From Anaerovoracaceae bacterium (GTDB lineage Bacteria; Bacillota; Clostridia; Peptostreptococcales; Anaerovoracaceae), in NCBI GenBank assembly GCA_051883075.1, contig JBJETA010000005.1, positions 8,126-72,125 of the forward strand: a stretch of 64,000 bases of DNA. Reading direction: 5' to 3'. How positions within the stretch are numbered: the first letter of the stretch is position 1; the number at the start of each line of letters is the position of its first letter. The translations under genes and the position numbers were made by a program. The notes below the pieces were generated by a model. The model ran no database searches. It worked only from the letters and a program-made list of their open reading frames with translations, and was not told the DNA's origin. This document shows positions 1 through 64,000 of the stretch, piece after piece.

Positions 1-50
1 GGAACACGAAAAACTCCGAGGCCCTCAACAGGCTAAAGCCCATAACAAAG

Positions 51-97
51 AAAACCGTTTCCCGGCAGACGCCCTGCAAGGAAACGGTTTTGCGTTT
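51..97. terminator. Hairpin terminator downstream of ilvA, possibly bidirectional
   Basis: Inverted repeat AAAACCGTTTCC (51-62) / GGAAACGGTTTT (80-91) with inner GCAG/CTGC pairing. T-rich runs lie on both sides. It sits just past the ilvA stop. Confidence 0.6.
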
Positions 98-143
98 ATT
101 CTTTATCTGTTTTATTTCTTATATATAAATTTATTCCTTATGA

Positions 144-1340
144 TTAATTGATAATCTGGAAGCCGTTTCTTGTAACTTCTTCCCTAATCATCTGTACCTG
201 CTCTCTGTCCCTTGTTTCCATGATTATTCTTACAAAACAGCTGTTGACAGGCATGTCAGGATCACTGCTGTCATGGTAAACCGACAGAATATTGCCTCCG
301 CAACGGCTGACGATTTCAAGCACACCTCGCAACTGTCCCGGTCTGTCCATAAGAGCAACAGTAAGGGTGCTCCTTCTTCCGCTCATAATCAGACCTCTTG
401 TAACAACCCTGTTCAGGATGTTGACGTCTATGTTTCCTCCGCTTACGATGCAGGCAACATTTTTTCCCTGCAGCTCGAACTTGTTGAACATGGCTGCCGC
501 AACGGCAACAGCTCCTGCCCCTTCTGCAACAATTTTCTGTTTCTCCATCATAGTCAGAATCGCCGCAGCAATCTCATCCTCTGAAACCACCGCCATATCA
601 TCAACGTATTTTGAAATCAGCTCAAAGGTATTGTCCCCCGGAACCTTCACCGCTATGCCGTCGGCAAATGTATTTACACTTTCCAGCGGCTGTTTTTCAC
701 CTGCTTTAACGGAATTGTACATGCTTGGTGCTCCGGCCGCCTGTACTCCGTACACACGGCACTCCGGCTTAAGGGTCTTTATGGCAAAGGCAATGCCGCT
801 TAAAAGCCCGCCGCCGCCAACAGGCACAATAACTGCATCCAGATCCGGCTTATCTTCCAGAAGTTCAAGCCCTATAGTTCCCTGTCCGGCGATAACATCT
901 ATGTCATCAAAGGGATGAATCATTGTTCTGCCTTCTTCTTCAACAATCCGGACAGCTTTTGCATATGCATCATCATATGTATCCTTTACAAGACAAACTT
1001 CAGCACCATAGTTCTTTGTCGCCTCAACCTTACTTATCGGTGCCCCGTCCGGCATGCATATAACGCAGGGCAGATTGTTTTTCTGGGAGGCCAGCGCAAC
1101 ACCCTGTGCATGGTTTCCCGCACTGCAGGCAACAATTCCTTTCTTTTTTTCGTCTTCGCTCAACTGGCTGATTTTATAGTAAGCACCTCTGAGCTTGAAG
1201 CTTCCCGTCACCTGAAGATTTTCCGTCTTTAAGTAAATATTATTCTCTTTACTTAAAGCAGGTGCATAAATCAAATCTGTTTTCCTTGCAGCCTCTTTTA
1301 AGACCTCTGCTGCATGCATTATCCTGTCAATAGTCAGCAT
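144..1340 (-). CDS. ilvA: Threonine ammonia-lyase (threonine dehydratase), PLP-dependent, with C-terminal ACT-like domain
   Basis: SFKLRGA PLP-lysine motif, GNHAQGVA and GGGGL loops, and a C-terminal regulatory domain. I moved the start to ATG 1340, which has GGGAGG 7 nt upstream. The ORF track starts at GTG 1355. Confidence 0.9.
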   Translation of the reverse strand: MLTIDRIMHAAEVLKEAARKTDLIYAPALSKENNIYLKTENLQVTGSFKLRGAYYKISQLSEDEKKKGIVACSAGNHAQGVALASQKNNLPCVICMPDGAPISKVEATKNYGAEVCLVKDTYDDAYAKAVRIVEEEGRTMIHPFDDIDVIAGQGTIGLELLEDKPDLDAVIVPVGGGGLLSGIAFAIKTLKPECRVYGVQAAGAPSMYNSVKAGEKQPLESVNTFADGIAVKVPGDNTFELISKYVDDMAVVSEDEIAAAILTMMEKQKIVAEGAGAVAVAAAMFNKFELQGKNVACIVSGGNIDVNILNRVVTRGLIMSGRRSTLTVALMDRPGQLRGVLEIVSRCGGNILSVYHDSSDPDMPVNSCFVRIIMETRDREQVQMIREEVTRNGFQIIN

Positions 1341-1384
1341 AACAAATCCTCCCACACTTTCATTTATGTAGTTAGTCCATTATA

Positions 1385-2584
1385 TCATAACTCTTTTTCA
1401 AAATGTCTTTTTTCTTTTTCCTTATACATCGCCTGATCCGCTCTGTGATATGCATCCTCAAAGCCCTGTGAACAACCGGAAAATACATACCCTGCACTGC
1501 CGGAAACCGGTTTTTCTTCATCAAGCTCAGGCAGGTAAATTTTAAGTTTATCGTATATTTCCGTCTGTACGTTTTTAAGTTCTTCTTCTGAAGAAACCCC
1601 TTTTAACAGCAACATGAACTCATCGCCGCCGACTCTTCCCGCAATGCCGTTCCTTTTTTCAAGAACAGAACACAGAATATTCCCCGCGGCTTTGAGCACC
1701 TTATCTCCTGTGGCGTGTCCGTAAGTATCGTTGACGGTTTTGAAATCATCCAGATCAATCATAAACAAACCCAGTTTTTCATCCTGATGGCTTTCCATGT
1801 ATTCTTTTGATAATGTACAGAAATTTCCCTTGTTTAAAAGCCCCGTAAGCTCATCTACCGCAGCCTGCTTCTTCTCCATGGTAATGTCCGTCAGAACCGC
1901 AAATATATGTGCGTCCCCTAAGCCATCCTTGATAGCTCTCATGTTTTCAGACACCCATACATAATGCCCTTCTTTGTGGCGAATTCTGTAAACAACAGTT
2001 GCTGAAGATAGGTCTTTCAAAATGCTCCTGATAGCAGTTACAAAGATTTCCCTGTCACGGTCATCATAGCAAATCTCCACATATTTCCCATTGAACAGTG
2101 ACTGCATATCATCAAAATCATAGCCTGTAATATCTGTAAATCCTTCACTTACATATACAACCCCAAAGCTGGGCTTTGTAACACAGTGATGCACTCCTCC
2201 GGGGATACTGTTAACATACCCTTCCAAAGACATATTTAAATCGGAAATCTGATTCTTTTTATCTTTTTCAACAGTTTTATACAGCACCACAAGATTATAA
2301 TTGCTTATTTTTACAAATACCGCACCCCAGAACAGAATCTGCACAACAATAGCCGCATTGGCAGAATGCAAAAGATTTTTTGAAATCCATAAAACAGTTA
2401 TTGCCACATATCCTGCAAAAAATCCGAGTAAAAGAATTGTGTAAAACTCCCCCATTTTCTGTAGTCTGGGATATACCTCTCCCGCTTCTCCCAACACAAA
2501 CAGCCTATGCAGTTTGCTGACCGCATAGACTAAATTAAAAAACATCAGCACACATGCTGCGATTAAAAACAGAAAATTAATCAT
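1385..2584 (-). CDS. Membrane-anchored PAS/GGDEF diguanylate cyclase
   Basis: N-terminal TM helices, a central PAS-like segment and a C-terminal GGDEF domain (RVGGDEFMLLL). Confidence 0.85.
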   Translation of the reverse strand: MINFLFLIAACVLMFFNLVYAVSKLHRLFVLGEAGEVYPRLQKMGEFYTILLLGFFAGYVAITVLWISKNLLHSANAAIVVQILFWGAVFVKISNYNLVVLYKTVEKDKKNQISDLNMSLEGYVNSIPGGVHHCVTKPSFGVVYVSEGFTDITGYDFDDMQSLFNGKYVEICYDDRDREIFVTAIRSILKDLSSATVVYRIRHKEGHYVWVSENMRAIKDGLGDAHIFAVLTDITMEKKQAAVDELTGLLNKGNFCTLSKEYMESHQDEKLGLFMIDLDDFKTVNDTYGHATGDKVLKAAGNILCSVLEKRNGIAGRVGGDEFMLLLKGVSSEEELKNVQTEIYDKLKIYLPELDEEKPVSGSAGYVFSGCSQGFEDAYHRADQAMYKEKEKRHFEKEL

Positions 2585-3473
2585 TCTTTTTCCTCATTTC
2601 CTTCTCCGGCAATTCACTGGCAACAGCCGCGCAAAGTATAAGCACTGCTCCTGCTGCTTCCGCCACACTCATTCCTTCATGTAAAATCATCACTGAAAGT
2701 ATTATCGCCACAACAGGGTCGATGTAGCTGAACAACGCTATTGTCTGCGCTTTAAGCTTTGCCATGGAACCGAAAAACAGAACATAGGCAAAGCCCGTGT
2801 GAAAGATTCCCACAATCAAAACCATACATATTATAAAGGCTGACACGGTAATGTCCGTCATGCTCTCTGCATACAGTACATACGGAACAACAACCAGCCC
2901 TGCCGAACCAAGCTGGACAGCCGTTTTTTCATAAGGCGAAATATTTTTTATAAATTTATTTAAAATAACAACACAGGCATAAAAAACAGCTGCTCCCAAT
3001 CCGCAGAGCACACCCTTAAGTTCACCGATTCCTCCAAAATCCGCACCGTACACTCCCGATACAAGTACCATACCTGCCAGTGCCGCAGCAACACAGCAAA
3101 GCTTTTTCACAGAAATATTTTCCCTGAAAAGCAGCGGTGATGCCAGAATCACAAATACAGGCGCCATATAGTAACATAGTGTAGCTACTGCCACTGAGGT
3201 ATACCTGTATGCTTCAAAAAGCAGAATCCAGTTAAATCCAATCAGTGCTCCCGATACCGGAAGAAGCGGCATATTTCCTTTTATATTTACCCAGTTTATG
3301 TTTTTTCCCTTCAGTTTTACAAAAAAAATTATAAAAAGCATGCCGATAAAGCCCCTTGCCATGGCAATCACTCCTGAGGGCAGAGGTATATATCTTCTGA
3401 AAATCCCTATAGTTCCAAATATGAACATGGACATTATAAAGGCTGCTTTTGCTTTGTTCTCTTCCTTATTCAT
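2577..3473 (-). CDS. EamA/DMT family transporter
   Basis: About 10 predicted TM helices with the duplicated EamA-type architecture. Its stop overlaps the downstream GGDEF gene start by 8 nt. Confidence 0.85.
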   Translation of the reverse strand: MNKEENKAKAAFIMSMFIFGTIGIFRRYIPLPSGVIAMARGFIGMLFIIFFVKLKGKNINWVNIKGNMPLLPVSGALIGFNWILLFEAYRYTSVAVATLCYYMAPVFVILASPLLFRENISVKKLCCVAAALAGMVLVSGVYGADFGGIGELKGVLCGLGAAVFYACVVILNKFIKNISPYEKTAVQLGSAGLVVVPYVLYAESMTDITVSAFIICMVLIVGIFHTGFAYVLFFGSMAKLKAQTIALFSYIDPVVAIILSVMILHEGMSVAEAAGAVLILCAAVASELPEKEMRKKND

Positions 3474-3643
3474 ACTTTTAATCCTGTCAGTTTCTTTTGC
3501 TTTAGAACTTTATCCTATCATAAGAGTATGCTGTTTACAAGGATTTGTATTTTTGTTTATTTGTTCCGCCGTCAGATTTTTAAAACAGACATATTTTCCC
3601 TGTCTGTATGCAGAAAAAATTTCTGTTTTTCTAAAAAATATGC

Positions 3644-3672
3644 TTTACATCCAAAAATCAAAGTTGTATAAT
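3644..3672 (+). promoter_or_regulatory. Sigma-A type promoter of the aro leader/operon
   Basis: -35 TTTACA (3644-3649), 17-nt spacer, -10 TATAAT (3667-3672). Confidence 0.5.
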
Positions 3673-3742
3673 CAAAACATATTAATTCACTTTTTTAGTG
3701 AATTTTAACAAAAAAAATGATTTTTACGAAAGAGGAACGTCC

Positions 3743-3859
3743 ATGAAAAAGTTATTAAACTGGGCAGTTGAATATTTATATTTTAGCTTTACTTTTTATT
3801 TTAAGGGTAAGGCTTATTTGGATTTCACTGAAAATACGGGCGTTTATGCAGGCGCATAG
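3743..3859 (+). CDS. Putative aromatic-rich leader peptide of the aro operon (38 aa, MKKLLNWAVEYLYFSFTFYFKGKAYLDFTENTGVYAGA)
   Basis: AGAGGA Shine-Dalgarno lies 6 nt before ATG 3743. The peptide has 11 aromatic residues of 38 (1 W, 5 Y, 5 F), with 7 of 10 in the run YLYFSFTFYF. It lies between a promoter and a strong terminator directly upstream of aroF. It is absent from the ORF track because it is under 60 aa. Confidence 0.55.
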   Translation: MKKLLNWAVEYLYFSFTFYFKGKAYLDFTENTGVYAGA

Positions 3860-3885
3860 AAATTGCGCATATAAAAAAGACACTC

Positions 3886-3920
3886 AGTCCGCAGGTGAAA
3901 TTCACTTGCGGACTTTTTTA
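3886..3920 (+). terminator. Intrinsic terminator (attenuator) in the aro operon leader
   Basis: 13-bp stem AGTCCGCAGGTGA (3886-3898) / TCACTTGCGGACT (3902-3914) with a 3-nt loop, followed by TTTTTTATT. It sits 58 nt upstream of the aroF start. Confidence 0.75.
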
Positions 3921-3977
3921 TTAATCTAAAATCTATTAAAATGTATACATTAGCTAATGTGCAAACGGAGGTAAATC

Positions 3978-4988
3978 ATGGTCATTATTTTAAAGGACAA
4001 CCCTAATCAGAAACAACTGGACAACTTGCTGGACTGGCTGAAAAGCATGGATCTCGGCATTCATATGAGTAAAGGGGAGCACACAACACTTATCGGACTT
4101 ATCGGAGACACTTCCTGTGTGGATATGGAGCTTATCAACGCTCTTGATATCGTAGAAACCGTAAAGAGAATACAGGAGCCTTATAAAAATGCAAATAAGA
4201 AGTTTCATTCAGATCCTACTGTTATAGATGTAGCAGGCGTAAAAATCGGGGGCGGCAGCTTCCAGATTATTGCAGGACCTTGTTCCGTAGAATCAAAAGA
4301 GCAGATTTGTGAGGTTGCCATGGATGTAAAAGCGGCAGGAGCATCACTGTACAGAGGCGGTGCTTTTAAGCCAAGAACTTCTCCTTATGCATTCCAGGGG
4401 ATGAGAGAAGAAGGCATTAAGCTTCTGCTTGAAGCCAAAAAGGCTTCGGGACTCCCTATCGTAACCGAAATCATGGATATTTCCCATCTTTCACTGTTTG
4501 AAGATGTTGATGTTATCCAGGTTGGCGCAAGAAATATGCAGAACTTTGAACTTTTAAAGGAGCTTGGAACTATCAATAAGCCTATCCTTTTAAAGAGAGG
4601 ACTTGCAAATACTCTTCAGGAATTCCTTATGAGTGCCGAATACATCATGGCCGGAGGAAATGAAAATGTTATTCTTTGCGAAAGAGGTATCAGAACCTTT
4701 GAAACAGCAACAAGAAATACTCTTGACCTTGCAAGTGTGCCTCTTCTGAAGTCCATGACACATCTTCCTGTCATCGTTGACCCAAGTCATGCAACAGGTA
4801 TTTCACAGCTTGTTAAGCCTATGGCACTTGCAGCTGCAGCCTGCGGAGCTGACGGTCTTATGATTGAAGTACACAATGACCCGGCACACGCTCTCTGCGA
4901 CGGTGCACAGTCACTTACACCTGAAGCTTTTAAGGACGTTGCAGCAGCTGTAAAGGCAATCCTGCCATACTGCTACAAACCGGAATAA
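3978..4988 (+). CDS. aroF: 3-deoxy-7-phosphoheptulonate (DAHP) synthase, type I-beta with N-terminal regulatory extension
   Basis: KDSA/DAHP synthase I-beta core (GPCSVES, KPRTSPY, RGIRTFE, DPSH). The roughly 70-aa N-terminal extension resembles Thermotoga-type enzymes. GGAGG RBS present. Confidence 0.9.
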   Translation: MVIILKDNPNQKQLDNLLDWLKSMDLGIHMSKGEHTTLIGLIGDTSCVDMELINALDIVETVKRIQEPYKNANKKFHSDPTVIDVAGVKIGGGSFQIIAGPCSVESKEQICEVAMDVKAAGASLYRGGAFKPRTSPYAFQGMREEGIKLLLEAKKASGLPIVTEIMDISHLSLFEDVDVIQVGARNMQNFELLKELGTINKPILLKRGLANTLQEFLMSAEYIMAGGNENVILCERGIRTFETATRNTLDLASVPLLKSMTHLPVIVDPSHATGISQLVKPMALAAAACGADGLMIEVHNDPAHALCDGAQSLTPEAFKDVAAAVKAILPYCYKPE

Positions 4989-5004
4989 TAGAAGGAGAAC
5001 TGAT

Positions 5005-5859
5005 ATGCACACATCTATGAATATCGGAATCGTTGGACTTGGTCTTATAGGCGGTTCCATGGCAAAAGCATTGAAAGAAAACACACCTCATACAGTATGG
5101 GGTACTGATATAAAACAGGACATTATCAAGAAGGCGATTCTTGTAAATGCCATTGATGAAGAGCTTACGGAAGAAAAAATCCCTGAGTGCGATATACTTA
5201 TCGTTGCGCTGTTTCCTCAGGACACGGTGGATTTTGTAAAGCAGCATGCGGATATTATAAGGAAAGATTCTGTAGTCATGGACTGCTGCGGTGTAAAGGA
5301 GGTTGTATGCCGTGAGCTTGAGCCTCTGGCTGCTGAAAAGGGGTTTATCTTTATGGGAGCACACCCTATGGCAGGGCTTGCGCATGCAGGTTTTGCACAC
5401 TCAAAAAAGGCACTTTTCAACAATGCTTCTATGGTTCTCACCCCTGCAAAAGGTACGAAAATCGAAACCGTGCAAATGATTAAGCTTCTGTGTGTGACTA
5501 TTGGTTTTACCAATACTCAGATATCAACTCCGGAAGAACACGACAGAATTATTGCTTTCACATCACAGCTTGCCCATGTTGTATCAAGCGCATACATCAA
5601 GAGCCCTTCAGCTCTTGAGCATAAGGGTTTTTCTGCGGGCAGCTATAAAGATATGACCCGTGTCGCAAAGCTGAACGAATATATGTGGACAGAGCTGTTT
5701 CTTGACAATCCCGAATTTCTGGCAGAAGAAATTGACGGTATTATAGAAAGGCTGAAGGAATACAGCGATGCCATCAAGGCAAACGACAGCAAGACTCTCT
5801 GCGAACTGCTTAAGGACGGCAGGGAGCGCAAAATGATTATTGACGGTGAAAAATTCTAA
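5005..5859 (+). CDS. tyrA: Prephenate dehydrogenase
   Basis: N-terminal Rossmann motif IVGLGLIGGS, HPMAG motif, and operon context. Confidence 0.88.
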   Translation: MHTSMNIGIVGLGLIGGSMAKALKENTPHTVWGTDIKQDIIKKAILVNAIDEELTEEKIPECDILIVALFPQDTVDFVKQHADIIRKDSVVMDCCGVKEVVCRELEPLAAEKGFIFMGAHPMAGLAHAGFAHSKKALFNNASMVLTPAKGTKIETVQMIKLLCVTIGFTNTQISTPEEHDRIIAFTSQLAHVVSSAYIKSPSALEHKGFSAGSYKDMTRVAKLNEYMWTELFLDNPEFLAEEIDGIIERLKEYSDAIKANDSKTLCELLKDGRERKMIIDGEKF

Positions 5860-5899
5860 TGCTTCCGGACCGGCAGCTCCGGTAAAAGAAAGGATTTAA

Positions 5900-6979
5900 A
5901 TGGAAAAGGTACAGGTAAACGCATCAAAAAAATATGATATATATATAGGAAACAATCTTCTTGCTCATGCAGGAGAGTATATCTCCCGGGTTCATGAGCC
6001 ATGCAAAGCATTTATCGTGACGGATAAAACCGTCAAAGAGCTTTACGCCGACACTGTATCGGCCTCTCTTTCAGCCTCAGGATTTGAAGTTTATGACTTT
6101 GCTTTTGATGCCGGTGAAGGTTCGAAAAACATGAAAACCATAAGCAATATCGTCGAAGAAATGGCTGAAAAGCAGTTTACCAGAGGTGACCTGATTGTCG
6201 CTCTCGGCGGCGGCATTGCAGGCGATGTGGCAGGCTTTGCAGCAGCTGTGTTTCTGAGAGGTATTCCTTTTGTCCAGATTCCGACCACCCTGCTTGCGGC
6301 TGTTGACTCATCTGTCGGCGGTAAGACAGGTGTAAATCTGAAATCGGGGAAAAATCTGGCCGGCGCTTTCTGGCAGCCTTCTCTGGTGCTTTGTGACTGT
6401 GATACATTTAAGACGCTGCCTTATAAAACTTTTCTGGACGGCATAGCCGAAGCAGTTAAGTACGGAGTCATCTCTGATGCCGGACTTTTCAACAGGCTCT
6501 ATGAGGCAGGGGAAAAGCTGTATTCAGAGCAGGATAACCTCATCGGCATAGTAAAACGATGTGTGTCCATAAAGGCGGATATCGTCATGGAGGATGAACG
6601 TGATACGGGACTCAGACAGCTTTTAAATCTGGGACATACTATAGGACACGCTATAGAAAAGTCGAGCGGCTACGAAATAACTCACGGACATGCAGTGGCT
6701 CTCGGTATGCTTATGATTTCAAAAGCATGTGTTGATATGGGTATCTGCAAAGCAGAGTGCCACAGCCGGATTTCCGATATTTTGAAAAGATTTGGATTCC
6801 CGTCCTCCTGTCCGTTTCCTGCGGAGGTTCTGCTGGATGCCATGCTGAAAGACAAGAAGCGTTCAGGAAGCACTATCACTCTTGTTCTTCCAAAGGAAAT
6901 CGGCAGATGTGTTCTGGAAAAGGTGCCTGTTGAAAGACTTATACAGTTTATCGGCAATGAACAATCCGTCAGCATCTAA
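5900..6979 (+). CDS. aroB: 3-dehydroquinate synthase
   Basis: GGGIAGDVAGFAAA nucleotide loop, PTTLLAAVDSSVGGKTGVN, and HGHAVA metal-ligand motif. Confidence 0.95.
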   Translation: MEKVQVNASKKYDIYIGNNLLAHAGEYISRVHEPCKAFIVTDKTVKELYADTVSASLSASGFEVYDFAFDAGEGSKNMKTISNIVEEMAEKQFTRGDLIVALGGGIAGDVAGFAAAVFLRGIPFVQIPTTLLAAVDSSVGGKTGVNLKSGKNLAGAFWQPSLVLCDCDTFKTLPYKTFLDGIAEAVKYGVISDAGLFNRLYEAGEKLYSEQDNLIGIVKRCVSIKADIVMEDERDTGLRQLLNLGHTIGHAIEKSSGYEITHGHAVALGMLMISKACVDMGICKAECHSRISDILKRFGFPSSCPFPAEVLLDAMLKDKKRSGSTITLVLPKEIGRCVLEKVPVERLIQFIGNEQSVSI

Positions 6980-7077
6980 TAACATAATTAAAAGCAAGAT
7001 TTAAAAACAAGAACTGATATCAAAAGTTAATAACAATATACTAATTGTTAATCGTATATATACGATAGGAGATGCTT

Positions 7078-8517
7078 ATGAACGTACAGATAAACCCAAA
7101 GCCGCTTGGCGGCAGGGTTAAGGCAATAGCTTCAAAATCCCATGCCCACAGGCTTTTGCTGGGCGCAGCCCTTTGCGGCATTGGAAACGGACATACCGGT
7201 TCCTGCAAGGTGCATATCTCGGAAATGAATGAAGATCTGGAGGCTACAAAAAACTGCATAGCCCGGCTCAAGCAAACAGAGCCAGTTTTCTTCTGCAACG
7301 AAAGCGGATCGACACTCCGTTTTTTCCTGCCGATTGCTATGGCTCTGAAGGAAAGGGCTGAGTTCTGGGGTGCAGGCAGACTGCCGGAAAGGCCGCTTTC
7401 TCCTCTGAAGGAGGAGATGGAGCGCCACGGTTGCGTGTTCGGCTCAGACTCTTCCGGAACAGGCGCTCCGGAGCTGCCCCCTCAGGCACGGCACATCATA
7501 ACGGCGGAGGGCAGGCTCCAAAGCGGCCGCTACAGCCTTGCCGGCAACATCAGCTCCCAGTACATCACAGGGCTGCTGTTCGCACTGCCGCTTCTTGACG
7601 GCGACAGCATACTCGACATAACTTCGCCCCTCGAGTCTGCAGGCTATGTGGATCTGACTCTCGAAGTGCTGAAGCTTTTCGGAATCCGGATTCAGATATT
7701 TACCTGTCAGCCGATTCCGGGAACCCAGCTTCCGGGAAATCCGACTCCGGAAAACCGGGATTCGGAAAATCAGCCCACTGATTTCGGACTGCCTGTGTCA
7801 ACCGACTTGCAAACCCTGCAATCGGCTGATGCACAATCATGCAACACACAGTCGGACTCCGCACAGCCTAACGCAAATATACGATTTGTCATAAAGGGCG
7901 GACAGAGCTACACCTCTCCGGGCGAAGTTTCAGCCGAAGGTGACTGGTCCAATGCGGCATTCTGGATTGCCGCAGACCTGCTGGGTCGGACGCGAACCCC
8001 GGAATCCGCTGATATATCCTGTACCGGCGTGGAATGTACCGGTTTGAATCCGGATTCATCACAGGGCGACAAACGAATTGTCGAATTTGCGGACATTATC
8101 AAGGAAAACGTGAATACTTCGGAGATTTTACAATTTGATGTATCGCAGGTACCTGACCTGGTACCTATACTCTCTGTTATGTGCTGCTGCCGCAGAGGCG
8201 GAACTTCAAAAATCGTAAATGCAGGCAGGCTCCGCATAAAAGAAAGCGACAGACTTGCAACGGTTCACGAAATGCTTGAAGCTCTGGGTGCTGAAATTGA
8301 AGAAGGCGAAGACAGTCTTACCATATACGGAAAAGGCAGTCTTACAGGCGGCACCGTGGACGGACACAATGACCACCGAATAGTTATGGCGGCTGCCGCA
8401 TCCTCAGTCCTATGCCGGGAACCCGTTACTATACTGGGGGCAGAGGCGGTAAACAAATCCTATCCTGCTTTCTGGTCAGACTTCAGAAGTCTGGGAGGTG
8501 AATATATTGAGCTTTAA
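7078..8517 (+). CDS. aroA: 3-phosphoshikimate 1-carboxyvinyltransferase (EPSP synthase) with internal low-complexity insertions
   Basis: EPSPS motifs are present (KSHAHR, SSQYITGLLFALP, EGDWSNAAF, RLRIKESDRL). The start is set at the second ATG (7078), 7 nt after GGAG. The protein is about 50-60 aa longer than typical because of an insertion near nt 7690-7880. Confidence 0.9.
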   Translation: MNVQINPKPLGGRVKAIASKSHAHRLLLGAALCGIGNGHTGSCKVHISEMNEDLEATKNCIARLKQTEPVFFCNESGSTLRFFLPIAMALKERAEFWGAGRLPERPLSPLKEEMERHGCVFGSDSSGTGAPELPPQARHIITAEGRLQSGRYSLAGNISSQYITGLLFALPLLDGDSILDITSPLESAGYVDLTLEVLKLFGIRIQIFTCQPIPGTQLPGNPTPENRDSENQPTDFGLPVSTDLQTLQSADAQSCNTQSDSAQPNANIRFVIKGGQSYTSPGEVSAEGDWSNAAFWIAADLLGRTRTPESADISCTGVECTGLNPDSSQGDKRIVEFADIIKENVNTSEILQFDVSQVPDLVPILSVMCCCRRGGTSKIVNAGRLRIKESDRLATVHEMLEALGAEIEEGEDSLTIYGKGSLTGGTVDGHNDHRIVMAAAASSVLCREPVTILGAEAVNKSYPAFWSDFRSLGGEYIEL

Positions 8518-9634
8518 GACAGTTTCATCAACATTTGGACACAATATCAAAATAACAATTGCAGGCGGCTCCCACGAACCTGAGATTTCAGTTGTTGCAG
8601 AGGGATTCCCCGCAGATGAAAAAATAGATTTGGACAGACTTCAGACATTTATGTCCAGAAGAGCTCCCGGGAACAGTATTTTTGCAACGCCGCGAAAGGA
8701 AGCGGATGTTCCCGTATTTGAATCGGGATTCCGTGCACCGGAACCGGAGGACAGCAGAATCAGAATTACAGACGGCAGTCCTTTGAAAGCCGTAATCAGA
8801 AACACAAATACCCGCTCTTCGGACTATTCAAATCTCCGGGATATACCCAGACCCGCACATGCAGACTTTACCGCCGCTGCAAGATACGGAAATACGGTAA
8901 ACATGTCGGGCGGCGGTCCGTTTTCCGCAAGAATGACTGCTCCGCTTTGCATTGCAGGCGGTATTGCTCTTCAGATTCTTGAAAGGAAAGGCATTCACAT
9001 AGGCGCCCATATTTATTCTGTTGGCGCTGTAAGAGACATGGCATTTGATCCTGTTTCTACAGAAGCTTCCGGGCTTCAGGCTTTGAAAGAACTTGACTTT
9101 CCTGTTCTCGACCACGACAGGGGCGAAGCCATGAAGCAGGAAATACTTGCTGCTAAGAAGGACGAGGATTCTGTCGGCGGCATCATTGAAGCAATCGTTC
9201 TGGGACTTCCAAAAGGATATGGCGGAGCCATGTATGACGGTATCGAAAGCCGGCTCGCACCTGTTCTCTTCGGTATTCCTGCCGTAAAGGGCATAGAGTT
9301 CGGAAACGGCTTTGCGGCTTCCACGCTTCGCGGCTCAGAAAACAACGATGCATTTATTATAAAAAACGGGGAAATCAGGACCGCCACCAACAACCACGGC
9401 GGTATCCTGGGCGGAATATCTTCAGGGATGCCTGTTATCTGCCGCCTGGCATTTAAGCCTACCCCTTCCATAGGCAGGGAACAGCAGTCTGTAAGCATGA
9501 GCCGTATGGAAGCTGCACCCCTGAAAATCCGGGGCAGGCATGACCCATGTGTTGCAGTCCGTGCAGTTCCTATCGTGGAAGCGGCACTTGCAGTGTGTAT
9601 TCTGGATCTGCTTCTGGAAAATCCGGAGTTTTGA
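8498..9634 (+). CDS. aroC: Chorismate synthase (divergent N-terminal signature)
   Basis: C-terminal signature RGRHDPCVAVRAVPIVEA and PRPAHAD. The N-terminal motif reads GGSHEPEI rather than the usual GESHG. The true start may be TTG 8507, 8 nt after GGAGG. It overlaps the aroA 3' end. Confidence 0.88.
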   Translation: MNILSFKTVSSTFGHNIKITIAGGSHEPEISVVAEGFPADEKIDLDRLQTFMSRRAPGNSIFATPRKEADVPVFESGFRAPEPEDSRIRITDGSPLKAVIRNTNTRSSDYSNLRDIPRPAHADFTAAARYGNTVNMSGGGPFSARMTAPLCIAGGIALQILERKGIHIGAHIYSVGAVRDMAFDPVSTEASGLQALKELDFPVLDHDRGEAMKQEILAAKKDEDSVGGIIEAIVLGLPKGYGGAMYDGIESRLAPVLFGIPAVKGIEFGNGFAASTLRGSENNDAFIIKNGEIRTATNNHGGILGGISSGMPVICRLAFKPTPSIGREQQSVSMSRMEAAPLKIRGRHDPCVAVRAVPIVEAALAVCILDLLLENPEF

Positions 9635-9674
9635 CCATTAAATTTGATAAAATACCTTTAGGAGGCTGACAACT

Positions 9675-10814
9675 ATGTCTTTAAACAATATAAGAGAAGA
9701 AATTGATAATATCGATAAACAGTTAGTTGACCTGTTTGTAAAACGTATGGACATGGCAAAAAAGGTTGCCGAAGAAAAGAAAGCTGCAGGTTCTCCCGTT
9801 TTAAACGTCCAGCGCGAAAGGGAAATTCTTACCAGAGTTTCGGAACAGGCGGGAGAAGAGCTTGACGGTTATGTAAGGCTTCTTTACAACACTATATTTG
9901 ATATAAGCCGTTCCCATCAGAACCGTATCATTCACAAAGACAGTCCCATCAAAGAAAAAATTGAAGCGGCGCTGAAGAATACACCTGCAATGTTTCCCTC
10001 CAAGGCAACCGTTGCATGCCAGGGTGTGGAGGGGGCTTATTCCCAGCTTGCTGCAGAGAAGCTTTTTGCAGTTCCTTCCATTATGTATTTCCAGAACTTT
10101 GAAAGTGTCTTCAATGCAGTAGCAAAAGGTCTTTGCAGATACGGCATCCTTCCTATTGAGAACAGTTCCCACGGTTCTGTCGGAGAAGTATATGATTTAA
10201 TGAAGCATTACAACTTCCATATAGCCAAGTGTATCAAGCTCCGCATATCCCACAAGCTGCTTGCAAAGCCCGGCACAAAGCTTGAGGATATTACTGAAAT
10301 AGTCTCACACGAACAGGCTCTCGGTCAGTGTGCCGACTTTATCAAAAGTCTGAAAGGCGTAAAAATTACCGTATGTGAAAATACGGCGGTTGCAGCTGAA
10401 ACTGTTGCAGCCAGCGGCAGAAACGACATAGCGGCTATATCCTCAGCCGACTGTGCAAGACTTTACGGTCTTTCTGTCATCAGAGATGATATTCAGATAA
10501 GTGACAACAATTACACACGTTTTATCTGTATCTCCAAGGATCTTGAAATATATCCGGGTGCAAACAAAATAAGCCTTATGCTTTCACTTCCTCATCGTCC
10601 TATGTCGCTTTACAATATGCTTGCACGCTTCTCAACACTGGGTCTGAATCTTACAAAGCTTGAATCACGCCCTATCCCGGGAAGCGATTTCGAGTTTATG
10701 TTTTACTTTGATATGGAAGCTTCCGTAGTTTCCTCGGATGTAGTCAGCCTGCTGGGTGAACTTTCAGATCAGCCTGAGTTGTTTGTTTTCCTTGGAAACT
10801 ACATCGAAAACTAA
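9675..10814 (+). CDS. pheA: Bifunctional chorismate mutase / prephenate dehydratase
   Basis: N-terminal CM type-2 helix (IREEIDNIDKQLVDLFVKRM), PDT domain and C-terminal ACT domain. GGAGG RBS present. Confidence 0.9.
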   Translation: MSLNNIREEIDNIDKQLVDLFVKRMDMAKKVAEEKKAAGSPVLNVQREREILTRVSEQAGEELDGYVRLLYNTIFDISRSHQNRIIHKDSPIKEKIEAALKNTPAMFPSKATVACQGVEGAYSQLAAEKLFAVPSIMYFQNFESVFNAVAKGLCRYGILPIENSSHGSVGEVYDLMKHYNFHIAKCIKLRISHKLLAKPGTKLEDITEIVSHEQALGQCADFIKSLKGVKITVCENTAVAAETVAASGRNDIAAISSADCARLYGLSVIRDDIQISDNNYTRFICISKDLEIYPGANKISLMLSLPHRPMSLYNMLARFSTLGLNLTKLESRPIPGSDFEFMFYFDMEASVVSSDVVSLLGELSDQPELFVFLGNYIEN

Positions 10815-10848
10815 TTCGGACAAAATGCCGGAAAAGAAAGGACTTTAT

Positions 10849-11640
10849 ATGGAATACGGTTTAATAGGAGAAAAGCTCGGTCACAGCTACTCAAAAATAA
10901 TACACGAAAAGCTGGGTGCCTATGCCTACGATTTAAAGCCTCTTGCCAAAGACGAGCTGGAGGCCTTCATGCAGGCACGGGACTTTAAAGGTCTGAATGT
11001 GACCATTCCCTATAAGCAGGCAGTTATACCCTTCTGTGACGAGGTTTCCGGACTGGCAAGGGAAATAGGTGCGGTAAATACTCTTTACTTCAACGAAAAA
11101 GGAAGACTGTGCGGTACAAATACGGATTATCTCGGATTTCTGTATGCCATGGACGAAGCAGGCATATCTGTTGCAGATAAAACAGTAGTAATACTGGGCG
11201 ACGGAGCGACCCACAAAACCATAAAAAAGGCTGTTTCGGACAGAGGCGCCAAAGAAATCATAGTTGCCTCACGCAAAGCGGATTCACCGCAGAAGCTTGA
11301 TACTTGCACAAAAGTCAATTACAGGGACCTGCCGGATTATGCCTACGCTGAAATCGTAATAAATTCAACTCCTGTGGGCATGTATCCCAACACGGAGGGT
11401 TGCCCTGCGGATCTGAGCATGTTTACCGAATGTCAGGGAGTCTTTGATGTGATATACAACCCTTATCACACCAACTTTATCCGTCAGGCAATAGCCCTTG
11501 ATATCCCTTTTGCAAGCGGTCTTTCCATGCTTGTTGCCCAGGCAACCGCAGCCGCAGGTTTTTTCACAGGTAGCGGAAATTTTTACGAAAAAGAAAATAA
11601 ACGCATAATTTCAGAATTGAAATCAGCGTTTACAAAATAA
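10849..11640 (+). CDS. aroE: Shikimate dehydrogenase
   Basis: YGLIGEKLGHSYS, GLNVTIPYK, NTDYLGF, and a GDGAT Rossmann variant. The start is set at ATG 10849 (RBS AAAGGA). The ORF track's 10756 start overlaps pheA, and ATG 10825 is an alternative. Confidence 0.85.
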   Translation: MEYGLIGEKLGHSYSKIIHEKLGAYAYDLKPLAKDELEAFMQARDFKGLNVTIPYKQAVIPFCDEVSGLAREIGAVNTLYFNEKGRLCGTNTDYLGFLYAMDEAGISVADKTVVILGDGATHKTIKKAVSDRGAKEIIVASRKADSPQKLDTCTKVNYRDLPDYAYAEIVINSTPVGMYPNTEGCPADLSMFTECQGVFDVIYNPYHTNFIRQAIALDIPFASGLSMLVAQATAAAGFFTGSGNFYEKENKRIISELKSAFTK

Positions 11641-11641
11641 A

Positions 11642-12451
11642 CTAAACATTTATGTTTTTATGAATTTCATACAAAAGATTGCTCAAAGCTTTGGCTTCGA
11701 TTTGTCCCGGAGCCGAAGCTTTTTTTACTGCGCCGAAAGTCATGGCAGACCCGAAGATTTCCCCCGCTACACGGCTTATCATCCCATCTTTGCCCATAGA
11801 CATAGTTATAATCGGTCTGTCCGCAAAATCCTCCGACATTTCCAGCGTTGCCTCAAGCAGTGTCAGCATATCTCGCTTGCTTGCAGGCATTACGGCAAGC
11901 TTAGGCATATCAGCGTCCAGCTCCTGCATCCTCCTGAGAATGTCCACCATTTCCTCCTTCGCAGGAGTTTCATGGAAATGATGGTTTGAGCCTATTACAG
12001 CCACATCTCTGCTGTGTGCATATTCAACAAGCGATGCTGTAATGTCCCTGTCCATAAACACTTCCACATCTATGAAATCAGCCATACCTGTATCTATGAC
12101 CGCTTTATTCAAAGCTTCATATTCCTTTCCCGTAATGTCTCCCTCTCCGCCTTCCTTCCTTGTCCTGAAGGTGAAAAGCAGAACAGTGTCACCCAATATA
12201 CTGCGCAGCTCTGTCAGAACCGATTTTACACGCTCCGGTTCGCAGGCACAGTCGTACCAGTCAGCACGCCATTCTATAACATCAGCAAGTCTGCCGACAC
12301 ATTCGTCATCATACTCACGTTCTTCCTCCCACATGCCGCATACCGTTCTTGCCTGTGCGAAAATCTCTTCGTCTGTCCTCCCAAAAACAGGAATGCACAA
12401 CTTTGGTTTTCCCTCACCGAATACTATGTTTCTGCACTTAAGAGTGTTCAT
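11642..12451 (-). CDS. aroD: 3-dehydroquinate dehydratase, type I
   Basis: Type I DHQase features: catalytic His in SNHHF, Schiff-base Lys in PKLAVMP, and SMG motif. Its stop codon is 1 nt from the aroE stop. Confidence 0.9.
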   Translation of the reverse strand: MNTLKCRNIVFGEGKPKLCIPVFGRTDEEIFAQARTVCGMWEEEREYDDECVGRLADVIEWRADWYDCACEPERVKSVLTELRSILGDTVLLFTFRTRKEGGEGDITGKEYEALNKAVIDTGMADFIDVEVFMDRDITASLVEYAHSRDVAVIGSNHHFHETPAKEEMVDILRRMQELDADMPKLAVMPASKRDMLTLLEATLEMSEDFADRPIITMSMGKDGMISRVAGEIFGSAMTFGAVKKASAPGQIEAKALSNLLYEIHKNINV

Positions 12452-12966
12452 TATCTTATCCCTGCCTTTTCCAAAAGCTCTTTACATATGCTTTCAATAT
12501 CCTTATTGTCCGTTTCAATCTCTATATTTGCCGCCGCATGATAATGTCCGCTTCTTTTTTCCATAAGCTGAGATATAAACTCAACATTCATGTTTCCGTT
12601 CAGAATCGGACGCTTATCATCATCCTTTACTCTTTCATAAACTGTTTCGGCTGCCGCGGTAAGAAGTACCACATCCCCGCACTCTGACATAATCCTCCGG
12701 TTTTCTTCCCTCATAGGCAGCCCGCCTCCGCAGGAAACAATACAGGGTTTTTCCGCGCATATTTTTTTCAGTACACCTGTTTCAAAGTTTCTGAAATACT
12801 CTTCCCCGAAGCTGTCAAACATACGGGAAATCTCCATGCCCGCCTCTTCAACTATTCTTTCATCTGTATCAACAAGCGGTTCGCCTGTCATCGATGCCAG
12901 TTTCTTTGACACAGCAGTCTTGCCCGCCCCCATAAAGCCTATTAAAAAAATGTGTTTCTGAAGCAT
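12451..12966 (-). CDS. aroK: Shikimate kinase
   Basis: Walker A GFMGAGKT, about 170 aa. It overlaps the aroD start by 1 nt. Confidence 0.9.
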   Translation of the reverse strand: MLQKHIFLIGFMGAGKTAVSKKLASMTGEPLVDTDERIVEEAGMEISRMFDSFGEEYFRNFETGVLKKICAEKPCIVSCGGGLPMREENRRIMSECGDVVLLTAAAETVYERVKDDDKRPILNGNMNVEFISQLMEKRSGHYHAAANIEIETDNKDIESICKELLEKAGIR

Positions 12967-13029
12967 GTTTCTTTCCCCGTTCCGTAATTTTTCGTTTTGT
13001 ATTATTGTATCATAAAACTATCCCGCGTC

Positions 13030-13058
13030 TTGAACCTTTTTTATGAAAAATATATAAT
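13030..13058 (+). promoter_or_regulatory. Sigma-A type promoter for ridA
   Basis: -35 TTGAAC (13030-13035), 17-nt spacer, -10 TATAAT (13053-13058). Confidence 0.45.
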
Positions 13059-13110
13059 TAGTTTAGAAAATAATCATCAAAGCAAAATACGAATTTAAGG
13101 AGGATATATC

Positions 13111-13491
13111 ATGCGTAAAATTGTTTCAACCGCTGCAGCTCCTGCAGCTATCGGACCTTACTCACAGGCAAATATCTTTGGAAACCTTCTTTTCACATCG
13201 GGACAGGTTCCTCTTGACCCTGCTACGGGTGAAATCGTCGGCACAACTATTGAGGAACAGACAGAACAGGTTTTTAAAAACATTCAGGCAATCCTTGAGG
13301 AAGCCGGCTCTTCTTTTGACAAGGTTCTGAAAACTACTGTATTTATGAAAAATATGAACGATTTTGCAAAGATGAACGGGGTTTATGCAAAATATTTCAA
13401 GGAAGGCTCTTATCCTTCCCGCTCGGCTGTACAGGTTGCCAAGCTGCCAAAGGATGTTATGGTAGAAATTGAAACTATTGCTTATCTGTAA
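13111..13491 (+). CDS. ridA: RidA family reactive enamine/imine deaminase (YjgF/TdcF)
   Basis: 126 aa with the typical AAPAAIGPYSQA N-terminus and a C-terminal PSRSAVQVAKLP...VEIE. Confidence 0.9.
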   Translation: MRKIVSTAAAPAAIGPYSQANIFGNLLFTSGQVPLDPATGEIVGTTIEEQTEQVFKNIQAILEEAGSSFDKVLKTTVFMKNMNDFAKMNGVYAKYFKEGSYPSRSAVQVAKLPKDVMVEIETIAYL

Positions 13492-13508
13492 GCTGTAAAA
13501 TCAGATAT

Positions 13509-13553
13509 GGGGCTGTTACATTAACAAATTTTATTTGCTAATGTAACAGCCCC
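13509..13553. terminator. Bidirectional hairpin between ridA and ybaK
   Basis: Perfect 15-bp inverted repeat GGGGCTGTTACATTA (13509-13523) / TAATGTAACAGCCCC (13539-13553) between convergent genes. The U-tracts are weak. Confidence 0.65.
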
Positions 13554-13570
13554 ATGTGACCTTATTAGTT

Positions 13571-14062
13571 TTATGCCTCAACACTCAGATCCGCCAGTTC
13601 AGCATTCGCCACCCGCAGCAGGTCATTTACGGAAAGCTCCATCTGTAGTCCAACCTTTCCCGCACTTACAATTATCTTCTCTATTGTTCCTGCTGAACTG
13701 TCTATTGCTGTTTTAAACTGTTTTTTCATGCCTATCGGTGAACATCCTCCATGAATATATCCTGTTGTGGGCAGAAGTGTTTTCATTGGAATCATTTCAA
13801 TTTTCTTCTCGCCGAAATGCTTTGCAGCTTTCTTTAAATCCAGTTCTTCGGCAACAGGTATAACGCATACATAATATTCTTTGCTGCTTCCCTGGGTAAC
13901 AAGTGTTTTAAAAACTCTTTCTACCTCCTGTCCTGTTTTTTTCGCCACTGAGACTCCGTCAAGAAGGCCGTCTGACACATCATATTCATAGACATTGTGT
14001 TCTATCTTCTCTGCATCAAGCCGGCGGAGAGCATTTGTCTTTACTTTCGCCTGTTTCGCCAT
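13571..14062 (-). CDS. ybaK: Cys-tRNA(Pro)/Cys-tRNA(Cys) deacylase YbaK
   Basis: YbaK/EbsC-type trans-editing domain of about 160 aa with a GGCSPIG motif. Confidence 0.85.
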   Translation of the reverse strand: MAKQAKVKTNALRRLDAEKIEHNVYEYDVSDGLLDGVSVAKKTGQEVERVFKTLVTQGSSKEYYVCVIPVAEELDLKKAAKHFGEKKIEMIPMKTLLPTTGYIHGGCSPIGMKKQFKTAIDSSAGTIEKIIVSAGKVGLQMELSVNDLLRVANAELADLSVEA

Positions 14063-15346
14063 TTATAAAACTTCCTTTCTCTGGCTTCTGTATCTGTTTA
14101 CAACCCAGATTTCATCTCCCGTAACGGAGTTTTCAAGCTTTACCCTCTTCAACTCTACTTCAAGGTTCAGCTTTTTGGCTTTGTCCCTGCTCTGGCACTT
14201 TGCATAATAAATGCGTATGCCCGGCTCCTCACTTATCTTTCCTGTTTCAACAACATCTATTCCTGCCAGTTCTTTTGCTATAAACGACTGAAATACCTTA
14301 TCAACATCAAAGTCAGCCTTATGCTGTCCTATATATATTTCCCTTGCATAACGCTCACTGAACTTTTCATCATTGTTGAACTCTATCCACTCTATGTCAC
14401 CGTCAACATAACCGTCCGGTGCTTCAAAAGGTCGTTCATCAAAGCCGTCCGTAATCCAGATTTCCGTTATGACACCGTTCTTCGCAAAAAATGCTATATA
14501 TCTGCAGCTGCCGTCATCAGGTATGTATCCATAGCAGTTTCCGGCTCCTTTAAAATCTTCCACATATGCCAGATCTCCCGGATACCTGGTTTTTAATTCC
14601 TGTACCTTGCTTCCCACATGGATTCCCCTGTTTGTTTCCGCTACAGGGCTTGTACTTTTTATCCAATAGATAAGCTCCCTTTTTCTTTCAAACTGTACCC
14701 ATGTGGAAATCTTAAGCTGCAATCCCTCCCATGTATCTGTATACTCGGCGGTTGCCCCAAATATTCCCTGAGTATGCTCTCTTGTCTGGACCGCCTGCTC
14801 AAAAGGAGCTCCGCCTTTTAAGTTATCCCACAGTCTTATCCGCTGATTGTCAATTCTTATTGAAAATTCATCATCGACAGGCCATTCATGGAAGTTCGCA
14901 TAACGTTCACTTATATATCCCTTATATCCTTTATATGCCAGCTCCCTGTCTTCCACAAAAGATACCTCAAAGACTTCGCTGTCCTTTCTGAAAAACAGAA
15001 GTATAGGAGTTCCTTTCATGCCTGCCTGTGCCATAAGCTCCGTTGAGTTAAGCACAACACCCTTCGAGTTCGTTACTGCCTTTTCAGGCTCTATACGGTA
15101 ATCAAAGCTGTAAAACTCAAACTGTCCGTCGTCAAAAGGGACTTCTATAAGCAGCTTGAATCTTTTCAGCTCTACTTCCTTCAGCTTCAGGTTCAGCTTA
15201 GCCAGAATCAGTTCGCAGTATTCCTTAAAGCGTTCCTCCAACCCTTCGGGCAACGTTTTTTTCTCAATCGGTGTCCTTGTTCTTAAGCTTAAAAATACAA
15301 TTACAATAAATATAATGCAAAGTATTAATATAAGCGTTTCTTTCAT
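14063..15346 (-). CDS. Uncharacterised membrane-anchored protein, paralogue B of a tandem pair
   Basis: N-terminal hydrophobic anchor (LILILCIIFIVIVFLSL). Collinear similarity to the upstream ORF along its whole length. The start is set at ATG 15346 (RBS GAAGGGG). The stop abuts the ybaK ATG. Confidence 0.7.
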   Translation of the reverse strand: MKETLILILCIIFIVIVFLSLRTRTPIEKKTLPEGLEERFKEYCELILAKLNLKLKEVELKRFKLLIEVPFDDGQFEFYSFDYRIEPEKAVTNSKGVVLNSTELMAQAGMKGTPILLFFRKDSEVFEVSFVEDRELAYKGYKGYISERYANFHEWPVDDEFSIRIDNQRIRLWDNLKGGAPFEQAVQTREHTQGIFGATAEYTDTWEGLQLKISTWVQFERKRELIYWIKSTSPVAETNRGIHVGSKVQELKTRYPGDLAYVEDFKGAGNCYGYIPDDGSCRYIAFFAKNGVITEIWITDGFDERPFEAPDGYVDGDIEWIEFNNDEKFSERYAREIYIGQHKADFDVDKVFQSFIAKELAGIDVVETGKISEEPGIRIYYAKCQSRDKAKKLNLEVELKRVKLENSVTGDEIWVVNRYRSQRKEVL

Positions 15347-15348
15347 GT

Positions 15349-16674
15349 CTAGCCCCTTCTTTCCTGTTTTCTGTAATGTGATACAACCCAAATATCAGTC
15401 GCACTTGTAAATGTCTCTATGCTGATTTTCTTCATTCTTATTTCCGCAAAAATCTTCTCACCTTCCTGCGAACCCCTGCAAATCAGATAATATTTACATT
15501 CCCGGCCGCCTTCATACTCCTTCCATAAGCCTTTTTCCAGAACTGAGCCCGGTTCAAAGTTGTTCATGACAAAAGTATTGAATACCTGCCTTACATCCGC
15601 TTCCATTTTATGCTGTCCAAGATAAAGCTCTCTGCCAAACTTTTCCGTCAGCTTTTCCGAATAGTCTACCTCTATCCAAGGAATATCCTGATCTACATAG
15701 CCGTCCTTCGGGATAAATATCCTGCCGTCAAAGCCGTCTGTAATAAGGATTTCAGTAATAATTTCATTTTCAGCCTTAAAGGCAATATACCTGTTTGTAT
15801 CATCATTCGGGATATAACCGTATGCAGGGCCTTCGCCCTGAAAATCATCAAGATACGCTATGTCATTACCGTAAGCTTCTTTTATATGCTCAACTGTGCT
15901 TCCCACTCTGATTCCCGCAGGAGTTTCAGCCTTATATGTTTTGCAGCGGATACTGAAAACCAGCTCCTTCTTTCTTTCAAACTGTATCCACGTCTTTATT
16001 TCAATATCATCATCCTCATATACATCTACATACTGTGCGTAATATGCGAATTCTTCTTTTGCCTTAGTTCTTGTTTTTGGTATATCAAACAGTTCCTTTT
16101 CCGCAAGGTTATCCCAGAGTGCCACTTCACAGCCGTTTATTTTTACCTCATATCCGGGCATAGGCCATCTTTCTGCCGCATCCTTATATCTTTTCTCGAC
16201 ATAAGCCTTATACCCCTGCATTTTTGCCCGCTGACCCGGTATAAAAGAAATTTCATAGCATTCCGGCTCTTCTCCATTTTCTTCACGGAAATAAAGCACA
16301 ATAATATCGTCCTTTATGCCTGCCTTGCTTAAAAGTTCTCTGGTGTTCAGAATAAGACCCTGTGTTTCTCCTTCCTCTTCCGTGTTTTCAATAGCGGGTT
16401 CAAGCAGGAGATCCAGCAGTGCATAGACAAAGCAGCCGTTCTGATGCGGAATCTCCTCAATTTTATGCATGGCAGTAATCCTTGCTGTTTTCAGCAGTAT
16501 GCCTTTCTCCGCCATTATCTCTGTAATATAGGATTTAAACGCCTTTTGTATCTCTTCCGGTATTCTTTTGTCATTAACGGCACTTTTTCTATTAGAACCG
16601 CCCGATTTGGAAGCTGCATAAAAGCATACTCCTATCAGGCTTATACAGCCGCATAAAAGAAACATATGCATCAT
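15349..16674 (-). CDS. Uncharacterised membrane-anchored protein, paralogue A of a tandem pair
   Basis: N-terminal anchor (FLLCGCISLIGVCFYAA). Shared blocks with paralogue B include W(V/I)QFERK(R/K)EL, YGYIP(D/N)D, RYIAF, ITDGFD, DGYVD and IWVV. Confidence 0.7.
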   Translation of the reverse strand: MMHMFLLCGCISLIGVCFYAASKSGGSNRKSAVNDKRIPEEIQKAFKSYITEIMAEKGILLKTARITAMHKIEEIPHQNGCFVYALLDLLLEPAIENTEEEGETQGLILNTRELLSKAGIKDDIIVLYFREENGEEPECYEISFIPGQRAKMQGYKAYVEKRYKDAAERWPMPGYEVKINGCEVALWDNLAEKELFDIPKTRTKAKEEFAYYAQYVDVYEDDDIEIKTWIQFERKKELVFSIRCKTYKAETPAGIRVGSTVEHIKEAYGNDIAYLDDFQGEGPAYGYIPNDDTNRYIAFKAENEIITEILITDGFDGRIFIPKDGYVDQDIPWIEVDYSEKLTEKFGRELYLGQHKMEADVRQVFNTFVMNNFEPGSVLEKGLWKEYEGGRECKYYLICRGSQEGEKIFAEIRMKKISIETFTSATDIWVVSHYRKQERRG

Positions 16675-16698
16675 AATGAACTCCTTGCCGTCTGTCCT

Positions 16699-17325
16699 TT
16701 ACTGTAGTATTAAATAGACCTTAATAAATTCGAATTCTTTTGAACTGGTAATGCCCATTACTTTAAACCCCTTTTCCTGAAAAAAAGAAACCTCCGCTGT
16801 ATCTGTTACGCATACCGCCAGAGGCAGCCCCTTCTGTCTGCTGTACGCAATAACACAGTCAAGCATTGCAGAGCTTTTTTCTTTTTTCTTCGTTTCCTGC
16901 CTCACTCCCATAAAGCTTATATAAAGATATTTTTCAGGAAAAGTCAGTTCTGCCTCCATTTTCGACATTTCAGCTGAAATACGGGATTTTTTGTCTTTCT
17001 CTTCTTTTGAAAGCTCTCTTTCGGGATTTTTAAACCACCTGAATATCCCCTCTTTAAAAATCCTTCTGAGAAAAGCTGAATTTCTGTATCCTGAGGAAAT
17101 AACAACTATGATTTCCCCTCCGAAACGGTCAAGACTGTAGGCCCCTCCGAATTTTACAGCAAAAGGAAGCTCTTCTTCCAGCACTGCTGCCGCAACAGCT
17201 TTTCTCCTTTCCTCAGACGGAAATGCCGCTGCAAACTCTTTCCAGGGCAGGCCGGCCTTTGAAAGAATTCTTCTCACCCTGCCCGTATCGTTTATTTTCA
17301 CCAGTCCTTTTATTTTTGGAAGCAT
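16699..17325 (-). CDS. Hypothetical protein, possibly GNAT-like acetyltransferase
   Basis: The C-terminal segment (QKGLPLAV...FFQEKGFKV) resembles the GNAT acetyl-CoA site and C-terminal strand. The rest is not recognisable. Confidence 0.4.
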   Translation of the reverse strand: MLPKIKGLVKINDTGRVRRILSKAGLPWKEFAAAFPSEERRKAVAAAVLEEELPFAVKFGGAYSLDRFGGEIIVVISSGYRNSAFLRRIFKEGIFRWFKNPERELSKEEKDKKSRISAEMSKMEAELTFPEKYLYISFMGVRQETKKKEKSSAMLDCVIAYSRQKGLPLAVCVTDTAEVSFFQEKGFKVMGITSSKEFEFIKVYLILQ

Positions 17326-17329
17326 GATA

Positions 17330-17866
17330 TTACCTTTGGTTTTCCCACTCTTCTTTCAGCATAGAATAAACTCTTGAGTCTCTTGCTGTTCCATCGTAAA
17401 TTTTATAGCATCGCCTTGTAACGCCTTCAAATTTAAAGCCGCATTTTTCAATCACTCTTGCCGATCTTTCATTTACAAGGCTCGTGCATATGGCTATTAC
17501 TTCGAGTCCCAGCTCTTCAAAACCATATTTTATGACCGCTTTTGCGGCTTCTGTCATATAACCGCAGCCCCAAAACTCTTCGCTGAGGGAATATCCGATT
17601 TCCCTGCTGGGGATATCAGGTCTTCTTTTATCAGGTTCAAGAGCAATCACGCCTATCAGCCTGCCTGTTTCCTTATGGATGATGGCAAAGCTTTCATTTG
17701 GCAGAAATATTTCTTCGATAATTTTTTCTGTTTCCTCAACGCTTTCATGAGGCTTCCACCCCGCATGAGGTCCTACATTGTCGCTCTTCGCATATTCATA
17801 AAACTCTTCCGCATCGCTTTTGGCAAGCGGGCGGAGCAGAAGTCTTCCTGTTTCTATTCTTGCCAT
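17330..17866 (-). CDS. GNAT family N-acetyltransferase (RimJ/RimL-like)
   Basis: Typical N-terminus IETGRLLLRPL...DAEEFYEY, and a GYS...WGCGYMTEAAKAVIKYGF motif. Confidence 0.85.
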   Translation of the reverse strand: MARIETGRLLLRPLAKSDAEEFYEYAKSDNVGPHAGWKPHESVEETEKIIEEIFLPNESFAIIHKETGRLIGVIALEPDKRRPDIPSREIGYSLSEEFWGCGYMTEAAKAVIKYGFEELGLEVIAICTSLVNERSARVIEKCGFKFEGVTRRCYKIYDGTARDSRVYSMLKEEWENQR

Positions 17867-17885
17867 AATATCACCTCCGGGCAGC

Positions 17886-19871
17886 TTATTCGGTTGTACT
17901 TAATATTTCATTCTGCTTTTCAACCTGGCTTACTTTCATCCTGTCGGCAGAATCAAGTTCCACTTCTTCCTGAAGACCCAGTATCGAAGGTCCCAAGAAT
18001 ATGGTTTTCAGTATTTCTCCGTCAAGAGAAATCTTACTGTATTCCGTAAAGTTCTCACCCTTGATGTACAATCTTTCACCGATTTTTACAACCTCAGTTA
18101 CCTTGATAGGCTTTACTCCCATTTGAAGCTTTGTAGGCTCATACGGATTTTTCTCATTAAATACATAACGGTTTCCGTAAAGCATATCGTACTCAAGCAT
18201 CTTCATATCCTGCTTATATGTCTGGCTGTCTTTATGGTTCTGATGATACTTAATCATAACACCCATATCAAAGCCTATTCTGTCAAAAATTTCGGCAGCA
18301 ACCTGATATGAGCATAAGTCTTCATCTATTTTCTTCAGAGGCTTTTTAAAGTTGTTCCAGATTACATACTGTGTGTTGAACAGTGAGCCTGTTCTCATAT
18401 CAGCTTCCGTCATTTCCAGAGCAGGCAGATGATCGCCGTATATTACCATAATTACATCTTCATCATAAGCTTCCAGCTTTTCTATAAGCTCCGCAAGGAA
18501 CTTGTCCATTTCATAAATCTGATTTACATAGTATTCATACTGCCATTTAAGCTCCTCAGACGGTGCTTCTGTAACTACTATTTCAGGATTTTCAAGCACC
18601 TGTTCCGTAGGATACTGCCCATGTCCTTGTACTGAGCAGGTGTAAATAAAATCTTCTTCCTCCGTAGAGTTCAGAGCATCAAATATCTGTTCTGTGAGGA
18701 TGCTGTCTTTTGCCCAGTTTTTAGGCGTTTTTACAACATTGTTCATATACTCGAGGCATGTAAATGTATCAAAGCCCAGATTCTTGAAAACTTTATTCCT
18801 TCCGTAAAACGCTCCTCTGTGATTGTGAATGGCATGTGCTGAATAGCCCACACTCTTTAAAAGGTACGGAACGCTTTCACAGGTTTCTTCCTTCAGTATA
18901 GACTTGTATGGGTATTCGCCCGGACCGAAGAACTTGACGCTCATGCCTGTCAGCATTTCAAACTCTGTATTTGCAGTACCTGCACCGACAGCTGGTACTG
19001 TAAGATATCCTGAGGAATATTCTCCGAGAAGCTTCCTGAAGGTAGGTATAGGGTCCTGTGAGAAGGAATAACCCTTCACCATAGTCGGGTCTATAAAAGA
19101 TTCCATTTGCAGAAAAATTACGTTAGTATGTTTTTTTCCGTCATCTAAAACTTCAGGCTCGGCATAATTGTTTTCTCCAAGCTCCTGCTGCTCAAAAATA
19201 TTCAGAACCGCATCCTTAGAATAGTTTACAGGCTGTCTTATCCCTGTATTTAACCATGTATTAATGAAACAGTACGGAACACCGTAGTCACGGTATGCAT
19301 ACTGTAGATTTCCGAAGAAGGTTTCAACAACCTTTGTCTGGACGGCAAGCTCTGTTGCACCAAAAAGAGAAATACACACAGCCAGAAAAGCAGCAATGCT
19401 CTTCTTATAGTTCATAGGTTTTTTTCTCTTTGGACCGAACCAGAACAAAAGACCCAAAAGAACCAGCCCTACAATAATAGCCGCCACAAGCATTATTATC
19501 TCAGTAGTATTAAGATAGTTTGCTATGATATCGACTCCGCCGTCAAGCACCGCAATATCCTTTGTTGTAAACGGCGTCATTCTGTTGCTCAGTATAACCC
19601 CGTTGGTAATGCCCAGTGCCATCCAGAGCAGTGAAACCACCACATATACGAACACTCTTCTTTTTACCAGAAAAGCCACAGACAAGGTTGCAAAAATAAT
19701 CAGAACATTATACAGAAATACTGCCGGTGAATGGATAAAAAATCCAATACCCTCAAACAACGAGTGTCTTGATATAGATTCAACCGCAAGGTTAAGTATA
19801 AACGCAAGAACGGCACAGAAACCTCCTGCATTACAAAAATACTTTATAAAAATACTCTTAAATTTCTCCAT
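17886..19871 (-). CDS. ltaS: LTA synthase family protein (sulfatase-domain, polytopic N-terminus)
   Basis: Five N-terminal TM helices followed by an extracellular sulfatase domain (LQMESF, GTANTEFEMLTG, HGQYP, YGDHLP). Confidence 0.85.
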   Translation of the reverse strand: MEKFKSIFIKYFCNAGGFCAVLAFILNLAVESISRHSLFEGIGFFIHSPAVFLYNVLIIFATLSVAFLVKRRVFVYVVVSLLWMALGITNGVILSNRMTPFTTKDIAVLDGGVDIIANYLNTTEIIMLVAAIIVGLVLLGLLFWFGPKRKKPMNYKKSIAAFLAVCISLFGATELAVQTKVVETFFGNLQYAYRDYGVPYCFINTWLNTGIRQPVNYSKDAVLNIFEQQELGENNYAEPEVLDDGKKHTNVIFLQMESFIDPTMVKGYSFSQDPIPTFRKLLGEYSSGYLTVPAVGAGTANTEFEMLTGMSVKFFGPGEYPYKSILKEETCESVPYLLKSVGYSAHAIHNHRGAFYGRNKVFKNLGFDTFTCLEYMNNVVKTPKNWAKDSILTEQIFDALNSTEEEDFIYTCSVQGHGQYPTEQVLENPEIVVTEAPSEELKWQYEYYVNQIYEMDKFLAELIEKLEAYDEDVIMVIYGDHLPALEMTEADMRTGSLFNTQYVIWNNFKKPLKKIDEDLCSYQVAAEIFDRIGFDMGVMIKYHQNHKDSQTYKQDMKMLEYDMLYGNRYVFNEKNPYEPTKLQMGVKPIKVTEVVKIGERLYIKGENFTEYSKISLDGEILKTIFLGPSILGLQEEVELDSADRMKVSQVEKQNEILSTTE

Positions 19872-19925
19872 CTTCTTTTCCTCTGTAAATTTAATCCTTT
19901 TCCTTTTTACCCTTTGTTTTGTTTA

Positions 19926-20801
19926 TCACTTCGTTTTTTCATACACAGCATTTGCAAGCATGGCAAACTCTTCTATATTCATCGTTTCCGCACGCCTTCC
20001 GGGGTCGATTCCTATCAGATTTAAAACTTCCCCGACATCTGCCTTTGACATGCCGTTTACTCCTGTCAGCGAATTTGACATAGTTTTTCTTCTCTGTCCA
20101 AAACCGGCTTTTATGCACTGGAAAAACAGTTTTTCATCCTTCAGCGTTACAGGTTTTTCCTTTCGTATATCGAGACGTATAACAGTAGAATCCACTTTCG
20201 GATTCGGTACGAAAACTTCCTTAGGCGCATTTACCACATGTGCAACGGTACAATAATACTGCACAGCCACTGACAATGCTCCGTAGGCTTTAGTTCCGGC
20301 TTCAGCTTTTATTCTGTCAGCCACTTCCTTCTGCATCATGATAGTGATGCTGTCAGCCCTTACCCCGTCCTCTAAAATCTTCATAATGATAGGCGTGGTA
20401 ATGTAATAAGGCAGATTCCCGATAATTTTTACACCGGTTCGCTCCTTTCCGTTTATAAGGCTGTTTTCGTCAATAACTTCATTTAAATCCGTTTTTAATA
20501 TATCTCTGTTGATGATTTCAACATTGTCATGTTCCTTTAAGGTTTCCTGCAATATAGGAATAAGATTTTTATCTATCTCCACAGCAATAACCTTCCCTGC
20601 CGCTTCAGCGGCCTCATGCGTAAGGACACCAATGCCGGGGCCTATTTCAATAACCAGGTCCTGCTCACCGATAAAAGAATCCTCTATAATTTTGTCAATG
20701 ATATGCTTGTCCGTTAAAAAGTTCTGTCCCAGACTCTTTGAAAGCTTAAAGCCGTATTTGTCTTTTATACTTCTTATTGTAGATGGTGCATATAATTTCA
20801 T
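19926..20801 (-). CDS. rsmA: 16S rRNA (adenine1518/1519-N6)-dimethyltransferase
   Basis: KSLGQNFL, the EIGPGIGVLT SAM motif and NLPYYITTPI. Confidence 0.95.
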   Translation of the reverse strand: MKLYAPSTIRSIKDKYGFKLSKSLGQNFLTDKHIIDKIIEDSFIGEQDLVIEIGPGIGVLTHEAAEAAGKVIAVEIDKNLIPILQETLKEHDNVEIINRDILKTDLNEVIDENSLINGKERTGVKIIGNLPYYITTPIIMKILEDGVRADSITIMMQKEVADRIKAEAGTKAYGALSVAVQYYCTVAHVVNAPKEVFVPNPKVDSTVIRLDIRKEKPVTLKDEKLFFQCIKAGFGQRRKTMSNSLTGVNGMSKADVGEVLNLIGIDPGRRAETMNIEEFAMLANAVYEKTK

Positions 20802-21337
20802 TAAAGTTTTCCCGCTTTCTCTTCAACTTGCTCTCTTTTTATACCGTACTGGTTAAGCTTGTTTAAAAATGCCGCCGCATTTCCGTACCCGATTCCCAGT
20901 ATCTTGCCCAGCTCAGCCCTCTTTGCAGATGAGCCCTCCGCTCCGGACAATCCGTATTTTCTCAAATCCGCCATTGAAAATTCTTTTTCTATGACCTTCA
21001 TTGTGCACTGTGCCTTCTCCAGAGCCTCCAGAATAGCCTCCGGTTTTGCGTTTTCTATGCCTATATCATCACCCTTTATTGCATCCTTTCTTGCAAGAAA
21101 GGCTTCCTTTGCTTCGGGAAATCTTTCTTTTATTCTTTTTCTTATTTCCTCCCCGGCAAAGTCAGGATCCGTAAATATAATAATCCCTCTGGTATTATAT
21201 GCCTTTTCTATAAGCTCCCAGGTTTCCTTTGCTATGCCAAACCCATGTGTGGCAATAGTTTCAGTGTCTATGGCCCTTTTTACCGCCGCCTGGTCATCTC
21301 GTCCTTCTACCACGATAACTTCCGCAATACTTTCCAT
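20801..21337 (-). CDS. rnmV: Ribonuclease M5 (TOPRIM)
   Basis: VVEGRDD, the FTDPDFAGEEIR TOPRIM motifs, and conserved rnmV-rsmA synteny. Confidence 0.9.
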   Translation of the reverse strand: MESIAEVIVVEGRDDQAAVKRAIDTETIATHGFGIAKETWELIEKAYNTRGIIIFTDPDFAGEEIRKRIKERFPEAKEAFLARKDAIKGDDIGIENAKPEAILEALEKAQCTMKVIEKEFSMADLRKYGLSGAEGSSAKRAELGKILGIGYGNAAAFLNKLNQYGIKREQVEEKAGKL

Positions 21338-21355
21338 TTGTTTTCCTTTCTCAAT

Positions 21356-21850
21356 TTAGTCAGCCTCATCTCCTGCCGGAAGCAGATTCATACTTCCCTC
21401 AGTACTTACTACAGTCTTCTCATCATCGCTCTGAGGAAGTATATACATAACTTCACCCAGTTTTACCATCTTAAGCTGCTCTCTTGCCTGCTCCTCTACA
21501 TATTCCGGATTGTTTACGTTTCCAAGCTCCTCCCGCAGATCTTCTTTTTCCTGCTGGAGTGCCTGATTTTCCTTAATTATATCACTGTATTCCTGTTTTA
21601 ACGAATATACCTTAAAAATCGATACTCCTATAATGGCCGCGATACACAGAACAACTCCTCCATAAACCAGTCGTCTTCTGTTTTTCTGGCTGCTTTTTCT
21701 TTCCGATACCTCCTGTACCGTATGCTTTTTCCCTTGCTTCTTTTCAAGGGCTTTTTTTCTGCGGTCTCTTCTTTCCGCTCTTGCCTGCTCTATGTCTATA
21801 ACTTTGTCCGAGTTTTTAAATTCCCGGCTTCTTCTCTTTCGTTTGAACAT
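21356..21850 (-). CDS. divIC: Septum formation initiator family protein (DivIC/FtsB-like)
   Basis: Basic N-terminus, a single TM helix, a coiled-coil (LKQEYSDIIKENQALQQEKEDLREEL) and yabP-yabQ-divIC synteny. Confidence 0.7.
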   Translation of the reverse strand: MFKRKRRSREFKNSDKVIDIEQARAERRDRRKKALEKKQGKKHTVQEVSERKSSQKNRRRLVYGGVVLCIAAIIGVSIFKVYSLKQEYSDIIKENQALQQEKEDLREELGNVNNPEYVEEQAREQLKMVKLGEVMYILPQSDDEKTVVSTEGSMNLLPAGDEAD

Positions 21851-21856
21851 ACCTAA

Positions 21857-22201
21857 TCACCCATTTTTCATTTTATCACAAAAAAAATTTCTCCACAAGA
21901 AAACACCGCATATAAATGCGACCATTATGTGAATTTTCAATGCCCCCAAAGAACAGAAGTACAAAAAATCACACGTAACCACTGCCGCAAAAATCCAGAA
22001 AATAACTTCGGACAGGAAATTTAAAACCACATTTTTAACAAAAGCTCCTATATACCGTTTATAAAAGCCGTAAAGAATGGCTACAATCATGCCGCAGCCA
22101 AGCATAACGGTAAATTCCAGAGCCTGCCCCCTTATGAGCTCCGTTATGACTATACTCTCTTTTGCGGCTTTCACTACAGCTGAACCTGAAGATACAATCA
22201 T
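21857..22201 (-). CDS. yabQ: Spore cortex biosynthesis protein YabQ-like small membrane protein
   Basis: A small polytopic membrane protein immediately after yabP, overlapping it by 1 nt. The call rests mainly on synteny. Confidence 0.6.
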   Translation of the reverse strand: MIVSSGSAVVKAAKESIVITELIRGQALEFTVMLGCGMIVAILYGFYKRYIGAFVKNVVLNFLSEVIFWIFAAVVTCDFLYFCSLGALKIHIMVAFICGVFLWRNFFCDKMKNG

Positions 22202-22500
22202 TACTCAAAAATCCTCTTCCATATACTCTTCTCATTCTTTTCTTTTTTTACCGTATATGCTACCGAATTTATAAAGCCCGTAACGATTACCTTTCCTTCT
22301 CCCAGATCAAGCTTCTGTATATGCAGCTTTTCACCCTTTATAACCATGCCACCGTTTTTGAGCATTATCATGACAGTTTCTTCATTGAAGCTGTCAACAT
22401 CAGCAACCTCCGTTACCGTCATCCTTTCTCTGTTATCTATATTTACAACATGATTTTCCATACAGCATCCCTCCTGTATTTCCATCATATTCACAACCAA
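22201..22500 (-). CDS. yabP: Sporulation protein YabP
   Basis: About 100 aa with the YabP/YqfC-type pattern (VTEV..FNEE.V......G.MVIKGE.LHI..L....GKV.V.G.I). Confidence 0.85.
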   Translation of the reverse strand: MVVNMMEIQEGCCMENHVVNIDNRERMTVTEVADVDSFNEETVMIMLKNGGMVIKGEKLHIQKLDLGEGKVIVTGFINSVAYTVKKEKNEKSIWKRIFE

Positions 22501-22530
22501 AAAAAATAGTACCCGGATAAGGTACTATTT
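22499..22530 (-). terminator. Intrinsic terminator after the histidine kinase gene
   Basis: On the minus strand, ATAGTACC ... GGTACTAT is followed by TTTTTTTT. Confidence 0.7.
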
Positions 22531-22559
22531 CATATTTATAAGTTTATAAGCTCTGATTA

Positions 22560-24389
22560 TTATTCTATGTTGCTTATGCCCCGTTTAACCGAAAGCGGCA
22601 GGGTAACTGTCACCTTGGTGCCCTTTCCATCCTTACTTTCAAGACTGATGGTGCCTTTATGACTTTCAACTATCTGCTTTGATATGGCAAGCCCCAGACC
22701 TGTACCGCCCATGGCCCTTGAACGCGCCTTGTCAACACGGAAGAAGCGTTCAAACACACGGCTTTGCTCACTTTCAGGTATGCCTATACCGTTATCCGCA
22801 ACGGTTATAACTGCATTTCCGTCCAGCTTCATGCCGTCTATGTCTATTCGTCCGCCTTCATGGGTGTACTTTATGGCATTACTGATAATGTTCAGCAGCA
22901 CCTGCTCTATCCTGTCTTTATCCATATCCACGTTAATGACCTCATCCTCGCTGAAGATGCAGTTCAGATGCTGGTCCTTTCCCGCTGCGGTAAGCTCGAC
23001 TTTTTTAACTGCCGATTTCAGCAAAGGTATGATGTTGCCCTGCTTTGTCTGCAGGATTTCCCTGTTGTTGTCAAGCCGTGAAAGCTGAAGCAGGTCTTTT
23101 ACCAGACGGTTCATTCGGTCCGCCTCGTTATCCACAATGCTTAAAAATTCATGCACCGTTTCCGGGTCATCAACATATCCGTCAAGAAGAGTCTCCGTAT
23201 AGCTCTTGATTGTTGTCAAAGGTGTTTTCAGCTCATGCGATACATTTGCAACAAAGTCCATCTGCATATTTTCAAGCTTCTGCTTCTGGGTAATGTCCTG
23301 AAGCAGCATAATGATGCCTATATTACTTCCGCCTTCGTCCTTATACCAGTCACACCTCATTGCATAGGTAAAGCCGCCTTTTTCGAATACATCTGAAAAT
23401 TCCCTTTCTCTGAACTTCTCTATAAGATGCTCCAGAGTAAGTCCTTCATTCAGTTCTGCAATAATGCTGTCATAAGTCCTGCTTTCGATTTCTTCAGGTG
23501 TTACTTTCAGAATCCTCATGGCAGCAGGATTCGCATGTATAATCTGTCCGTCAAGATTTACCGCAATCAGGCCGTCCGTCATATTTTTCAGGATTGTTTC
23601 CAGCTTGTTTTTTTCACCTGACATCTCCGAAAGAGTTGCATCAAGCTGTGTACGCAGCAGGTTAAACATATATGCAAGCCTTCCGATTTCATCCTCAGCC
23701 TTTACCGTAACCTCCTGGGAAAAGTCTCCCTGTGCCATTTTTTCCGCTTTTTCCGTCACATCATTAATCGGTGTGGTAATGCTTTTGGCTATAAAGGTTC
23801 CCAGTATAACCGTAATCGCCAGACCGACAATCATCGCCTGTATAAATATCTGCTTTGACTGGTTTATGGTATCGTTTACATTTGTCATATCGGCACGGAT
23901 ATAAATAACCCCGGAAATATTGTCTCCCTCTCCCAGAGGAAACGCCATATTCATAACAGGTATGGCACTGCTCTGATTTGAGATTTTGCTGTACGACTGT
24001 GATACCTCTCCGTTAAAAAGCGCATTGTATATAAGGTCAGGCTCAAGCAGCTCAAACGCACTTATTCCATGATTTGCATTGTTTGATGCTATTATCATGA
24101 ATTTATCATCAATAACAAATATTTCTTCCTGTATGGTTCTGCTCCACGCCTCAATATTCGCCTGTATTTCTTCCTGATAATCCCTGAGGTTTTCATACGA
24201 GTTAAGAGAGGTTATAAGTGTACCCTCCTGAACTGTATTTATAAGATTCACCTTTGTTGAGTTTATATAGTAATCCTCAAGCTTGTTTACTATCAGAACT
24301 CCTATAATAACCGTAGCGATAAAAACCAGCAGACAGTATATAAGGACCAGTTTCCATCTCATGCTTCGGCCGAATTCGCTTATTTTCAT
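22560..24389 (-). CDS. Sensor histidine kinase (TM - extracellular domain - TM - HAMP - PAS - HisKA - HATPase), WalK/PhoR-like
   Basis: H-box FVANVSHELKTPLT, N-box NAIKYT, G-boxes DNGIGI and GGTGLGLAI. HAMP and PAS segments are present. Confidence 0.9.
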   Translation of the reverse strand: MKISEFGRSMRWKLVLIYCLLVFIATVIIGVLIVNKLEDYYINSTKVNLINTVQEGTLITSLNSYENLRDYQEEIQANIEAWSRTIQEEIFVIDDKFMIIASNNANHGISAFELLEPDLIYNALFNGEVSQSYSKISNQSSAIPVMNMAFPLGEGDNISGVIYIRADMTNVNDTINQSKQIFIQAMIVGLAITVILGTFIAKSITTPINDVTEKAEKMAQGDFSQEVTVKAEDEIGRLAYMFNLLRTQLDATLSEMSGEKNKLETILKNMTDGLIAVNLDGQIIHANPAAMRILKVTPEEIESRTYDSIIAELNEGLTLEHLIEKFREREFSDVFEKGGFTYAMRCDWYKDEGGSNIGIIMLLQDITQKQKLENMQMDFVANVSHELKTPLTTIKSYTETLLDGYVDDPETVHEFLSIVDNEADRMNRLVKDLLQLSRLDNNREILQTKQGNIIPLLKSAVKKVELTAAGKDQHLNCIFSEDEVINVDMDKDRIEQVLLNIISNAIKYTHEGGRIDIDGMKLDGNAVITVADNGIGIPESEQSRVFERFFRVDKARSRAMGGTGLGLAISKQIVESHKGTISLESKDGKGTKVTVTLPLSVKRGISNIE

Positions 24390-24392
24390 ATC

Positions 24393-25094
24393 CTATGGTC
24401 TCCTGAAGTAATAGCCTATGCCCCTTTTAGTCATTATATATGAAGGATTGCTGGAATCATCCTCCAGCTTTTCCCTCAGCCTTCTTATCGTTACATCTAC
24501 GGTTCTTATATCGCCGTAATATTCATAGCCCCAGACTTCTTCCAGAAGCTGCTCTCTGGAAAACACCTTGTTTTCTCTCTCTGCGAGATATTTTAAAAGT
24601 TCAAATTCCCTTACCGAAAGCTCTAAGTCCTTGTTGTCCTTGCGGACTTCATAACGGTTCATGTCTATCTCAAGATTTCCGAACTTCTGAATATCCGAAG
24701 GCTCAGTGTTTTCAGCAGAAGCCATGATATCGGTCCTTCTCAGGTTAGCCTTTATTCTCGCAATAAGCTCCCTCATGCCGAAAGGCTTTGTGATATAGTC
24801 GTCAGCTCCCAGCTCAAGACCAAGAACCTTGTCAACCTCTTCTTCCTTTGCAGTCAGCATGATAATGGGTACCATGCTGCTTTCCCTTACATTTTTGCAT
24901 ACCTGGAAGCCGTCCATGGAAGGCAGCATCACATCAAGCAAAATTAAATCAGGGTTTTCATTTAAGGCCTTTCCCAGCCCTTCCTTTCCGTCATAGGCAG
25001 TGTCAACTTCAAAGCCTTCTTTTTTTAAGTTGAATTTTATAATATCTGAAATCGCTTTTTCATCTTCGATAATCAATATCTTTTTAGAGTCCAT
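24393..25094 (-). CDS. OmpR-family response regulator (WalR/PhoP-like)
   Basis: Receiver domain (ILIIEDE, LDVMLP, LTAK) and a winged-helix C-terminus (TVDVTIRRLREKL, GIGYYF). The start is set at ATG 25094, which has a GGAGG RBS. The ORF track start at 25163 is unlikely. Confidence 0.9.
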   Translation of the reverse strand: MDSKKILIIEDEKAISDIIKFNLKKEGFEVDTAYDGKEGLGKALNENPDLILLDVMLPSMDGFQVCKNVRESSMVPIIMLTAKEEEVDKVLGLELGADDYITKPFGMRELIARIKANLRRTDIMASAENTEPSDIQKFGNLEIDMNRYEVRKDNKDLELSVREFELLKYLAERENKVFSREQLLEEVWGYEYYGDIRTVDVTIRRLREKLEDDSSNPSYIMTKRGIGYYFRRP

Positions 25095-25133
25095 GTATAA
25101 GACCTCCTGTTTGTTAGTTTGTGCAGTTCTTAG

Positions 25134-25162
25134 TATTATATCAAAAAAAACGCTTTCGGGCA
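25134..25162 (-). promoter_or_regulatory. Candidate extended -10 promoter for the two-component operon
   Basis: On the minus strand: TTGCCC, 17 nt, then TG-n-TATAAT. Confidence 0.35.
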
Positions 25163-25164
25163 AA

Positions 25165-26157
25165 TTACTCTACAATGGTGATACCGTCAAACAGTTCTTT
25201 TTCCATGGCTTTCCTGTGGTGCGGAGTATTAATTCCGGGCATTCCTCCTGTATGTATGAACAGCACCTTTTCTCCCTTTGCGATAGTTCCGTTTGCAACC
25301 ATTTTCTTTAAGGCAGCATAGGTTTTGCCTGTATAGCAAGGGTCTATAATAATAGCCTCTCTTCGCGCCATTTCATACATAGCCTCTCTTACCTCCGGCA
25401 GCGGATTGTTATACCCTCCTCCCGTAAATTCCGTCTTTATATCAAAATCTTCCTTCTTAACATCATAATCAAGCCCCCAGTCTGCTTTTATCTTTTCAAA
25501 ATAATCAAGGGCATACTGCTGCGGATCATCATAAAACGGAGCAATCATTACTCCCGTGAGCTTTACAGCCGTATCATGCAGGCCGCAGAAAAGTCCCATG
25601 TATGTACCCATGCTTCCCACAGTAACAACAACCCTTCCCTCCGGCATCTGCTTAAGGATTTCCTGTGCACACTCATAGTATCCGAGTGCGCCCAGTGAAT
25701 TTGAACCTCCCATAGGTATGTAATACGGCTTTTCACCCTGTTCCTCATATCTCTTCATCACTTTTTCAGAGGTTTCCTTCAAAGGTCCGTCACCGCCTTT
25801 GTGCAAGACAACTTCAGCTCCCATCATTCTGTCCAGAAGAATATTTGCCGAAATCTCTCCGGGATAGTCGTCTTCCGAAACTATGGTGCATTTCATGCCG
25901 TATTTTGCAGCAACCGCAGCTGTAAGTCTTCCATGGTTTGTCTGTGCTCCTCCTACCGTAACAAGTGCTGTACAGCCTTTATCCTTTGCGTCCTTCAGAA
26001 AATATTCAAGCTTTCTGAGCTTATTGCCTCCCGCACCGAGACCTGTTAAATCGTCTCTTTTTATATATAGTTCAATGCCCAGATCTCCTGATAAATTTTC
26101 AAGCTTCTCTACAGGTGTTGGCAGATGTAAAAACGATACCTTTTCATGTCCGAACAT
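25165..26157 (-). CDS. D-cysteine desulfhydrase / ACC deaminase family PLP enzyme
   Basis: GGNKLRKLEYFL (PLP lysine), GGAQTNHGR, and a C-terminal HTGG. The start is set at ATG 26157 after GGAGGAG. Confidence 0.85.
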   Translation of the reverse strand: MFGHEKVSFLHLPTPVEKLENLSGDLGIELYIKRDDLTGLGAGGNKLRKLEYFLKDAKDKGCTALVTVGGAQTNHGRLTAAVAAKYGMKCTIVSEDDYPGEISANILLDRMMGAEVVLHKGGDGPLKETSEKVMKRYEEQGEKPYYIPMGGSNSLGALGYYECAQEILKQMPEGRVVVTVGSMGTYMGLFCGLHDTAVKLTGVMIAPFYDDPQQYALDYFEKIKADWGLDYDVKKEDFDIKTEFTGGGYNNPLPEVREAMYEMARREAIIIDPCYTGKTYAALKKMVANGTIAKGEKVLFIHTGGMPGINTPHHRKAMEKELFDGITIVE

Positions 26158-26227
26158 TTTCTCCTCCAATCTGCGGGGCTAACCGCACAATCCTCTATTT
26201 TAGAATTTTCTTATTTTTTATTTTACC

Positions 26228-26255
26228 ATAAAAACAGGGGCGGTTAAACCGCCCC
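26228..26255 (-). terminator. Intrinsic terminator of rubrerythrin gene
   Basis: On the minus strand, GGGGCGG-TTTAA-CCGCCCC is followed by TGTTTTTAT. Confidence 0.8.
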
Positions 26256-26281
26256 ATGTCCTTATTTTTCTTATTTTTATT

Positions 26282-26815
26282 TTAGTAATTTTTTTCACTT
26301 TCTTCAAAGTAGCTCTGTGGATGGTTGCATACAGGACATACTCCCGGTGCTTCGGTTCCCTTGTGCAGATGTCCGCAGTTTCTGCATTCCCAGACGATTT
26401 CCGCAGGCTTCTCAAATACAGTATTGCTTTCAATGTTGTTCAAAAGTGCTCTGTACCTTTCTTCGTGATGCTTTTCGATTGCCGCTACCCCTCTGAACTG
26501 CTGGGCAAGGTCGGTAAAGCCCTCTTCTTCAGCCTCTCTTGCAAACTGTTCATACATATCTGTCCATTCATAATTTTCACCCTCTGCAGCCGCTTTAAGG
26601 TTCTGTGCCGTATCTCCGATTCCGTTAAGTGCCTTAAACCAGAGCTTTGCATGCTCCTTTTCGTTTTCCGCAGTCTTCAGGAATAATGCTGCAATCTGCT
26701 CATACCCTTCCTTCTTTGCCTTTGAAGCATAAAAAGTATATTTGTTTCTCGCTTCCGATTCTCCTGCAAAAGCAAGCATTAAATTTTTTTCAGTCTTTGT
26801 TCCTTTAAGTTCCAT
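26282..26815 (-). CDS. rbr: Rubrerythrin
   Basis: N-terminal diiron four-helix bundle ([26 protein letters not shown]) and a C-terminal rubredoxin-like CRNCGH...CPVCNHP. Confidence 0.95.
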
Positions 26816-27034
26816 ATATGTCTCCTTTCAGAGGCAGGTGTCCATGACCTTTCTGCCCTATATAAATTTTCTTTTACATTTATTTATATATGCCCGTAAA
26901 TTCCACAATTAACCATAGTTTTAGAAATTTATCCGTGTAAATTTAAATAAATAGTTTTAAATTTGTCTTGACTATATGGTTGCTATATAGTTTAACATGT
27001 AGTTGTATACTTTTTGAGGAGAAATTTTGATATT

Positions 27035-28366
27035 ATGAACAATTCATTACAAAGGGAATTTACATTTCCCGGTTTAATAAAATTTGCTATACCTACTATA
27101 ACAATGATGATATTTACCGCTATGTATACGCTAGTAGACGGTCTTTTTGTTTCACATTTTGTCGGCACAGATGCTTTATCATCTGTTAACATTGCGTATC
27201 CCTTCTTCAATGTTATTATAGCTATCGGGGTAATGCTCGGCTCAGGAGGAAGTGCCATTATTGCTAAAAAGATGGGTGAAGGTTCTCATCGTGAGGCAAA
27301 GGAAAATTTCAGTCTTATTTTATACTTCGGCATATTTGTAGGTCTTTTAATAATGCTCTTTAGCGGGCTCTTTATGGAAAACCTTATGAGACTTTTAGGT
27401 GCTGATGACAATCTTATACAAGGCTGCCTTGACTACAGCTATATGATTCTGCCATTTACAATCCCTACTATATTGCAAATGGCTTTTCAATATCTCTTTG
27501 TAACGGCAGGAAACCCTAAGCTAGGTCTTGTTCTGACAATTATGGCAGGCATCACCAACATGATTTTAGACTATGTTTTTATTGCGCTGTTGGATCTTGG
27601 AGTAAAAGGTGCCGGTCTTGCAACGGGGATGGGTATACTTATCCCGTCAGGTGTGGGTTTTCTTATGTTTATATTTAATCGAAAGGGAACATTATGCCTG
27701 GTTAAACCGCACATTCATCCAAAAGTCATATTGAAAAGCTGTACAAACGGTGCCTCGGAGATGGTTACAGAAATGTCAAATGCAATAATCGCTTGTTTAT
27801 ACAATATTGTTATGATGCGTTTAATCGGTTCCGACGGTGTTGCCGCAATATCTATCATTCTTTATCTCGATTTTCTGATGAAGGCTGTATTCTTAGGCTT
27901 TGCCATGGGAGTTGCCCCTATCATAAGCTATAACTATGGCAGTCAGAATATACGGCAGTTAAAAAAACTATTCAAATATTCTATAAGTTTCGTTTTAACT
28001 GTTTCTATGGCTACTTTTACTTTTGCACTAACCGGTGCTTCTTTTTTGGCAGGGCTTTTTGCAGAACCGGGAACGCATGTACATGAGCTCGCTGTAACAG
28101 GCTTTAAGATTTATTGCTTCGGTTTCCTCTTTACAGGGATAAGTATTTTTTCTTCTGCCATGTTTACAGCCTTTTCAAACGGTTTGGTTTCAGCAATTAT
28201 TTCGTTTTTCAGAACCTTTCTGTTCCTTGCAGCAGGTCTCATTATCCTGCCTTTCATTATTGGCGTGACAGGTGCATGGATTTCTGCCCCTGTTGCTGAA
28301 GGAGTGGCTATGCTTACAAGCGTGATTTTCCTGTATAAATTCAGAAACAAATACCAGTATTTATAA
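27035..28366 (+). CDS. MATE family efflux transporter
   Basis: 12-TM profile with a typical MATE N-terminus (LIKFAIPTITMMIFTAMYTLVDGLFVSHFVG). ATG 27035 is preferred over the TTG at 27014. Confidence 0.9.
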   Translation: MNNSLQREFTFPGLIKFAIPTITMMIFTAMYTLVDGLFVSHFVGTDALSSVNIAYPFFNVIIAIGVMLGSGGSAIIAKKMGEGSHREAKENFSLILYFGIFVGLLIMLFSGLFMENLMRLLGADDNLIQGCLDYSYMILPFTIPTILQMAFQYLFVTAGNPKLGLVLTIMAGITNMILDYVFIALLDLGVKGAGLATGMGILIPSGVGFLMFIFNRKGTLCLVKPHIHPKVILKSCTNGASEMVTEMSNAIIACLYNIVMMRLIGSDGVAAISIILYLDFLMKAVFLGFAMGVAPIISYNYGSQNIRQLKKLFKYSISFVLTVSMATFTFALTGASFLAGLFAEPGTHVHELAVTGFKIYCFGFLFTGISIFSSAMFTAFSNGLVSAIISFFRTFLFLAAGLIILPFIIGVTGAWISAPVAEGVAMLTSVIFLYKFRNKYQYL

Positions 28367-28401
28367 GAATTGCTGTGCAAGACCTCAAGTTCAACCGAAA
28401 A

Positions 28402-28446
28402 AACGGAGATGTTCCATATCTCTTTAGTACATGGAATATCTCCGTT
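28402..28446. terminator. Bidirectional hairpin between MATE and M23 peptidase genes
   Basis: 16-bp stem AACGGAGATGTTCCAT / ATGGAATATCTCCGTT with one G-U pair. It is followed by TTTT on the minus strand and AATTTATTT on the plus strand. Confidence 0.75.
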
Positions 28447-28494
28447 AATTTATTTAAATATTAAATTTTATTTCCGGACATTATCCCGTCAAAG

Positions 28495-30612
28495 TTATGG
28501 AAGATAATTAAACGGATTCTTAGCTGTTCCGTTTATCTGAACCTCAAAGTGAAGGTGAGGTCCCGTACTTCTTCCTGTGCTTCCTACATTTGCGATATGC
28601 TGTCCCTGGAAAACTCTGTCGCCTTTCTTTACAAAAAGCTTACTGCAGTGTGCGTATACTGTAACCATATTTCCGCCGTGGTTAATCTTAACCACATATC
28701 CGTAAGAACCGCTGTAGCCTGCAAAGATTACTGTTCCTCCGTCAGCCGCACTTATCCTTGTTCCTGTTGAGCATGCCATATCAATACCCGAATGCATTCT
28801 TCCCCATCTTGGTCCGAACTTTGATGTCAGTCTGTAACCCGAAACAGGATAAATAAGCTTTCCTGTTCCCTGCTTTGGAGGAACAGGTTTTGTTCCCCTG
28901 ATTACAACTTCTGTCGTAGGCTCTGAAAGAACAGTTGCCGCAAGCTCAGTAGATGCCACCTGCACACCGTTTTCCCTTACGATTCTTGCAGTTACTTCCT
29001 TCTCACCGTCAACACCTTTAACCTTTGTACTTGTTTCACCCTTATAAAGGGATGCTGAGTCCTGATATTCCGTTTCATGCGGTATCGGTGCAATATATGT
29101 TGCAACTTCAACAGTTTCAACTGTAACCATCGGTGCAGGCTTTGTCAGAATAAGCTCCTGTCCAATGCTGAGTTTTTCCGGAGTTACCGCCGGATTTGCC
29201 TCTCTCAGCTCACTTATAGTCAGTCCATATGCCTTGGCTATACCTGAAAAAGTCTCGCCCGCCGCAACAGTATGAACCTGCTTGTAAACAGCACCTGTCA
29301 AAAGCTTCTGCATAACATCATCTATGTTCTGCAGACGGCCAAGCTTTGTTTCAACCTGTTTTATCTTTACATCCTCTTTTATGCTGACCTTTTCATAATT
29401 AACATTTTCCGAATCCGTAATATAGACACTTTTGACCGCTTCCAGAATACTTTTTGCAGTTTCCTTGCTGTCCACTATAGCTGCTCTTGTGTCGCCGACA
29501 TATATTGCATAGCCCTTCGCATTCATATTACGCATATATGTCAGTCTTTTCAGCACCTGTTCGGTATCATCTATATTTTTATTTACAGCAAACACTCTTT
29601 TAAAAGTAATGTCCTCATCCCTGTCAATAGAAATTTCGGCATTGTGTTCCTTTGAAAGCTGTTCACTGAGAATGTCCACAATTCTAAGTACATCCTCCTG
29701 CTTTTTTACCATGCCCAGAGTTCTTCCGTTGTACGCATATTCATACGCTGTACAATAGTTAAATACCGATACACAGAATATTGCAACAACCACCGCTGAA
29801 GCAAATATGAAAAGCAGCCTTTTTTTATTTATTTCTGCCCATTCTCTTGCAAAATTGAATTTTCTGTTGCCCTTTTTAACTATTATGTTTGTCTTATCTG
29901 CAATTTCATCATTTTTATCATCCATGCGGTTTATAAAACGGACCATTTTCTTTGCCGCTTCTTTTTCCCGTTCAATGAAATTGTTTTTCGCAGTAATAAA
30001 CCGTCTCATCAGCCTTCGGTTTTTCTGATGTCTTTCCCATTTCTTATCGGGATTTTCCGCATAGTATGTATCCATTTTATATGTCAGGCTCTTTTTAAGC
30101 CACGCACATCCCATGCTTACACTTGTGCAGGAAGCCTTCAGTTCTTCCTTCATGCTTTCAAAAAGGCTTTCCCCCATCCCTCCAAAGGCAAGGAAAAAGG
30201 AGCCTATGCCGCCATGTATTTTGGCAAAGCCATCCAGAAAGCTGTCAAAGATTCGTGAAATGCGAGTTTCTCTTTTCTCTGCCGCTGTCTTAACCTCTCT
30301 GCTTTCAACAGCTTCAACTTTTTCGTTTGTAACAGCAGCCTGTTTTGATGCCTCTGAAAAAGCCTCCTGACAAGCTTTTTCATTTTCTTCTGCATCAATC
30401 TGCTCCTGAAGGGCTTTCGATCTCGCTGCCGCTTCCTCTTTTTTTCTTTTTAAATCTTCCTCTGCTCTTATCTCCGCAGGTGTTTTGGGAAAGCCCTTTA
30501 AAAAATCATCGCCGTTTTTTTCATTTCCGAGATTTTCAAGATCCTGAATAAGGCTTCCCGGTTTATTTCTGTTTTCTTTTTTATCTAAATCTTCTTTGAA
30601 GAATTTTGCCAT
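28495..30612 (-). CDS. M23 family metallopeptidase with LysM and G5-like domains, long charged N-terminal region and TM anchor
   Basis: M23 motifs (HSGIDMA, GYVVKINHG, GSTGRSTGPHLHFEV). LysM segment (HTVAAGETFSGIAKAYGLTISELREANP). A TM segment lies near residue 270. Confidence 0.85.
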   Translation of the reverse strand: MAKFFKEDLDKKENRNKPGSLIQDLENLGNEKNGDDFLKGFPKTPAEIRAEEDLKRKKEEAAARSKALQEQIDAEENEKACQEAFSEASKQAAVTNEKVEAVESREVKTAAEKRETRISRIFDSFLDGFAKIHGGIGSFFLAFGGMGESLFESMKEELKASCTSVSMGCAWLKKSLTYKMDTYYAENPDKKWERHQKNRRLMRRFITAKNNFIEREKEAAKKMVRFINRMDDKNDEIADKTNIIVKKGNRKFNFAREWAEINKKRLLFIFASAVVVAIFCVSVFNYCTAYEYAYNGRTLGMVKKQEDVLRIVDILSEQLSKEHNAEISIDRDEDITFKRVFAVNKNIDDTEQVLKRLTYMRNMNAKGYAIYVGDTRAAIVDSKETAKSILEAVKSVYITDSENVNYEKVSIKEDVKIKQVETKLGRLQNIDDVMQKLLTGAVYKQVHTVAAGETFSGIAKAYGLTISELREANPAVTPEKLSIGQELILTKPAPMVTVETVEVATYIAPIPHETEYQDSASLYKGETSTKVKGVDGEKEVTARIVRENGVQVASTELAATVLSEPTTEVVIRGTKPVPPKQGTGKLIYPVSGYRLTSKFGPRWGRMHSGIDMACSTGTRISAADGGTVIFAGYSGSYGYVVKINHGGNMVTVYAHCSKLFVKKGDRVFQGQHIANVGSTGRSTGPHLHFEVQINGTAKNPFNYLP

Positions 30613-31886
30613 AATTCCGCTTCGCTGAGCCTTTCATTGAAACAGCTGCAGCGTTCCCCCATATCATTTCTTCCTGTATCTTTACATTTACTGCATTTAT
30701 AGCTGACCTCCATATAGTCCACAGGGAAATTGTTTTCAGTAAGCTTAAATGCCTTTTCCTCTGCAAGTGCATCTATTTTCAGCCTGAAATTTTTCAGCTG
30801 CTCTTTTGCATTCGGTGCGCCCGAAACCATTATCCTGGACAATCTAATGCCAAGGCTCCTCATTTCTTCATCAATCCGTTTTATCTCAGGAAGCTTCTCA
30901 TAGATTTCCTCCCTATGCTCTGCCGCCTCATTCTCCGCCTTTTCACGAAGCATATCATAATAACGGAATACAACTGCCGCACTTACGGTTCTGCCGCTTC
31001 CTGCAGTCTGGGCAGAGCTTTCCCTGCCGCTTTGTCTGCTTTCTTCATTCCAGTTTTCCAATATTTTATTTACGTAATTGATGTTTGGATTTGAAATACC
31101 GCTTGTTTTCGCACATGCCTCAAGCACCTTTTCAAGCGTGCATCCCATATCCTGAAACCACCTGTCCATTATCAGCTTTTCCTGCTCGGTAGCATTTCTG
31201 TTAAAACCAAGCGCCTGCATAACCCTTTTGTATTGATAGTGTCTGCTGTCAACCTCCTGCAGATATTTTTCAACGTCTTCTTTATTGCGCAGGTCCTTTG
31301 CAATCCATTCCTTGAGAACTGCCCCTACATAATTTACGGAGTCCTTTTTTCTCATATTTTTACAGTAGGAATACGCATACAATATAAGTTCCGGTGAAGC
31401 TTCAAGCTCTTCCAGCCATGACAGCACAGTTACAGGCTCCTTGCCGGACAAAAGCTTCCCTTTTATCTTTTCTATATTTTCAAAAAGCTCCTTTACCTGT
31501 ACATCCACCAGCTTATCCTCAGCAGCTGAAGCTTTTTCTTTTTTGCTGCGCTTATGCTGTGGACAGTAAAGCTGCTCTTTAAGATTGACAAATTCCACAC
31601 AATAGTGGAACTTATCCTTCGGGTCCTCAAAATGCTTTATGACAACACCCATAGACTCCCAATATGTCCAGGCTTTGAGGACATCTTCTTCTTCCAAAGC
31701 AAGCTGCTTCGCTATGCTTTCATTATCCATATAATATCCTGCATTTGCATACATAAGCGCAAAAAGATAAATCTTCACATATTCAGCAGGAGCGCCTGCC
31801 ATATATTCACTTATAAATATATTTTCAACACTTGTATCCAAAAGGTATAGCTCGTTTGCTTTCTTTTTTATAAAATTACTCTGCAT
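30585..31886 (-). CDS. DnaD-domain replication protein fused to a helicase-loader N-terminal zinc module (no AAA+ domain)
   Basis: N-terminal DnaD-like region and two DnaB_2/DnaD C-terminal-type repeats (NYVGAVLKEW, NYVNKILENW). The C-terminal roughly 130 aa ends in YKCSKCKDTG...CSC. It lies directly downstream of the replicative helicase gene. Confidence 0.7.
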   Translation of the reverse strand: MQSNFIKKKANELYLLDTSVENIFISEYMAGAPAEYVKIYLFALMYANAGYYMDNESIAKQLALEEEDVLKAWTYWESMGVVIKHFEDPKDKFHYCVEFVNLKEQLYCPQHKRSKKEKASAAEDKLVDVQVKELFENIEKIKGKLLSGKEPVTVLSWLEELEASPELILYAYSYCKNMRKKDSVNYVGAVLKEWIAKDLRNKEDVEKYLQEVDSRHYQYKRVMQALGFNRNATEQEKLIMDRWFQDMGCTLEKVLEACAKTSGISNPNINYVNKILENWNEESRQSGRESSAQTAGSGRTVSAAVVFRYYDMLREKAENEAAEHREEIYEKLPEIKRIDEEMRSLGIRLSRIMVSGAPNAKEQLKNFRLKIDALAEEKAFKLTENNFPVDYMEVSYKCSKCKDTGRNDMGERCSCFNERLSEAELWQNSSKKI

Positions 31887-31909
31887 CCGTACCTTCTCAC
31901 TTTTCTATA

Positions 31910-33232
31910 TTAACCTAAATTGTTTTTATTCACAAATCTCGTGTACTTTCCTAACCATGTCAGCTCAACAGTTCCCGTAGGACCGCTTCGCTGCTTTGCA
32001 ATGATAACCTCACATACTCCCGGTTTTTCAGTTTCCGGGTTGTAATAATCATCCCTGTATAAAAACAACACAATATCCGCATCCTGCTCTATTGAGCCTG
32101 ATTCTCTTAAGTCAGACAAAATCGGTCTGTGGTCCATTCTCTGTTCAGGCGCACGGGAAAGCTGTGAAAGAAGTATAACCGGACAATCCATTTCTCTTGC
32201 GAGAAGCTTAAGCATTCTCGATAATGCCGAAATTTCCTGCTGACGGCTTTCATTTCTTCCTTCATAGTTCATAAGCTGCAAATAGTCAACGATAATCATA
32301 TCAAGACCCTTCTCAGCCTTCAGTCTTCTGCACTTGTTCTTCATTTCCATGATACTGATTCCCGGAGTATCATCAATGAATATATTTGCCTTTGAAAGGG
32401 TGTCCAGTCCGATGTTTATATCTTCCCAGTCTTTTCTCTCAAGCTGTCCGGTTTTAAGCTTCTGCATCTCAATCCTTGATTCCATGGAGAGAAGTCTTTG
32501 TCCCAATTCTTCCTTGCTCATTTCCAGACTGAAAATCAAAACGCTGGCATTTCCCTTTATTGCAGACTGCAATGCCACATTTAACGCAAAGGCTGTTTTT
32601 CCCATGGCAGGTCTTGCCGCAAGTATAATCAGGTTTGAGCGCTGAAATCCCGCAGTCTTTGCATCTAAGTCCACAAAGCCCGTAGGGATGCCCGTGATGT
32701 TTCCTTCCATCCTTGAGATTTCATCAATCATCTCCATGTTTGAAAGCAGGACATCCTGCAAAGGAGAATAATCCTTGCTCTGTTTCTTCTGCGCAATCTC
32801 GAAGATTCCTCTTTCAGCATGATCAAGGACGGTTTCAGCCTCCGTCTTTTCCTGATAACTCTCATCTATGATATCGCCTGCAGTTTTTATAAGGCTTCGC
32901 AATACTGCCTTTTCAGCAACAATCTTAGCGTACTGCACGGCATTTGATGTGGCAGGCACACCGCTTGGAAGAGAAGTCACATATGCTCTTCCGCCTACCA
33001 TTTCCAGTGCCTTCCTTTTTTTCAGTTCTTCTGCAACCGTCAGGGCATCTACCGGCTCATTTTTTTTGCATAATTCAGATATTGCCGTAAAAATCTCTTT
33101 ATGTATCTCACTGTAAAAGTCCTCCGCCTTTACAGTTTCCAATATATCAAACAGAGCATCTTTACTGAGCATGGCAGCTCCGAGAACCGATTTTTCCGCA
33201 TCGTCGTTATGCGGTGGAACTTTCTCTAACAT
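31910..33232 (-). CDS. dnaB: Replicative DNA helicase (DnaB family; DnaC in B. subtilis nomenclature)
   Basis: PPHNDDAEKSVLGA N-terminus, Walker A ARPAMGKT, Walker B IVDYLQL, and LSQLSR. Confidence 0.95.
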   Translation of the reverse strand: MLEKVPPHNDDAEKSVLGAAMLSKDALFDILETVKAEDFYSEIHKEIFTAISELCKKNEPVDALTVAEELKKRKALEMVGGRAYVTSLPSGVPATSNAVQYAKIVAEKAVLRSLIKTAGDIIDESYQEKTEAETVLDHAERGIFEIAQKKQSKDYSPLQDVLLSNMEMIDEISRMEGNITGIPTGFVDLDAKTAGFQRSNLIILAARPAMGKTAFALNVALQSAIKGNASVLIFSLEMSKEELGQRLLSMESRIEMQKLKTGQLERKDWEDINIGLDTLSKANIFIDDTPGISIMEMKNKCRRLKAEKGLDMIIVDYLQLMNYEGRNESRQQEISALSRMLKLLAREMDCPVILLSQLSRAPEQRMDHRPILSDLRESGSIEQDADIVLFLYRDDYYNPETEKPGVCEVIIAKQRSGPTGTVELTWLGKYTRFVNKNNLG

Positions 33233-33249
33233 ACGATGTTCTCCTGATT

Positions 33250-33693
33250 CTAAATTGAAACTTTTACATTTACTACACCCGGTACTTCTGTGTAAAGCTT
33301 AACCTCTACCTTGAAATCCCCTGTAGTTTTTATAGGATTTTCCATAACGAATTTTTTCTTGTCAATGTCTATATTGTGCTGCTTTTTAAGCGCCTCTGAA
33401 ATATCCTTTGATGTGATGGAACCGAACAGTCTGCCGCCTTCGCCTCCCTTAGTCTCAATATTTACGGTAAGCTCCTTCAGCTTTTCTGCAAGCTGCTGTG
33501 CCGCAGCCTTTTCTGCGGCTCTCTTTTCAGCCGCAATAGCCTTCTGCTTTTCAAGGCTTCTTACATTGCCCTCGGTAGCTTCCTTTGCAAGGCCCTTTGG
33601 AATAAGCATATTTCTTGCATATCCGTCATTAACCTTTACAACATCTCCTGCTTTTCCCGAACCTTTTACATCTTTCAATAATATTACAACCAT
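33250..33693 (-). CDS. rplI: 50S ribosomal protein L9
   Basis: [29 protein letters not shown]-terminus, 147 aa. Confidence 0.95.
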
Positions 33694-33694
33694 T

Positions 33695-35527
33695 TTATTT
33701 CTCCTCCTTGTTCTTAGCCATATCGTTTTCTATGACCTCTTCAATCTGCTTCAGCGCTTCTTCAGGGCTGCAGCTTACCTGAGCTCCCGCAGTAGTCAGA
33801 TGACCGCCGCCGCCCAGCTTTTCCATAACCGTCTGCACATTCATTGCCCCGAGTGAACGTGCACTTATGACAGTTACACCCTTCTCATTCACACCTGCCA
33901 CGAAACTGCCTTTTACGCCTTTAATAGTCAGCAGATCATCTGCAGCCTGTGAGTTTATAACCTGTATATCCGGGTGGTTGCCTCTGCTTATGCTATAAGC
34001 AATACCGCCCTGCTTTATCTCTGCATTCGCTATGCAGTTTGCTTTAATCTTGATAGCGTCCACATCGGTCTGGAAAAATCTCTTTACCTCAGTAGTATCT
34101 GCACCTGCCCTTCTCAGCCATGATGCGGCTTCAAAGGTTCTTACGCCGGTCTTTACCGCAAATCTGTTTGTGTCCATGGAAATGCCCGCAAGCAGTCCCT
34201 CCACCTCAAGCTTTGCCAGATCCTTTCTCTCAACGGAATACTGCAGTATCTCAGTTACAAGCTCCGCTGTTGAGGATGCATACGGCTCCATATACGAAAG
34301 AGTGGCATTTTCTATGCATTCCTCTGCTTTTCTGTGATGGTCAATAACAACTATCTTCTCTGTAAGCTCCAGAAGCTCACGGCACTCTGCCAGACTTGGT
34401 CTGTGTGTATCAAGAACAACCACTAGGGTATCATTATCCACCATTGAGATAGCCTTTTCGCTGCTTATGAACTCATAGTCCCCTGTTTCCTTTGCCTGGT
34501 TAAAAATAGCGGCAAGCGTATCAAAATAATTGTTTATAACTATATACGCATCTTTGTTTCTGTTTTCGACTATCCTGTGTATGCCCAGCGCTGCTCCGAA
34601 GGAGTCCATATCAGGGTTTTTGTGTCCCATGATAACAACCTTATCAGACTGGTCTATGAGCTGTTTTATGGCATGGGCGATAATCCTTGATTTCCCCTTG
34701 TTTCCTTTTTCAACGGTCTGCATCTTTCCGCCGAAATACTCAAGCGAAGTTCCGTTTTTCAGAACAGCCTGGTCACCGCCCCTTCCAAGAGCAAGGTCAA
34801 GTGCCGCAAGGGCAAACTGCTCAGTCTGTGAAGGGGTTTTTCCTCCCGCACCGATTCCGATGCTCAATGTGACAGGGAAATCTGCCTCCGTTTCAACCTC
34901 TCTTATATCATCAAGTATTGAAAACTTATTTTCCACAACCTTTTCAAGGTAGCTGTTTTCAAAAACCATCAGATAGAGATTGTTTTTATATCTTGTAATG
35001 GACGCATTTCCCCTTGCCGCCCACTGTCTTACGACTTTATCTATTTCTGTTGATACAGACATCTTCTTATCATCGGAAGTGCTTGATGTAAGCTCATCAT
35101 AGTTATCAACATTGATTACCGCCAGACACAGCTTCCGGTCATTTGACTGCTCCTTGAGTCTTTCCAGCTCGGTAATGTCCTCAAAATAAATAATTGCATG
35201 GATATCTTCACTGCTTTCCAGCCTGTTGACACTGATTTTAAAAATTTTGTCATTCCTTAATATGGTAATGTTCTTTTCGTTTACGTCCTCCGCAAAAAAT
35301 TCTCCGCATTTAATGCCCGTAAGCGCAAAAATATCCGCATCCTTGATGCCGTCGTATTTAAATACATCACTAATTTTTTTGCTGGCGCGTGTAACCTTTC
35401 CCTGTTCATTGATTATACACATAGGGAAAGGCAGGTATTCGGACAGCAGCTTCTCTATCCTCTTCTCTCTTCCCTTCTTTTCCAACATATTATCTTCCAT
35501 AGCAAATTCCTCTTTCTCAGATATCAT
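33695..35527 (-). CDS. gdpP: DHH/DHHA1 phosphodiesterase with PAS and degenerate GGDEF domains (GdpP/YybT-like c-di-AMP phosphodiesterase), apparently lacking N-terminal TM helices
   Basis: DHH motifs ([19 protein letters not shown]), a degenerate GGDEF segment, and yybS-gdpP-rplI-dnaB synteny. Confidence 0.85.
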
Positions 35528-35532
35528 TTACA

Positions 35533-36276
35533 CTAATGCTTTGTTATGGCTTTTCTCAGACCAAAACCTAAATCAAGAAAACCCAGCAGGCTGAGCATAA
35601 GCTGGCCTATCGCCGTAGGATAAAACAACGCACACAGCAGGACCGGCACTATGACAGGAAGCTTCTTCTGATGACAGAAATAAAAGATTACCGCCATGCC
35701 CTGAATCTGGAAAACAAACTGGAAAAGAACCTGAATATTGGCCTCCAGAACATTGCTTCCTGCTATGTCCAGCACTACCGCTATCAACGTCATAAGATAA
35801 ATAAGCACCCATCCCCACAGTGCCGTTTTCGGAAGAGTGAACTCATGAAACGGTGTAAGCATAGGCAAAGGATTTTTCATCTTACGGCTAAGCTTTGAAA
35901 CAATCCTGTATTCAAAATATGACAAAACAGTGCACCATACCAATATGACAGCCGGCAGTGCATTGATTGTATAGGTATATACACTTGTAAGTGCGGCTAC
36001 CCTTTCCGAAGCTGATGCATCCTCCATACCAAGCATATTTACCAGCATCTCATTTTGTGCTGCCGCTTCCGCAAAGATATGAAGGTCCCCTGCAATGAGC
36101 TTCCCAATGGGATGGCCGGAAGCCGCCGCAATGCAGAACATCAGCAGCATTGCCATCGCCACAGACATGACGCCCTCAAAAATCGCCCTGTACCCACTGC
36201 CGCTTTTCCTGCCTGTAGCTGCCATGACAGGAAGTGGCAGAAATACCAATAATGAAAATATAATCAATGTATACAT
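35533..36276 (-). CDS. YybS-like polytopic membrane protein (DUF2232-type)
   Basis: Multi-TM protein directly upstream of gdpP, as in the Bacillus yybS-yybT arrangement. Confidence 0.65.
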   Translation of the reverse strand: MYTLIIFSLLVFLPLPVMAATGRKSGSGYRAIFEGVMSVAMAMLLMFCIAAASGHPIGKLIAGDLHIFAEAAAQNEMLVNMLGMEDASASERVAALTSVYTYTINALPAVILVWCTVLSYFEYRIVSKLSRKMKNPLPMLTPFHEFTLPKTALWGWVLIYLMTLIAVVLDIAGSNVLEANIQVLFQFVFQIQGMAVIFYFCHQKKLPVIVPVLLCALFYPTAIGQLMLSLLGFLDLGFGLRKAITKH

Positions 36277-36492
36277 ATACTTCTCCCTATTCTATAACTT
36301 ATTAAGTATACCATAAAATGATTACTATTTCAAACCACTACATATAGGCAATTCAAGGCTTCTAAGTAGTATATATCCTTTTTATTGATTTGCCTTCATA
36401 ATTATTGACAGTCCTATTCCTGATAATGATATAATGGCTTATATACATAAGGAACAGGTGTACCATCTGATTTAGTTTTATCAAAGGTAGAT

Positions 36493-36860
36493 ATGTCTGC
36501 TGTTGAGTTTTGGTATGCACGTGAATTAATGCCGTTGCTCGGATATGAACGATGGGAGAATTTTGACAAAGCTATTTCTCGTGCAATGGATTCCTGTGAA
36601 ACCAGTGGCATAGAGGTTTCAGACCATTTTCGTGAGGTCACGAAAATGGTTCCTTTGGGTAGTGGTGCACAAAGGTCAGTTAAGGACTATATGCTTACTC
36701 GTTATGCTTGTTATTTGATTGCACAGAACGGTGATCCCCCCCTTCCGAGGATATTAAGAAACTGGAGCGACGTGTAAAGTCACAGGAGAAGAAATTAGCG
36801 GCACAGGCAGGAAAATTGCCTGAGTCAACAGCGGATGGAGATGTGGATGACGGCGAATAA
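36493..36860 (+). pseudogene. Remnant of a DNA damage-inducible protein D (dinD) family gene with internal deletion and frameshift
   Basis: The N-terminal part (EFWYARELMPLLGYERWENF...RYACYLIAQNGDP) is in one frame up to a C7 tract. A C-terminal-like tail (EDIKKLERRVKSQEKKL...) continues in another frame and ends at TAA 36858-36860. About 170 central codees appear to be missing. Confidence 0.65.
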
Positions 36861-36929
36861 ATTGGAACTTACATGGTATAAAAAAGCGAGCCTATTTGCA
36901 TTGGACATTATAAAAAATAAAAATAAAAA

Positions 36930-36966
36930 ATCCCTAGACCTTTAGAATTTCCAATAGTCTAGGGAT
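36930..36966 (-). terminator. Intrinsic terminator of the rpsF-ssb-rpsR operon
   Basis: On the minus strand, ATCCCTAGAC ... GTCTAGGGAT is followed by TTTTTTATTTTTATTTTTT. Confidence 0.85.
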
Positions 36967-36986
36967 TAAAAATCTAATTATTTAAA

Positions 36987-37220
36987 TTAGTCAGCTACGT
37001 AAGGAAGTAAAGCAACGATTCTTGCTCTCTTGATAGCCTTAGTAACTTCTCTCTGGTGAATAGCACAAGTACCTGTGATTCTCTTAGGAAGGATCTTACC
37101 TCTTTCAGTAACATACTTCTTTAGCTTATCAACATCCTTGTAATCTATAGCTTCTGTCTTGTCGGCACAGAACTGACAAACTTTCTTTCTTCTCATGCCG
37201 CCACGTCTCTTATCCATCAT
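36987..37220 (-). CDS. rpsR: 30S ribosomal protein S18
   Basis: 77 aa with KKVCQFC...IDYKD and [14 protein letters not shown]. Confidence 0.95.
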
Positions 37221-37277
37221 AGTTTTCGCTCTCCTTTCATAAAATATGAGCGAGGTTCTACCTCAATCCGCAGATGC

Positions 37278-37718
37278 TTAGAACGGTAAATCATCATCAT
37301 CCAAAGAAGAAAATCCTTCAGGGATAGATGAATCCTCCATCGGCTCAAAGCCAGTAGGCACTGATGAATTGTCAAATCCGCCTTGTCCTCTGTCATTATC
37401 GCTTCTGCTTCCTAAAAACTCTACTCTGTCAGCTACAACATCAGTAGTATACACCTTTGTGCCATCCTGCTTTGTATAGCTTCCTGTCTGTATTCTTCCC
37501 TGTACCGCAACCTGCTGGCCTTTTTTTACAAAACGCTCAACAAGCTCTGCAGTCTTGCCAAATGCAACAATACTTGGGAAATCTGTCTGTCTTTCTTTCC
37601 CCTGCCCTACCGGTCTGTCAATCGCAAGAGTAAATCTCGCTACAGCCATCTGAGTGCTCGGAGTGTATCTAACTTCGGGGTCTCTTGTAAGTCGTCCGAT
37701 AAGAACTACATTATTCAT
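37278..37718 (-). CDS. ssb: Single-stranded DNA-binding protein
   Basis: MNNVVLIGRLTRDPEVRYT OB-fold N-terminus, a Gly-rich linker and an acidic tail DDDLPF. Confidence 0.95.
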   Translation of the reverse strand: MNNVVLIGRLTRDPEVRYTPSTQMAVARFTLAIDRPVGQGKERQTDFPSIVAFGKTAELVERFVKKGQQVAVQGRIQTGSYTKQDGTKVYTTDVVADRVEFLGSRSDNDRGQGGFDNSSVPTGFEPMEDSSIPEGFSSLDDDDLPF

Positions 37719-37738
37719 GTTTCAATCCCCCCTATTTC

Positions 37739-38026
37739 CTATTTTTCGTCTTTGTTTACGATTAGATGTCTCATAACTGCATCTGAGATTCTAAGTCTTC
37801 TGTCAAGTTCTTTTGGAAGATTTCTTCCTGCCTTGAACTCAACTACAACATAGTAACCTTCGTTCTTCTTCTGGATTGGGTAAGCAAGCTTTCTCATGCC
37901 CCAAACATCTACGTTACCAACCTCACCATCAGCAGCGATGATAGTCTTTACAGTTTCAACAACTGCATCCTTCTTCGCATCTTCTAATGTAGGGTCGATA
38001 ATGAACATTACTTCGTAATTTGTCAT
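37739..38026 (-). CDS. rpsF: 30S ribosomal protein S6
   Basis: MTNYEVMFII... The start is set at ATG 38026 after GGGAGGTG. The ORF track's 38080 start adds 18 unsupported residues. Confidence 0.95.
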   Translation of the reverse strand: MTNYEVMFIIDPTLEDAKKDAVVETVKTIIAADGEVGNVDVWGMRKLAYPIQKKNEGYYVVVEFKAGRNLPKELDRRLRISDAVMRHLIVNKDEK

Positions 38027-38175
38027 TCTTTTCACCTCCCTATGGACTTTTGGTGCAGGCATCCCCTGCACAGAGATCATTGATTTTCCGTTATGAAATA
38101 TATTTTCATAAAATCATGCCTTTTAATTATACTACTTTTTTGGACAAATGCAAGAACTTTTTATCCAAAGTTTGT

Positions 38176-39072
38176 CTATTTTTTTAATTCCAAAACACAC
38201 CTGTCAACCTCTTCAGGCAGAGGTATTGAATCCGCCGCACCCTTTACGGAAACCGCCATGGCTGAGGCCTTTGCCGCCCTTGTCATAGCCTCTTCTATAT
38301 CCATACCTTCTGAAAGCGATGCAAGGAAATATCCGCTGAAGGTATCGCCCGCACAGGTAGTATCAACAGCCTTTACATCATAACAGCCGATGCTGAATCT
38401 TCTTTCCCTGTCCGCATAGCGTGAACCTTTATCCCCAAGAGTCAGAACAACTTTGCTTTCACTGTACCGCTCCATCATAACATCAAGGATTTCATCGGGC
38501 TCACTTTTACCTGTGATAGCTTCACCTTCGATTTCGTTCATCATAAAATAAGTTATCTTTTTCAGATCAAGCTCCGTAATTTTTTCATTCATCGGGCTTG
38601 GATTCAGTACAATCTGCATGCCCTGTTCATAAGCCGCATCAACGATTTCTTTTAAAGAGCTGATTTCATTCTGAAGCACAAGAATGTCCCCCTTTTCGAA
38701 ACAGCTTATAACCTGCTTTGCATATTCGGGAGTGATTTCCTGGTTTGCCCCTCCAAAAAGCACGATACAGTTCTGTCCACTTTTATCCACCTGTATAAAA
38801 GCATTGCCCGTAGGTACGTCAAACAGCTTGATATGTTTCGTATTAACACCGTTTTCAATAAGCTTTTCCTTGAGAAATTCACCGTCTGCACCCATGCCTC
38901 CCGCATGATAAACCTCCGCTCCCGCCTTTGCAAGAGCCACAGACTGGTTAAGACCCTTGCCGCCGCAGAATCTGCCGACCTCATCCGCAGCAAGAGTTTC
39001 TCCCGGCATCACAAAATGGTCTACGTTGTAAACCCAGTCAATATTTAAAGACCCGAAATTTAAAATCTTCAT
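38176..39072 (-). CDS. rbsK: Ribokinase / PfkB family carbohydrate kinase
   Basis: GSLNIDWVY, GGKGLNQSVA, and the DTTCAGDTFSG anion-hole motif. Confidence 0.8.
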   Translation of the reverse strand: MKILNFGSLNIDWVYNVDHFVMPGETLAADEVGRFCGGKGLNQSVALAKAGAEVYHAGGMGADGEFLKEKLIENGVNTKHIKLFDVPTGNAFIQVDKSGQNCIVLFGGANQEITPEYAKQVISCFEKGDILVLQNEISSLKEIVDAAYEQGMQIVLNPSPMNEKITELDLKKITYFMMNEIEGEAITGKSEPDEILDVMMERYSESKVVLTLGDKGSRYADRERRFSIGCYDVKAVDTTCAGDTFSGYFLASLSEGMDIEEAMTRAAKASAMAVSVKGAADSIPLPEEVDRCVLELKK

Positions 39073-39089
39073 ATTTCTCCCCCGTCTTT

Positions 39090-40439
39090 CTATTTAAAAC
39101 GTTCTTTTATTTCCTGTGCCTGCTCCTCGGTAATGGTCTGTACCCTGCCTCCCAGAAGCTTCGAGTTTACAACTGCCTCCGCGCTTGAGTCCAGCACCTC
39201 CAGCTTGTCGAAAGCGTTATATATGCTGTCGCCCGTGCAGATATAACAGTCATTTTCCACTATTGCTACCGGAGCTTTTTCCTTAAAATATTCTGCCAGT
39301 CCCTCCCTGTTTTTATATACACTTCCGAAAGGAAACTTGGAAATGTCCTCTCTGAGAACTATATAACACTCTGGGATTGTTTTCAAATCGTAGTTAAAAT
39401 CCGTAACAGCAAATACCATGGCATTTACAGGTGCTGCCATTATTATAGCATTGATTTCAGGATTTTCCTCATATATTTTCTTATGCAGCAGTACGCTTTT
39501 TGAAGGCACTTTACCGGCTTCGACTCTGTTTCCGCTTATTCTGACGATTTCATCTTCACCAAGGTCTGCGTTGTCAGATCCGCTTTCAGTAATAAGGAAA
39601 CTGTTTTCATCAAGCCTTGCGGATATGACTCCCAGGTTCTGTGTAAACAGATGTCTTCTGTAGCCCCGCGCCATGAAATCGCAGACAGACTTCCGAAGCA
39701 GCTTTTCTTTATCTTCTGCTTCTGATAAATTTAAGCTTTTTGCCTCCTTTTGGCTTTGCTCTGCTTCTTCATATTCCAGTCCGTCCCATGCCGTTTTCTC
39801 GGCTTCGTTATAGTCTTGTATATCGGCTTCACTTATGACATTAAACTTTCCGTCAGCATAAATGTTTGCCTTTGCCTGAAGCTGTATGCTGAAATCCAGA
39901 TCCTGAAACAGTCCGAAGGCTTCTTTCAGTCCGCCTCCGGATGCCGCAAAGGCTCCGTGGTTTTCAAGGATTGCCGTGTTTGTGTTTTCACCTTCCGCAA
40001 ATTCTTTTTCCACTTTTTCTTTCAGCTCAATCGTACCGGGGCATGCGTATTTAGCGATACGCGGATTTTTAACTCTGTTGTAAACCTGCGGTATGAGCCT
40101 TGTCTCAGGCAGTTCTCTCAAAAAGCTCATGGCTACAAGTGCCGGAGGATGAGCATGAACAACCGCATTGAACTCAGGTCGTTTTTTAAGTATTACTTTG
40201 TGTATTTCCGTTTCCACCGACGGTTTTCTGTTTCCCACAACTGTTCCGTCAGGCAAAATCTTTAGTATATCATCCTCTTTGTATCTGCCTTTATCTCCGC
40301 CTGAGGGCGTAACCCACAGGTTTCCATCTTCATCCTTCAGCGAAAGATTTCCGCCTGAAACTGTTGTAAGCCCCGCTTCGTATATCCTGGACATTATCAG
40401 GCACAGCTGTTTTTGCGGGCTGATATTTTCAAATTTCAT
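39090..40439 (-). CDS. Tandem class II aldolase/adducin-domain protein (second domain lacks metal ligands)
   Basis: The N-terminal half keeps the E...H, HAHP and ENHG ligand pattern. The C-terminal half is collinear, but those positions read SVLLH / MAAP / ENDC. Confidence 0.75.
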   Translation of the reverse strand: MKFENISPQKQLCLIMSRIYEAGLTTVSGGNLSLKDEDGNLWVTPSGGDKGRYKEDDILKILPDGTVVGNRKPSVETEIHKVILKKRPEFNAVVHAHPPALVAMSFLRELPETRLIPQVYNRVKNPRIAKYACPGTIELKEKVEKEFAEGENTNTAILENHGAFAASGGGLKEAFGLFQDLDFSIQLQAKANIYADGKFNVISEADIQDYNEAEKTAWDGLEYEEAEQSQKEAKSLNLSEAEDKEKLLRKSVCDFMARGYRRHLFTQNLGVISARLDENSFLITESGSDNADLGEDEIVRISGNRVEAGKVPSKSVLLHKKIYEENPEINAIIMAAPVNAMVFAVTDFNYDLKTIPECYIVLREDISKFPFGSVYKNREGLAEYFKEKAPVAIVENDCYICTGDSIYNAFDKLEVLDSSAEAVVNSKLLGGRVQTITEEQAQEIKERFK

Positions 40440-40490
40440 AACATTTTCTCCAAAGTTTTATTTTTTCTGTCATTCCTGATTCTTTTGTAG

Positions 40491-40513
40491 AAAAAAAGCG
40501 GCTCACGCCGCCT
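40491..40513 (-). terminator. Intrinsic terminator after the nucleotidyltransferase gene
   Basis: On the minus strand, GGCGGC-GTGA-GCCGC is followed by TTTTTTT. Confidence 0.7.
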
Positions 40514-40522
40514 TTATGTTTC

Positions 40523-41446
40523 TTATTTCCAAAGCTTATCGGGATAAAGCCCCTTGTCTTTCAGCGACTGAAGGGAATCAACTACCATAGGCTTGTCTTC
40601 CTTGTATGTTACACCATACCATCTGTCAGTTGATTTAAGAACCTTTACTGTTGCTTTTCCTTCTTTGATAAGGGCATCAACTGCCAAAGGCAGGAAATAT
40701 TCGCCTTTAAGCGGATTTTCTTTCAGGGCATTATCAAGAAATGCAGGGAAGCGTGCTTCCATCTCATCAATCATGCTTCTTGAGAAACCCCAGAAGTTCA
40801 TGGATACCGGAGTACCCTTTTCTACCTGCTCCCATGTTGCTCCGTCATCCTCCGTAAAAGCAATGCTTCCGTCAGGCTGCCAGCTGATCTTTGTGCGTTC
40901 AATGATTTCTTCAAGATATCCGTCTTCTGATGTCTGACAAACACCTCTTGCAACTGTACCGTTTTCCGTAAGAGTGTTCTCAACAAGATAGCCTGCCATG
41001 CAGAATCTGTATTTGTCATCATCCTGTGTATTTGCAAGATAGTCGTAAATACTCTGGAATGCTCCGGGACCGTAGTAATCATCAGCATTGATAACTGCAA
41101 AGGGGCCGTCTATCATATCTCTTGCACTCAGAACTGCATGACATGTTCCCCATGGCTTTACTCTTCCTTCAGGTACTTCATATCCCTCAGGCAGGTCTGT
41201 AAGCTCCTGAAAAGCATAGCGTATATTCAGATGCTTTGCCGCTCTGCCTTCCATAATCTTCTTAAAATCTTCTTCTATTTCTTTTTTTATGATACATATA
41301 ACCTCTTTAAAGCCTGCAAGATAAGCGTCATAAAGAGAAAAGTCTATAATCAGCTCGCCTGCGGAGCCGACAGGGTCCATCTGCTTCAGACCGCCGTATC
41401 TGCTGCCCATACCTGCTGCCATTATTACTAAAACCGGTTCTTTCAT
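40523..41446 (-). CDS. Sugar-phosphate nucleotidyltransferase family protein
   Basis: N-terminal MAAGMGSRYGGLKQ nucleotide-binding loop on a Rossmann-like NTP-transferase fold. Specificity is unknown. Confidence 0.7.
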   Translation of the reverse strand: MKEPVLVIMAAGMGSRYGGLKQMDPVGSAGELIIDFSLYDAYLAGFKEVICIIKKEIEEDFKKIMEGRAAKHLNIRYAFQELTDLPEGYEVPEGRVKPWGTCHAVLSARDMIDGPFAVINADDYYGPGAFQSIYDYLANTQDDDKYRFCMAGYLVENTLTENGTVARGVCQTSEDGYLEEIIERTKISWQPDGSIAFTEDDGATWEQVEKGTPVSMNFWGFSRSMIDEMEARFPAFLDNALKENPLKGEYFLPLAVDALIKEGKATVKVLKSTDRWYGVTYKEDKPMVVDSLQSLKDKGLYPDKLWK

Positions 41447-41703
41447 CTATTCTCACCTCGTATTAAATCATCTGTCTTTAATAATATTTTATTCCGCTTT
41501 TTAATGTATCATATTTTATATAAAAAAAACAGTATTTTTGGTAAATCACTGTCTCCCGTACTTTTTTATGATTCTCTTTTTCAACCTAAAGCGGATTTCA
41601 GCTGCCAAATACTGTTTTTCCACTTTTACCGAAGCACCGGCTATTATATAATGTATTTATACATTTGTTTTTAATTACCAATAACTATAGGAGGCTGATA
41701 AAT

Positions 41704-42252
41704 ATGAAATGTTCAGGTGAAAATGCGGAAAAAAGAGCCGCTCTTGCGGTTGCTGATTTAATGGCGGCTGCGGCAAAAACTGCTCCGAAGGGCTGCGGAG
41801 TTGACAATGTTGAAGTTGTAATACTCGACGGAGCTGAAAAGGATGCTCTTGCAGAGTATCTCAGAAAAATCGGTAATGAACGAAATATCGAATTTTTTGT
41901 GCGTGACGCAGGCAATATAGATAACAGCCATTGCGTTGTCCTGATTGGTGTAAGAAATGTACCCCTTGCACTTGCTCCATGCGGCTTGTGCGGTTTCAAA
42001 AACTGCGGCGAAATGAAAAAAGCAGGAGGACACTGCACTTTCAATATCACAGACTTAGGCATAGCTGTAGGTTCCGCTGTTTCTGTTGCGGCAGACCACA
42101 GGATAGACAATCGCGTTATGTACTCTGCCGGTGTTGCGGCCGTAGAAAGCGGATGCTTCTCCGAAAAGGTAAGAGTTGCTTATGCAATACCTCTTTCGAC
42201 TTCTTCAAAGAGCATTTTCTTTGACAGAAATCCGGGAGCCGTACTGGTTTAA
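41704..42252 (+). CDS. Ferredoxin-like DUF2148-type protein
   Basis: Cys motif CGLCGFKNCGE...C. The start is set at ATG 41704 after GGAGG. Confidence 0.65.
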   Translation: MKCSGENAEKRAALAVADLMAAAAKTAPKGCGVDNVEVVILDGAEKDALAEYLRKIGNERNIEFFVRDAGNIDNSHCVVLIGVRNVPLALAPCGLCGFKNCGEMKKAGGHCTFNITDLGIAVGSAVSVAADHRIDNRVMYSAGVAAVESGCFSEKVRVAYAIPLSTSSKSIFFDRNPGAVLV

Positions 42253-42320
42253 AAATTTATAATAAAAAAGGGCAAATCAGGGAAAATCCTTGCATTTGTC
42301 CTTTTGTTTTTTTGCATTAT

Positions 42321-42878
42321 TTAATCATCTAACCCACATTTGTCTTTATTTTCTCTTATGTACTCGATAACCCTCGGTGCAGCTATAACAAACCACGGTG
42401 CGAACTTTTCAGGCTGCTCCTTTATCTGCTTTTCAACTTCTTCAAACTCAATCCACTGCATATCTGCAACTTCATCAGGGTTAATTTTAAATCCTCCGTC
42501 ATATCTTCCTATAAACACATGGTCATACTCGTGCTCATATAAATCATCATGAAATTTGTGTTTATACACGAAGGAGAAAATTTCTTCCACAGAGCACGAA
42601 ATCCCTGTTTCTTCAACAAGTCGGGCTTCTGCATCTTCCTTTATCCACAAGTTATCCACAGGATGTGAACAACATGTATTTGCCCACAGTCCCCCTGAAT
42701 GATATTTATGAAAAGCTCTTTGTTGTATCAGCAGCTTTCCGTCATTGTAAAGAAAAATTGAAAATGCCCTGTGCAGCATAGGACTTTGATGTGCTTCAGT
42801 TTTCGACATTTTCCCAACTATTGTGTCATTTTCATCAACTAACAAAACTTTGCTTCTGTCAATATTTTTATTTATCAT
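42321..42878 (-). CDS. idi: Isopentenyl-diphosphate delta-isomerase, type 1 (Nudix)
   Basis: LHRAFSIFLYN...LLIQQRA..K....GLWANTCCSHP, a Nudix-like EETGI, 185 aa. Confidence 0.85.
   Translation of the reverse strand: MINKNIDRSKVLLVDENDTIVGKMSKTEAHQSPMLHRAFSIFLYNDGKLLIQQRAFHKYHSGGLWANTCCSHPVDNLWIKEDAEARLVEETGISCSVEEIFSFVYKHKFHDDLYEHEYDHVFIGRYDGGFKINPDEVADMQWIEFEEVEKQIKEQPEKFAPWFVIAAPRVIEYIRENKDKCGLDD
42641..42660. promoter_or_regulatory. Two tandem perfect DnaA boxes inside idi
   Basis: TTATCCACA at 42641-42649 and again at 42652-42660, in direct orientation. Confidence 0.7.
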
Positions 42879-43530
42879 TTCCGTACCTCTGCATTATTTC
42901 ATTTTTCTTTTCCTTGATTGCTTCCAGCACTGAAACTGCAATGGTTAATATGCATAAACCAAGACACCAGCCCGCCAGAACATCTGTTGGATAGTGTACC
43001 CCCAGATATATTCTGCTGATTCCTATCATCAGAGGAAGCAGCAAAAGCAGCATTATAAATTTATTCACAGATTTATCCACAGTTTTGTGGATAAGCAGGT
43101 ATACCAAAAATCCATAAAATACAAGGCTTGAACAGGAATGTCCGCTCGGAAAACTAAATCCTCCCTGTGGAATCAGAAAACTTTCCACAGGCGGTCTTGG
43201 CCGTTCAATAAGGTTTTTAAAAAAGGTCTGCACCGCAACTGTAAAAAGTGCCGTGCATGACACCGGAAGGCCTATTTCAAATCTGGTTCTTCTCCATAAA
43301 ATCAGGATTGCACACAGGATTATAATTGTTTCCGAATTTCCCAGTCCCGTTACCGCTTTAACTATCGGCGTCAGTAAGTCACTCCTAAGACTAAGTATTC
43401 CGGTTCGGATTACGCTGTCGAATCTGGGTATTTCCTCATATCGCATATTGTTCATTACCGAGAGGGCAATGGCTATAAATGCTGTGAAGGCTGTAAGTCC
43501 TATAAATATTCTTTTCTTTTTACTGTCCAT
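42868..43530 (-). CDS. PAP2 family phosphatase (BcrC/undecaprenyl-diphosphatase-like)
   Basis: PAP2 motifs PSGHS and SRIYLGVHYPTDV in a multi-TM protein. The start is set at ATG 43530. The 3' end overlaps the idi start by 11 nt. Confidence 0.85.
   Translation of the reverse strand: MDSKKKRIFIGLTAFTAFIAIALSVMNNMRYEEIPRFDSVIRTGILSLRSDLLTPIVKAVTGLGNSETIIILCAILILWRRTRFEIGLPVSCTALFTVAVQTFFKNLIERPRPPVESFLIPQGGFSFPSGHSCSSLVFYGFLVYLLIHKTVDKSVNKFIMLLLLLPLMIGISRIYLGVHYPTDVLAGWCLGLCILTIAVSVLEAIKEKKNEIMQRYGNDK
43061..43094. promoter_or_regulatory. Three DnaA boxes (two perfect, convergent) inside the PAP2 gene
   Basis: TTATTCACA (43061-43069, one mismatch), TTATCCACA (43073-43081) and TGTGGATAA (43086-43094). 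Confidence 0.7.
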
Positions 43531-43671
43531 ATCTCTTAAATCCCCCAATTTTATTTTACCGCCATTCTGTATTATACAACGCTTCCATTTTATTTTCTAT
43601 ATCCTTATTTTATATTAAAAACTATGTTATAATATGAATGTTATAATAAATTTCATTTTGGGAGGCTTTCC

Positions 43672-44412
43672 ATGAAGATTATCAGAAATATACCTATGGT
43701 TATTGAGTTCGTAATGGCTTTACCTGAACTAAGACAGCATAAAAAGAATATTTACAAATACAGAGAGCTTGGAGATCTTGAAAAAGAGAGAGAGTATATC
43801 TTAAAGGCAACATCCACCTGGGGAAAGAGACTGGTCCGTGACCTGAACATTGATTTAAATATCATCGGAAAGGAAAATCTTCCCGATAACGGTCCTGTAG
43901 TTTTCGTTGGAAACCATCAGGGCTACGGCGATATTCCTATTTACTGTGCCGCTCTTGATAAGTTCCAGACAGGTTTTATTGCGAAGGATAGTCTTGAAAA
44001 GGTTCCTCTGTACGGTGAGTGGATAAAAAATATCAGAAGTGTACTTCTGCCGAGAGAAAATCCAAGGGAATCTTTAAAAGCGATGGAAACTGCCGTTGAT
44101 TTAATCAAGCAGGGCTTTTCCATGGTTATCTTTCCCGAAGGACACAGAAGCAAATGCGAAGAAATGGGCGAATTCAAAAAAGGAAGCCTGCGTCTTGCAA
44201 CAAAGCCGGGCGTGCCTGTTGTGCCTATCTCTGTAAACGGTACTTACAAGCTGTTTGAGGAAAGCGGCTATATGAAGAAAAACTTTAAAATAGATTTTAT
44301 GATTCATCCGCCTATTGAAACCTCTTCCCTTTCCAAGCAGGAGGCTTCAAATCTTGCGGAAACTGTTGAAGAAATAGTAAGAAACGGTCTTGAAGAGCTT
44401 AAAAAGCTTTAA
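43672..44412 (+). CDS. plsC: 1-acyl-sn-glycerol-3-phosphate acyltransferase
   Basis: HX4D motif (GNHQGYGD), FPEGHRS and PVVPISV blocks. Confidence 0.85.
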   Translation: MKIIRNIPMVIEFVMALPELRQHKKNIYKYRELGDLEKEREYILKATSTWGKRLVRDLNIDLNIIGKENLPDNGPVVFVGNHQGYGDIPIYCAALDKFQTGFIAKDSLEKVPLYGEWIKNIRSVLLPRENPRESLKAMETAVDLIKQGFSMVIFPEGHRSKCEEMGEFKKGSLRLATKPGVPVVPISVNGTYKLFEESGYMKKNFKIDFMIHPPIETSSLSKQEASNLAETVEEIVRNGLEELKKL

Positions 44413-44417
44413 AACAA

Positions 44418-44466
44418 AAGCTGCAGTTTCAAGTGATTACACCTGAAATGCAGCTTTATTTTTTGC
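44418..44466 (+). terminator. Intrinsic terminator of plsC
   Basis: AAGCTGCAGTTTCA ... TGAAATGCAGCTT is followed by TATTTTTTG. Confidence 0.8.
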
Positions 44467-44514
44467 TTATTTTTTTATATCTCTAGTTTTGTATTCTAAT
44501 AATCTTTTGTGTTC

Positions 44515-45387
44515 CTACATCGGATTTCTGAAGCCCTTGCCTATAATATTGCTTGAATTTGTTATGATAACAAAGGCATGTTTATCAACTTCTTTTATAT
44601 AATCTCTGAGCATTTTTGCCTGAGGTCTGCTCATAACCGACATAAGTACGGTTTTCTCTTTGTTGTCATAGGTTCCTATACATCCGTGTTTTGTTACGCC
44701 CCTGTTGATTTCATTGTGTATGAATTCCGATATCTCATCCGGCTTATCCGTTATGATGGTAAAGCACTTGGAGATGTTTATACTTTCCATGACATTATCT
44801 ACAACAACCGCCTTTGCCAGAAGCCCGAGCACTGAAAACATTCCCGTGGAAATGCCGAACAGGATTCCGCTGCTCACCGCTATGATTGCATCGGAGCAGA
44901 AAAGTGCCTTTCCTATTTCCAGTGATGTATATTTTTTGATTATCAGAGCAACAATATCCGTTCCTCCGCTGCTGGCAGAGCAGTTAAACAGCAGTGCCGA
45001 ACCTACAGCCGGGAGAATGACCGAAAATATGAGTTCCAGAAGAGGCTCATCTGTCATCGGTGCATCCAAAGGATATATAAACTCAAAGAGCTTGATGAAA
45101 AATGAAAATCCAATAGACCCATATATGGTTTTTACTCCGAATGAGGTTCCTAAAAATATAAATCCGACAAATAAAAGTATAATATTTATACCTGCCGTAA
45201 GCGTTGACTTTGAGATTGGAACAAATGCAGACAACAGTATTGAAATACCGCTGACACCGCCGGTTGAAAAATTGTTCGGCATCTTGAAGAAATACACACC
45301 TGCGGAAACAAGAAATACTCCCAGAGTAATCACCGAATACTCCAATATCACTTTTTTTATATCAATATTTTTTTTACTGCTTTCCAT
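44515..45387 (-). CDS. YitT family membrane protein (DUF2179 C-terminal domain)
   Basis: Typical YitT N-terminus (ITLGVFLVSAGVYFF..PNNFSTGGVSGISILL), five TM helices and a soluble C-terminal domain. Confidence 0.8.
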   Translation of the reverse strand: MESSKKNIDIKKVILEYSVITLGVFLVSAGVYFFKMPNNFSTGGVSGISILLSAFVPISKSTLTAGINIILLFVGFIFLGTSFGVKTIYGSIGFSFFIKLFEFIYPLDAPMTDEPLLELIFSVILPAVGSALLFNCSASSGGTDIVALIIKKYTSLEIGKALFCSDAIIAVSSGILFGISTGMFSVLGLLAKAVVVDNVMESINISKCFTIITDKPDEISEFIHNEINRGVTKHGCIGTYDNKEKTVLMSVMSRPQAKMLRDYIKEVDKHAFVIITNSSNIIGKGFRNPM

Positions 45388-45450
45388 GCTTATTTCTGCC
45401 TCTGAAATTTATTTTCCCTATTTTATGCCTCTGACTTTTATTTTAGAATA

Positions 45451-47170
<1,720 letters not shown>

Positions 47171-47174
<4 letters not shown>

Positions 47175-47572
47175 TTATTTTTCACCATTACTATACTTTT
47201 CTTTTCATCACTCAGAGTTTTAACCTCTGCAGAATCCATCAGCGTATTTATAAGAAACATAGCCAGATCGCCGTCCTTCGGACAGTTTTTGCATGGCCTG
47301 TATTCTTTTTCTATATCTCTGCCCTCTCCGGCATCGGCGATTGAAATCGTCATTTTATCTTCTTCCAGCTCACATATTACTTCATAAGCGTTTATCCAGC
47401 TGGAATAACCGTGACATGTCATGGCCTTGCACGCTTCATCAACGGCAAGCTTCATGTCATCTACAGCTTCCACATCAAAACCTGCATGGGCTGCAAGTGC
47501 GGCAATTCCCATTCTTACCACTTTTATGTATTCAGGCTTTCCCGGTACTGTAAATTTTACGCATTCTGACAT
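47171..47572 (-). CDS. RsbW/SpoIIAB-like anti-sigma factor with degenerate ATP-binding motifs
   Basis: Collinear with RsbW (VPGKPEYIKVVRMGIAALA...DDMKLAVDEAC...HGY; IADAGEG; FLINTLMD). The N-box Asn position is Ala, and the G2 box reads GDLAM. It overlaps the sigma gene by 4 nt (ATGA). Confidence 0.65.
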
Positions 47573-47598
47573 CTTTTTTTCTCCTTAAATTAGGAATT

Positions 47599-47624
47599 GG
47601 GAACCGCTTTCAATCACGGTTCCC
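47599..47624 (-). terminator. Possible weak terminator after gyrA
   Basis: GGGAACCG (47599-47606) / CGGTTCCC (47617-47624) hairpin. The trailing U-tract on the minus strand is poor. Confidence 0.4.
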
Positions 47625-47637
47625 ATTCATTTTACCA

Positions 47638-50136
47638 TTACTCTGTTTTCATTTCAATCTGTGAAGACTCTTCTTCTTTATTTTCTGCTTCTTCTTCCTC
47701 ACGTTCTTCATCGGTCTTTATAACCTTTGCCATAGCGATAATGTTTGCGTTGTCGTCAACTCTCATGATTTTAACACCCTGAGTAGCCCTGCCGAGTCTC
47801 GAAACCTCGCTTGCCTTTATTCTTATGATGATTCCGTCTGAGTTTATAAGCATGATTTCATCGTCTTCGTTTACAACCATGGCACCGATCAGTTCACCTG
47901 TCTTCTTAAACTTTGCCTTGTCATAAGTAAGAAGTCCCTTTCCTCCTCTTACCTGAACCTTGTAGTCTTCAACAGGAGTTCTCTTTCCGTAGCCGTTCTT
48001 TGTTACAACAAGAAGCTCTTCATTTTCTTCAACAAGCTCCATGGATACAACTTCGTCATCGCCTTCAAGCTTGATTGCTCTTACGCCGCCTGCGATTCTT
48101 CCCATACTTCTGACATCCTCTTCCGAGAAGCAGATGCACTTTCCGTTTTTGGTAACGATGATAACTTTGTTTGTACCTGTTGTCTGCTTTATGCCGATTA
48201 ACTCATCTCCGTCCTTCAGGTTGATAGCTATCAGACCTGTCTTTCTGTTTGTATTGAACTGTGAAAGCGGAGTTTTCTTAATAGTTCCGTGCTTTGTTAC
48301 AGCTATCAGGAACTGATCCTCAGCAAATTCCTTGATAGGAATGATAGCTGTGATCCTTTCCCTCTGCATCAGGCTCAGGAAGTTGACAGCAGGCATACCC
48401 TTTGCGGTACGGCTTGCTTCCGGTATTTCATAAGCCCTCAGCTTATGTGCTTTACCTGTATTTGTAAAGAACATAAGGGTATCGTGGGTTGAGGTCATTA
48501 TCAGATCCTTAACAAAGTCATTTTCCCTCGTTGTCAGACCTGTTATTCCTTTTCCGCCTCTCTTCTGAGTCTTATATGATGAAAGCGGCATTCTCTTCAG
48601 ATAACCAAGGTGGGTTAAAGTAATTGCAACAGTTTCTTCTTCAATCAGATCCTCTTCTTCAAGTTCGGAAACATCAGCAACAATCTTGGTCCTTCTTTCA
48701 TCTCCCCACTTGTCCTTTATTTCAAGAAGCTCATCCTTTACAACACCCATAAGCTTCTTTTCATCTTCAAGAAGGCTGTTGTAATATGCAATCTTCTTCA
48801 TCAGTTCGTTATATTCGTTTTCAATCTTTTCTCTTTCCAGACCCTGCAGACGTCTCAGCTGCATATCTAAGATAGCCTGTGCCTGTATTTCCGAAAGACC
48901 GAAACGTTCCATCAGTTTTTCTTTTGCATCACTGTAGCTTGCTCTGATGATTTTGATGATTTCATCTATGTTGTCAAGAGCTATTCTTAAGCCCTCCAAG
49001 ATATGAGCCCTTGCTTCAGCCTTTTTCTTATCAAATATAGTTCTTCTTGTTACGACTTCCTTCTGGTGCTTCAGATATTCGTCAAGAATTTCATAAAGTG
49101 ATAATGTCCTAGGCTGTCCGTTTACAAGCGCAATCATAATCATACTGAAGCTTTCCTGAAGCTGGGTATGCTTATAAAGCCTGTTTAAAGTAATCTGAGG
49201 GTTTGCATCTCTCTTCAGTTCGATTACTATTCTCATACCCTCACGGTTTGATTCATCTCGTATATCGGATATGCCGTCCAGCTTCTTTTCTTTTACAAGC
49301 TCTGCAATTTTTTCTATTAATCTTGCCTTGTTTACCTGATAAGGGATTTCAGTAACAACAATCTGCTGTCTTCCCTTGCTTGTTTCTTCTATTTCGGTAG
49401 TTGCTCTTACAAGCACCTTGCCCTGACCTGTTCTGTATGCTTCCTTTGCACTGTTTTTACCCATAATGGTTGCGCCTGTAGGGAAGTCAGGTCCTTTTAC
49501 AATCTTTACAAGATCATCTATAGTAGCATCTTCATGGTCAATCATATATACGGAAGCATCTATTACTTCACCCAGATTATGTGGCGGAATAGATGTTGCC
49601 ATACCTACCGCAATACCGTTTGAACCGTTTACAAGCAGGTTCGGAAATCTTGACGGAAGAACGATAGGTTCTTTTTCTTCACCATCGAAGTTAGGCATGA
49701 AATCAACAGTATCTTTGTCAATATCGCGCAGCATCTGAAGCGCAAACGGGGTCATTCTCGCTTCTGTATAACGCATGGCAGCCGCACCGTCTCCATCCAC
49801 TGAACCAAAGTTGCCGTGGCCATCTACCAGCAGATATCTGATTGAGAAATCCTGCGCAAGTCTTACCATAGCCTCATAGATAGAGCTGTCACCGTGAGGG
49901 TGATATTTACCCATTACTTCGCCGACTATACGTGCCGATTTCTTATGAGGTTTGTCAGGTGTAACTCCAAGCTCACTCATACCGTACAGGATTCTTCTGT
50001 GTACCGGCTTAAGTCCGTCTCTTACATCAGGAAGAGCTCTTCCTACGATAACACTCATGGAGTAGTCTATATAGGAGTTTTTCATTTCATCATGAATCTC
50101 ATGCTGTATAAGCTTTGAATCTTCGATTAAATTCAT
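47638..50136 (-). CDS. gyrA: DNA gyrase subunit A
   Basis: The active-site region AAMRYTE and a QRDR-like segment ([14 protein letters not shown]). C-terminal beta-pinwheel repeats and an acidic tail. Confidence 0.97.
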
Positions 50137-50158
50137 CTTTATGTTTTCCTCCTATCTT

Positions 50159-52126
<1,968 letters not shown>

Positions 52127-52241
52127 TCAATATTAGATAAACTGTGAATGATTATTTTCAGCATTTCACAACTATCATATTATACATTAAATTTTGCGTT
52201 TTTACAATATTTTTGCGTTTTAGAGTTTTTTATTAAAATTC

Positions 52242-52277
52242 ATCAAAAAACGCCTTAAATCGAAAATTTAGGGCGTT
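52242..52277 (-). terminator. Intrinsic terminator of the LysR-family gene
   Basis: On the minus strand, AACGCCCTAAAT-tttcg-ATTTAAGGCGTT is followed by TTTTTTGATG. Confidence 0.75.
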
Positions 52278-52321
52278 TAATTAAGATTTTATTTCAAGGT
52301 TGTTATTCAATTATATATTTT

Positions 52322-53209
52322 TCAGCTTTTATTATAACTTTCTTTAGCGATTGAAATTAATCTCTTTGTTTTATTACTATTATCATCCATATGCCATGCC
52401 GCCCCATAAGATACAACATCATCAGTTTCCAACGGAACAATATTTAAAGATTCATCTGCACTATAAATAAAATCAGGCATGATTGCAATTCCTAGTCCGC
52501 ATTTTGCCAATGTGCATCCGCTAAGCTGATTGTCTGAAAAAATTATAGGTGATAAAGGACAAGCCGTAATAATTTTCTTTTCCATTTGTTTCATTTCTTC
52601 AGGACAAAGAGTTGGATTAAGAAGAACCATTGTTTGTCCATTTAAGTCATCAAAAGTAATTTTATCTTTATTACTTAATTTATTCTTATTGGGAACAACA
52701 CATATAAAGTGTCCAACATATAATTCCTGATACTTTGCATTTAAAATATCTATAGTATTATTTTGAATAGTAAATAAAAAATCTACTTTTTTCTCAAAAA
52801 ATAACGTATTTTTTTGTTTAAAATCTATCATTTTCAATTCAATTTTTGTATTTGGATATTCACACATAAATTTTTCAATAATGCCAGCAAGATATCGTAT
52901 TGCCAAATCATTATTCTCATAAGCAATTACATATTTAGAATCATATTTTTCTGCATATTTGCGTGCCTTGGCAATTCCTTGATTTATTGAAATAACTACC
53001 TCTTTCATATCTTCATAAAAAGACGCACCTGCACCTGTAAGTTCCACATTTCTTTTATTTCTCTTAAAAAGTTGAAATCCTAATTCATTTTCTAATTGTT
53101 TTATTTTATTACTTATTGTTGGCTGTGTAAGAAACATTCTCTGTGCCGTAATTGAAAAATTCAACGTTTCTGCTAGATCAATAAAGCATTCCAACTGTTT
53201 TATATCCAT
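52322..53209 (-). CDS. LysR family transcriptional regulator
   Basis: N-terminal wHTH (LECFIDLAETLNFSITAQRMFLTQPTISNKIKQLENELG) and a substrate-binding domain. It is divergent from the NmrA-like gene. Confidence 0.9.
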   Translation of the reverse strand: MDIKQLECFIDLAETLNFSITAQRMFLTQPTISNKIKQLENELGFQLFKRNKRNVELTGAGASFYEDMKEVVISINQGIAKARKYAEKYDSKYVIAYENNDLAIRYLAGIIEKFMCEYPNTKIELKMIDFKQKNTLFFEKKVDFLFTIQNNTIDILNAKYQELYVGHFICVVPNKNKLSNKDKITFDDLNGQTMVLLNPTLCPEEMKQMEKKIITACPLSPIIFSDNQLSGCTLAKCGLGIAIMPDFIYSADESLNIVPLETDDVVSYGAAWHMDDNSNKTKRLISIAKESYNKS

Positions 53210-53346
53210 TTAATTTCTTCCTTCTTATAAAATTTGTGAATATATTATATCATATTTCTATTTCACTTTTATTTTTATTATCGTTAAAATTAAAACAAGT
53301 TAGCTAACAAAAAATTATAAATATTAAAAATATTATGGAGGGTTTT

Positions 53347-54306
53347 ATGAAATATATTGTAACAGGCTGTGATGGCCAGCTTGGCGGAAGAGTTGCAAAT
53401 AATATGCTTAATGAAGTATCTGGCGAAAATCTTATTTTTACATGTCCTTTCTTAGACCGCTTATCAAAAGAAAAAAGAGAATATTGGGAGTCAAAAGGAG
53501 TTAGTGTTCGTCAGGCAAATTATGATGATATCAATGAAATGGTAGAAGCATTTAAAGGTGGAGATAGAATTTACTTTGTTTCCAGTATAATAAATGGACC
53601 TCATAGAGTAGAACAGCATAAAAATGTAATTGATGCCTGTAAAAAGGCAGGTGTAAGCCATATTACATATACTTCTTTTTTCGGTGCTAATCGTGAAGGA
53701 TACCATCAATATGTGTTAGAAGATCATAAACCAACTGAGGCTTATCTAAAAGCTTCAGGAGTAGAATATAACATTATGCGAAATAATCTTTATATGGAAA
53801 ATTATCTTACAGTTTCAGTTATTTTAGCAATGTTAAGTAATAATGTATGGGGTACAAATGCTCGTGAAGGTAAAGCCACATATATAGCTAAAGATGATAG
53901 TGCTGCTTGTGCTACAGCGCTTCTTTTAGGCAAAGGAGAACCTAATAAAGATTATGATCTGACAAGTTTAACTCCAATTAGTCAAAGAGAAATTTGTGAA
54001 ATGATTTCAAAAAAATCAGGTATCGATTTTAAATTTGTTCCAATGGATGATGATGAATTTCGTTTGTATTTAGAAGCTTTGCACATTCCAACAACAACAG
54101 ATGGAGATAAATCTCTTTCACCTGTACCTTTCTGCACATTGGATATGGTTACAAATGAAGGAGGTATTGCAAGCGGTCAAATGGGCGTTGTTTCTCATGA
54201 TGTTGAAAAACTTATTGGAAGAAAACCATTAGAAATTACTGATCTTTTAGATAAATACAGTTATGTATGGGAAGAAAAGCTTACAAGTTTAAGGCAGCTT
54301 CGATAA
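53347..54306 (+). CDS. NmrA-like / atypical SDR NAD(P)-binding protein
   Basis: N-terminal Rossmann motif VTGCDGQLGGRV. The length and layout are typical of NmrA/QOR2-like reductases. The start is set at ATG 53347 after GGAGGG. Confidence 0.75.
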   Translation: MKYIVTGCDGQLGGRVANNMLNEVSGENLIFTCPFLDRLSKEKREYWESKGVSVRQANYDDINEMVEAFKGGDRIYFVSSIINGPHRVEQHKNVIDACKKAGVSHITYTSFFGANREGYHQYVLEDHKPTEAYLKASGVEYNIMRNNLYMENYLTVSVILAMLSNNVWGTNAREGKATYIAKDDSAACATALLLGKGEPNKDYDLTSLTPISQREICEMISKKSGIDFKFVPMDDDEFRLYLEALHIPTTTDGDKSLSPVPFCTLDMVTNEGGIASGQMGVVSHDVEKLIGRKPLEITDLLDKYSYVWEEKLTSLRQLR

Positions 54307-54326
54307 AATTACCGGGAGAATTATTT

Positions 54327-54773
54327 ATGATTGAAAAAAAATATTATAGTATCATTGTAAATTTTTGGTTTTCTCTTTTTAATGGAATTTCCGTATCTGC
54401 CACTATGATTTATTTAAAAACAGGGATGCTTATTATATTTCCATTGATTATTTCTTCTTTAGAAGCATTCGTTATCAGCTTTATTACAGGGTTAGTTATA
54501 CCTGCCGCACCTTTTGGAGCAATGATAGCAGGAAACAAACTTAATTTTAAACCTGGAAGTTTTAAATATATTCTAATTTCCAACATTCCAGTATGTTTCA
54601 CAATGGCATTCATTTTATCACTTGCTTTTGCTATAATTAATGTTGGATTAAAAAATGAATTTATTACAGAATGGTTTAGCAGTATACCAATTGCATTTAT
54701 TGCCTCATATATCACGTCAGTTCTGCTAACTCCTTTAGTTTTAAAACTTTCAGATTTATTAGTAAAAAAGTAA
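54327..54773 (+). CDS. Small polytopic membrane protein (DUF2798-like)
   Basis: Four hydrophobic helices in two similar halves. The start is set at ATG 54327 after GGGAGA. The family assignment is tentative. Confidence 0.5.
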   Translation: MIEKKYYSIIVNFWFSLFNGISVSATMIYLKTGMLIIFPLIISSLEAFVISFITGLVIPAAPFGAMIAGNKLNFKPGSFKYILISNIPVCFTMAFILSLAFAIINVGLKNEFITEWFSSIPIAFIASYITSVLLTPLVLKLSDLLVKK

Positions 54774-54840
54774 ATATTTTTATTAATAATAAGCCATAAG
54801 ATTTTCTCTCTAATAAAATTTGTAAATGTACTCTTAAATA

Positions 54841-54874
54841 AAATACCCGGTTTTGTTAACAAAACCGGGTATTT
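54841..54874. terminator. Bidirectional hairpin between the DUF2798-like gene and recF
   Basis: Perfect palindrome AAATACCCGGTTTTGTT / AACAAAACCGGGTATTT flanked by A/T runs. Confidence 0.75.
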
Positions 54875-54883
54875 TATTTACAT

Positions 54884-55975
54884 TTAAACTTCAATTTTTC
54901 CATTACTAACAAAAAAAGTTTTTCCCTGTGGAAGAGTCTGCTTCACTCTTTCCGACAGTTCGGCAGATGTTATAAAAAGCTGTATGTCCGAAAGTGAGTT
55001 AATCAGATAGTTCTGCCTTTCCTCATCAAGTTCAGATAAAACATCGTCTAAAAGCAATATACAATCCTCATCTGTTTCTTCTTTTATGAGCATGATTTCC
55101 GCAAGTTTCAGAGAAAGCGCCGCTGTTCTCTGCTGGCCCTGGGAACCGTATTTTCTTATATCTATACCGTTTACTGTTATTTTTAAATCATCACGGTGTA
55201 TTCCTGAAGTTGTAGTTCTTCTTGTCAGATCTTTTTCTATATTTGATTTTATTTTTTCATCAAATATTTCCTTCTGCTCATCAAGAGTTTTCATAACGGG
55301 AATATTTGCTTCATACTGAATCTGAAGCTTTTCTTTGCCATTTGTTATACCGCTGTGTATTTCCCTGCTTATCCTGTTCAGCTTTTTTATAAACTCATCT
55401 CTTTGCAAAATAATTCTTGAGCCGTATTCAACCAGTTCGGCATCCCATACTTCAAGCAGTGACATCTTTGGAGAAAGCTCTTTAAGCATGGCATTTCTCT
55501 GCAGCAAAACCTTTTTATATCTCGTAAGATTGTTGAAATATACAGGTTTTATCTGACTAAGCTCCCTGTCTACAAATCTTCTTCTTTTTTCCGGTTCTTC
55601 TTTTACTATCTTTAAATCTTCAGGTGAAAAAACAACTATATAAACATGCTCAAGAAGCTCTGAAATCTTTTTTATTTTTCTTCCGTTCAGTTTAACCGCC
55701 TTGCTTTCTTTGCTTACGGCCATTTCCACGGATATTTCCTCATTTTTCTTTTCAGCTTCAACCTTTATTCTGAAAAATTTACTTCCGAATCTTATCATCT
55801 CAGTATCATTTGAGGTCCGGAAAGATTTTCCGAGAGAAGACAGATATATTGCTTCTATCAGATTTGTTTTTCCCTGGGCATTGTTTCCAAGCACCAGATT
55901 TACATTTGGATGAAAATCAATATTAAGTTTTTCATAGTTTCTGAAATCCTGAAGTTCCAAACTTTTTATATACAT
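54884..55975 (-). CDS. recF: DNA replication and repair protein RecF
   Basis: The LELQDFRNYE N-terminus, Walker A GNNAQGKTN, the signature SQGQQRT, and Walker B LLLDDVLSELD. Confidence 0.95.
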   Translation of the reverse strand: MYIKSLELQDFRNYEKLNIDFHPNVNLVLGNNAQGKTNLIEAIYLSSLGKSFRTSNDTEMIRFGSKFFRIKVEAEKKNEEISVEMAVSKESKAVKLNGRKIKKISELLEHVYIVVFSPEDLKIVKEEPEKRRRFVDRELSQIKPVYFNNLTRYKKVLLQRNAMLKELSPKMSLLEVWDAELVEYGSRIILQRDEFIKKLNRISREIHSGITNGKEKLQIQYEANIPVMKTLDEQKEIFDEKIKSNIEKDLTRRTTTSGIHRDDLKITVNGIDIRKYGSQGQQRTAALSLKLAEIMLIKEETDEDCILLLDDVLSELDEERQNYLINSLSDIQLFITSAELSERVKQTLPQGKTFFVSNGKIEV

Positions 55976-55977
55976 TT

Positions 55978-57084
55978 TTAATTTCCAGACAAACGAACAG
56001 GAAGAATCAGATAAACAAACTGATTTCCCTCAATTGGTTTCACCAGACAAGGACTAACACTGCTGTTAAGTTCAAGTCTTATACTTTCATCATCTATAAC
56101 CTTCAAAACATCAATCATGTATTTTGAATTAAAGCCTATATCAAGACCGGGACCCTCTGTTGAAATCATGACATTTTCAAGAACATTACCTTCTTCTGAA
56201 CGTGATGTTATGTTCATATTGTTTTCACTTATTGAAAGCTTTACAAGGTTATTTTTTCCTTCTTTTGCGAAAAGTGAAGCTCTTTCAATACTTTCAAGAA
56301 GATCCCCCCTGTTTATTATGACAGTTGTCTGGCTTTCCTTCGGGATAATGTCCTTATATTTGATAAATTCGCCTTCCATCAGCCTTAACACAATTCTTGT
56401 TCCTTCCAGAACAAGAACAGCTTTTTTACTGTCGAGTATAAAGCCTACTTCTTCGTCATCGACTTCTGATATGATTTTGCTTATTTCTCCAAGTATTTTA
56501 GAATTTATTATTATTTTCTTTTCTTCGGAATTTTTCATTTCTTCTCTTGCAACAGCCATTCTGAAGCCGTCAAGAGCTACCATGTTCATGGTATTTTCTT
56601 CAAGTTCAAGAAGAACACCGACAATTACTCCCTTTGATTCATCCAAGCTTGCTGCAAATGATGTTTTTCCTATCATTTCCTTGAAAATCTCCCTGTTAAG
56701 CACAAGCTTGCTTTTTTCTTCTATGTCTCCAATGTTAGGAAACTCATCTGAAGGGAAGCATACTATATTAAACTGTGAAGATGAACATTCTATGGTTATG
56801 TTATTTTCATCCTGAAGCTCCATAGTTATATCTTCGTTTGGAAGTTTTCTTATGATTTCTCCGAACAGCTTGGCCATAACAACTGTTTCACCTTCTTCTG
56901 ATACATAAGCATCAATCTTTTTTTCTATGCTTAAATCAAGATCTGAAGATGTAAGTACCAGCTGATTGTTTTCCGCTTTCAGTAAAATACCTTTCAGAAT
57001 AGGAATTGTAGTTCTGTTTGTTACAGCTTTTGAAACTGTATTTATAGCTTTAGCTAAAACCTGTTGATTGCATGTAAATTTCAT
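55978..57084 (-). CDS. dnaN: DNA polymerase III subunit beta (sliding clamp)
   Basis: 368 aa with a typical N-terminus (MKFTCNQQVLAKAINTVSKAV..RTTIPILKGILL) and dnaA-dnaN synteny. Confidence 0.95.
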   Translation of the reverse strand: MKFTCNQQVLAKAINTVSKAVTNRTTIPILKGILLKAENNQLVLTSSDLDLSIEKKIDAYVSEEGETVVMAKLFGEIIRKLPNEDITMELQDENNITIECSSSQFNIVCFPSDEFPNIGDIEEKSKLVLNREIFKEMIGKTSFAASLDESKGVIVGVLLELEENTMNMVALDGFRMAVAREEMKNSEEKKIIINSKILGEISKIISEVDDEEVGFILDSKKAVLVLEGTRIVLRLMEGEFIKYKDIIPKESQTTVIINRGDLLESIERASLFAKEGKNNLVKLSISENNMNITSRSEEGNVLENVMISTEGPGLDIGFNSKYMIDVLKVIDDESIRLELNSSVSPCLVKPIEGNQFVYLILPVRLSGN

Positions 57085-57257
57085 ACGCCGGCTCCTTTAT
57101 TCTTTTTAATATATTTATAGTAGTATTAGTAGTAAGGGCTGTGGATTTGTTGAAAACCACTTTGATCGCTTAAAATTCAAACGTTTCTGTCTGTGGATTA
57201 TTTGTTGATAACTTGTTATTTTTTTGAAACACAGATGTGAATTTTTGTGTATAAATT
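57085..57257. other. oriC part 2 (dnaA-dnaN spacer): degenerate DnaA boxes, GC cluster, DnaA-trio-like repeat and AT-rich unwinding region
   Basis: Near-consensus boxes are TGTGGATTT 57140-57148, TGTGGATTA 57192-57200, TGTTGATAA 57203-57211 and TGTGTATAA 57246-57254. TAG TAG TAT TAG TAG TAA (57118-57135) abuts GGGC plus a box, with the AT-rich stretch 57095-57117 alongside. Confidence 0.75.
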
Positions 57258-58649
57258 TTATAGCCTGCATTGATTTATACTTCGTTGTATTGCTTCAACT
57301 GTTTCTTTAACCGATTCATTCATTTTTATCTCTGCAGCAATTTTTTCGCAGCCGTGCATTACCGTGGTATGATCTCTTTTTCCAAAAGCTTCTCCAATCT
57401 TAGGCAGAGAAAGATCTGTCATTTCACGACAGAGATACATAGCTATCTGACGAGGAAATGCAAGAGCTCTTGTTCTCTTTGATGATTCTATGTCAGCAAC
57501 TTTTATATCAAAGTGTTTGCACACATATTTTTTTATTACTTCAGAATTTATGATTACATCAGTATTCGAGATAATGTCCTTTAATACTTCCTTTGCAAGG
57601 GAAATATTTATAGGTCTGTTCATCAGGTTTGAAAAAGTTATTACTCTTGTAAATGCACCTTCAAGTTCTCTGATGTTTGATTTAATCTTTCCTGCTATCA
57701 GAGCTATGACTTCCATAAGATTGTCATCTACGGCAATGTTTTCAAGCTCAGCCTTTTTTATAAGTATTGCAACTCTGTTCTCATAATCGGCAGGCTGTAT
57801 GTCTGCTATCATGTTCCACTGGAATCTTGATCTTAATCTTTCCTCAATATTTAAAAGCTTTGCCGGAGGTCTGTCACTTGATATGATAATCTGCTTATTT
57901 GATTCGTACAGCGTGTTGAAGGTATGGAAAAATTCTTCCTGTGTACTGTCCTTTCCTTCAATAAACTGTATATCGTCTATAAGCAGAACATCTATGTTTC
58001 TGTATTTGTTCCTGAATTCAATGGTTTTTCTGTCACTTATGGCTTTGATAAGCTCATTTGTAAACATTTCAGATGAAACATACAAAACCTTCAGCTGCGG
58101 ATAATTTACTAGTATGTATTGTCCTATGGCATGCATAAGATGTGTTTTTCCAAGTCCGGAGCCTCCGTATAGGAAAAGAGGATTGTATGAATCTGATGGA
58201 TTTGCAGCAATACATGAAGGTGATTCTGCAACTGCAAGTGAAGCTGCATGTGCGTACATGTTGTTGCTTCCTACTACGAACGAATCAAAGTTGTATCTTG
58301 GATTGAAATAGTATTCATCGGGAAAACGCTTTACAAATGAATCGTCATACTGATCTGTTTTTTTGTTATGCTTTTTTGGCACTGATCTTTCAGCTATATC
58401 ATTGTCTGTTATTTCAATTTTATATTCTTTTCCAAATGCTACTGCTACGGCATTTTTCAGAACAGGTAAATATCTTCCTGTAAGAAGTCCTAAAGCCATT
58501 GGATTTGTGTGCTTCAGATAAAGTATATTGTTTTCTTCATCTATTTTTAAAGGTGATATCGGTAAAAACCATGTTTTATAACTTACCTCAGTAAGGTCAG
58601 GTTCTAAAAGCTCCAGGGTTTTTTCCCATTTTTCTTTAAGATTGTCCAT
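57258..58649 (-). CDS. dnaA: Chromosomal replication initiator protein DnaA
   Basis: AAA+ Walker A GGSGLGKTHL, Walker B LLIDDIQF, and a domain IV DnaA signature (FGKRDHTTVMH). ATG 58649 is preferred. The ORF track start at 58673 has no RBS. Confidence 0.95.
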   Translation of the reverse strand: MDNLKEKWEKTLELLEPDLTEVSYKTWFLPISPLKIDEENNILYLKHTNPMALGLLTGRYLPVLKNAVAVAFGKEYKIEITDNDIAERSVPKKHNKKTDQYDDSFVKRFPDEYYFNPRYNFDSFVVGSNNMYAHAASLAVAESPSCIAANPSDSYNPLFLYGGSGLGKTHLMHAIGQYILVNYPQLKVLYVSSEMFTNELIKAISDRKTIEFRNKYRNIDVLLIDDIQFIEGKDSTQEEFFHTFNTLYESNKQIIISSDRPPAKLLNIEERLRSRFQWNMIADIQPADYENRVAILIKKAELENIAVDDNLMEVIALIAGKIKSNIRELEGAFTRVITFSNLMNRPINISLAKEVLKDIISNTDVIINSEVIKKYVCKHFDIKVADIESSKRTRALAFPRQIAMYLCREMTDLSLPKIGEAFGKRDHTTVMHGCEKIAAEIKMNESVKETVEAIQRSINQCRL

Positions 58650-58673
58650 TTTTTTTACATCCTTATTTATCAT

Positions 58674-58924
58674 ATAAAATTTCGTATGAATTTAAAAAAA
58701 TTATATCAACATAAATATAATATCAAGTAAGTTATCCACAGGCAATAGGCAAAAAAATTTACTTTAATAGTTTTATATAATAAAGTTATCCACATATAGT
58801 GGATAAAATTGTGCATACTTTCAACTTTTTTAACTATATATAGTTTTTTTGAAAAGTTTCTCTATGTAAAATTAAAAAATATATTTTTTTAAAGCCATAT
58901 ATCTTTGTAAAAAAAATTAAAACA
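58674..58924. other. oriC part 1 (upstream of dnaA): DnaA boxes and AT-rich tract
   Basis: Perfect TTATCCACA at 58731-58739 and 58785-58793, plus AGTGGATAA at 58797-58805. The sequence at 58840-58920 is extremely AT-rich. Coding strand polarity switches here. Confidence 0.8.
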
Positions 58925-58953
58925 TTGACATTGAAAAATGCAGATTGTATAAT
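58925..58953 (+). promoter_or_regulatory. Consensus sigma-A promoter of rpmH-rnpA operon
   Basis: TTGACA (58925-58930), 17-nt spacer, TATAAT (58948-58953). Confidence 0.7.
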
Positions 58954-59059
58954 GATATGGCATGTAAATCGAGTGTAAGATTTCATGTATGTTTAAAGGT
59001 GCGTTGAAATTTAGATGCACCCAACCGAATTATTTAATTAAGCAAGGAGGTGTTTAAAG

Positions 59060-59194
59060 ATGAAGCAGACTTATCAGCCAAAGAAGAGACAGAGATCCAA
59101 GGAACATGGATTCAGAAAAAGAATGAGCACAAAGAACGGTAGAAATGTATTGAAGAGAAGAAGAGCAAGAGGCAGAAAGAAGCTGACAGCATAG
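59060..59194 (+). CDS. rpmH: 50S ribosomal protein L34
   Basis: Translates to [44 protein letters not shown], with a GGAGG RBS. It is absent from the ORF track because it is under 60 aa. Confidence 0.95.
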
Positions 59195-59221
59195 AGACCG
59201 CAGATGTGGTCTTTTTGTTTT
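59195..59221 (+). terminator. Hairpin/partial terminator between rpmH and rnpA
   Basis: AGACC (59195-59199) / GGTCT (59208-59212) followed by TTTTGTTTT. Confidence 0.6.
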
Positions 59222-59255
59222 AAAAGACTTCGTATAAACTCTTGTAGGTGATGTA

Positions 59256-59597
59256 ATGCTTAGGAAAAATGTATTACGCAGGCAAAAAGATTTTTCTGCT
59301 ATTTACAAAAACGGCAAATCCTTTGGAGGAAAATATTTGGTTCTTTTTTGCAGAAAAAATGGACTTAAATATAATCGTTTAGGGTATTTGGCAAGTAAAA
59401 AAGTAGGAAACAGCGTAGTAAGAAACAGAGCAAGAAGACTGATGAGAGAAAGCTACAGACAGACGGAAAGTAAACTGCAGCAGGGTTATGATTTAATATT
59501 TATAGCAAGAAACGGTATACAGAAGGTTAAGTGTAACGATGTATGCAGATGTATGCGCTCTCTTTTTAAAAAAGCCGGAATGTTTAAAGATAGTTAA
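59256..59597 (+). CDS. rnpA: Ribonuclease P protein component
   Basis: Basic 113-aa protein with an RNR-type motif ([18 protein letters not shown]) following rpmH. Confidence 0.9.
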
Positions 59598-59610
59598 GAA
59601 GGTGTGCTAT

Positions 59611-59820
59611 TTGAAGAAAATAGTTATTGGACTTGTTAGGGGATACCAGAAATTTATATCTCCTTTATTTCCGCCAACCTGCCGGTTTTACCCGACATGT
59701 TCATCATATTTTATACAGGCAGTTGAAAAGTATGGTGTTATAAAGGGAAGTTTTCTTGGAATTAAAAGGATTTTAAAATGTCATCCCTTTAATCCGGGAG
59801 GATATGATCCTTTAAAGTAG
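59611..59820 (+). CDS. yidD: Membrane protein insertion efficiency factor YidD
   Basis: [22 protein letters not shown] and [14 protein letters not shown] 59611 is the likely start, about 7 nt after AAGAAGGTG. GTG 59602 is an alternative. The ORF track start overlaps rnpA. Confidence 0.85.
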
Positions 59821-59832
59821 CGGAGGAAATTA

Positions 59833-60546
59833 ATGCAGACAATTATTGGTATTATTGCAGTGCCTCTTGGGTGGCTACTGAGCTTTATTTACGGCTTGGT
59901 TAATAACTATGGTATTACTTTGGTACTATTCACCGTTTTAGTAAAGGGATGTTTATATCCTCTTTACGCAAGCCAGATTAAATCAACGGCTGCTATGGCG
60001 GACATTCAGCCTAAGATGCAGGCATTGCAGAAAAAGTATGCACATGACAAAGAAATGCTTAATATAAAGCTGATGGAGCTTTATAAAGAAGAAAAGTTTA
60101 ATCCTATGGGCGGATGCTTGCCTATGCTTATCCAGATGCCTATAATCTTTGGACTTTTTGCTTTACTTAGAAATCCAATGGCTTATATTTCCGCAGATTC
60201 AATGCTATTGGCTATTCATGAATCATTTTTATGGGTTATGGACCTGAGCCAGCCTGATTTATGGATACTTCCTATAGCAGCAGGTGTATCTACTTTTATT
60301 TCTTTCAGTCAGACACAGGCACAGCAGGCAGCTATGGGCGGAGCAAACAATCAGATGGCTCCTATGATGAAGATGATGAAAATCATTTTCCCTGTTATGA
60401 TTGTACTAATGGGTAGATCATTCCCTGCAGGTCTTACTATTTATTGGTTTGTTGGTACTTTAGTTCAGATTGGTTTCAACTTTAGACTTAACAAGCTGAG
60501 AAAGAAAATGAGAGCAGAATCACAAAAGAAGAAGCATAAGAAATAA
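59833..60546 (+). CDS. yidC: Membrane protein insertase YidC/OxaA (short Gram-positive type)
   Basis: Five-TM YidC core (GCLPMLIQMPIIFGLF, GLTIYWFVGTLVQIG) and a basic C-terminal tail. Confidence 0.9.
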   Translation: MQTIIGIIAVPLGWLLSFIYGLVNNYGITLVLFTVLVKGCLYPLYASQIKSTAAMADIQPKMQALQKKYAHDKEMLNIKLMELYKEEKFNPMGGCLPMLIQMPIIFGLFALLRNPMAYISADSMLLAIHESFLWVMDLSQPDLWILPIAAGVSTFISFSQTQAQQAAMGGANNQMAPMMKMMKIIFPVMIVLMGRSFPAGLTIYWFVGTLVQIGFNFRLNKLRKKMRAESQKKKHKK

Positions 60547-60575
60547 AAAGCATTTATTTTGAAGGGAATTTAAAT

Positions 60576-61400
60576 ATGGATTACGCAGAAAAGTGGGGGA
60601 AGGACGAAGAAGAAGCTATAAGACTTGCCCTCATTGATTTAAAACTCTCAAGAGAAGATGTTGATGTAATTGTATTGGAGGAATCTTCAAAAGGCTTTTT
60701 CGGTATTGGCTCAAAACTTGCTAAAGTAAGAGTTCAAAAAAAGGCAGCTTTGGCAGAAGCTGAAGAAAAGGCAAAAGAAGCTGAAAAAGAAACGCCAATC
60801 GCAGTTGCTCATAATGATTCTCTCAAGGAGAAGAATAAAAAAGAATTTGTAAAAAAAGAAAAAAAGGAGCAGAGAGAAGTAAGAGAAAAGACTCAGGCAA
60901 GAAGGTATGAAAGTGAAGAAAGCCTTAAGAGCGAAAAGCCTGATGATTTAGTTCCTGTTGAATCTTCTCCGGCTTTGGATTTCTTAAAGGATGTAACTGA
61001 AAAGATGGGTATTGAAGTTACAGTTACAGCCGCTGAAAACGAAAACAGCATTTATGTTGACATCAACGGAAAAGACTCCGGTACTGTTATAGGTAAGAGA
61101 GGACAGACTCTTGATGCACTTCAGTATCTTACTCGTCTTGTTGTAAACAAGGATGATGAAAAATATAAGAGAGTTGTTGTTGATGCAGAAAACTATAGAG
61201 CTAAGAGAGAAAAGACTTTGGAACAGCTTGCAAACAGACTTGCTGACAAGGTTATAAGAACAAGAAGAAGTGTAAGACTTGAACCGATGAATCCTTATGA
61301 AAGAAAAATCATTCATGCAACACTTCAGAACAACCCTAAAATCACTACAAAGAGTGAAGGTGAAGAACCTTACAGAAGGGTTATAATTGAATTAAAGTAG
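60576..61400 (+). CDS. jag: Jag/KhpB RNA-binding protein (Jag_N, KH, R3H)
   Basis: N-terminal Jag domain, a K/E-rich linker, KH (GKRGQTLDALQYL) and R3H (ERKIIHATL). Conserved yidC-jag synteny. Confidence 0.88.
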   Translation: MDYAEKWGKDEEEAIRLALIDLKLSREDVDVIVLEESSKGFFGIGSKLAKVRVQKKAALAEAEEKAKEAEKETPIAVAHNDSLKEKNKKEFVKKEKKEQREVREKTQARRYESEESLKSEKPDDLVPVESSPALDFLKDVTEKMGIEVTVTAAENENSIYVDINGKDSGTVIGKRGQTLDALQYLTRLVVNKDDEKYKRVVVDAENYRAKREKTLEQLANRLADKVIRTRRSVRLEPMNPYERKIIHATLQNNPKITTKSEGEEPYRRVIIELK

Positions 61401-61405
61401 AATTA

Positions 61406-61434
61406 AAGTACCGCGCACATGCGGTACTTTTTTT
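61406..61434 (+). terminator. Intrinsic terminator of jag
   Basis: GTACCGC-gcacat-GCGGTAC followed by TTTTTTT. Confidence 0.85.
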
Positions 61435-61613
61435 ACCGCAGGATATTTATTTTTTAAAATAAAAATAATGTACAATACAATTCGGTAAAACTCTAAATAT
61501 ATACTTGTATATTTATATATATAATTATAAAATAAAGGGTAAAGCTAAATTTGGTTAGAATATTTTAAATAGTTTATAGGAGGATGCGGATACTTGATAC
61601 CCGCAGATAAGAA

Positions 61614-63050
61614 ATGGAAGATACTATTGCGGCGGTTGCTACCGCTTATGGTGAAGGCGGCATAGGAATCATAAGAATAAGCGGTGAAAATGCTTTGGAG
61701 GTTTTGAACAAGGTATTTGTTCCAATGAAGAAAACCAAGAGAAAATCAGAAGATGGATTTATGCCTGAAGCTGTTGATATAACTTTAAATACGCCTATCG
61801 TAAATAGACGATTAACTTACGGTCATATTGTTGATTACAATACAGATAAGGTCATAGATGAAGTGCTTGCGGTATATATGAAGGCACCTTATACTTATAC
61901 GACTGAAGATGTGGTTGAGATAAACTGTCACGGGAGCATCGTATCCTTGAGAAAGGTGCTGGAGCTTGTTTTAAAAAGCGGTGCCAGAATGGCAGAGCCC
62001 GGTGAGTTTACAAAGAGGGCATTTTTAAACGGCAGACTTGATTTAACTCAGGCGGAGGCTGTTATTGATCTGATAAAAGCTAAGAGTGATAAAACCTTTG
62101 ATGTTGCTCTGGAGCAGTTGGACGGAAGCATTTCAACAAGGATAAGGAAAATCAGGGCATTGCTTATGGACGAGCTTGTGAACATTACCGTGAACCTTGA
62201 TTATCCCGATGAAGATATAGAGGTTATTGTATATGAAAAGCTGTCGGATAACCTATCGCAAATAGGCGATATGATTCAAAAATTAATAGATTCGGCGGAT
62301 ACAGGCAGAATTATAAAAGAGGGCTTTAAAATAGCTATAGTAGGTAAGCCGAATGTGGGTAAGTCATCTCTTATGAATGCCCTGTTAAAAGAAACGAGAG
62401 CAATTGTTACAGATATACCGGGAACTACGAGAGATACTATAGTTGAAGATATAAATATAAAAGGTATTCCTGTTAAACTGATTGATACGGCGGGAATACA
62501 TGAAACTGAAGATACTGTTGAGAAAATAGGTATCGAAAAAAGCAAGGAGTCTTTCAATCAGGCTGACCTTGTGGTGCTGATAATTGACGGAAGTCAGGGC
62601 ATTACCGGGGAGGATATGAATATCATAGAAACTGTTGAAAACAGAAAAGCACTTGTTTTGATAAATAAGATTGATTTGGGCATGGTAATGTCCGATTCCG
62701 ATATAGCAAAGCTTAAGGATAAGATGCCGAATGCGCTATTTATAAAAACTGCAGTTAAGGACAGTAAGGGACTGGAGGAAATAGAAGATGAGATAGAGCG
62801 GCTTGTATATAACGGTGATATAAAACAGAGCGGTTCTATATTTGTAACAAATGTAAGACATTCAAATCTGCTGGTTTCCGCTAAATCGTCATTAGACGAT
62901 GCGATAAATATGGTTCACCTTGGTGAGGCACTTGAGTTCATAGAAATAGATGTGAAAAGATGCTGGGAGCTGCTTGGTGAAATCATAGGTGAAACAGTAG
63001 GAGACAGCATTATAGATGAAGTATTTGCGAGATTCTGTCTTGGAAAATAG
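61614..63050 (+). CDS. mnmE: tRNA modification GTPase MnmE
   Basis: DTIAAVATAYGEGGIGIIRISG N-terminus, G domain (GKPNVGKSSLMN, DTAG, NKID) and a C-terminal CLGK. Confidence 0.95.
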   Translation: MEDTIAAVATAYGEGGIGIIRISGENALEVLNKVFVPMKKTKRKSEDGFMPEAVDITLNTPIVNRRLTYGHIVDYNTDKVIDEVLAVYMKAPYTYTTEDVVEINCHGSIVSLRKVLELVLKSGARMAEPGEFTKRAFLNGRLDLTQAEAVIDLIKAKSDKTFDVALEQLDGSISTRIRKIRALLMDELVNITVNLDYPDEDIEVIVYEKLSDNLSQIGDMIQKLIDSADTGRIIKEGFKIAIVGKPNVGKSSLMNALLKETRAIVTDIPGTTRDTIVEDINIKGIPVKLIDTAGIHETEDTVEKIGIEKSKESFNQADLVVLIIDGSQGITGEDMNIIETVENRKALVLINKIDLGMVMSDSDIAKLKDKMPNALFIKTAVKDSKGLEEIEDEIERLVYNGDIKQSGSIFVTNVRHSNLLVSAKSSLDDAINMVHLGEALEFIEIDVKRCWELLGEIIGETVGDSIIDEVFARFCLGK

Positions 63051-63065
63051 TTGGGAGATAAATTT

Positions 63066-64000
63066 ATGAATTATTATATCATGGGTGAATATGACGTTAT
63101 AGTTATAGGTGCCGGTCATGCAGGCTGCGAAGCAGCTCTTGCTTCCGCACGAATGGGAAAAAAGACTTTGGCGCTTTCAATAAATCTTGAAGCTGTTGCA
63201 ATGATGGCATGCAATCCTTCTATAGGAGGAACGGGAAAGGGTCATCTTGTAAGGGAAATAGATGCTCTTGGCGGAGAGATGGGCATTAATATTGATAAGA
63301 CTTTTATACAGAGCAAAATGTTAAATACGGCAAAAGGACCTGCGGTTCATTCACTCAGAGCACAGGCTGATAAGCACAGATACCATGTTGAAATGAAACG
63401 GACTATGGAAAAAGAGGAAAATCTTGATTTGAGACAGGGCGAAGCCGTTGATATATTTGTTGAAGACGGAAAGGCCTGCGGTGTCATTTTGAAAACCGGT
63501 GCAGCCTACAGGGCTAAAGCTGTTGTACTGGCTACCGGAACATTTCTGAGAGGTAAGATTTTTATAGGAGAATGGGCATTTAACAGCGGACCGAACGGTC
63601 TGGCACCGTCTATGGAGCTTTCTGAAAATCTTGAGAAGCATGGTATGAAGTTCAGAAGATTTAAGACAGGTACACCTGCAAGGGCTCTGGCATCAAGTTT
63701 GGATTATTCAAAGATGCAGGAGCAGAAGGGTGATGAGAATATAGTTCCTTTTTCCTTTATGAATGACGATTTGGGAAAAAATCAGATTTCATGTTGGCTG
63801 ACTTATACAAATGAAAATACCCATACTGTCATCAGAAATAATTTTTCAAGGTCTGCACTTTTCGGCGGTCAGATAGAAGGAGTAGGTCCACGATATTGTC
63901 CTTCCATCGAGGATAAAGTGAACAGGTTTGCCGATAAGGAAAGACACCAGTTATTTATTGAACCGGAAGGTCTTGATACTGAGGAAATGTACATACAGGG
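63066..64000 (+). CDS. mnmG: tRNA uridine 5-carboxymethylaminomethyl modification enzyme MnmG (5' partial, runs off window)
   Basis: Translates to [31 protein letters not shown]...[21 protein letters not shown]. The frame is open to the window end. It is absent from the ORF track because there is no stop. Confidence 0.95.

Follow-up and report, generated by a model that had tools for sequence, protein, structure and literature searches.

A putative phenylalanine/tyrosine leader-peptide attenuator ahead of the aroF operon of an Anaerovoracaceae bacterium, with counterparts in other Clostridia

The aroF-to-aroE operon in a 64-kb stretch of DNA from an Anaerovoracaceae bacterium (64,000 nucleotides; hereafter the window) is, judged from its sequence, very probably preceded by a ribosome-mediated leader-peptide attenuator. 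Charged tRNA-Phe and/or tRNA-Tyr is its most likely signal, and read-through into these genes would be the step controlled. The leader itself was confirmed at the coordinates given in Table 1 and stands far above chance. An earlier note on this DNA had taken the downstream genes for an operon containing both the Phe (pheA) and the Tyr (tyrA) branch, and they were identified as such. They encode DAHP synthase with an FXD regulatory domain (aroF), prephenate dehydrogenase (tyrA), the aroB, aroA and aroC products, chorismate mutase/prephenate dehydratase (CM-PDT; pheA), and the aroE product, thereby covering the common pathway and both terminal branches. Synteny of aroF-tyrA-aroB-aroA is kept in eight Anaerovoracaceae relatives.

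The promoter noted previously ahead of aroF has the hexamers and the spacing ascribed to it (11 of 12 consensus matches in the hexamers), and in an alignment both hexamers were kept in Aminipila terrae, A. butyrica, and one Aminipila MAG; transcription would be expected to start at ∼3679–3680. The SD-preceded ORF of 38 codons was found exactly where it had been placed, and its composition was as described: aromatic residues make up 11 of 38, and 7 of 10 within YLYFSFTFYF (codons 11–20). The encoded peptide is hydrophobic and well conserved inside Anaerovoracaceae. When the 64-kb window was scanned for ORFs with amino-acid runs, nothing else comparable was seen, and the leader ORF was the sole such ORF that also matched the covariance model described below. 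The strong terminator with its U-tract was confirmed as well (−20.9 kcal mol−1 for the stem at 3886–3914), and the ATG of aroF at 3978 is preceded by GGAGG at 3967–3971. The RNA from 3679 to 3925 folded with a z-score of −6.6 against dinucleotide shuffles. Promoter, SD, ORF, aromatic run, terminator, and aroF follow one another in the order and with the spacing that an attenuator requires, and the layout is the classic one of four regions (1:2, 2:3, and 3:4).

Table 1. Features of the aroF leader and the operon behind it (window coordinates).
Feature	Position	Strand	Details
Sigma-70-type promoter	3644–3672	+	−35 TTTACA 3644–3649, 17-nt spacer, −10 TATAAT 3667–3672
5′ hairpin AAUUCACU-UUUUU-AGUGAAUU	3684–3704	+	Lineage-specific accessory element
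SD AGAGGA of leader ORF	3731–3736	+	6 nt ahead of ATG
Leader peptide ORF, 38 codons + stop, MKKLLNWAVEYLYFSFTFYFKGKAYLDFTENTGVYAGA	3743–3859	+	ATG 3743, TAG 3857–3859
R1 covariance model match	3761–3920	+	117.9 bits, E ∼5e-23
Region 1 (5′ strand, anti-antiterminator)	3765–3796	+	Outer 3765–3778, inner 3785–3796
Regulatory codon run Y-L-Y-F-S-F-T-F-Y-F, 7/10 Phe/Tyr	3773–3802	+	Proposed stall site
Region 2	3803–3830	+	3803–3814 pairs with 3785–3796; 3819–3830 has two alternative partners
Spacer hairpin GCGCA/UGCGC	3852–3868	+	Encloses stop codon; inside antiterminator-closed loop
Intrinsic terminator (attenuator), regions 3+4	3886–3919	+	13-bp stem 3886–3914, 3-nt loop, T-run to 3919
Antiterminator 3′ strand CAGGUGAAAUUCA	3892–3904	+	Within terminator
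Regulated operon aroF-tyrA-aroB-aroA-aroC-pheA-aroE	3978–11640	+	

Bases 3819–3830 of region 2 (UGGAUUUCACUG) have two possible partners, region 1 (OFF) and 3892–3904 (ON, the antiterminator). The latter pairing had been proposed before; it is real, with a duplex energy of −13.5 to −14.3 kcal mol−1 that varies with the stretches compared, and it is kept in relatives through compensatory changes. Missing from the earlier note was the competing 1:2 anti-antiterminator hairpin (3765–3830; −17.3 kcal mol−1), the inner region 1 strand of which (AGCUUUACUUUU) is composed of codons from the aromatic run. This element bears on a caveat about timing, namely that a ribosome parked at the stop codon no longer covers 3819–3830. 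These bases are indeed left uncovered, but region 2 would still be sequestered, because the 1:2 hairpin is predicted to re-form after the ribosome has passed.

From these sequence elements, which like their conservation, the alternative pairings, and the covariation were observed directly, we infer the following order of events. Transcription would begin at ∼3679, and a ribosome would load at the leader ORF and translate it. With Phe and Tyr plentiful, the ribosome would pass codons 11–20 and reach the stop codon at 3857, and behind it region 1 would re-pair with region 2; with region 2 sequestered, the terminator including its U-run would form and a leader RNA of ∼240 nt would be released. 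A shortage of either Phe-tRNA or Tyr-tRNA would make the ribosome stall within the codon run (3773–3802) and mask region 1, leaving 3819–3830 free for the emerging 3892–3904; the antiterminator would then block the terminator stem, and RNA polymerase would continue into aroF. The window leader has more aromatic codons within or after region 2 (Y25, F28, and Y35), and a stall at any of these would favor termination.

In the equilibrium fold of the full-length leader, the terminator was kept under every ribosome mask. Thus, the switch would need kinetically ordered folding and translation that keeps pace with transcription, and such coupling cannot be assumed in Firmicutes. The trp leader is similar in this respect, as its terminator is also more stable than its antiterminator, and its outcome is therefore kinetic. 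The fact that a ribosome mask alone does not switch the equilibrium fold can also be read in favor of another agent: a trans-acting factor (RNA-binding protein, uncharged tRNA, or small molecule) might set the switch, the ORF being incidental or modulatory. On the comparative data given below, this is considered improbable.

Because masking at equilibrium is uninformative for a kinetic switch, nascent-RNA folds with ribosome masks were used instead, both for the window and for a set of 62 loci. In the window, with the RNA extending to 3904, the 1:2 hairpin formed (−17.3 kcal mol−1) when there was no ribosome or when the ribosome was at the stop codon. With the A-site at codon 13, 14, 16, 18, 19, or 20, 3819/3820–3829 paired with 3893–3904. 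The idea that a stall on Phe/Tyr codons frees the antiterminator arm, already put forward from the sequence, is thus reproduced in these modeled folds of the window. Among the 62 loci, at least six antiterminator pairs formed in 47 with a stalled ribosome, in 14 when it had reached the stop codon (Wilcoxon p = 4e-8 for stalled versus stop), and in 27 without any ribosome; when the ribosome was at the start codon, antiterminator pairs were seen in 38. Discrimination between the ribosome states in silico is statistical, not clean.

Conservation of the mini-ORF and its F/Y run in related genomes had been suggested as a check, and it was found: a short ATG-started ORF with at least 6/10 F, Y, or W within 300 nt upstream of aroF was present at 62 of 79 aroF loci of other Clostridia. 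The same search returned 11 of 1,580 shuffles (0.7%), none of 79 reverse complements, and 2 of 1,905 other 300-nt windows. A homologous leader ORF was present in all eight Anaerovoracaceae relatives. The mechanism had been regarded as unusual for this clade; instead, this is how aroF is usually preceded in the Clostridia that were sampled. That the region is AT-rich (GC 0.36) and that Phe codons arise easily from U-rich sequence would suit a chance ORF in intergenic DNA beside an ordinary terminator. Yet dozens of species-level genomes have the ORF and the terminator as well as the two alternative pairings, and compensatory changes are seen among them; for practical purposes, the comparative data thus refute an origin by chance.

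Across relatives, the leader peptide is 14–47 aa long, with variable termini. The median leader has 4 Phe and 4 Tyr (71 leaders; Trp is rare), and 68 of the 71 have at least two of each. Conservation in the peptide is limited to its high Phe/Tyr content and to the segments that take part in RNA pairing. A simple scan found an SD-like motif ahead of most candidate leader ORFs in the relatives. These features speak against a trans-acting factor acting on an incidental ORF: at 62 of 79 loci, versus 0.7% of shuffles, an in-frame ATG, in most cases preceded by an SD, opens a frame that continues through the U-rich run, and the run itself keeps a strict UUY/UAY codon periodicity although its order, length, and flanks differ between leaders.

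A terminator was present in 68 of 74 relatives having a leader ORF. A simple terminator finder missed or mis-picked it at L006, L008, L009, L019, L022, L047, L051, L053, and L054, and the covariance model aligned it in all of these loci but L051. From the end of the terminator to the ATG of aroF, the median distance in relatives is 35 nt and the minimum 14 nt, and in Aminipila this space holds an SD only. A gap this short has no room for a promoter plus 5′-UTR, so transcription of aroF must be read-through. This bears on a further reading, in which the product of the ORF is a small hydrophobic protein, rich in aromatic residues and independent of aroF; the terminator would belong to this protein gene, and aroF would be transcribed from a promoter of its own or by leaky constitutive read-through. 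The hydrophobic character of the peptide, its conservation in Anaerovoracaceae, and the 63 nt that separate terminator and aroF ATG in the window are compatible with such a protein. In contrast, no promoter-like site was found between 3915 and 3977, the gap in relatives is shorter still, and outside the aromatic run and the pairing codons neither sequence nor length of the peptide is conserved. In addition, the element was found upstream of aroF only, and the peptide has no Pfam match. An independent protein is therefore very unlikely. The peptide was also absent from the protein collection searched, and no genes were called in the gap 5′ of aroF in the eight Anaerovoracaceae relatives. The attenuator reading, on the other hand, is supported by what the window and its relatives have in common: a translatable leader ORF, clustered regulatory codons, a terminator with an antiterminator that excludes it, and no space for a second promoter.

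The pairings themselves are conserved as well. In the OFF-state structure, 87.8% of cells were paired, and compensatory changes occurred in 26 of 30 pairs; helices 1 and 2 of the 1:2 hairpin had 74–91% of cells paired, again with compensatory changes, and the inner helix was recovered by RNAalifold. For the terminator, all 12 pairs had compensatory changes among 64 aligned matches. The antiterminator of relatives is formed by region 2, with the consensus GUUUCGCUGC, and the uppermost part of the 5′ arm of the terminator (GCAGUGAAAC). Antiterminator columns had 86.6% of cells paired versus 28–58% in slid controls, with changes on both sides in 6 of 10 pairs, and 79% versus 38–53% when the 64 model-aligned matches were used. 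In this 64-sequence alignment, antiterminator pairs changed on both sides were not above shuffles (312/500), and the covariation is modest. At 35 of 64 loci, the best antiterminator duplex was stronger than 95% of those from shuffles. Region 2 segments also paired more strongly with the terminator arm of their own leader than with the arms of other loci, a result that none of 10,000 permutations reached.

Two more hairpins had been suggested as possible participants. The one around the stop codon proved to be a frequent type of spacer hairpin but is variable between leaders; in 16 of 61 leaders the spacer had a better fold than shuffled sequence (mean z −0.94), and its sequence is unconserved. 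The 5′ hairpin has a motif that recurs in region 2 and in the terminator top. It does not belong to the conserved device, as the Aminipila group, the closest relatives of the window, has kept no more than its right half; it is absent in Anaerovorax, Zhenpiania, and Ihubacter. The 5′ palindrome AATTCACT-N5-AGTGAATT was also considered as a DNA operator and rejected: it occurs once in 64 kb, which is at chance level, and is unconserved beyond the Aminipila clade, so a regulon under a transcription factor is unsupported.

A covariance model (R1) was built from 18 leaders, the window's own included. Its match at 3761–3920 was the sole one in the 64-kb window. R1 matched 61 of 89 sources, with every match on the + strand and directly upstream of aroF. 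Oscillospirales, Lachnospirales, Christensenellales, and Peptostreptococcales are among the several carrier orders, and the carriers include the gut genera Faecalibacterium, Agathobacter, Ruminococcus, and Lawsonibacter. Cultured carriers include Aminipila terrae, A. butyrica, Anaerovorax odorimutans, Clostridium aminobutyricum, Zhenpiania hominis, and Angelakisella massiliensis. The sequences leave us evenly divided on whether the window leader typifies a large RNA/peptide family that serves, in several Clostridial orders, as the default control of the shikimate/Phe/Tyr operon, with one mixed run reading both Phe and Tyr.

In Firmicutes, it is classically T-boxes, with a specifier for Phe, Tyr, or Trp, or TRAP that govern aromatic genes. 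They resemble the window leader in that a terminator/antiterminator decision is taken in the 5′ leader and the signal is tRNA charging or an amino-acid level, but the hallmarks of either were not found. The earlier statement that no T-box is visible in the leader agrees with both Rfam and a sequence scan: RF00230 had no match at the gathering threshold in the whole window, nor at E up to 10 in 3480–4050, and neither a GGGUGGNACC-like T-box sequence nor a specifier loop was present in 3679–3977. T-boxes were likewise lacking upstream of aroF in 14 loci. As for TRAP, for which 9–11 (G/U)AG triplets spaced 2–3 nt apart were taken as the criterion, 3679–3977 contained six scattered GAG/UAG triplets, no pair of them at TRAP spacing. 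A significant Rfam hit to a T-box or another riboswitch had been named as a further check; there was no match of any kind at the gathering threshold in the whole window, and none in 14 aroF loci. Membership in the Trp_leader family (RF00513) was rejected: this was the only match in 3480–4050 in E-value mode, it scored 24.9 bits where the gathering threshold is 41, and little besides the terminator was aligned. Phe, His, Thr, Leu, and leu/phe leaders were not among the Rfam matches at E up to 10 in 3480–4050. The Clostridial family thus appears uncatalogued, and within the literature searched, which lay mostly outside subscription journals, no Phe/Tyr leader before aroF in Clostridia was described.

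The same results bear on a trans-acting factor. T-box, TRAP, and PyrR-type attenuation are common in Firmicutes, and the conserved nucleotide blocks GCAGCUGAAUA, AGCUUUACC, GGUAAGGCU, and GUUUCGCUGC are readable as a binding platform. The 1:2, 2:3, and 3:4 pairings, however, explain all of these blocks. No unpaired aptamer-like conserved core remains, and neither a T-box, nor a (G/U)AG array, nor an Rfam family was found.

Among the closest described counterparts of the proposed attenuator is one in Corynebacterium glutamicum, in which aroR (Phe-Tyr-Phe) attenuates aroF (Neshat et al, 2014, J Biotechnol 190:55, as cited in PMC11802643). Both have a leader ORF with Phe/Tyr codons, an operon headed by aroF (DAHP synthase), and ribosome-mediated attenuation. 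In contrast, aroR is actinobacterial and has a run of just Phe-Tyr-Phe, whereas Clostridial leaders have 5–9 aromatic codons; from a comparison of descriptions, the two are most likely independent inventions. According to the account in PMC11802643, Phe limitation raised aroF read-through in C. glutamicum and Tyr was without effect; dual sensing by the Clostridial leader is therefore not assured.

Further counterparts are the pheL-pheA and pheM-pheST leaders of E. coli and the paradigm, trpL (Yanofsky, 1981; Zurawski, 1978; both as cited in PMC11802643), with which the window leader shares the 1:2, 2:3, and 3:4 logic, regulatory codons in region 1, and tRNA-Phe charging as a presumed signal. 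Unlike the proteobacterial pheL, which has Phe codons only, the window leader mixes Phe and Tyr codons about equally, and unlike the operons behind the E. coli leaders, the one in the window spans the common pathway and both terminal branches. Because region 2 lies inside the ORF, with the stop codon 27 nt beyond it, it would be 1:2 re-pairing, not occlusion by the ribosome, that sequesters region 2.

A motif named uORFC-13-1 has been reported exclusively upstream of aroF, in Acholeplasma and in unassigned environmental sequences (24 in total; PMC8632094). Its elements are promoter-like boxes, an RBS, and a uORF that has a start codon and, within a U-run, one or more Phe codons; an intrinsic terminator follows directly. 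Its authors proposed that the speed of Phe incorporation is sensed (Brewer et al, 2021, RNA Biol; PMC8632094). The window has the same arrangement of aroF, uORF, Phe codons, and terminator, but in uORFC-13-1 "at least one" Phe is coded, and a Tyr/Phe run is unmentioned in the description. Compared by description alone, the two could be distant relatives.

Other leader-peptide attenuators are known from Firmicutes. His leaders have been reported or predicted in the B. cereus group, Peptostreptococcaceae, and Erysipelotrichales (PMC2965389, PMC9413887), and the Leu-rich leader peptide of S. aureus ilv-leu (PMC5794164) and B. subtilis bmrB-bmrCD (PMC4191407) also belong here. They share with the window the phylum, a short ORF with regulatory codons or stalling, and a terminator/antiterminator, but they respond to other amino acids or to antibiotics, precede other operons, and are unrelated in sequence, none of them being concerned with aromatic biosynthesis. 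They show that such a mechanism can work in Firmicutes.

The mechanism as such is textbook, and with an analogous aroF leader already present in Corynebacterium, the value of the Clostridial family lies in its breadth and in annotation, not in a new principle. It fills an annotation gap in abundant anaerobes, as genes were not called 5′ of aroF in the relatives compared and Rfam lacks a model, and it predicts how carriers would adjust aromatic amino-acid synthesis, which bears on cross-feeding and on the aromatic metabolites of gut Clostridia. According to the Bacillus-based view, Firmicutes rely on T-box, protein, and riboswitch attenuators because their ribosomes trail RNA polymerase. If the family is indeed a default control of the kind considered above, its ubiquity would imply, in contrast to this view, that pause-synchronized coupling of transcription and translation is common in Clostridia, and the leaders offer a natural system for asking whether leader-peptide attenuation and such coupling operate there. 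In C. difficile 630, premature termination was observed in the 5′-UTR of aroF, with no known riboregulator there (Fuchs et al, 2021; PMC8237595). An attenuator of the kind proposed here may explain this, although a link to the R1 family is only possible, as AroF of C. difficile was not among the 120 homologues listed. The covariance model recovers the family specifically and could seed a curated one.

A scan of positions 3300-4300 returned 3644-3672 as the sole promoter-like site 5′ of aroF (one further match lay within aroF), and this promoter, the SD-preceded aromatic-rich ORF, the terminator and the aroF start were all present as the earlier note had described them (Table). Of the 11 aromatic residues in the leader peptide, seven fall within codons 11-20 (3773-3802), and the leader RNA (3679-3925) folds much better than shuffled sequences (z = -6.6). 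The source of the window is a MAG of the Anaerovoracaceae; judged by AroF, its nearest cultured kin are Aminipila, Clostridium aminobutyricum, Anaerovorax, Zhenpiania, and Ihubacter.

Table. Elements of the aroF leader and the genes that follow it.
Feature	Position	Strand	Description
Promoter	3644-3672	+	TTTACA-17 nt-TATAAT, near-consensus
5′ hairpin	3684-3704		AAUUCACU-UUUUU-AGUGAAUU
Leader-ORF SD	3731-3736	+	AGAGGA
Leader ORF	ATG 3743, TAG 3857-3859	+	peptide MKKLLNWAVEYLYFSFTFYFKGKAYLDFTENTGVYAGA
Region 1			consensus GCAGCUGAAUA + aromatic codons, e.g. AGCUUUACC; start of aromatic run
Region 2			consensus GGUAAGGCU + GUUUCGCUGC; after aromatic run
Region 3			consensus GCAGUGAAAC; terminator 5′ arm
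Region 4			consensus CACUGCGG; terminator 3′ arm
1:2 hairpin	3765-3830		-17.3 kcal/mol; inner helix 3785-3796/3803-3814
2:3 antiterminator	3819-3830 with 3892-3904		-13.5 to -14.3 kcal/mol, by stretches compared
Stop-codon hairpin	3852-3868		one case of a sequence-variable spacer hairpin
3:4 terminator	3886-3914	+	13-bp GC-rich hairpin, then T-run; -20.9 kcal/mol
aroF start	3978	+	ATG
Genes 3′ of leader			DAHP synthase with N-terminal ferredoxin-like regulatory domain, prephenate dehydrogenase, aroB, aroA, aroC, chorismate mutase/prephenate dehydratase, aroE

No known RNA family accounts for the leader. At gathering level, Rfam 15 gave zero matches on both strands of the whole 64 kb (no tRNA, riboswitch, or T-box) and none 5′ of aroF in 14 related loci; the window's leader has neither a T-box sequence nor a TRAP-type triplet array, which agrees with the earlier reading that a T-box is lacking. 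At a permissive threshold, the sole leader-type match was Trp_leader; this identity was rejected because the score (24.9 bits) is below the gathering score (41) and the aligned part is essentially the terminator. One related locus (L007) carries a cobalamin riboswitch at 2968-3104 (-), ∼1 kb upstream of its aroF leader (32.6 bits, just over the gathering score).

Conservation was assessed in 80 fetched aroF loci (64-77% protein identity; 79 usable), mostly from MAGs labelled Oscillospiraceae, Lachnospiraceae, Acutalibacteraceae, Christensenellales-type taxa or Anaerovoracaceae, together with Angelakisella massiliensis. In 62 of the 79, a short ORF that starts with ATG and has six or more F/Y/W in 10 residues was present no more than 300 nt 5′ of aroF, compared with 11/1580 dinucleotide shuffles, 0/79 reverse complements, and 2/1905 other windows of those loci. 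It is also present in all eight of the relatives nearer to the window (AroF identity 80-90%; six are named species) (the Aminipila terrae peptide is MKNVISWAVEYFYFSFTFYFRSKAYLNFSANMGALV), and none of the eight has a called gene in the gap 5′ of aroF. The mini-ORF and its F/Y run, the conservation of which had been proposed as a check, are thus widely kept. Where the ORF is missing, aroF mostly lies immediately behind another gene, several of these loci being labelled as non-Clostridial bins; one is truncated by the contig end. A locus on a contig labelled Victivallales, a non-Clostridial bin (L046), has a leader ORF rich in Tyr and Phe together with a terminator, and its predicted antiterminator is strong (-25.4 kcal/mol, z -3.6), yet it does not match the covariance model described below; the locus may be mis-binned, horizontally transferred, or an independent variant.

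The peptides are 14-47 residues long (median 28), with a median of four Phe and four Tyr and almost no Trp, and outside their Phe/Tyr content they diverge freely. Because Phe/Tyr richness is kept while the rest varies, they bear the sequence signature of a regulatory leader, not of a functional protein. That the ORF is instead an independent small gene is very improbable, both for this free variation and for the position of the terminator. A hairpin plus T-run was detected 3′ of the leader ORF in 68/74 loci by a simple finder, and in most of those missed a terminator was aligned by the covariance model. The median distance from terminator end to the aroF ATG is 35 nt, and in Aminipila this gap holds the aroF SD only. 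Judging from this layout, aroF must be transcribed through the terminator, which would make the latter an attenuator and not the 3′ boundary of an independent gene.

Eighteen leaders, including that of the window, were used to build a covariance model. In 89 sources it matched the plus strand 61 times, in each case directly 5′ of aroF, and 43 of these matches were outside the seed; in the window it matched once (3761-3920, 117.9 bits). On the minus strand, three weak matches (3537-3639 in L039, 2429-2555 in L082, and 3936-4094 in L019) overlap attenuator terminators and are palindromic stems read backwards, terminator-like on both strands.

Alignment of the leaders revealed four conserved segments. 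Regions 1 and 3 are alike, as are regions 2 and 4, so that the pairings 1:2, 2:3, and 3:4 are possible, which is also the scheme of the trp paradigm. In 18 MAFFT-aligned leaders, 83% of the cells of the OFF structure (1:2 plus 3:4) were paired versus 34-48% in slid controls, and 86.6% versus 28-58% for the antiterminator, in which six of 10 pairs had changed on both sides. Among 64 model-aligned matches, the OFF structure was 87.8% paired with 26/30 pairs compensatory, in an alignment fitted to, and hence biased toward, that structure; the antiterminator, which lies outside the model, was 79% paired versus 38-53%, and its pair-count measures on these matches were no better than shuffles. Independently of any alignment, in 35/64 loci the best duplex that the segment after the run forms with the 5′ arm of the terminator beat 95% of shuffles, and segments paired better with their own terminator arm than with those of other loci (0/10,000 permutations reached the observed value). 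Pair counts support all three predicted pairings, and the antiterminator put forward in the earlier note was found in the window and is kept among relatives.

When the leader was folded at equilibrium, the terminator won in every case, as expected because the switch would be decided during transcription. Masking the ribosome footprint, as had been suggested, therefore gave no switch at equilibrium, but did so in folds of nascent RNA available up to the terminator loop. In the window, the 1:2 hairpin formed without a ribosome or with one at the stop codon, and the antiterminator formed when codon 13, 14, 16, 18, 19, or 20 occupied the A-site. This removes the earlier concern that a ribosome at the stop codon leaves 3819-3830 uncovered: region 1 would re-capture region 2, so the ribosome need not cover it. 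Across 62 loci, a stalled ribosome was predicted to give at least six antiterminator pairs in 47, one at the stop codon in 14 (p = 4e-8 between these two), and the absence of a ribosome in 27; a ribosome placed on the start codon also opened many leaders to this pairing (38/62). The modeled separation of stalled and stop-codon ribosomes is statistical, not perfect. A factor, in place of the ribosome, could act on the same hairpins, which we regard as unlikely.

The earlier note named two accessory hairpins. The 5′ hairpin, whose palindrome is unique in the window, shares its 8-mer and the complement with region 2 (3821-3828) and the terminator top (3894-3905), and in one nascent-RNA fold it opens and pairs with both; the Aminipila clade retains just the right half of this hairpin, UUUUUUAGUGAA, and other Anaerovoracaceae lack the hairpin. 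The stop-codon hairpin, which would reduce the size of the loop that the antiterminator closes, has recurrent counterparts between region 2 and the terminator, often around the leader stop codon (L004, L006, L008, L011, L017, L020, L057, L072, L081, L082, and L088); in 16/61 leaders the fold of the spacer is better than that of its shuffles, and the hairpin sequence is variable.

ORF conservation, terminator, alternative pairings, and nascent-RNA folds support the attenuator interpretation, and the element is very probably a ribosome-mediated attenuator that would respond to Phe and/or Tyr. The mechanism is of the classical leader-peptide type. Its closest functional analogue is the aroR leader (Phe-Tyr-Phe) of C. 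glutamicum, which precedes aroF and responds to Phe (Neshat et al, 2014, via PMC11802643). The closest published bioinformatic motif, judged by its description, is uORFC-13-1 before aroF in Acholeplasma (PMC8632094). Since Firmicutes have other predicted or demonstrated attenuators of the leader-peptide type, at His, Leu, and drug-resistance genes (PMC2965389, PMC9413887, PMC5794164, PMC4191407), the view that the device is unusual for this clade is only partly right. The unexplained premature termination that Fuchs et al found in the C. difficile aroF 5′-UTR may reflect the same device. The literature searched, with incomplete coverage, held no paper describing a Clostridial Phe/Tyr leader before aroF, and Rfam has no such family; the leader is ordinary in principle, yet widespread, unannotated, and directly testable.

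Around the leader, aroD is convergent to the aro genes, and an EamA-family transporter gene (2577-3473, -) is divergent from the leader; it weakly matches the aromatic amino-acid exporter YddG model, below threshold (42 bits; cutoff 300), and Aminipila relatives have a GGDEF gene in its place. The aroA ORF (7072-8517, +) encodes 481 residues from its first start codon (404-439 in relatives), and EPSP-synthase models match in two stretches, best at 270-475; the extra length could come from a misassigned start or from an insertion within the N-terminal half. A short ORF at 59060-59194 (+; 44 protein letters) resembles ribosomal protein L34 (rpmH), and from this likeness the replication origin may be close to the right end of the window.

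What the first reader, a model, noticed from the sequence alone, without database searches (positions are those of the whole stretch)
42641..43094. DnaA-box cluster embedded in the idi and PAP2 coding sequences, about 16 kb from oriC
Four perfect DnaA boxes and one box with a single mismatch lie within 454 bp. TTATCCACA occurs at 42641 and 42652 as a direct tandem 2 nt apart. TTATTCACA lies at 43061, TTATCCACA at 43073 and TGTGGATAA at 43086; the last two are convergent with a 4-nt gap.

A given 9-mer on either strand is expected about 0.5 times in 64 kb under uniform composition (2 x 64000 / 4^9). My manual scan found seven perfect boxes in the whole window: two in oriC, one isolated at 23128 and four here. 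This locus therefore has more perfect boxes than the origin itself.

The boxes fall in different reading frames and orientations and encode unrelated peptides: PVDN and LWIK in idi, and LIHK, TVDK and SVNK in PAP2. All lie in apparently variable loop regions. This argues for selection on the DNA motif rather than a repeated peptide.

The arrangement resembles the DnaA-titrating or regulatory clusters known outside oriC, such as E. coli datA and DARS and the B. subtilis DnaA-box clusters. Those are mostly intergenic, so an intragenic cluster spanning two overlapping isoprenoid/cell-wall genes is unusual. A further one-mismatch box (AGTGGATAA, 44018-44026) lies in the neighbouring plsC.
Basis: seen in the sequence. 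Interest (0 to 1): 0.65.

Follow-up and report, generated by a model that had tools for sequence, protein, structure and literature searches.

The report
DnaA-box cluster written into two genes
Binding sites for the replication initiator DnaA are embedded in the codons of two lipid-related genes about 16 kb from the chromosome origin. They have been kept at the DNA level across a whole bacterial family, so they are probably a real origin-proximal DnaA docking site in an unusual, intragenic form.

Summary
Four perfect TTATCCACA boxes and one TTATTCACA lie at the stated coordinates. They sit inside PAP2 (42868-43548, -) and idi (42321-42878, -), 15.6 kb from oriC.

They form two head-to-tail "double DnaA boxes", spaced 2 and 3 bp, plus one convergent box. 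The 64 kb window has only one other double box, in oriC.

Synonymous-codon resampling of the two genes predicts 0.27 perfect boxes. Four are observed (0 of 20000 resamplings reach 4).

Ten related lineages (Aminipila and allies, PAP2 only 47-56% identical in nine of them) keep the PAP2 boxes at the same codons. 21 of 22 departures from the consensus fall at box positions 3 and 5, the degenerate positions of TTWTNCACA. Freely degenerate third codon positions inside the boxes never change. Selection on the DNA motif is therefore well supported.

The idi pair is perfect only in the window's lineage. The plsC "box" is a by-product of a conserved peptide.

The PAP2 triplet has the orientation pattern of this family's own oriC triplet and of the E. 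coli DARS core. Its convergent gap is 4 bp, not 3 or 5.

It is most likely an origin-proximal DnaA-binding cluster like the B. subtilis DnaA-box clusters (DBCs). Binding and function are untested.

The parts
42641..42649 (+). DnaA box E, perfect TTATCCACA, inside idi (codons L-W-I-K on the - strand). It is the first half of a double box with 2-bp spacing.
   Evidence: Perfect only in WIN, L081 and L082. In Aminipila it is mostly TTATCCCCA, and it is absent in L092.
42652..42660 (+). DnaA box D, perfect TTATCCACA, inside idi (codons P-V-D-N). It is the second half of the 2-bp double box.
43061..43069 (+). DnaA box C, TTATTCACA, which fits TTWTNCACA. It lies inside PAP2 (codons S-V-N-K) and is the first half of a double box with 3-bp spacing.
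   Evidence: In relatives only box position 5 (all four bases) and position 3 vary.
43073..43081 (+). DnaA box B, perfect TTATCCACA, inside PAP2 (codons T-V-D-K). It is the central and best-conserved box.
   Evidence: Perfect in 10 of 11 lineages and TTTTCCACA in L082. The amino acid of the preceding codon varies (T/A/P/I/N), yet its third base is always T, and Val is always GTG.
43086..43094 (-). DnaA box A, perfect TTATCCACA on the - strand, inside PAP2 (codons L-I-H-K). It is convergent with box B across a 4-bp gap.
   Evidence: It fits TTWTNCACA in 10 of 11 lineages. The exception, L085, has a box shifted by 2 nt.
43181..43189 (+). Box F, degenerate here (CTTTCCACA). It is TTTTCCACA in the Aminipila-type relatives and lies exactly 108 bp from box B in all lineages (PAP2 codons P-V-E).
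   Evidence: It is the top window of third-position conservation in PAP2.
42868..43548 (-). PAP2-family phosphatase gene (undecaprenyl-diphosphate or phosphatidylglycerophosphate phosphatase type). It hosts boxes F, A, B and C.
42321..42878 (-). idi, type-1 isopentenyl-diphosphate isomerase. It overlaps the PAP2 stop and hosts boxes D and E.
58786..58818 (+). For comparison, the oriC (upstream of dnaA) box triplet TTATCCACA-tat-AGTGGATAA-aat-TGTGCATAC. It has the same orientation pattern as the PAP2 triplet, with gaps of 3 and 3 bp.
   Evidence: It is conserved in Aminipila loci L088 and L089.
57192..57211 (-). For comparison, the only other double DnaA box in the window (TTATCAACA-aa-TAATCCACA), in the dnaA-dnaN intergenic part of oriC.

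Best explanation
This is a vertically inherited cluster of high-affinity DnaA-binding sites written into the coding sequence of PAP2. In the window's lineage it is reinforced by a second pair of boxes inside idi.

Inferred mechanism:
1. DnaA binds the consensus boxes through its conserved domain IV.
2. It binds cooperatively as dimers or short oligomers on the two head-to-tail double boxes (C-B, 3 bp apart; E-D, 2 bp apart). The convergent box A and box F add further protomers.
3. The locus lies 16-18 kb from oriC, so it is duplicated almost immediately after initiation.
4. It therefore most likely acts like the origin-proximal DnaA-box clusters of B. subtilis or the titration aspect of E. coli datA. 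It would hold DnaA near the origin and lower free DnaA just after initiation.
5. Partial obstruction of PAP2-idi transcription would be a side effect.

What is shown: the boxes, their arrangement, their selection at the DNA level, and their conserved position. What is inferred: DnaA occupancy and the effect on initiation.
For: Enrichment:
- 7 perfect boxes in the window against 0.68 expected.
- 4 perfect boxes in the two genes against 0.27 expected given the proteins, with 0 of 20000 resamplings reaching 4.

Arrangement:
- Two of the three double boxes in the 64 kb are here and the third is in oriC. A Markov model expects 0.025.
- In E. coli ChIP-seq, pairs of boxes 2-3 bp apart are the preferred in vivo target, and both boxes and the spacing are needed (PMC11317965).

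Conservation:
- 10 further lineages keep boxes F, A, B and C at the same codons. PAP2 identity to the window is 47-56% in nine of them and idi identity is 63-88%.
- 21 of 22 departures from TTATCCACA in boxes A-C fall at positions 3 and 5, the degenerate positions of TT[A/T]TNCACA (consensus as given in PMC6868365 and PMC4585315).
- Third codon positions at constrained box positions are invariant in 6 of 6 PAP2 cases, against 21 of 211 overall. In idi they are invariant in 4 of 4, against 23 of 179.
- Box position 5 is a first codon position in box C, and it takes all four bases (N/Y/H/E). This is the opposite of what protein constraint predicts.
- The strongest windows of synonymous conservation in PAP2 are exactly the boxes. 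Third-position identity is 0.87-0.89 there against 0.50 overall.
- 40 strain-level variants in 621 bp miss all 45 box positions but hit the C-B spacer.

Other support:
- The window's own oriC uses the same 9-mer and the same triplet layout.
- The DnaA domain IV contact residues are invariant against E. coli.
- Position is conserved: gyrB-gyrA...trpS-yitT-plsC-PAP2-idi synteny, 15.6 kb from oriC here and about 18 kb in the contig shared by L002 and L088.
- The sister clade (C. aminobutyricum, L091) lacks these boxes. It has an intergenic box cluster 3.3 kb further on. This is the same turnover-with-origin-proximity that Okumura et al. describe for Bacillus (PMC3245932).
Against: - No binding data exist for this organism.
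- In B. subtilis the strongest intragenic in vitro sites (rplB, codV) are not detectably bound in vivo, possibly because transcription clears them (PMC4447404).
- Deleting any single B. subtilis cluster has almost no phenotype. It is therefore unclear that titration by 5-6 boxes could keep such strict sequence conservation.
- The idi pair is not conserved outside the window's lineage and is missing in L092.
- The sister-clade intergenic cluster could equally be an ordinary operator for the adjacent binding-protein gene.
Confidence: 0.5

Rival explanations
1. DnaA acts here as a transcription factor for the PAP2-idi operon. When bound inside the transcription unit, 183-216 bp upstream of the idi start and again 218-238 bp inside idi, it blocks or slows RNA polymerase, or represses an internal idi promoter. 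This would couple isoprenoid and lipid-carrier supply to replication status.
For: - DnaA is a known transcription regulator in B. subtilis and E. coli.
- Five of the six boxes share one orientation relative to transcription.
- A promoter-like TGGATA-16-TATAAT overlaps boxes B and C on the coding strand.
- The element has stayed inside PAP2 for the whole history of the clade, even where neighbouring genes changed (ybjQ is inserted in Aminipila).
Against: - Promoter-like hits in the region are not above chance: 5 found against 5.6 expected.
- The -10 element is not kept in relatives.
- Apart from the boxes, no block of synonymous conservation lies between box C and the idi start.
- Boxes D and E have no downstream gene on either strand to regulate.
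- The sister clade keeps PAP2-idi without any boxes.
Confidence: 0.25
2. The A-B-C triplet is a functional analogue of the E. coli DARS core. DnaA protomers on the convergent boxes A and B would interact head-to-head and release ADP, regenerating ATP-DnaA.
For: - The orientation pattern and box quality match E. coli DARS1, which I read directly from NC_000913: TTATCCACT-5-TGTGGATAA-3-TGTGTATTA.
- The PAP2 triplet reads TTATCCACA-4-TGTGGATAA-3-TGTGAATAA. The middle box is a full consensus, as the paper stresses for DARS1 box II (PMC6868365).
- The triplet module is widespread in metagenomes.
Against: - The convergent gap is 4 bp. In at least 119 metagenomic instances the gap is 3 (59 cases) or 5 (55 cases) and almost never 4 (6 cases).
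- E. coli DnaA Gln208, needed for DARS activity, is Asn in this DnaA.
- B. subtilis is reported to lack datA and DARS loci, and whether it has regulators of DnaA nucleotide-state interconversion is unknown (PMC13220808).
- The same layout is part of this family's own oriC, so it need not signify DARS activity.
Confidence: 0.1
3. The boxes are a by-product of protein coding or composition, or they are the site of some other DNA-binding protein or an RNA hairpin formed by the A/B inverted repeat.
For: - The coding strand here is rich in G and A. One-mismatch boxes are about twice as frequent as shuffles predict across the whole window: 36 against 17.65.
- A and B form a perfect 9-bp inverted repeat in the window.
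Against: - Synonymous resampling fails to reproduce the boxes.
- Variation is confined to the degenerate positions of the DnaA box.
- Degenerate third codon positions inside the boxes are invariant.
- A and B do not co-vary. A changes at positions 3 and 5 in 7 and 3 lineages while B stays fixed, so the hairpin is broken in most relatives.
- No Rfam family matches.
- The true by-product case, plsC, shows what that looks like: peptide conserved, codons free.
Confidence: 0.05

Closest known systems
B. subtilis origin-proximal DnaA-box clusters (DBCs; Okumura et al. 2012, PMC3245932)
   Same: - A cluster of consensus DnaA boxes outside oriC but close to it, in a Bacillota genome with a dnaA-linked bipartite origin.
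- The location turns over between related lineages while staying near oriC.
   Different: - All six B. subtilis clusters are intergenic. This one is embedded in codons of two genes and shapes the encoded peptide.
- It has fewer boxes (5-6).
- No ChIP or deletion data exist.
E. coli DARS1/DARS2 core (Fujimitsu 2009; Sugiyama 2019, PMC6868365)
   Same: Three boxes. The outer one opposes a full-consensus middle box, and the third follows head-to-tail at 3 bp.
   Different: - The convergent gap is 4 bp, not 5.
- The element is intragenic.
- There is no IHF or Fis context.
- The Gln208 equivalent is Asn.
- Activity is untested.
E. coli datA
   Same: An origin-proximal cluster of about five high-affinity boxes proposed to lower initiation potential after its duplication.
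   Different: datA works with IHF to stimulate ATP hydrolysis. I did not look for an IHF-type site. Its layout is different, and it is non-coding.
Double DnaA box (Stringer, Fitzgerald and Wade 2024, PMC11317965)
   Same: Two same-orientation boxes 2 or 3 bp apart. C-B closely resembles the polA and purH sites (TTAxxCACA-nnn-TTATCCACA).
   Different: The E. coli sites are upstream operators, and only one of the 16 bound regions is intragenic. Here both sites are inside ORFs.
This family's own oriC triplet upstream of dnaA (window 58786-58818; L088, L089)
   Same: It has the same three-box orientation pattern and the same 3-bp head-to-tail spacing.
   Different: - The oriC convergent gap is 3 bp.
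- oriC boxes are less perfect.
- oriC has AT-rich flanks, whereas the PAP2 site has none and lies in coding DNA.

Membership tests
DnaA box (TT[A/T]TNCACA) recognised by DnaA domain IV | 9-mer matches the consensus | tested here: met
   Four perfect boxes and one relaxed-consensus box in the window. Boxes A-C fit the consensus in 10-11 of 11 lineages.
DnaA box (TT[A/T]TNCACA) recognised by DnaA domain IV | The host DnaA has the canonical base-contact residues and uses the same 9-mer at its own origin | tested here: met
   R399, P423, D433, H434, T435 and H439 are invariant against E. coli. That these are the base-contact residues rests on my own knowledge of the domain IV-DNA structure. oriC carries TTATCCACA twice.
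DnaA box (TT[A/T]TNCACA) recognised by DnaA domain IV | DnaA physically binds the site | not testable with these tools
   This needs ChIP-seq, EMSA or footprinting.
Double DnaA box (PMC11317965) | Two boxes in the same orientation, spaced 2 or 3 bp | tested here: met
   42641-42660 has 2-bp spacing and 0 mismatches. 43061-43081 has 3-bp spacing and 1 mismatch. Only one other exists in the window, in oriC. The spacing is kept in all relatives.
B. subtilis-type extra-oriC DnaA-box cluster (DBC) | Several boxes clustered outside oriC | tested here: met
   5-6 boxes in 549 bp (42641-43189). It is the only cluster of at least 3 relaxed boxes per 150 bp in the window.
B. subtilis-type extra-oriC DnaA-box cluster (DBC) | Origin-proximal position | tested here: met
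   15.6 kb from oriC here and about 18 kb in the L002/L088 contig. Synteny is conserved.
B. subtilis-type extra-oriC DnaA-box cluster (DBC) | Intergenic location | tested here: not met
   All boxes lie inside the PAP2 and idi ORFs.
B. subtilis-type extra-oriC DnaA-box cluster (DBC) | Stable DnaA occupancy in vivo, and early initiation when deleted | not testable with these tools
   No ChIP or genetic data are available.
E. coli DARS core | Three boxes: I opposite to II, and II and III in the same direction | tested here: met
   A(+), B(-), C(-) in mRNA sense. E. coli DARS1 was read for comparison.
E. coli DARS core | Middle box has the full consensus | tested here: met
   Box B is perfect in 10 of 11 lineages.
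E. coli DARS core | 5-bp space between boxes I and II | tested here: not met
   The gap is 4 bp in all lineages. A 4-bp gap is the rare class among metagenomic triplets, 6 of 120.
E. coli DARS core | Gln208-dependent head-to-head interaction and ADP release | tested here: inconclusive
   The aligned residue is Asn in the window and Aminipila DnaA. The activity itself cannot be tested here.
E. coli datA | IHF-binding site required together with the boxes, and stimulation of DnaA-ATP hydrolysis | not tested
   I did not search for an IHF-type site. B. subtilis is reported to lack IHF.
DnaA-controlled promoter or operator | Boxes overlap or adjoin a conserved promoter | tested here: inconclusive
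   One promoter-like match overlaps boxes B and C, but such matches are not above chance (5 against 5.6) and its -10 element is not conserved.

The most novel reading that the evidence does not exclude
The PAP2 triplet is a working regulatory copy of the family's oriC triplet. It would be either a decoy that assembles the same DnaA complex as oriC, or a DARS-like nucleotide-exchange site. That would make it the first cis-acting DnaA-state regulator in Bacillota/Clostridia.

More broadly, codon-embedded DnaA-box clusters encoding VDK/VxK-type loops would be a recurrent and so far undescribed way for bacteria to place DnaA-binding loci. Other examples are the RluA-like ORFs in L141/L171 (8 boxes) and the GH2-like ORFs in L153/L184.
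Probability: 0.15. Interest if true: 0.85.

Novelty: new variant of a known kind. Interest (0 to 1): 0.62.

Why it matters
Extra-origin DnaA-box clusters are established regulators only in E. coli (datA, DARS) and B. subtilis (the six DBCs), and all of them are non-coding. In my three literature searches on DnaA-box clusters and intragenic boxes I found nothing comparable described for Clostridia.

In this case the DNA-binding code overrides the protein code. Rare codons are fixed, and amino acids change only where the DnaA box tolerates it. Conservation holds across lineages whose PAP2 proteins are only about half identical.

That gives a clean, recodable test bed. Synonymous mutations can separate DnaA binding from protein function. 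This could address whether origin-proximal DnaA sinks matter in Bacillota, and whether the convergent-plus-tandem triplet shared with oriC and DARS has a conserved mechanistic role.

The metagenome scan also suggests two sharply separated spacing classes of this triplet, 3 bp and 5 bp, across bacteria. That pattern is itself testable.

Tried and rejected
- **RNA hairpin from the A/B inverted repeat:** rejected. There is no covariation, and box A changes while box B stays fixed. Rfam finds nothing.
- **plsC box at 44018:** rejected as part of the element. The peptide PLYGEWIKNIRS is conserved, but the codons vary (GAG/GAA, ATA/ATT).
- **Internal idi promoter overlapping boxes B and C:** not supported. 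Promoter-like hits are at chance level and the -10 element is not conserved.
- **Conservation beyond the clade:** none of the other roughly 75 idi loci from Lachnospiraceae, Oscillospiraceae, Bacteroidota and others has a box at the homologous positions. C. aminobutyricum (L004) and L091 have none either.
- **Strain-level contigs:** these give only weak extra support, with 0 of 40 variants in 45 box positions of 621 bp (P about 0.05).
- **Two literature searches:** these returned nothing relevant.
- **Not possible:** I could not obtain the whole genome of the organism, so no genome-wide cluster census was possible. Contig look-ups were exhausted before I could check the cultured species Aminipila luticellarii and A. 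terrae for the PAP2 boxes.
Full report
**1. Observation**

- Perfect TTATCCACA occurs at 42641(+), 42652(+), 43073(+) and 43086(-).
- TTATTCACA occurs at 43061(+).
- The remaining perfect boxes of the window are at 23128, 58732 and 58786.

Seven perfect boxes compare with 0.68 expected from dinucleotide shuffles, and no shuffle reaches seven.

- 42321-42878(-) is a type-1 isopentenyl-diphosphate isomerase, above both NCBIfam equivalog cut-offs.
- 42868-43548(-) is a PAP2 phosphatase whose stop overlaps the idi start.
- 43672-44412(+) is a PlsC-like acyltransferase, divergently transcribed.
- dnaA is at 57258-58673(-), followed by dnaN, recF, gyrB and gyrA.

The GC skew changes sign near 58 kb. 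oriC therefore lies around 57.1-59.0 kb, and the cluster is 15.6 kb away on the left replichore.

**2. More than coding would give**

I held both protein sequences fixed and redrew every codon from the window's own codon usage. The expected number of perfect boxes is 0.27, the maximum in 20000 draws is 3, and four are observed. The boxes depend on rare codons: GTG is 16% of Val codons and TTG is 7% of Leu codons.

**3. Arrangement**

Boxes E and D (42641, 42652) are head-to-tail with a 2-bp spacer. Boxes C and B (43061, 43073) are head-to-tail with a 3-bp spacer. Box A (43086) is convergent with B across 4 bp.

I scanned for head-to-tail pairs with 2-3 bp spacing and at most two mismatches in total. 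Only three exist in the 64 kb: these two and one in the dnaA-dnaN spacer of oriC. A first-order Markov model expects 0.025.

This is the "double DnaA box" that E. coli ChIP-seq identified as the preferred in vivo target. Binding there needs both boxes and the 2-3 bp spacing (PMC11317965).

**4. Relatives**

The idi and DnaA proteins place the organism next to Aminipila in the Anaerovoracaceae. DnaA is 84-85% identical to that of A. luticellarii and A. terrae.

I collected the PAP2-idi locus from ten further distinct lineages: L081-L087, L001, L003 and L092. L002 duplicates L083. Two outgroups were also collected: L004 (Clostridium aminobutyricum) and L091.

Identity to the window:

| Protein | Identity across the ten lineages |
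|---|---|
| idi | 63-88% |
| PAP2 | 47-56%, except 98% in L081 |

Every ingroup lineage carries boxes at the same codons of PAP2.
- A box lies 108 bp upstream of B. This is box F, TTTTCCACA in Aminipila-type relatives and degenerate CTTTCCACA at 43181-43189 in the window.
- Then come A, B and C with the same 4-bp and 3-bp gaps.

**5. Signature of selection on DNA**

Across boxes A, B and C in ten lineages there are 22 departures from TTATCCACA. Of these, 21 fall at box positions 3 (A to T) and 5 (any base). These are exactly the degenerate positions of the classical consensus TT[A/T]TNCACA, as quoted in PMC6868365 and PMC4585315.

The codon view is decisive.
- In boxes B and C the preceding codon changes its amino acid (T/A/P/I/N and S/V/T/I), yet always ends in T.
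- Val is always GTG.
- The first base of the next codon in box C takes all four values (Asn/Tyr/His/Glu), because it is box position 5.

Third codon positions that coincide with constrained box positions are invariant in 6 of 6 cases in PAP2, against 21 of 211 overall. In idi they are invariant in 4 of 4, against 23 of 179.

In a sliding window, the highest third-position conservation in the whole PAP2 gene falls on box F and on boxes A-C. Identity there is 0.87-0.89 against a gene mean of 0.50, and it exceeds amino-acid conservation at the same places.

Among strain-level contigs from gut metagenomes, 40 variant positions in 621 bp avoid all 45 box positions. They do hit the C-B spacer at 43071 and 43072.

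The outgroups have unrelated sequence at all six sites.

**6. What is core and what is not**

The idi pair is perfect only in the window, L081 and L082. In Aminipila it is mostly TTATCCCCA, through Val to Gly and Trp to Gly changes. It is absent in L092. It is therefore a younger reinforcement of an older PAP2 element.

The one-mismatch box in plsC (44018) sits in the conserved peptide PLYGEWIKNIRS. Relatives encode this peptide with other synonymous codons, so it is a by-product.

**7. Position**

Synteny from gyrB/gyrA through trpS, yitT and plsC to PAP2-idi is kept in Aminipila. L002 and L088 come from one contig. There the PAP2 boxes lie about 18 kb from the dnaA start.

The two outgroups lack the PAP2 and idi boxes. 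Both carry an intergenic cluster about 3.3 kb beyond idi, upstream of a periplasmic binding-protein gene.
- L091 has two perfect boxes at 9314 and 9335 plus TTATACACA.
- L004 has three one-mismatch boxes at 9563-9628.

This resembles what Okumura et al. describe for Bacillus. Clusters sit next to different genes in different species, but almost always near oriC.

**8. Comparison with oriC and DARS**

Three triplets share one orientation pattern:

| Locus | Sequence | Convergent gap | Source |
|---|---|---|---|
| PAP2 triplet (mRNA sense) | TTATCCACA-aaac-TGTGGATAA-atc-TGTGAATAA | 4 bp | |
| Window oriC, upstream of dnaA | TTATCCACA-tat-AGTGGATAA-aat-TGTGCATAC | 3 bp | |
| E. coli DARS1 core (from NC_000913) | TTATCCACT-attcc-TGTGGATAA-cca-TGTGTATTA | 5 bp | |

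The oriC triplet is kept in Aminipila loci L088 and L089. The DARS1 layout agrees with the published description: boxes I and II opposed with a 5-bp space, II and III tandem, and box II a full consensus.

I scanned metagenome contigs for CACA-N3-5-TGTGGATAA-NNN-TGTGNAWAA.
- The five bases before CACA almost always complete a DnaA box.
- The convergent gap is 3 bp in 59 cases, 5 bp in 55 and 4 bp in only 6.
- The 3-bp class lies next to dnaA in 17 of 59 cases. The 5-bp class does so in 1 of 55.

The PAP2 triplet therefore shares the layout of both classes but has the rare intermediate spacing. Inside a reading frame this spacing cannot drift by one base. I do not file it as a DARS core. The Gln208 equivalent is Asn in this DnaA, which is inconclusive.

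**9. Mechanism and weighing**

That DnaA binds here is, in my estimate, about 85% likely. The reasons are the consensus boxes, the preferred pairing, the same motif at the organism's own origin, the conserved domain IV contacts, and a pattern of purifying selection that mirrors DnaA's specificity.

What the binding is for is less certain.
- **Origin-proximal sink or regulator (about 0.5 including binding).** I favour a DBC-like or datA-like role. Position rather than gene neighbourhood seems conserved across the wider family. Boxes D and E also have no gene to regulate.
- **Control of PAP2-idi transcription, by roadblock or internal promoter (about 0.25).** This is the main rival.
- **DARS-like role (about 0.1).**
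- **Non-DnaA or by-product explanation (about 0.05).**

Several points count against the favoured view.
- Intragenic in vitro sites in B. subtilis are not occupied in vivo.
- Single B. subtilis clusters have weak phenotypes.
- A recent review states that B. subtilis lacks datA and DARS loci, and that regulators of DnaA nucleotide state there are unknown.

**10. Novelty**

Extra-origin DnaA-box clusters are a known kind. A cluster embedded in codons, conserved across a family and shaping the encoded loop, in Clostridia, is a new variant.

Other metagenomic ORFs carry similar embedded clusters. So the phenomenon may be more general than this one locus.

Noticed in passing
window 58786-58818; L088:9805-9837; L089 about 9807-9839: [quoted passage not shown] It is conserved between the window and two Aminipila genomes and has the same orientation pattern as the PAP2 triplet and the E. 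coli DARS1 core.
   Followed up: partly
L095-L213 (metagenome contigs): The convergent-plus-tandem DnaA-box triplet is widespread. Its convergent gap is sharply bimodal: 3 bp in 59 cases, 5 bp in 55 and 4 bp in 6. The 3-bp class is often adjacent to dnaA (17 of 59), while the 5-bp class (DARS1 spacing) almost never is (1 of 55).
   Followed up: partly
L141:9312-9447 and L171:3558-3693: An RluA-like pseudouridine synthase ORF carries eight same-orientation DnaA boxes (at most 1 mismatch each) within about 135 bp. They encode a loop rich in VDK, VNK and VDI. This is another, denser intragenic DnaA-box cluster.
   Followed up: partly
L153:900-1154 and L184:4082-4114; also L138, L198, L102: Further DnaA-box triplets lie inside long ORFs, encoding peptides such as PQTVDNPVNK and GVDKCVYN. 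The ORFs are a GH2-like 1261-aa protein, a PfkB-like kinase and others. The protein families were judged by eye only.
   Followed up: no
L091:9314-9417 and L004:9563-9628: The sister clade (C. aminobutyricum and a relative) lacks the PAP2 and idi boxes. It has an intergenic DnaA-box cluster about 3.3 kb beyond idi, upstream of a periplasmic binding-protein gene. This suggests the cluster location turns over while staying near oriC.
   Followed up: partly
window 22792-23136: Three same-orientation boxes lie within 345 bp inside the walK-like histidine kinase gene: TTATCCGCA, TTATCCATA and a perfect TTATCCACA. In B. subtilis one DnaA-box cluster (yydA-yycS) lies near the walRK (yycFG) region, from my own knowledge. 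I did not check this site in relatives.
   Followed up: no
window, whole; mainly + strand 14-43 kb: One-mismatch DnaA boxes are about twice as frequent as dinucleotide shuffles predict (36 against 17.65). Nearly all of them in the left replichore lie on the + strand. This is possibly a codon or skew effect.
   Followed up: no
window 44018-44026: The plsC one-mismatch box (AGTGGATAA) encodes part of the conserved peptide PLYGEWIKNIRS. Relatives use other synonymous codons, so it is not a selected DnaA box.
   Followed up: yes
window about 42253-42345: All four strain-level metagenome contigs laid on the locus stop matching the window before 42345, at the 3' end of idi and beyond. They continue with a different sequence, so the window differs from its closest relatives just downstream of idi.
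   Followed up: no
window 57258-58673: The database copy of this organism's DnaA (P0121) is 463 aa, whereas the longest ORF is 471 aa. The true start is probably 8 codons downstream of the first ATG.
   Followed up: no
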